From IMG/VR virus record IMGVR_UViG_3300018878_000140, positions 58,053 through 78,052 of that record: a stretch of 20,000 nucleotides of DNA; one strand, 5' to 3'. The notes below the pieces were generated by a model. That model was not told the DNA's origin and did not search any database. It saw nothing but the letters and a program-made list of their open reading frames with translations. Numbering within the stretch: the stretch's first letter is position 1; each line of letters opens with the position of its first letter. This document shows positions 1 to 20,000 of the stretch, piece by piece. The position numbers and the translations under genes are program-made. The stretch comes from an uncultured virus (IMG/VR IMGVR_UViG_3300018878_000140). Taxonomy: Duplodnaviria > Heunggongvirae > Uroviricota > Caudoviricetes.

Positions 1-907
1 AAGAATAATTGAGCATACCTGAACCAACACACATGCTAAATAATCTTTCTACAGATTCTTTAACACCATTTTCCATAACAAGCAATACAACACATGGTCT
101 TTTTGTTGGATCAGCACATTGATAATTACGATTATATCTTTTAATCTGAATTGCCATATCGAGCAATGTACTAGATTTACCTTCACCAGGTAATCCTAAT
201 ATGGTATAAACTCTACCGGCTTCAACACCGCCACCTGTTAATGCATTTAAAGCTTGTACACCAAACTGAAGTTTATTAGATGGTGATGATAACTGACGAT
301 ACGTGTCCGTCATTGCTTCTATAAATGTATCTCCATCTAATGAGAATGTTATATCCTCAGCAGTATCAGCTTTAGATCTACGAAACTTAACTTGTAAAGC
401 ATTAACCCAATCTTCAATTTCTTTAACAACAGCCCCTCTATTAATATAGTCTGTTGCTTTAAATTTAGTTAATAGAGCTAATCCTTTATCTATATCATTA
501 TATATAATCGCATATTTAAGAGTTTCTGATACTGTATTATTAACCCACTGAACTTCATTATTATTAAGCTCAGAAAGTCCATCTATTTTTTCACCGCCAA
601 GACCACCTGCGATTTGGCTTAATATCATATTTTTATTATTAAGGTTATGGGTTAATCTAGCATCTATACCTTTCATAATAAAATCTATTCTTGATAAACG
701 TTCTTGATCACCATTATAATTATCCATATTCATAGTAAGAAACAAGTTTCTCATATTAATAACATTTCCTCTATGAATATTTCTATTTTCACTTACTATA
801 TAAGCACACATTAAGTCAAGTTCTGTAATATCAAACTTGACATCAATAACAAAATTTTGATTCTTTATAGGTGAACCAGGACCATATCTCTGCCTTCTAT
901 TTTCCAT
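1..907 (-). CDS. DnaB/RecA-family replicative helicase, N-terminal part (runs off the window start; absent from the ORF track)
   Basis: Manual translation from ATG at 907 (SD AGGAGGG upstream): MENRRQRYGPGSP...LQFGVQALNALTGGGVEAGRVYTILGLPGEGKSSTLLDMA...CVVLLVMEN. Contains Walker A GLPGEGKS and a DnaB H1a-like motif; the frame is open to the window edge. Confidence 0.88.
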   Translation of the reverse strand, partial: MENRRQRYGPGSPIKNQNFVIDVKFDITELDLMCAYIVSENRNIHRGNVINMRNLFLTMNMDNYNGDQERLSRIDFIMKGIDARLTHNLNNKNMILSQIAGGLGGEKIDGLSELNNNEVQWVNNTVSETLKYAIIYNDIDKGLALLTKFKATDYINRGAVVKEIEDWVNALQVKFRRSKADTAEDITFSLDGDTFIEAMTDTYRQLSSPSNKLQFGVQALNALTGGGVEAGRVYTILGLPGEGKSSTLLDMAIQIKRYNRNYQCADPTKRPCVVLLVMENGVKESVERLFSMCVGSGMLNYS

Positions 908-918
908 GGTTTCCCTCC

Positions 919-952
919 TAACCTAGACTTGTGTATTTAAATGTCTAGGTTA
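919..952 (-). promoter_or_regulatory. 10-bp inverted repeat overlapping a late-type promoter (GACA-TTTAAA-TA, 945->934) and abutting the helicase RBS
   Basis: TAACCTAGAC (919-928) / GTCTAGGTTA (943-952), 14-nt spacer. On the - strand the 3' arm runs directly into AGGAGGG. Confidence 0.6.
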
Positions 953-977
953 ATAATATAATTAAATTTATTTGGTA

Positions 978-1421
978 TTATTCATCTTTATCCCAAGTGA
1001 CATCTAAATTACCATGCATCGCCATTTTTCTCAATGTTTGTCTTTTTTGCCATTCTTCACATTCTGATTCTAGTAATTTTTGATATTCTTCACAACTTTC
1101 AATCATATTTCTAACTGTATTAATTTTTATATTAGTATATGAGTGATCATAATTTACTTTAACCCATGATATTAGTAAAAATCCTATGATGTAAATACCA
1201 CAAAATATACCAATTGATTTTAAACATGGTAACCAGCCTTTAGTCACACTTATATAAATACTCGATATAACCATAAACCAAACTGCAATAGTTTTTATTG
1301 TACGAGTAAAGCATTCAAATAAAGCATAATTAGCTGCAAATTTAATATCTATATCAATAACTTTAGATGATATTTCTTTTTCGCATTCATCTATAGTTTT
1401 ATAATAATAAATATTTCTCAT
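978..1421 (-). CDS. Hypothetical membrane protein (two predicted TM helices)
   Basis: 147 aa ORF with SD AAGGAG; hydrophobic segments IAVWFMVISSIYISV and IGIFCGIYIIGFLLISWV. Confidence 0.7.
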   Translation of the reverse strand: MRNIYYYKTIDECEKEISSKVIDIDIKFAANYALFECFTRTIKTIAVWFMVISSIYISVTKGWLPCLKSIGIFCGIYIIGFLLISWVKVNYDHSYTNIKINTVRNMIESCEEYQKLLESECEEWQKRQTLRKMAMHGNLDVTWDKDE

Positions 1422-1423
1422 TT

Positions 1424-2542
1424 CTATAAATCTCCTTCTAATAATTTAATTAATTCATCTGATGATATAAATTCGTAACCTTCATTTTGATTTACATACA
1501 TTACGAATTTATCATAATCTGATATTTCATTATCAAGAATATAAGAATATTGGATATTCTGCTCTAAAATAGTTTGATCTATTTCTTGCATTTGTTTATC
1601 CTTTTTATCTAATTCTTGTAATTTTACATTGTTAGAGTTTCTAAAATAGTTTCTAACAATATTCATATTTTCATTAGCATTATTAAATTGAACTCTAATG
1701 TAATCTATTCCTTGTTCTTCCTTAATCCTTTTAATATAATCAATAATATCTTTAGGATCAGATTTAATCAAGTGATCAATATTGATAGTATTATAAATAT
1801 AACTATCAATAGGAATTAGCTCAGTATAATGAGCTCTTTTATTTGGATTATAAAGAGTTACTAGAAATCCTTTTTCTTGTTCCTCTCCAAATCTAAATCT
1901 TAATGGACTTCCATTATAATAAGCATACTCCTGATAACATCCAGGAATATGATAATGTCCCATAAGAATAACCCCTGCACAATTACAAAATGAGTTAATT
2001 GAAAATACAGGAGCATGATTGCTTTTTAAAGTAGCAATTTCAGAACCTTTAAATGAATCTTTAAAAGTTCCATGCATTAAACAAATATCATATCTACCTG
2101 AATTAAATAATACTTCATTATATTCTTCTTCAGGTATACCATATCGTTCTGGAATGCATAAAATATTTAATCCTTTAACTTGTTCGAATTGTATTTTTTC
2201 TACGATCCTGACATCTAAGTTTGGATTATTCATGTAATGATAGAATAATGATAATTGACCATTATCATGACTTTGAGTTCCATCTACTATAATAAGTGTA
2301 GCATTTTTACTAGCACATAAATTAACAATATCATTTACCAATTGCATGGTATATGATATTATAGGATTATTACTCATAAATCTAGAATCAAATATATCTC
2401 CACATATTGCAAGTATATCAAAATCTAAATTTATTAATTTATCTATAAATTGTTGTTTTAGCTGAGTGTACATATAATGCGGATCTAAAGCCCCCATATG
2501 TATATCAGATATTGAGACAATTTTATATACGTCCTTATCCAT
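1424..2542 (-). CDS. SbcD/Mre11-like metallophosphoesterase nuclease
   Basis: Motifs SDIHMG, CGDIFD, GTQSHD, LMHG, MGHYH, YNGSP-RFRFGEEQEKGF. Start moved from 2572 to ATG 2542 (SD GAGG, overlaps the kinase stop codon). Confidence 0.88.
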   Translation of the reverse strand: MDKDVYKIVSISDIHMGALDPHYMYTQLKQQFIDKLINLDFDILAICGDIFDSRFMSNNPIISYTMQLVNDIVNLCASKNATLIIVDGTQSHDNGQLSLFYHYMNNPNLDVRIVEKIQFEQVKGLNILCIPERYGIPEEEYNEVLFNSGRYDICLMHGTFKDSFKGSEIATLKSNHAPVFSINSFCNCAGVILMGHYHIPGCYQEYAYYNGSPLRFRFGEEQEKGFLVTLYNPNKRAHYTELIPIDSYIYNTINIDHLIKSDPKDIIDYIKRIKEEQGIDYIRVQFNNANENMNIVRNYFRNSNNVKLQELDKKDKQMQEIDQTILEQNIQYSYILDNEISDYDKFVMYVNQNEGYEFISSDELIKLLEGDL

Positions 2543-3215
2543 AATATTCCTCAACTGTTCCACGTAGTGCAATTACATTATCAATTGTACCTACTAATCT
2601 TTTAAATACTTTTTCCATATCCATATTAGTAGTATCTATCATGCTGTGCACTGCACCAATAGTATTAACATCTTGTATATATAATCTAGAATAAGCATCA
2701 TTAATCTTCTTATAATCTTCTATAGGAAGTACATCATGCTTATTTCTTTCATGTCCTTCGGCTGCAGCTCTCTCTATAGCAACCTTTGGATCGCATAATA
2801 ATGTGAATTCTAATATATAACTAGAATCAATTATAGGTTTTTTAACCATACTTTCACACTGTTCGATAAATTTCATATTTCCATTTTTAAGTATTCCTTG
2901 ATATACTTTAGTGGATTTAGCAAATCTATCTAATATTACCAAACATCCATCATTTAATGCAGGTAATAAATTATTATTTATATTAATATTTCTAGCGGCA
3001 TTCATTAACAGAATTTCTGTAGTAGGATCCATTTCATTATAAAGAATCATATTACGAATATTTTCTGCTATTTCATTTCCGCCAGGTTCTCTAAAATATT
3101 TAGTATTATAACCTTTATCATTATAATATTCTACTAATTTTTTAGCTTGAGAAGTTTTTCCTGCCCCTTCTCCGCCTTCAAGTATTACTAATAAACCTTT
3201 AGTTATTTTTTTCAT
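2535..3215 (-). CDS. tmk: Thymidylate kinase family dNMP kinase
   Basis: P-loop LEGGEGAGKTSQ, FREPGG, LLMNAAR, VILDRF. Start moved to ATG 3215 (SD GGAGG at 3226-3230). Confidence 0.9.
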   Translation of the reverse strand: MKKITKGLLVILEGGEGAGKTSQAKKLVEYYNDKGYNTKYFREPGGNEIAENIRNMILYNEMDPTTEILLMNAARNININNNLLPALNDGCLVILDRFAKSTKVYQGILKNGNMKFIEQCESMVKKPIIDSSYILEFTLLCDPKVAIERAAAEGHERNKHDVLPIEDYKKINDAYSRLYIQDVNTIGAVHSMIDTTNMDMEKVFKRLVGTIDNVIALRGTVEEYYG

Positions 3216-3242
3216 AATAAAATATCCTCCATATTTATATTT

Positions 3243-3258
3243 CATACTTATAATATAT
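3243..3258 (-). promoter_or_regulatory. Early-type phage promoter ATATATTATAA-GTAT-G upstream of tmk
   Basis: Identical 11-mer also at 18667-18677. Resembles the phiKZ-like early TATATTA core. Confidence 0.55.
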
Positions 3259-3292
3259 CATTATATCTTTATTTCGCTTTAAATTATATTCC

Positions 3293-3304
3293 AACATATT
3301 TGTA
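3293..3304 (+). promoter_or_regulatory. Late-type phage promoter AACA-TATTTG-TA with no downstream CDS
   Basis: Perfect AACA-N6-TA match, pointing into the intergenic hairpin cluster. Confidence 0.5.
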
Positions 3305-3412
3305 AAAGTTATTTGATAACTTTTATGTGATGGTAAGACCGTTGCAAGGTAAAATATTTGTTCATTTTTGTTCTCCGGTACGAACCCCAAGAGGTTAACT
3401 CCTCTTGGGGGT
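3304..3412 (+). ncRNA. Candidate structured small RNA (~110 nt)
   Basis: Promoter motif, then hairpin 3303-3325 (10 bp), hairpin 3326-3346 (9 bp with three G-U pairs that form only on the + strand RNA) and a GC-rich terminal hairpin at 3385-3410. Confidence 0.45.
3385..3410. terminator. GC-rich stem-loop, probable (bidirectional) terminator
   Basis: CCCCAAGAGG-TTAACT-CCTCTTGGGG, a perfect 10-bp stem 9 nt after the stop of the upstream - strand gene. No clear U-tract. Confidence 0.65.
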
Positions 3413-3419
3413 AGTATCA

Positions 3420-3917
3420 TCAAAATTTTTTGTTTTTAAAATAATATGTAATTAATTCACATACTCCGTCCATTAAGCATGATGTAATAAACAAAAACTT
3501 TTCTTGATCGTAAATATCTATAAATTGATAATCGCCATCTATAAAAGTTATATATTCTTTTTCTGATTTTGTATTTTGACCTCTGCGTTCTATCTCAATA
3601 TTAATTGTTCTAGATTCCTTAAGCAATACAAATCCTATGGTAAAAGAATCTTTTTGTTTATAAAACATACTACATGCTGTTGATCTAGTGTAACCCTTTG
3701 GCAGGGTTCCAGTGAATAAATGTAATGAATCATTGTTTCCATACATATACGTATTTCTAAGAATTCTAATGAATTCATCTATACGACACATCTGATCAAA
3801 TGACGGGCTTAATTTTTTACATTTTTTAATAAGTTTTCTATAAGCTCTCCAAGCCTTGATATCAAATTTATGTTTTCGCATAATAATGGGCTTTATAAAT
3901 TCATTAACATTATCCAT
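3420..3917 (-). CDS. Hypothetical protein
   Basis: ORF; start moved to ATG 3917 (SD GAGGTG, 6 nt spacing). Confidence 0.7.
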   Translation of the reverse strand: MDNVNEFIKPIIMRKHKFDIKAWRAYRKLIKKCKKLSPSFDQMCRIDEFIRILRNTYMYGNNDSLHLFTGTLPKGYTRSTACSMFYKQKDSFTIGFVLLKESRTINIEIERRGQNTKSEKEYITFIDGDYQFIDIYDQEKFLFITSCLMDGVCELITYYFKNKKF

Positions 3918-3957
3918 CTTTATCACCTCTATTCTATTTCATTATTTTAATGCTTTA

Positions 3958-4422
3958 TTAAATATATCTAGTAGCTTCGAAGATAATATCTAAATATATA
4001 TTTTTTAAATCATCTGTTAATGGTTCCCATATTTTATTTATTATACTACTATTTTTAGTATTACGATAAATAGTATATGATATATTTTTATCTGTTATTT
4101 CAAATCTATTAGATTTTGGATAATAAGTAACTATAGATTCATTCTTATAACCATCAATTGTACAATACGTGCCCATATCTATATTTATAAAATTTATATC
4201 ATATGTAACACCCCATACAGATTCAGATGGTAACTCTTTTAAACTAAGCAGGAAAGTAATAATATTATCAGAAGCATCAAATATATCTAAATTTAAAAAT
4301 TTATTTATATTATTATTTAATAATTTATTTTCTTTATATATAGATACTATCTTCCATTTAGGTAACTGATTAATATGAATTTTACTTAAACATATGGCAT
4401 GAATTAAATTCATAATATTCAA
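3958..4422 (-). CDS. Hypothetical protein
   Basis: 154 aa ORF, TTG start 8 nt after SD GGGAGG (alternative ATG at 4413). Confidence 0.65.
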   Translation of the reverse strand: MNIMNLIHAICLSKIHINQLPKWKIVSIYKENKLLNNNINKFLNLDIFDASDNIITFLLSLKELPSESVWGVTYDINFINIDMGTYCTIDGYKNESIVTYYPKSNRFEITDKNISYTIYRNTKNSSIINKIWEPLTDDLKNIYLDIIFEATRYI

Positions 4423-5145
4423 CTAAAATACCTCCCAATTAAGATTTTTATATGCATTTTCTATATTTATAATATTATAATATGAATTAACAAGAGAGAG
4501 GAATGTATATTCACAGTCGTTAATATATTTTAAATGATCTGGGTTAGTGAAGTTTAAAACAAATTCATTATAAGAAACACTATTTTTTGATAATTGTAAT
4601 ATAATACATCCATCTATTTCTATACCAAGCTCATTACGAAGCATATAACGATATGCGGCTAATTGTAAAATATATTTAAAAGTAATATGATTACTAGTCT
4701 TATAATCTACTAAATATATTTTACCATTAATTTCATATAATCCATCTAATGTGCCGCCAAAATATTTGCATGCTAAAGATTTTTCATGGAAAATAACTCT
4801 TACGTTTGCTGCATTATTTATATCTGTAAACCATTTTAAAAATGATTGATATGCATTATAAGATTGATTTGGCATAGATGTAGCATCTGCTTCATAATTA
4901 TCATTACTTAAAAAGTTATCTATGTTTTCATGAGCATGATGTCCTACGTTAGCTGCAGCATCTAAAGTTTTAGCATATGATTGATGCTTAAATCCTAAAG
5001 AATTAGCCCAATACATAAGTGAGTCTGAATGTATGCATTTTGAAAGTATTTTTGTAACTCTGGGTACAATTATACCATTATGAATATAGTCAGATTCTAC
5101 ATTTATAGGTGGCATTTTTTCTAATATTTTTACCATTTCATTCAT
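4423..5145 (-). CDS. PD-(D/E)XK family (RecB/Cas4/lambda-exonuclease-like) nuclease
   Basis: VPRVTKIL, VGHHAHENI, FHE, FGGTLDGL...LVDYKTS...LQLAAY. Start uncertain (5145, 5163 or 5217); 5145 overlaps the upstream stop. Confidence 0.85.
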   Translation of the reverse strand: MNEMVKILEKMPPINVESDYIHNGIIVPRVTKILSKCIHSDSLMYWANSLGFKHQSYAKTLDAAANVGHHAHENIDNFLSNDNYEADATSMPNQSYNAYQSFLKWFTDINNAANVRVIFHEKSLACKYFGGTLDGLYEINGKIYLVDYKTSNHITFKYILQLAAYRYMLRNELGIEIDGCIILQLSKNSVSYNEFVLNFTNPDHLKYINDCEYTFLSLVNSYYNIINIENAYKNLNWEVF

Positions 5146-5695
5146 TTGAACTATTATCCCCATAGCGTTTTTCAAATTCTTGAATTGCTTCTTTTGCAAT
5201 TTCATCAATTGTGCCATATGGTATAAACCATATATTTTCTATAACATATTTAAGATTATTGTACACAATTTTTATTTCTTCACTATTTCCACTTTTTACA
5301 GTATCTCTTGATATATTACCTAATTCCACAACTACATCTTTATAGAACATTGGTCTTAGTAATAAGCTACTTAAAATTCTATTAATTACCCAAAGTTTAC
5401 TAACTTGAATAGCGTTAATACCTTCAAGAGCATATAAGCTACCATATATTATCTGGCAGCATTCAATAACATGGCGATTTTCAAATGATAGCAATGTATC
5501 ATTAGTTAAATCTTCAGTATCTTTAACTTTATCAATATATGATTTTACATTTGGAAGAGTCATCAAATACATACCGACTATAGCATTTGGATTTTCTATA
5601 TTAAAGTTAATTTTATGAACAGGGCTTCCTGATTTGATTTTCTTTAAAAAATCATTATATTCGTCCATACTAAACTCTTGTTTATTATTTTCCAT
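5138..5695 (-). CDS. Hypothetical protein
   Basis: 185 aa ORF with SD GGAGG; first gene of a leftward operon. Confidence 0.7.
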   Translation of the reverse strand: MENNKQEFSMDEYNDFLKKIKSGSPVHKINFNIENPNAIVGMYLMTLPNVKSYIDKVKDTEDLTNDTLLSFENRHVIECCQIIYGSLYALEGINAIQVSKLWVINRILSSLLLRPMFYKDVVVELGNISRDTVKSGNSEEIKIVYNNLKYVIENIWFIPYGTIDEIAKEAIQEFEKRYGDNSSNE

Positions 5696-5775
5696 TTTTA
5701 CACGCCTCCATTTTATATCATTTTTATATTAAATGTAGTTAACTTTTTATATTTTAAATATTCCAAAATAGCCAA

Positions 5776-5787
5776 AACATCTTATTA
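5776..5787 (+). promoter_or_regulatory. Late-type phage promoter AACA-TCTTAT-TA
   Basis: Perfect AACA-N6-TA 26 nt upstream of ATG 5814. Confidence 0.6.
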
Positions 5788-5813
5788 AATAATCATGCAG
5801 GAGGTGCTCCAAA

Positions 5814-6755
5814 ATGGCAAAAACATACTCTCAAACATACTTATTTGGTCAGTATGGAGAATACGAAAAGAAAATATATGAATTTATTATCAATGCGGAA
5901 CGCATTGATACTAAGAGTGCAGAATTTGATGATATACTTTATGATATTAAACGTAGAAAAATAAGCGACCATTTGGCAAAAATTATAACATCTGATAATG
6001 TTGTGGTTGCTATAAATCCTACAGGTAGAGCATTGCCTAAAGCATTTAAAGCTTTTGTTGCTGCCGATGTTAAAGATGGTAATAAAGTCAAAGTATTTAT
6101 TGATGTTACAGAATGTGTAGTTTATAAAGATGGCGTTTATGTATGTAATAAATTAGATTGGCTTGTAAGTTATGTTATTAATGCTATGACAGCGTATATA
6201 TACGTCAAGGCTGAAAATAAATTATTAGGTAACGCATCAGTTCTTAAAGATGGATGTGATGCATGGGTATCATGCTTCTCTTATATTATAGATAGAATGT
6301 ATAAGATTAGCACAGTACCTCAGATTAAGCGTAGAGTTAATTACTTATCTGCTATATATTATCAAACTAATATAATGTGTAAAGATCTTAAAAAGTTTGA
6401 GGATTCTATCAAGGCTAATGCAATTAGAGTTTCAGGTATTGATTCTAAAGATGCTAGAGTTATGGATATGATGATAGAAGAAAAAGACTTTACAAATATT
6501 GATACATTTGTGAAAGCATTAGGTAGAGTAATTAATCTTAAAGATATTAAAACAAGTAATATTGTTTCATACTGGATGAATGCATTTGGACCTGGAACAG
6601 TATTTGCTTTAGAATATTTCCCTGCATTTTCTATGATGATGACAAATACATATGTTGGAGCATATATTGACCAGCAGATGACAATAGAAAAAGTAGCAGG
6701 GCAATCAATGATTAGATTTTCAAAAACAATTCTTCAGATAGGAGCTAGTGTATAA
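5814..6755 (+). CDS. Hypothetical protein, probable virion/assembly protein
   Basis: 313 aa ORF with SD AGGAGGT and a late-type promoter; translationally coupled (TAATG) to the 1448 aa gene. Function inferred from context only. Confidence 0.6.
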   Translation: MAKTYSQTYLFGQYGEYEKKIYEFIINAERIDTKSAEFDDILYDIKRRKISDHLAKIITSDNVVVAINPTGRALPKAFKAFVAADVKDGNKVKVFIDVTECVVYKDGVYVCNKLDWLVSYVINAMTAYIYVKAENKLLGNASVLKDGCDAWVSCFSYIIDRMYKISTVPQIKRRVNYLSAIYYQTNIMCKDLKKFEDSIKANAIRVSGIDSKDARVMDMMIEEKDFTNIDTFVKALGRVINLKDIKTSNIVSYWMNAFGPGTVFALEYFPAFSMMMTNTYVGAYIDQQMTIEKVAGQSMIRFSKTILQIGASV

Positions 6756-9700
6756 TGGATAAATTGAGCGAAAAAATTATAAGTACGCTCAAGAGTAATA
6801 CATATAACTCTGTTTATCAAAATACATTAGCAAAGCTACCTATTGTTATTACTGAAGAGGGTACTTATATTAATAAAATTGAGATTGATGGAGATTTATA
6901 TTTTGCTGTAACTTCAGAAGATGGTTCAATAAAGGAAACTTATTCAAGCAATGAAATACAAGTTGATGTTAAAGATACAGTATTTACGGATTATAATCCT
7001 GATAATGTAGTTGCTTTAAATAAAATCAATATTGAAAAAGAACTTATCAGAAAATGTAGATTGGTTAATGTTGAAAAGTTCCATTATGATGATACTTGGT
7101 ATAGCCATAGATGCTCTGTAGATAATAGAATAGAAAATTTTGGCATACTCCAAGTTGGTAATCTACCATTTAGATCTTTAGATAAATTGGTTAATAAAAA
7201 ATCATTTATTTGTAGAATGGATCAACTTATATTTACTGGTATAATGCAACCATTTATGTTATTTATTAATCGTAAATTTGTAAATTGGAATAATATTGAT
7301 ATAGTATTTGATTGTGATGAATCTTATTTACTTATTCATGAGGATAAGTATGAATATAAGGATGAAGATGGTAATAAAAAGACTAAATATATATATAATT
7401 ATTATGATCTTAAAGATGCTAATGATATGTATATGATTATTTTACCATATAGTGTAGAATTTGTTGGAACAGAGTCTGATGAAATATGGGACAAAAACTA
7501 TGAAATGCTTTGTAGTTTCTTACAAGATTCTCTTCATCTTAATAATGATAATAAAATTGAAATTGAAGTACCTACAATGTATTCTATATATAAAAATCGT
7601 GGAATGGTTTATAATGTAGGTGCTTGGTTGTTTTCTCAACTTCATATGAATTATCTTGATTCATTATCAGAAATAAGAATTAAAAAGCTTAAAAATATAA
7701 ATCTTGAAAGAAAGATATATGATGATAATGGAAATTTATTAGAAATTTATCGTACTAGATTTAATGCTATGGATAAAGATAGTTATGATATGGAAACTTA
7801 TAATAAGATTTGTTATGGGGATAAATATCGTATTATTAATCATCCTACATTTAAATTTAATGATGATGGTATACTTGATTATGAAAACGGTACTAATATT
7901 TTAACAATATTAGATGAAAGTCTTAAAATTAAAAGAATTGTAAGAAAAGATAAAAAGATCATAATAAATCAGTCATCAGACAATGAGACTTTATTTAAAG
8001 AAAGTTTTATTGTATTTAAAAATGGAAAGTATTATCAAGAATGTGAATTTGATTATTATGATTCTAATATATTTACGATAAATAATGAAAACGAAGATAC
8101 TTTAGATATAATTTCATTTATTCCTGATGATATTGAATATATAAGTAATCATAAAAATCATTTTATAAATAAAGATTTCTACGCTAATAAGATTTTAGAT
8201 TATATACATGATAAATTTATTGAGCCAAAGACAGATGATGAAAGTAAGAAACGTATTAATGATATGGAAGAACTACTTAAAATATCATCAAATAATCTTA
8301 ATTATTTATTCTTAGATTCGTATAAATATGAAGAAAATTTAAATAGTGGATTTAATTCAATAATGAATTATGATCCATTGTTGCTTAATGATTCAATAAA
8401 AACAAGTATTAGATCTAAGTCTATTCGTGGTTCTGAGGCTAATAAATATATTATTAAAGAAGCTCTTAAAGATTATGATAAAGACGGTAAATTATATAAA
8501 CGAGATGCTTTAAAAATTACAAGATGCAAGTATACTGATCATGAATCATATGTACTTATATTTCTTAATGGTGAACTTATAGAAAATTATAGCGAAATGT
8601 ATGTAACATCAAACTATTTTCTTTTACCATTAGATGAAGAGTTTAACAGTGATGATATTATTGAATTGCTCTATTTTACAGATTGTGACAATAATGAAAT
8701 TCATTTTAATATTACTGATAATATGATTGCAAAATTAGAAGAATCTGATGATACTAAATTTGTAAAAACAGATTTGTTCAAAGAATATATCAAATCAGAA
8801 GATATAAAAATATTTGCAGATTATCCTAATAACTTAATTTATAAAGATCTTATAGAAAAAAATAATGATATTGCGTTTAATATTTCTTATAGAAATACTA
8901 ATAAAGATTTATTAGTATTTAAAGATGAAATTGAAAATAAGAATAATAATCTTACAGCAGTATCATCTCGTAAATTTATTTATGAAAGACTCTATGTAGA
9001 TCAAAAAGCATATAGAATTAAATTAGGAGAAAGATTTAGATATTGTGATAACCAAAAACAGTACATGCTATTTATTAATGGTCGTCGTATGGAAGATGAT
9101 ACATTTTTAATCACAATTCCTAAATACACTAGACCTTTCTGGGGTATGTTTTTATATACTGCAAAATTTGTAGAACCTGGTGATAGAATAGAAATATTCT
9201 ATGTGCCCGAGGAATTAAATAATATAAATACTGAAGAGGTTGCACCTTCTACATTTAATATAGATGGTTATATTGAAACTGAGAAGGAGAATCTTAAAGT
9301 TCCATATACGGGTGATTTTTATCTTTATTTTGTTAATGGTAAAAAAATTCCTAATGATGATATAATACCAGTAGATTCTCATACAGTGAAATTAAAATCT
9401 AATCCAGGTTCTCTTTTAAAATTAAATATAAATCCAGTATATAGAGATATCAATAATAATATCGCAAAATATATGCAAAGTAGTTCAATATCTAAATATG
9501 ACAAATTTATTGATATTATTAAAGAAAAATTTACTTATTATTGGTTGGATAGATTGTTTGATGCTCAAATTAAAATATCACAAAATCCAACTGAAGAAGA
9601 AGTAAATAAACTTAAAACTAATGTAGGTACTATTGCGCTTGTTAATGAAATTGTAAGAGATTTCTGGGTCACAGGCGGAGTTGAATACAATAAAATAGAT

Positions 9701-11101
9701 GATAGCGGTAATGGATTTGTTATATATGATAAAGAGCATGATGATTCATTTATTTATGATTATAATTTAGATGAGTATATTAAAACTGATAATAACGGTA
9801 ATATACTTTTACCTTCATTAGATGCTCCATTAGTTATAAATATTAAGAAAAATGATATTATTCTTGAATATATTGATACGTATAAGTATATGACAAATGA
9901 AGCTTATGGTATTAATATATTCGAGATAGGACGTGTTTTGGAAGGTATTAGATTTAAATGGAATTTTTCAGATCATATTGATGGCACTATTGGTGTAATA
10001 GAGCAATATGTAAATGATGAAAAAATAGATACAGAATCTAGAGTATATGATTATCCTGAAGATATTAAATCTAATATAAGTTTTAAATTCAAATTTAATA
10101 CATTGCAATCTACTATAGAAAAGCAAGTAGATATTAAATTCTGTAATGGTATATATTATGGTATTATTGATGAGGATGAACTTCAGTATTATAGAAGAAA
10201 AAATATGCTTTCTCTAAATAATGCAATAGGAGTTGTACCAAAAAATAAAGAAATTCCATCAACTGCAGAGCTGGAAACAATTGAAGAACCTATAAGTATT
10301 CTTAAGATAAATAATGAGATTGTTGATGATATACGTATAATTAATTATAATATGGATATTATATATAACTATATAGCTTATTATATTAAAGAAGATGGTT
10401 CTTATGATTTTGAGAATCCAATAACCGATATTTATGCTATAAAAAATGAATATGCTTCAGGTAATATTGTTATATTTGATAGTGAAGGTAATCTTGTAAA
10501 ACCAGAAGCAGTAATTATTGAAACTATAGAACCGTCTATTTATATATCAGAAGATAAATTACCAGAGATTATGTCTAAATTTGTAGGTAATAAAACTGAT
10601 GGATACCATAGCGAAGTATTACTTCAAGATACAGCAGCTATAGACGATAATTACGTTATCGGAAATAATAATTATTTTATTTATGCATGTCCTAAGAGAT
10701 TGGCATTTGATAATATCGGTAATATGCTAATAAGTTTCAATATGCCAGATATTACTGAAGATTTGATAAAAGATAATCTTGATGAGCATACTACTCCAGT
10801 ATATACAAATGGCGATTTTGATGATCAAAATTTACTTATAAAACTTGATGAGTACAAAATGGAATATATGGGAGAATTTGAATATACTAATAGCTCTAAT
10901 TATACTGAAACGTATGTTATGTGGAAATCTAATGGCTTCTTCACACGTGGGTATGAAGATCAAGAATTCAATATATCAGTCACAACAGATTATGATAATT
11001 CAAAAACTTCTAATAATCAAGTTAGATTAGTAAATACAGCATCTCTAGATGGCGCAAGCATAAATGATGATGTTGTATTCATTGATACATTCTTATTATA
11101 A
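6755..11101 (+). CDS. Large probable virion structural protein (tail/baseplate-like)
   Basis: 1448 aa with recurring hydrophobic-F-x-N-G strands (MLFINRK, IVFKNGK, LIFLNGE, MLFINGR, LYFVNGK) and a C-terminal GIYYG...YFIYACPKRL...YTNSSNYTETYVMWKS segment of the kind seen in phage tail proteins. Confidence 0.6.
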   Translation: MDKLSEKIISTLKSNTYNSVYQNTLAKLPIVITEEGTYINKIEIDGDLYFAVTSEDGSIKETYSSNEIQVDVKDTVFTDYNPDNVVALNKINIEKELIRKCRLVNVEKFHYDDTWYSHRCSVDNRIENFGILQVGNLPFRSLDKLVNKKSFICRMDQLIFTGIMQPFMLFINRKFVNWNNIDIVFDCDESYLLIHEDKYEYKDEDGNKKTKYIYNYYDLKDANDMYMIILPYSVEFVGTESDEIWDKNYEMLCSFLQDSLHLNNDNKIEIEVPTMYSIYKNRGMVYNVGAWLFSQLHMNYLDSLSEIRIKKLKNINLERKIYDDNGNLLEIYRTRFNAMDKDSYDMETYNKICYGDKYRIINHPTFKFNDDGILDYENGTNILTILDESLKIKRIVRKDKKIIINQSSDNETLFKESFIVFKNGKYYQECEFDYYDSNIFTINNENEDTLDIISFIPDDIEYISNHKNHFINKDFYANKILDYIHDKFIEPKTDDESKKRINDMEELLKISSNNLNYLFLDSYKYEENLNSGFNSIMNYDPLLLNDSIKTSIRSKSIRGSEANKYIIKEALKDYDKDGKLYKRDALKITRCKYTDHESYVLIFLNGELIENYSEMYVTSNYFLLPLDEEFNSDDIIELLYFTDCDNNEIHFNITDNMIAKLEESDDTKFVKTDLFKEYIKSEDIKIFADYPNNLIYKDLIEKNNDIAFNISYRNTNKDLLVFKDEIENKNNNLTAVSSRKFIYERLYVDQKAYRIKLGERFRYCDNQKQYMLFINGRRMEDDTFLITIPKYTRPFWGMFLYTAKFVEPGDRIEIFYVPEELNNINTEEVAPSTFNIDGYIETEKENLKVPYTGDFYLYFVNGKKIPNDDIIPVDSHTVKLKSNPGSLLKLNINPVYRDINNNIAKYMQSSSISKYDKFIDIIKEKFTYYWLDRLFDAQIKISQNPTEEEVNKLKTNVGTIALVNEIVRDFWVTGGVEYNKIDDSGNGFVIYDKEHDDSFIYDYNLDEYIKTDNNGNILLPSLDAPLVINIKKNDIILEYIDTYKYMTNEAYGINIFEIGRVLEGIRFKWNFSDHIDGTIGVIEQYVNDEKIDTESRVYDYPEDIKSNISFKFKFNTLQSTIEKQVDIKFCNGIYYGIIDEDELQYYRRKNMLSLNNAIGVVPKNKEIPSTAELETIEEPISILKINNEIVDDIRIINYNMDIIYNYIAYYIKEDGSYDFENPITDIYAIKNEYASGNIVIFDSEGNLVKPEAVIIETIEPSIYISEDKLPEIMSKFVGNKTDGYHSEVLLQDTAAIDDNYVIGNNNYFIYACPKRLAFDNIGNMLISFNMPDITEDLIKDNLDEHTTPVYTNGDFDDQNLLIKLDEYKMEYMGEFEYTNSSNYTETYVMWKSNGFFTRGYEDQEFNISVTTDYDNSKTSNNQVRLVNTASLDGASINDDVVFIDTFLL

Positions 11102-11125
11102 AATAAAAAATAAAAAGAAATATAT

Positions 11126-11151
11126 AACCCTAGGGAGTAATCCCTAGGGTT
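11126..11151. terminator. Bidirectional intrinsic terminator between convergent genes
   Basis: AACCCTAGGGA-GTAA-TCCCTAGGGTT, 11-bp stem with a GNRA loop; T-rich 3' flank and A-rich 5' flank. Confidence 0.85.
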
Positions 11152-11157
11152 GTTATT

Positions 11158-11883
11158 TTATTCTTCTATTTCTTTCATTAATTTTTCAGCATTCTTTTTT
11201 AATATATCTTCACCATATACTTTTATATAATCAAATTCGCTATATCGTATACTTTCTTCTTTTTCTGGTAGGCTTATAGCCCAATTATAGATATCTTCAA
11301 GTCTTTTTTGTTGATTCCAATTATTGTATATCCATTCTATGAATTTATCTTCATCGTCTATACAACTAATATCTTCAGGAATATTATCTATAATATTATC
11401 GTAAATTTGAAATATTTCATTTTGTATACTTCTATTATCTATTGACCAAGTGTCTGGCAATGGATGTTCTTTTAATATATTAAAATCGTTCCATAAATAA
11501 AAGTAAATATATGGATAAGAAAATATTTCTAATGTAGTTTCATATGTATCTTTTTCTATATGACCTTCACATGAGAATGCAGTATAATAACCTTTAGAAT
11601 TAAGTACTTCTACTATTTGGGCTATATTGATATCTAAAGGTATTTGCAATGAATGTTTACCACATCTTTTACAAGCTCCATGATATGATACACTAGTAGA
11701 AAAATAATCTAACTTGTCTAAAATATCTTCAGTTGTATTATCATGCGCTACTGAGATTCTTATTACATTTAAACATTCTGGACACATTAAAGCGATAGTG
11801 CCATTTTCAGCAAATGACTTATCGTTATTGTATTCCCATACACCTCTTTGTGATGATTCATAGTATTTAAATTCATTATTCAT
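11158..11883 (-). CDS. Hypothetical protein with Zn-ribbon (CPEC...CKRC) and D-x-x-I...LN-x-KGY-x-T-x-FSCEGH motif
   Basis: 241 aa ORF; motifs read directly from the translation. Confidence 0.7.
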   Translation of the reverse strand: MNNEFKYYESSQRGVWEYNNDKSFAENGTIALMCPECLNVIRISVAHDNTTEDILDKLDYFSTSVSYHGACKRCGKHSLQIPLDINIAQIVEVLNSKGYYTAFSCEGHIEKDTYETTLEIFSYPYIYFYLWNDFNILKEHPLPDTWSIDNRSIQNEIFQIYDNIIDNIPEDISCIDDEDKFIEWIYNNWNQQKRLEDIYNWAISLPEKEESIRYSEFDYIKVYGEDILKKNAEKLMKEIEE

Positions 11884-12283
11884 TATCAGATTCCTCTTCT
11901 TCTAAATTTTGAGTGATTATATCATTAAGTAAATCATCCACTTCTTCATATCTCATATATATTTCATTACCTACATCATGAAGATTTGATATATGTAAAA
12001 GCAATGGAATCATATCAAAATATTTTTGTGCTGCTTTGATTTCTTTCTTACTGCCATAATTATTAACTATCATTTTAAGTGTTTCAAGATAGCTAATTAA
12101 ATTATTAGAAGATTTTATCATATCTTCTCTATCAATCTTAAGATTAATTTTAATACCACATATTGAACAAGTACCATCATATTCACTGTATTCATAATGT
12201 GTACATTTATTACGTTCAATATCAACATTGCTTGGTTTAAGTTTTTTAACATTGTACTTGATTTGATTAAATATTTTTCTCAT
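11876..12283 (-). CDS. Hypothetical protein with putative Zn finger (C-x-H...CxxC)
   Basis: 135 aa ORF with SD AAGGAG; CTHYEYSEYDGTCSICG. Confidence 0.7.
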   Translation of the reverse strand: MRKIFNQIKYNVKKLKPSNVDIERNKCTHYEYSEYDGTCSICGIKINLKIDREDMIKSSNNLISYLETLKMIVNNYGSKKEIKAAQKYFDMIPLLLHISNLHDVGNEIYMRYEEVDDLLNDIITQNLEEEESDNE

Positions 12284-12309
12284 AATTTTATCTCCTTTAG
12301 TTTTTATTA

Positions 12310-12325
12310 CATTATTATATTATAT
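12310..12325 (-). promoter_or_regulatory. Early-type phage promoter ATATAATATAA-TAAT-G
   Basis: Variant of the TATAWTATAA-N4-G motif, upstream of ATG 12283. Confidence 0.45.
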
Positions 12326-12352
12326 TATTTAAATAAAATTTGAATGTTGTTA

Positions 12353-12376
12353 CCCGTAGGGCGTTAACCCTACGGG
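12353..12376. terminator. GC-rich stem-loop, probable terminator of the multi-HTH gene
   Basis: CCCGTAGGG-CGTTAA-CCCTACGGG, perfect 9-bp stem. Confidence 0.7.
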
Positions 12377-12416
12377 CTTTATCAAGGAGGTGTAAAAATA
12401 GCTAACAAGTTATATT

Positions 12417-13013
12417 TTACTTTGTTGGAAAATAACCTATAATTTTTAAATAATTTCTAACTGAATTAGCGCATCTTCCGGTCTCTTTTGCTATCTTTGG
12501 AACTGTATATCCAAGCTCCCATAGCTCTATAAAATGCTCTATTTCAGTTTTAGTTATTCGATGTTTAATTTTTCTTTTAGTTTTAGTATGTTGCAAACGG
12601 AACCTAACATTGTTTGATTTAACATTTAACTCTTTAGCAATAGTAGCAATACTTTTATCACGAGTATCCATTTCATTCATTTCTATAACTTGCTCGTCAG
12701 TAAATTTATTTGAATAGCATGTACATTTTGCCGAAGATTTAATACGTTCTCTAATACATGCTCTGCTTCTATGCATTATTTTACTAATAAGACTTATAGA
12801 ATATCCTTTACTACGCAATTCAAGAATTTCTTCTCTTTCTTTAATAGTAGTGAATTTGCGTCCTTTTGTTATAGAATTATAAACCTCAATAGGATCTACA
12901 TCCAATTTTTCAGATATTTCCATTACAGAATATCCAACAGCATACAATTCTTTAGCCATCCGTTTATTGCAATTTTCTATTGCTCTATCGTATTTTTTTA
13001 ATAGCTCCGTCAT
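12417..13013 (-). CDS. Tandem helix-turn-helix DNA-binding protein (4 HTH repeats)
   Basis: GYSVMEISEKLDV, GYSISLISKIMHRS, DKSIATIAKELNVK, GYTVPKIAKETGRC; SD GGAGGAG. Confidence 0.8.
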   Translation of the reverse strand: MTELLKKYDRAIENCNKRMAKELYAVGYSVMEISEKLDVDPIEVYNSITKGRKFTTIKEREEILELRSKGYSISLISKIMHRSRACIRERIKSSAKCTCYSNKFTDEQVIEMNEMDTRDKSIATIAKELNVKSNNVRFRLQHTKTKRKIKHRITKTEIEHFIELWELGYTVPKIAKETGRCANSVRNYLKIIGYFPTK

Positions 13014-13026
13014 TTTAATTCTCCTC

Positions 13027-13064
13027 CATTTTAATAAATAAAATTATGACTTTATTAAAATGTC
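13027..13064 (-). promoter_or_regulatory. Late-type promoter GACA-TTTTAA-TA (13064->13053) within a 12-bp inverted repeat abutting the RBS
   Basis: CATTTTAATAAA (13027-13038) / TTTATTAAAATG (13051-13062). Confidence 0.55.
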
Positions 13065-13083
13065 AGATATAAAAATGGTATTT

Positions 13084-13710
13084 TTAGATACTTTTAATCC
13101 AATTATAGATAATCATTACATTATCTTTAAATGAATCTTCTTTATTAATCTTTGCAAGCACGTCATAACCAGATGCTGCAAAATCAGCTTTAGTGATAAG
13201 TGCTTTAAGTGATGTTGAAATAACACCCTTAGGTCTACCAAATAAGCTAGAAAGATCATTAATAAGAGTATCATAGCTCTCATGCTTTTCAACTAATGTA
13301 GGAATTACAGTAATGCAGTTGTATCCAAGACTATCAGCACTAATACCCCAAAGATCAAGTTCGCTTTCTACAAAAGAGCATCCATCATCTATATAACAAT
13401 CCTCTTCAGTGTCACCCTCATTACAATCTTCTACTACTTCTTCTTCAATAGGTAGCTCTTCATTAACAGCCTCTTCTTCTAAAAGAAGATGATTATCATC
13501 TGTGCCATTTAAAGTAGAATCTGTTTCCTCTTCATCCTTACAAGTGCATTCACACTCTCCATTACAACAGCAACACTCTTCTTTGGATTCCTCTACAATG
13601 GTATCTACTTCATCAAGTGTTACTACATTAGGATCTTCTTTTACAGTATTTTCTGTATGATCCTGCTTACAGAAAATAGATTTGAAAATTTCGATTAATT
13701 TCTTAATCAT
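13084..13710 (-). CDS. Acidic, Cys-rich protein with C-terminal degenerate Spo0A effector-like domain
   Basis: Start moved to ATG 13710 (SD GGAGG). [19 protein letters not shown] cluster; the C-terminal ~95 aa align by eye with Spo0A_C (G-I-x-A-xxx-GY; L-xx-D-L-xxx-F...I-xxx-L-K-xx-I-xx-A). Confidence 0.6.
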   Translation of the reverse strand: [208 protein letters not shown]

Positions 13711-13774
13711 TGGAAATCCCTCCATAAAATAAAATAAATTATTTCTAAGAATGCTTGACCACATTCTCTAAATT

Positions 13775-13786
13775 TAATAATTTGTT
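13775..13786 (-). promoter_or_regulatory. Late-type phage promoter AACA-AATTAT-TA
   Basis: Perfect AACA-N6-TA upstream of the Spo0A-like gene. Confidence 0.55.
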
Positions 13787-13810
13787 TGTTTAGTAGTATT
13801 TTTATAATAA

Positions 13811-15034
13811 TTATTTTAATGAAAATACTTCATATGGATCAATAGAAATCATTTCTAGTGTAGAGTCATGGAATGCTTTCATGGCACGATTCTTAACGCT
13901 ACTCATCATAACCATACTTGTTAATCCAGCATTTTCAATACCAGCACGTCTAAATAAAGTACCAGCACAAGCTTCGCATATACATCCATCTTTAGTTCTT
14001 TTACATAAAGAAGAAAATCTCATATTTACAGTTTTACCTATGAGAGATGCCATATTTTCAGAAGTAATTTCTTCAATACTACCATTTGATTTAATGTAGT
14101 ATGAATACATCCAGTTTTTAATATTTTTCTTATTTAATGTAACTTTAATTGTTCTATTAGTACCACAATCTGTATTAGGTATTACTTTAATATGCTGAGT
14201 TGCACGAGTGAATAATTTCTCATCATAACCACCATATCTTGTTTTCTGTGATCTAGAATATGGACCACCTACAGCGGCATCATTTGTCTTAGCAAAATCT
14301 TTAGGTTTTAAACCAGAAATGTAAGATGATCCAACGTAATCATATGAACCATCGGTTTTTCTAATTGAACCCTTAACAAGATACATATTCTTAAAGTTAT
14401 TACCCCATGAAGAACGAGCACCGGAATTATACATATCTACAGATTCTGAATCTTTTAATTCATCTTTAGCAAAACTAATTAATTCTTTTTCTATATTTTT
14501 TATTGCTGTAAGATCTTTATTTTCAATACCTTCTTTATATTGTTTTTCTAACTCTTTCTTTTTCTGCTCTGCTTTATTTGTAAATAATAACATATCCATT
14601 GTATGTGATGGGCATATAGCAGAAGCGCAGCCCATTAATATTTGAGATTGTACTATAAATTCTTTTAATTGATCTACTGTAATCTTTTCTTCTAAAAGAG
14701 CATAAGAAAGTTTAGAATTTATATCACCATAAACGTCATCTGTTATTGGTTCATTTACATATCCGATTATATTTGAAAATGGTTCTATAAATGCTTTATT
14801 AAATACCCAAAGACCAATTGTGGTTTTAAATGAATTTTTATTCTTTTTAGAAGAACCATAATAACCCTTAGGGATATCTATGGTATCATAAGTATTAAAT
14901 CTTGGACCATCGCCATAATCAGCAAACCAATCCATTATAAGAGATTTTTCACATGCTTTTTCATGAGTTAATTCCAGTATCTCTTTTACGTCATCTGGCT
15001 TTTGTATTTGTTTGCTAGAACGTTTTGTTGCCAT
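13811..15034 (-). CDS. Multisubunit RNA polymerase beta' subunit, C-terminal half (virion RNAP type, phiKZ gp80-like)
   Basis: MYNSGARSS ~ MADSGARGS; YISGL...KTRYGGYDEKLFTRATQHIKVIPNTDCGT ~ bridge helix to EDDCGT; RFSSLC...CEACAG Zn site; ends shortly after MKAFH (~MRTFH trigger loop). SD AGGAGGT. Confidence 0.9.
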   Translation of the reverse strand: MATKRSSKQIQKPDDVKEILELTHEKACEKSLIMDWFADYGDGPRFNTYDTIDIPKGYYGSSKKNKNSFKTTIGLWVFNKAFIEPFSNIIGYVNEPITDDVYGDINSKLSYALLEEKITVDQLKEFIVQSQILMGCASAICPSHTMDMLLFTNKAEQKKKELEKQYKEGIENKDLTAIKNIEKELISFAKDELKDSESVDMYNSGARSSWGNNFKNMYLVKGSIRKTDGSYDYVGSSYISGLKPKDFAKTNDAAVGGPYSRSQKTRYGGYDEKLFTRATQHIKVIPNTDCGTNRTIKVTLNKKNIKNWMYSYYIKSNGSIEEITSENMASLIGKTVNMRFSSLCKRTKDGCICEACAGTLFRRAGIENAGLTSMVMMSSVKNRAMKAFHDSTLEMISIDPYEVFSLK

Positions 15035-15073
15035 ATATATTACCTCCTATGAATCTTAATTTCATAATAATTT

Positions 15074-15085
15074 TACTAGAATGTC
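15074..15085 (-). promoter_or_regulatory. Late-type phage promoter GACA-TTCTAG-TA
   Basis: ACA-N6-TA about 40 nt upstream of the beta'-C start. Confidence 0.55.
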
Positions 15086-15211
15086 GCATGATTTTAAATA
15101 TAGAAATTGCTTAAGTTTACGTCTTTATTTATCTCTTTACATAATTATACTAATTTATATAAGCGATAAATTTATATAAACTACTTTGGGTTTCAATTAA
15201 TTTTATAGCTC

Positions 15212-15223
15212 TACAATTTAGTA
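15212..15223 (+). promoter_or_regulatory. Late-type promoter TACA-ATTTAG-TA upstream of nrdD (second copy TACA-TAATTA-TA at 15138-15149)
   Basis: ACA-N6-TA motif. Confidence 0.45.
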
Positions 15224-15262
15224 AATTTCAAAAGAAAATATTTTAAAATGGAGGACGCATCA

Positions 15263-17446
15263 ATGAATAATATTACTATTATTAAAAAAGATGGAACAAA
15301 ACAACCATTCAATATAGATAAGGTTATTAAAGCTGTATCTAAATCTGCTGAAAGAGTAATGCATTCTTTTACTGAAGAAGAAATTGAAAAGCTTAAAAAG
15401 ATTGTTATAGCTAAAGCTAAAGAAAAAGCAATATTGTTTGATAACGAAATTAATATTGCATCTATGCATTCTATAGCAGAATATGCTTTAGACCAAATCA
15501 ATCCAGATATTGCAAGAAGCTATAGAGAATATAGAAATTATAAAGTAGACTTCTGTGAAATATTGGATTCTGTATATAGAAAATCACAAAGCATTCGTTA
15601 TATAGGAGATGTATCTAATGCTAACACAGATTCTAGCATGGCATCAACTCAAAGATCACTTGTATATGGTCAGCTTAATAAGAAATTATATAAGAAATTC
15701 TTTCTTACTGTTGATGAAGTACAAGCTGCTAATGATGGATACATTTATATACATGATATGAAAGATAGATTAGATTCTATCAACTGCTGTCTTTGTGATA
15801 TTGGTAATGTGCTTCGTGGTGGATTTGAAATGGGTAATGTATGGTATACAGAGCCTAAATCTCTTGATGTTGCATTCGACGTTATTTCAGATGTAACTAT
15901 GTCAGCGGCTGCACAGCAGTATGGTGGATTTACAATACCTAGAGTAGATACAATTCTTGCGTATTATGCGGAAAAATCTTATGAATTATATTGTAAAGAA
16001 TATCTCAAGATATTAATTGATCTTGGATTATACGAAGGAAATGGGGCAGAATTATCACATCATTTAGAAAAGAAAATGGATAAATATGCCACTAGAAAAG
16101 TATATAGAGATTTTGAACAAGGTTTCCAATCTTGGGAAATGGCATTTAATACTGTAGGTTCATCTCGTGGAGATTATCCTTTTATTACTATTAGCTTTGG
16201 CGTTGATACATCTCGTTGGGGAGTTATGGCGTCAGTAGCTGCTTTAAGAGTTCGTAAAGGCGGTCAGGGAAGAAAAGGTAGAAAGAAAGCTGTATTATTC
16301 CCTAAACTTACATTCTTATATGATGAGAATCTTCATGGTAAAGGAAAAGAATATGAGTTCATGTTTGATGAAGCAATAGAATGCTCAAAGAAAGCAATGT
16401 ATCCTGATTACTTATCGCTCACAGGTGAGGGTTATATTCCTTCTATTTATAAAAAATATGGACAAGTTATATCTCTTATGGGATGTCGTGCATCTTTATC
16501 TCCTTGGTATGCTAAAGGTGGTATGAAACCTGCTGATGAGAATGATAAGCCTATATTTGAAGGAAGATGCAATCTTGGTGCTATCTCGCTTCACTTAAGT
16601 ATGATATTAGCAAAATCAAGAGAAGAGAATAAAGATTTCTATGAAGTGCTTGATTATTATCTCGAACTTATTAGAAATTTACATAAAAGAACTTTTACTT
16701 ATTTATCAGAAAAGAAAGCTAGTACAAACCCAATTCAGTTTATGCAGGGTGGTTTGTTAAATGGTTATCTTAAAGCAAATGAAAAAATTGGTGAATTATT
16801 AAGACCAATGACAATGAGTTTTGGTATTACTGGTTTAAATGAATTACAAGTTCTTTATAATGGTAAATCTATCTGTGAGGATGGACAGTTTGCTTTAGAA
16901 GTAATGCAGTATATTAATGATAAGGTTGCTGCTTTTAAAGAAGAAGATAATATACTTTATGCTATTTATGGAACCCCTGCGGAATCACTTTGTGGTCTTC
17001 AGATTGAACAATTTAGAAATAAATATGGTATAATCGAGGGTGTTTCTAGTAGAGAATATGTATCTAATTCATTCCATTGTGGTGTATGGGAAAATATCAC
17101 ACCTATCGAGAAACAAGATTATGAAGAAAGATTTTATAATTTGTTTAACGGTGGTAAAATTCAGTATTGTAGATATCCTATTAACTATAACACAGAAGCT
17201 ATGAAAATCTTAGTTCGTAGAGGTATGGATAAAGGATTCTATGAGGGTGTAAATGAACAGTTATCTTATTGCGATGATTGTGGTCATGAAGAGCTTAATA
17301 TGACTGAAGAATGCACTTGCTGTGGTTCAGAAAATCTTACAATTGAAGATAGAATGAACGGATATTTGGGATATACCAAAGTAAATGGAAAATCAAGATA
17401 TAATAAAGCTAAACTCATTGAAATCAAGGAAAGAGTTAGCATGTAA
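15263..17446 (+). CDS. nrdD: Anaerobic (class III) ribonucleoside-triphosphate reductase
   Basis: N-terminal ATP cone (IIKKDGTKQPFNIDKV), IYIHD, NCCL, MGCRA, YGTPAESL, CDDC...CTCC Zn site, glycyl radical loop RMNGYLG. Start moved to ATG 15263 (SD GGAGG). Confidence 0.96.
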   Translation: MNNITIIKKDGTKQPFNIDKVIKAVSKSAERVMHSFTEEEIEKLKKIVIAKAKEKAILFDNEINIASMHSIAEYALDQINPDIARSYREYRNYKVDFCEILDSVYRKSQSIRYIGDVSNANTDSSMASTQRSLVYGQLNKKLYKKFFLTVDEVQAANDGYIYIHDMKDRLDSINCCLCDIGNVLRGGFEMGNVWYTEPKSLDVAFDVISDVTMSAAAQQYGGFTIPRVDTILAYYAEKSYELYCKEYLKILIDLGLYEGNGAELSHHLEKKMDKYATRKVYRDFEQGFQSWEMAFNTVGSSRGDYPFITISFGVDTSRWGVMASVAALRVRKGGQGRKGRKKAVLFPKLTFLYDENLHGKGKEYEFMFDEAIECSKKAMYPDYLSLTGEGYIPSIYKKYGQVISLMGCRASLSPWYAKGGMKPADENDKPIFEGRCNLGAISLHLSMILAKSREENKDFYEVLDYYLELIRNLHKRTFTYLSEKKASTNPIQFMQGGLLNGYLKANEKIGELLRPMTMSFGITGLNELQVLYNGKSICEDGQFALEVMQYINDKVAAFKEEDNILYAIYGTPAESLCGLQIEQFRNKYGIIEGVSSREYVSNSFHCGVWENITPIEKQDYEERFYNLFNGGKIQYCRYPINYNTEAMKILVRRGMDKGFYEGVNEQLSYCDDCGHEELNMTEECTCCGSENLTIEDRMNGYLGYTKVNGKSRYNKAKLIEIKERVSM

Positions 17447-17462
17447 AAGGAGGTATTATGAT

Positions 17463-18011
17463 ATGAATTATCATAGTATATTTCATGATGATATGAAAAA
17501 TGGTACAGGTTTAAGAGTTGTACTATTTGTAAGTGGCTGTAGCCATAATTGTAGAGGGTGTCAAAATCCAGACACGCATGATTTTAAATCAGGAGAATTA
17601 TTTGATAAGTCCGCAATGGACAGAATCAGAAAATACCTTGATCGTGATTATATAGACGGTATCACATTAACAGGTGGAGATCCTTTACATCCTGCAAATT
17701 TAGAGGAAATTGATGAACTTATTCATATGATAAGAGAAGAATTTCCTGATAAGACAATCTGGTTATATACTGGATATACTATAGAAGAAATTATGGAAAG
17801 AGAAAGTCTTTCTAAAATTGTTTCTGAAGTGGATGTTTTAGTTGATGGAAGATTTGATATAGAGTTACTTGATGCAAATTATCCATGGGCTGGAAGTACA
17901 AATCAGAGAGTAATTGATATAAAAGAAACTCTTAAAACATATCCTGAAATTGTCTTATTTAAAGAAGATGATGTAGAATCTAAAACTAATAAAATATTAT
18001 TTGGCGAATAA
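17463..18011 (+). CDS. nrdG: Class III RNR activating protein (radical SAM)
   Basis: DMKNGTGLRVVLFVSGCSHNCRGCQN (CxxxCxxC), GITLTGGDPL, WLYTGY, VLVDGRF, WAGSTNQRVID. Start moved to ATG 17463 (SD AAGGAGGT). Confidence 0.96.
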   Translation: MNYHSIFHDDMKNGTGLRVVLFVSGCSHNCRGCQNPDTHDFKSGELFDKSAMDRIRKYLDRDYIDGITLTGGDPLHPANLEEIDELIHMIREEFPDKTIWLYTGYTIEEIMERESLSKIVSEVDVLVDGRFDIELLDANYPWAGSTNQRVIDIKETLKTYPEIVLFKEDDVESKTNKILFGE

Positions 18012-18015
18012 TAAA

Positions 18016-18041
18016 TAGAGGGTGGAGTGATCCACCCTCTA
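18016..18041 (+). terminator. Intrinsic terminator after nrdG
   Basis: TAGAGGGTGGA-GTGA-TCCACCCTCTA, 11-bp stem with a GNRA loop and T-rich tail. Confidence 0.85.
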
Positions 18042-18063
18042 GCACTTATTTTATTTTTTAATT

Positions 18064-18079
18064 GTATAATATAAATATG
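18064..18079 (+). promoter_or_regulatory. Early-type phage promoter GTATAATATAA-ATAT-G
   Basis: TATAWTATAA-N4-G motif upstream of ATG 18115. Confidence 0.45.
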
Positions 18080-18114
18080 TAGAAATACAATATTTATAAA
18101 AAGGAGTAAATAAA

Positions 18115-18603
18115 ATGAAAGAAATTAATATTAAAACTGATGGTAAAATTATTATGGCTTTTACTGATCCGGTAGATGGAGATGAAAATCCTTATAAATA
18201 TTTTACCGATAATTTCACAGGTGAAGGAGTTCATGCATATCATATTTTTAACACTCCAAAAGAATTTGTAACTAAATGGTTAGAAATTTATAATAAACCT
18301 AATGGAATGTGGTATTGGGTTTTAGATGGAGATAAATGTATTTGTTCTGGAGCATGTGATCCTGATGATATACATATATTTAGAACACATTGGAATTTAA
18401 TTATAAATTATAAAGTTAAATTATATGAAGGCAAAGATGAAATGATGCCATATGAAATAAATGTAACAGACGTATACAGCGAAGAAGATGCAAAACAAAA
18501 AGCAAAAGAAATTATTGCAGATATTGGTTATTTTGGTGCAATGACAAAGGAAGAAATAATAAAAAGACTTACTGTTAAAAATGTTACAGTAGGTGTTGTA
18601 TAA
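18115..18603 (+). CDS. Hypothetical protein
   Basis: 162 aa ORF with SD AAGGAG, flanked by its own promoter motif and terminator. Confidence 0.75.
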   Translation: MKEINIKTDGKIIMAFTDPVDGDENPYKYFTDNFTGEGVHAYHIFNTPKEFVTKWLEIYNKPNGMWYWVLDGDKCICSGACDPDDIHIFRTHWNLIINYKVKLYEGKDEMMPYEINVTDVYSEEDAKQKAKEIIADIGYFGAMTKEEIIKRLTVKNVTVGVV

Positions 18604-18612
18604 AATAACTTA

Positions 18613-18646
18613 AATAGAGGGGAATCATACCCCTCTATTATTTTTT
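18613..18646 (+). terminator. Intrinsic terminator
   Basis: AATAGAGGGG-AATCATA-CCCCTCTATT followed by ATTTTTT. Confidence 0.85.
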
Positions 18647-18666
18647 GATCAAAATTCATAATAATA

Positions 18667-18719
18667 ATATATTATAAATAGGAATAATTAGAAATAATTT
18701 ATTCAAATACAATTAAGTA
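18667..18719 (+). promoter_or_regulatory. Tandem early-type (ATATATTATAA-ATAG-G, 18667-18682) and late-type (TACA-ATTAAG-TA, 18708-18719) promoters
   Basis: Both recurring motifs lie in the gap upstream of the beta'-N gene. Confidence 0.55.
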
Positions 18720-18744
18720 AACTAATGAAAGGAGTTATGTGTCT

Positions 18745-20000
18745 ATGTATAATCAAAATAAAACGGATTCTGGTGGTCCTAATATACGACTGCAGTATCC
18801 ATATAATGACAAATTTGATTACGAAACATGTTTAGAGAGATTAGATCTTGATAAACAAAGGGAGCAAAATATTAGAACAGGCAGAGGTTTTATTATTTCG
18901 GCTCCTAAAGGTATTAAAAAGGATATCAAGAATCAAGACGGTATATTTTCTAGTCGTTATGGTTCAAATTCAATATCCGATGTAGACTCATTTAATGGAC
19001 GTTATCGTTGTAGGTGCGGTATGAAGAGAGGCTCAATCAACCACGGTGAGCTTTGTGATGCTTGTAATACACGAGTACGTTTTGTGGATGACGATGTATC
19101 TATTAAAGGATACCTTGTATTAAAAGATAAATATTGGATTATTCATCCTAATATATATCGTTCTCTTGAAGGTTTTATTGGACCTGCAAGGCTTAATAGA
19201 ATTATAGAACCTGAAGTTACTGTAGATTCTAATGGTGCTGTTGTAGAAAATACAATAGTAAAGAAAAAAGATGAACCATTTAGAGGTATAGGTTTAATAG
19301 AATTTCATGATAGATTTGATGAAATTATGGATTTCTATCTTACAAGATTTCCTAATAAAAAGCATTTCTATGATGACATAATGAGACACAAGGATATTGC
19401 ATTTACCCATACAATCAGTGTGTATTCATCATTGTTAAGACCTTCTCGTTTGGATAATGGTTCTCTTAGATATGAAGCATGTAATGAGCAGTTTAATATG
19501 CTTGCTACATTGGTATATCAAGTTAATAACGATAAGCTTCATATAAATAGAAAAATAAAAGAAAAATATCAGCTTTTATATGATATTCAGTATCAATTAA
19601 ATACTGTATACAACGAGCTAAAAGAGATCTTAGCCAAGAAGAAAGGTGACTTAAGAAGCTCTATTGGTGGTAGATATTCATTTAGTTCAAGATCGGTAAT
19701 AAGACAAGATCCTTATCTTATGGCGGATCAAATTAAATTACCTTTCCATGGATTATGTGAATTATTACAACAGGTAATAATTAATATCTTGGTTAAAACT
19801 TATAACTTTAGCTATGCTGAAGCTTATAAGAAATGGTATAAAGCTCAGGTTACTGGAAATGATCAGGTTGTCTATGATATCATAGATGGTTTAATTAAAG
19901 ATAATCCTGATGGTGGATTACCATTCATTATAAATAGAAATCCTACTATTAACTATGGTGGTATATTAGCTGTAAGATGTATTGGTATTAATATGGATTA
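18745..20000 (+). CDS. Multisubunit RNA polymerase beta' subunit, N-terminal half (probably non-virion RNAP; runs off the window end; absent from the ORF track)
   Basis: Manual translation, open to the edge: DGIFSSRYG...YRCRCG...GELCDACN (beta' Zn finger), KKGDLRSSIGGRYSFSSRSVI (~KQGRFR..GKRVDYSGRSVI), INRNPTINYGGI (~LNRAPTLH). The catalytic DFDGD is expected just beyond the window. Alternative GTG start at 18739. Confidence 0.92.
   Translation, partial: MYNQNKTDSGGPNIRLQYPYNDKFDYETCLERLDLDKQREQNIRTGRGFIISAPKGIKKDIKNQDGIFSSRYGSNSISDVDSFNGRYRCRCGMKRGSINHGELCDACNTRVRFVDDDVSIKGYLVLKDKYWIIHPNIYRSLEGFIGPARLNRIIEPEVTVDSNGAVVENTIVKKKDEPFRGIGLIEFHDRFDEIMDFYLTRFPNKKHFYDDIMRHKDIAFTHTISVYSSLLRPSRLDNGSLRYEACNEQFNMLATLVYQVNNDKLHINRKIKEKYQLLYDIQYQLNTVYNELKEILAKKKGDLRSSIGGRYSFSSRSVIRQDPYLMADQIKLPFHGLCELLQQVIINILVKTYNFSYAEAYKKWYKAQVTGNDQVVYDIIDGLIKDNPDGGLPFIINRNPTINYGGILAVRCIGINMD

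Follow-up and report, generated by a model that had tools for sequence, protein, structure and literature searches.

The 204-nt spacer upstream of the thymidylate kinase gene tmk in an AR9-like jumbo phage carries an intact copy of the phage's late promoter motif, placed on the strand opposite to the flanking genes and followed by no gene. From this putative promoter (3293-3306, plus strand) a late small RNA of the anti-RBS or antisense type may be transcribed, a reading that we regard as plausible, with about even chances of being right, judging by the sequence elements described below. The source of the window (the whole analysed stretch of 20 000 nt) is an AR9-like jumbo phage of ~259 kb with 29% GC. 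A twin of it in IMG/VR (G001, 259 kb) differs in 5 of 78 052 bases, is 100% identical in the spacer and served as the reference for all genome-wide motif and hairpin counts; the only other IMG/VR match was a distant phage of 342 kb (G002). Cultured phages gave no blastn match to window positions 2500-4500; tmk of cultured jumbo phages is at most ~30% identical, and the upstream 168-aa protein has no cultured-phage relative. Among protein sequences ~50 relatives of tmk were found at 57-69% identity. A metagenome scan returned a single 1.6-kb fragment lacking the tmk start, and a contig scan with tmk returned 80 loci, all ≤46% identical, which we take as cellular tmk genes of bacterial genomes or MAGs.

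The spacer (3216-3419) separates tmk (226 aa, 2535..3215; Pfam PF02223, E 7.9e-30) from an upstream ORF of 168 aa (3420..3926), both on the minus strand; its measured length bears out the gap of ~200 nt given in the original prediction, whose listed sequence features could all be read directly in the sequence. The 168-aa protein, without a Pfam or PHROG family and hence without a function assigned from these, has a 99% identical copy in the twin genome and one weak relative in the distant phage. On the minus strand the spacer holds the signals of tmk, namely the Shine-Dalgarno (SD) sequence GGAGG (3228..3232) and a predicted early (virion RNAP) promoter of AR9 type, TATATTAT-AAGTAT-G (3257..3243, predicted start G3243; in full TATATTATAAGTATG), with the start codon 28 nt past the motif's end. 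The AR9 early consensus is AAATATATATTAT-(6N)-G(+1), as far as the accessible part of the source gives it (PMC5312081), and the AT-rich form of this arrangement, ...TATATTAT-N6-G(+1) upstream of a gene, is what we find at tmk. The twin genome has 24 copies of TATATTAT-N6-G, of which 14 are intergenic, in sense orientation and ≤150 nt from a start; in the distant phage the early motif occurs 50 times (23 sense-upstream). Transcription of tmk from the early promoter would start past the RNA structures discussed below; these are therefore absent from the tmk early mRNA, and a riboswitch or leader of tmk was ruled out. The N-terminal extension of one tmk relative (P0040) keeps translated traces of both signals, GGYFIMKK for the SD and MIYYK for the early promoter. 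In another relative (P0007) tmk forms a fusion with a Zn-ribbon ORF that directly precedes it; thus the spacer is not conserved clade-wide. Scans with sigma-70 and terminator consensus sequences gave nothing above shuffled controls.

On the plus strand AACA (3293-3296) and TA (3303-3304) enclose the six nucleotides TATTTG, which fits the AR9 late consensus AACA-N6-T(A/G), whose last base is where transcription starts, in the form given in the accessible part of the source (PMC5312081). The bare motif AACA-N6-TA, on which the original prediction had relied, is not significant by itself, being depleted rather than enriched (8 copies in the window versus 27.3 ± 5.3 in shuffles); what stands is that the site AACATATTTGTAAA (3293..3306, predicted start A3304) is a strict copy of the phage's own late class of the non-virion RNAP type, refined from this genome as RACAT-N5-TAAW. 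The twin genome contains 38 copies of the refined motif, and 31 of them lie just upstream of genes when a distance of up to 120 nt from a start is taken as the limit for serving a gene: 30 are intergenic, in sense orientation and 11-109 nt before the start, and one more lies at 23 nt. Intergenic DNA makes up 9.3% of this genome. Within the window the motif precedes the genes for a PhiKZ gp28-like virion protein and an RNAP beta-like subunit. Apart from the spacer site, late promoters of the window lie at 5776(+), 13064(-) and 15085(-), with predicted starts at 5787(+), 13053(-) and 15074(-). With 14.1 bits in the core PWM, the spacer site equals the gene-serving sites (median 14.07, minimum 10.7). 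Its flank score is low (-9.9; -13 to +18 for real sites in leave-one-out scoring), and it lacks the TATATTT element present ~12 nt upstream in roughly ten real sites. As had been claimed, there is no gene on the plus strand for it to serve: downstream of 3293-3306 we found no SD and no ORF of more than 23 aa, and accordingly no SD with a start codon at the ~11-109 nt typical of the gene-serving sites.

Inside coding sequences RACAT-N5-TAAW is strongly avoided, with 3 sense copies (11.1 ± 3.4 in synonymous-codon shuffles) and 1 antisense copy (10.4 ± 2.6). Among 61 motifs of the same composition it is the one most depleted inside genes (ratio 0.21), the decoys having a median ratio of 0.94 and a minimum of 0.39. 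This purging indicates that the short late motif would suffice for promoter activity. Since the motif is purged in genes, an intact orphan in a spacer that is cheap to mutate is unlikely to be mere noise; without the purging argument, the 3.9 ± 2.0 chance copies found in shuffled intergenic DNA (both strands) would place the three orphans described next at the chance level.

Exactly three intergenic copies of RACAT-N5-TAAW in the twin genome are orphans, and their number is still three when a relaxed PWM threshold raises the matches to 51 in all. Besides the spacer site they are those at 180441(-) and 205961(-) of G001. They share one layout (3/3), consisting of a hairpin at +1, a linker with CUCC in its unpaired part and a GC hairpin at the end. 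The 5'-hairpin, CUCC and target observations were made post hoc, the three loci having been picked first. The +1 hairpins have energies of -8.0, -3.2 and -11.1 kcal/mol, that of orphan 2 being weak (-3.2), whereas among the 31 gene-serving late sites only 3 reach -5 or below and 1 reaches -6.5 or below; hairpins at ≤-8 are found at 4.7% of 600 random intergenic positions. At a base rate of 0.0025 per nt, CUCC is expected with P ~0.09 per 40 nt and with ~8e-4 in all three orphans. The hairpin at the end is not independent evidence of a design, as an orphan in a spacer between co-directional genes necessarily faces the hairpin of the upstream gene; in orphan 3 it is followed by a U-tract on the RNA's strand. 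We rejected the idea that the three predicted RNAs are paralogues, since their alignment shows no common feature beyond the promoter and the kind of hairpin. An Rfam search of the 20-kb stretches of the twin genome that contain the other two orphans and the twin copy of the spacer returned no family. In the distant phage the strict late motif occurs only 14 times (6 sense-upstream), is not shared as in the twin genome and yields no usable orphans.

The transcript predicted from A3304 would begin with structure. A perfect 10-bp palindrome in the DNA, TAAAAGTTAT-TTG-ATAACTTTTA (3303-3325), folds in the predicted RNA into a 5'-terminal hairpin of 9 bp starting at +1 (3304..3324). It is followed by a second hairpin, TGTGATGGT-AAG-ACCGTTGCA (3326..3346), whose 9 pairs include 3 G-U pairs and which appears in the MFE and centroid folds of the plus strand and is absent from the MFE fold of the minus strand, so that the predicted restriction of this hairpin to plus-strand RNA was confirmed. 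The folding z-scores of the plus strand (-4.8) and of the minus strand (-4.1) are similar owing to the two perfect palindromes; the folding signal is thus mostly strand-symmetric, and only the second hairpin is strand-specific. Rfam gave no match in the scan of the whole window and, for the spacer region 3200-3440, at best NsiR1 with 16.4 bits against a gathering score of 39 and in the hairpin only, in line with the earlier remark that the RNA was not recognised as a known family. No tRNA was found in the spacer or the window.

The perfect 10-bp GC hairpin CCCCAAGAGG-TTAACT-CCTCTTGGGG (3385..3410, both strands; 7 GC pairs, 6-nt loop) is present as described earlier and begins 9 nt past the stop of the 168-aa gene on the minus strand. 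Intergenic hairpins of this class number 75 in the twin genome, of which 69 have at least 5 T on the better strand, whereas here the next 10 nt contain 3 T on the minus strand and 4 T on the plus strand. It therefore has the GC-rich stem-loop of an intrinsic terminator without the directly following U-tract, and a consensus scan of window positions 2500-4500 returned 0 intrinsic terminators. The hairpin is a 3' stem-loop common to both strands, belonging to the upstream gene, and not the RNA's own terminator. The weak U-tract on the plus strand makes a discrete 3' end of the predicted RNA doubtful, and the end at ~110 nt that had been proposed is not assured. Perfect hairpins with a stem of at least 10 bp occur 86 times in the genome, 15 of them with at most 2 GC pairs; first-order Markov samples of 60 kb contain 0-2 such hairpins.

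Between the second hairpin and the GC hairpin lies a U-rich linker of ~38 nt (3347..3384, plus strand), mostly single-stranded by prediction, with CAU at 3363-3365 and CUCC at 3373-3376. It includes the T-rich stretch noted before (3355-3375), which is better described as part of a mirror image of an SD and a start codon. Both the MFE and the centroid fold leave RNA positions 44-63 unpaired; those at 64-82, with CUCC at 70-73 and the 3' end of an 18-nt core, form a weak hairpin in the fold of 110 nt and are open in the fold of 130 nt. The core (3359-3376) is complementary at 18 of 18 positions to a stretch that begins at the SD and ends at codon 2 in the start region of a gene (248216..248518 in G001) which encodes 100 aa and lies 109 kb away; the match has a blastn-short E value of 3.3e-4 within the genome, and its flanks are unrelated. 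Against 247 start regions of the phage, the best duplex of the linker reaches -30.7 kcal/mol (-21.3 ± 2.1 for 60 shuffled linkers) and 166 of the 247 pair with it at -12 kcal/mol or below (86.5 ± 26.5 for the shuffles), values that, like the 18-nt match, are inflated because the start regions resemble each other. The linker is thus predicted to offer what would be expected of an anti-RBS RNA, a single-stranded segment able to pair with the SD and start codon of a target. Nothing points to the protein sponge or antitoxin mimic that had been suggested. The CUCC and CAU of the linker are equally well explained by a real SD and ATG of a mini-ORF on the other strand: the minus-strand GGAG-N7-ATG could be a genuine start region carried by read-through RNA or the mere complement of the linker.

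The spacer may be an ordinary one, made up of a 3' hairpin and the tmk early promoter, in which the late motif is a chance or tolerated match that gives no RNA or a functionless one and the palindrome is an incidental AT-rich symmetry. We consider this possible but doubtful. The chance expectation of 3.9 ± 2.0 intergenic motif copies against three observed orphans would agree with it, as would the lack of enrichment of bare AACA-N6-TA, the low flank score with the missing TATATTT, the plus-strand hairpin without a U-tract, the 15 AT-rich perfect hairpins of the genome and the absence of an RNA family match. However, the motif is purged about five-fold in genes, beyond any of 60 decoys, and equal purging of the spacers would bring the expected number of orphans below one; the +1 hairpin and the linker CUCC recur in 3/3 orphans, the linker matches a start region at 18/18 positions, and AR9 fires from sites with such a layout. 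A unit on the minus strand seems to us unlikely, though less so than the two readings that follow. Here GGAG-N7-ATG would start a real mini-ORF of 18 codons (3309..3376, stop within the first hairpin) encoding MNKYFTLQRSYHHIKVIK, a small or leader-type peptide, on read-through RNA, and the plus-strand RNA would be its cis-antisense regulator in the manner of a type I toxin-antitoxin pair. Its SD is well spaced, its start region GGAGAACAAAAATG is of a type used by real phage genes, read-through is plausible because the GC hairpin lacks a U-tract, and orphan 2 also faces an SD-preceded ORF, of 20 aa and hydrophobic (MTKIFLVLILYSIFYDNVYS). Yet the 18-aa peptide is basic and without a hydrophobic stretch, the spacer sequence of orphan 3 shows a counterpart of just 4 codons on the opposite strand, one of the C-rich stretches in AR9, at 115851(+), has no usable ATG opposite, and ~30 SD-preceded small ORFs occur in 110 spacers anyway. 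As a leader of tmk the mini-ORF is excluded because tmk's own promoter lies downstream of it.

It is very unlikely that the palindrome at 3303-3325, flanked by the tmk early promoter and the divergently oriented late promoter, works as DNA rather than RNA, as an operator bound by a dimeric regulator. Two 10-bp arms that match perfectly around a 3-bp centre and are symmetric on both strands would suit such a role, as would the position of the repeat, which occupies +1..+22 relative to the late start and lies ~60-80 bp upstream of that of tmk. But the 259-kb genome contains no second copy of it, the best exact matches elsewhere reaching 11-13 nt and the best match with one mismatch 16 nt, and the +1 hairpins of the other two orphans differ from it, one with G-U pairs, which points to RNA. 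Least credible of all, and in our view hardly worth entertaining, is a protein gene in the form of the 62-aa ORF on the minus strand (3235..3423). Its frame is open across the whole spacer and a 61-aa form has been annotated as protein-coding on 14 contigs of this phage. Against this, it found only itself among 5.8 billion clusters, while tmk next door has ~50 relatives, and it has no SD and no Pfam family and crosses both the GC hairpin and the tmk promoter; we therefore judged it not to be a gene.

The reading as a late RNA is aided by the two further orphan promoters of like layout in the genome and by late antisense starts mapped in AR9. Table S3 of the AR9 study (Lavysh et al. 2017, PMC5312081) gives late 'Antisense' starts at 75478(-), in the g090/g091 spacer and with a step height of 3757, and at 115851(+), in the g141/g142 spacer; in the accessible part of that source they are listed as such, without an assigned function. 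Both resemble the window site in their late promoter of the form AACA-N6-TA, whose final A is the start, in their position in a spacer of co-directional genes on the opposite strand, facing the 3' hairpin of the upstream gene, in the lack of a following ORF, and in a C-rich, anti-SD-like stretch before the hairpin (CCUCCU at 75478(-), CCCCUC at 115851(+)). The RNAs predicted from them are ~70-85 nt each; CCCCUC is unpaired in the fold of the 115851(+) RNA, and in the MFE fold of the 75478(-) RNA two of the six bases of CCUCCU, a C and a U, are paired and the other four are unpaired. In contrast to the window RNA, neither has a hairpin at +1, neither shows sequence similarity to it, and the 115851(+) RNA ends in a proper U-tract; moreover, the AR9 starts are measured, whereas the start in the window is predicted.

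Base-pairing small RNAs of Firmicutes, e.g. RsaE/RoxS and RNAIII, mask Shine-Dalgarno sequences with C-rich motifs. The predicted window RNA is likewise short and structured, with its own promoter and an unpaired C-containing stretch directed against a GGAG-type RBS. It differs from them in being phage-encoded, in its late promoter of the non-virion RNAP type, in the placement of CUCC in a U-rich segment extending over the start codon as well, and in the lack of an Rfam match. Type I toxin-antitoxin systems, Ibs/Sib among them, have a tiny ORF with an SD that is covered over its whole length by the antisense RNA. The predicted window RNA would be placed likewise over the 18-aa mini-ORF, but no small hydrophobic peptide is encoded opposite it there; a hydrophobic ORF faces only orphan 2. 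In the Pseudomonas jumbo phage 201phi2-1, also a giant phage with its own RNAPs, 11 small RNAs were mapped, 3 of them intergenic, which are short and have a start and a nearby terminator, as would the window RNA; that phage belongs to another lineage with another promoter type, most of its RNAs are 5'UTR-derived and have no sequence relation to the window, and the accessible part of the source does not mention anti-RBS content (PMC11512511). In a limited literature search we found no report that AR9-like phages make anti-RBS small RNAs from their late promoters.

If the preferred reading of a late anti-RBS RNA holds, the spacer would be a compound control region, with the 3' stem-loop of the 168-aa gene and the early (virion-RNAP type) promoter and SD of tmk on the minus strand and the gene-less late promoter, back to back with the tmk promoter, on the plus strand. 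Late in infection, transcription from A3304 would give a non-coding RNA of ~107 nt if it ended at the GC hairpin, of ~125-135 nt if it extended to the U-run at 3427-3437, and of still greater length, antisense to the 168-aa gene, in case of read-through. Its parts would be the 9-bp hairpin at +1, the plus-strand-only hairpin, the ~38-nt linker with CUCC and CAU and the GC hairpin. Its likeliest action would be base-pairing with translation-start regions: in cis with the GGAG-N7-AUG mini-ORF on read-through RNA of the upstream operon, in trans with the start region of the 100-aa gene 109 kb away over 18/18 nt and less strongly with numerous further start regions of the phage. Such pairing would probably block ribosome binding or trigger cleavage of the duplex.

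In giant phages with their own RNA polymerases, the timing of gene expression is thought to be governed mainly by two promoter classes; to our knowledge, post-transcriptional control by phage RNAs is almost unexplored in these phages. An anti-ribosome-site RNA from a gene-less late promoter would, if true, add a second layer to the early-to-late switch. More speculatively, and with clear reservations, AR9-like jumbo phages may possess an undescribed class of small RNAs, made by the non-virion RNAP from gene-less antisense late promoters, with a mirror of the RBS and a 3' hairpin shared with the neighbouring gene, which, late in infection, would switch off translation of selected mRNAs of the phage or host. 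The window RNA would then be one of three in its genome, and the abundant AR9 start at 75478(-) would be the first measured member. An anti-ribosome-site role would, if true, also explain what the mapped late 'antisense' starts of AR9 are for, which the accessible part of the source leaves unexplained (PMC5312081). For uncultured phage genomes a search rule follows from the layout, proceeding from an orphan late motif to an unpaired CUCC and a shared hairpin. The purging of late-promoter words from both strands of the genes is a result of use by itself.

The 204-nt spacer at 3216-3419 separates two minus-strand genes, tmk (2535..3215, with its Shine-Dalgarno (SD) sequence GGAGG at 3232..3228) and an upstream 168-aa gene (3420..3926). 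All elements listed in the original prediction, which had proposed a late small RNA from the + strand here, were found by direct reading of the sequence: a late promoter site, a hairpin starting at the predicted +1 (3303-3325), a second hairpin (3326-3346), a T-rich stretch (3355-3375) in the linker (3347..3384) and a GC hairpin (3385-3410). We put the chances for and against this spacer giving rise to a functional late non-coding RNA as even. The + strand RNA 3303-3412 folds with -36.8 kcal/mol (z -4.8) and its minus-strand counterpart with -28.8 kcal/mol (z -4.1); two perfect palindromes can fold from both strands, and the second hairpin, with its three G-U pairs, is the only + strand-specific structure.

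The final 20 kb of the viral fragment G000 (78 kb) make up the window. Over its 78,052 bases the fragment differs at 5 positions from record G001 (258,973 bp; 96% estimated completeness). G001 was used as the full-length copy of the phage, on which a crude ORF call, refined by SD, gave 248 genes. The GC content is 29%. Genes for a PhiKZ gp28-like vertex protein (PF25614), an RNA polymerase beta-like protein (phrog_2962, E 6.5e-68), NrdD, a Cas4-like exonuclease and tmk identify it as a jumbo phage of the PhiKZ/AR9 type that has RNA polymerases of its own. No close cultured phage was found, a DNA search of cultured phages giving no match; the 168-aa neighbour protein likewise has no match among them, and tmk reaches ~30% identity at most to any of them. 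Roughly 50 tmk relatives share 57-69% identity; in one relative a Zn-ribbon ORF continues directly into tmk, which hints against deep conservation of the spacer. Outside the window, G001 165783-168054 (= G000 about 32618-34877) comprises 2.2 kb without an ORF of at least 60 aa in the crude call and could be a split gene, an intron-bearing gene or non-coding. Five clustered tRNA genes (Leu-UAA, Asn-GUU x2, Asp-GUC, Pro-UGG) also lie outside it, at G001 175.4-176.9 kb (L021 15459-16921), interspersed with a repeated ~30-nt element containing GTAGTAAATGGAGTG.

Upstream of G001 genes, TATATTATA is enriched (18 regions vs 1.5 expected), and the aligned sites read TATATTATAA-N3-TG; this predicted early motif is the AR9 early consensus, reported as AAATATATATTAT-(6N)-G(+1) (PMC5312081). 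Of 24 copies of TATATTAT-N6-G in G001, 14 are intergenic and sense-upstream. A perfect copy lies at 3257..3243 (minus strand), its end 28 nt from the tmk start codon, and promoter and SD have left a trace, MIYYK...GGYFIMKK, in a tmk of another assembly (59% identity) whose called N-terminus extends too far upstream; therefore tmk is predicted to have its own early promoter. That the upstream structures belong to the tmk early mRNA was ruled out, as this promoter lies downstream of them.

From upstream regions without the early motif we derived a second, putatively late motif, which is the AR9 late consensus AACA-N6-TA/G (PMC5312081), here sharpened to RACAT-N5-TAAW. Thirty of its 38 copies in G001 are intergenic and sense, 11-109 nt ahead of a start, and one more lies within the preceding gene's end, 23 nt ahead of a start; 4 fall within genes, and 3 are intergenic orphans with no gene to serve, among them the site at 3293-3306. 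In the window the motif precedes virion-type genes at 5814 (+), 13013 (-) and 15034 (-). From the late promoter at 5776 the vertex protein gene is predicted to be co-transcribed with that of a 1448-aa protein (6755-11101, +) without Pfam or PHROG family. A strict late promoter (13064..13051) precedes the gene (12417-13013, -) for a 198-aa protein that contains several helix-turn-helix stretches (HTH_38, sigma-70 region 4-like, HTH_23) and could act as a DNA-binding or sigma-like factor of the phage.

With RNA starts predicted by the AR9 rule (final A of the motif = start), the three orphans share a common layout of +1 hairpin, unpaired linker and GC hairpin. Gene-serving late promoters (n=31) lead directly to an SD, and only 3/31 have a 5' hairpin of ≤ -5 kcal/mol, vs -8.0, -3.2 and -11.1 kcal/mol for the orphans; of 600 intergenic positions picked at random, 4.7% have one of ≤ -8. 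Every orphan linker contains CUCC (GUUCUCCGG, CUCUCCUUAAA, UUUCUCCUAA). From the frequency of CTCC measured in spacers after masking of true gene SDs, the chance of this is about 0.09 for one 40-nt stretch and about 8e-4 for the three together, with the caveat that the hairpin and CUCC features were spotted after the loci had been chosen. An orphan in a co-directional spacer necessarily faces the neighbour's hairpin, so the GC hairpin does not count as an independent shared feature. By alignment the three RNAs are not paralogues, and none matches an Rfam family. The second orphan (G001 180260-180443 = G000 about 20217-20400, outside the window; promoter AACATATTTATAAA) lies between two convergent genes, and its predicted RNA (~165 nt) would be antisense to a hydrophobic ORF of 20 aa that follows an SD, MTKIFLVLILYSIFYDNVYS, a layout like that of a type I toxin-antitoxin pair. 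The third (G001 205846-205961, also outside) has a predicted RNA of ~105 nt with a 14-bp +1 hairpin and unpaired UUUCUCCUAA; the U-tract of its GC hairpin is on the RNA's strand and not on that of the protein gene whose stop precedes it.

In Bacillus phage AR9 itself, the motif is reported at 94 late starts, and seven late promoters, all listed in Table S3, 'drive antisense transcription' (PMC5312081). We inspected two of these seven starts in the AR9 record KU878088 (75401-75538, 115749-115932), and both lie wholly within spacers. Start 75478(-), with a reported step height of 3757 (PMC5312081), sits in the g090/g091 spacer facing g090's hairpin; its predicted RNA of ~70 nt begins AAUGUCCUCCUGU and carries CCUCCU before the hairpin; the opposite strand has AGGAGG and, after it, a 21-codon ORF. 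From 115851(+), in the g141/g142 spacer, a ~85-nt RNA is predicted with CCCCUC, then a hairpin with U-tract. Placement and content are as in the window, although the AR9 starts are measured and the window start is predicted; unlike the window RNA, those of AR9 lack a +1 hairpin, and they share no sequence with it.

The linker offers a possible function. Positions 3359-3376 are complementary at all 18 nt to GGAG-AACAAAA-ATG-AACA, which runs from the SD to codon 2 of a gene (G001 248216..248518) whose 100-aa product belongs to no known family; the match has E 3.3e-4 within the genome, with unrelated flanking sequence, and shorter matches hit further start regions. When the linker is paired with 247 start regions, its best duplex reaches -30.7 kcal/mol vs -21.3 +/- 2.1 for shuffled linkers, and 166 regions pair at ≤ -12 vs 86.5 +/- 26.5. 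Orphan 2 shows an excess in number (121 vs 39.8 +/- 18.9) and not in best energy, orphan 3 a modest excess in best energy only. Pairing with ribosome-binding regions would be the RNA's most likely role, not action as the protein sponge or antitoxin mimic originally proposed. The same linker data would fit both a trans-acting anti-RBS RNA and a cis-antisense RNA to a minus-strand mini-ORF; both require a + strand RNA.

That mini-ORF could instead be the real point of the locus, which we consider improbable. It has a real-looking start region (GGAG-N7-ATG) and 18 codons, with its stop inside hairpin 1, and orphan 2 is likewise opposite a small ORF, but orphan 3 faces one of only 4 codons, as read from the spacer sequence. 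Somewhat less doubtful, if still unlikely, is that the late site is spurious or idle. Shuffled intergenic DNA yields 3.9 +/- 2.0 motif copies on both strands, so that three orphans are unremarkable on composition alone; the flanks of 3293-3306 score low, and the site lacks the TATATTT that about ten real sites carry upstream. The core, at 14.1 bits, scores like that of a typical real site (median 14.07). Against a spurious site, the motif is strongly avoided within genes: G001 coding DNA holds 4 copies on both strands vs about 21 expected (3 sense and 1 antisense vs 11.1 +/- 3.4 and 10.4 +/- 2.6 by synonymous-codon shuffling). In a set of 61 same-composition motifs it ranks as the most depleted (0.21; decoy median 0.94), the next lowest value, 0.39, belonging to a variant overlapping it. 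The short motif therefore seems sufficient to harm where unwanted, which suggests that it may alone be enough for initiation by the non-virion RNAP, and an intact copy in a freely mutable spacer becomes more meaningful. Shuffling and purging thus pull opposite ways on whether the orphan is a chance occurrence; judged by its sequence, the promoter at 3293-3306 is of the right class and probably active. An operator or a protein gene jointly take up the small remaining probability; for the 62-aa ORF, whose conservation the original prediction had regarded as counting against an RNA, no relative at all was found.

The proposal of a late small RNA is partly supported: the promoter class fits, and RNAs of like design are predicted elsewhere in the genome and in AR9, but as a terminator the GC hairpin would be weak and shared with the 168-aa gene. 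G001 contains 86 GC-rich perfect hairpins (stem ≥8, ≥4 GC pairs), 75 of them intergenic, vs 0-2 in first-order Markov samples of 60 kb, and 78/247 genes have one ≤60 nt past the stop. The 168-aa gene's stop lies 9 nt before the hairpin at 3385-3410, which is therefore foremost the 3' hairpin of that gene. Atypically, neither side of it has a U-tract (3 and 4 T per 10 nt); 69/75 have at least 5 T on the better strand. The 3' hairpins of many G001 spacers form a loose sequence family, e.g. CCCTAGGGAGTAATCCCTAGGG and CCCGTAGGG-loop-CCCTACGGG, with window examples at 11126-11151, 12353-12376 and 18016-18041; one 24-nt hairpin occurs as an exact duplicate at G001 130232 and 205861.
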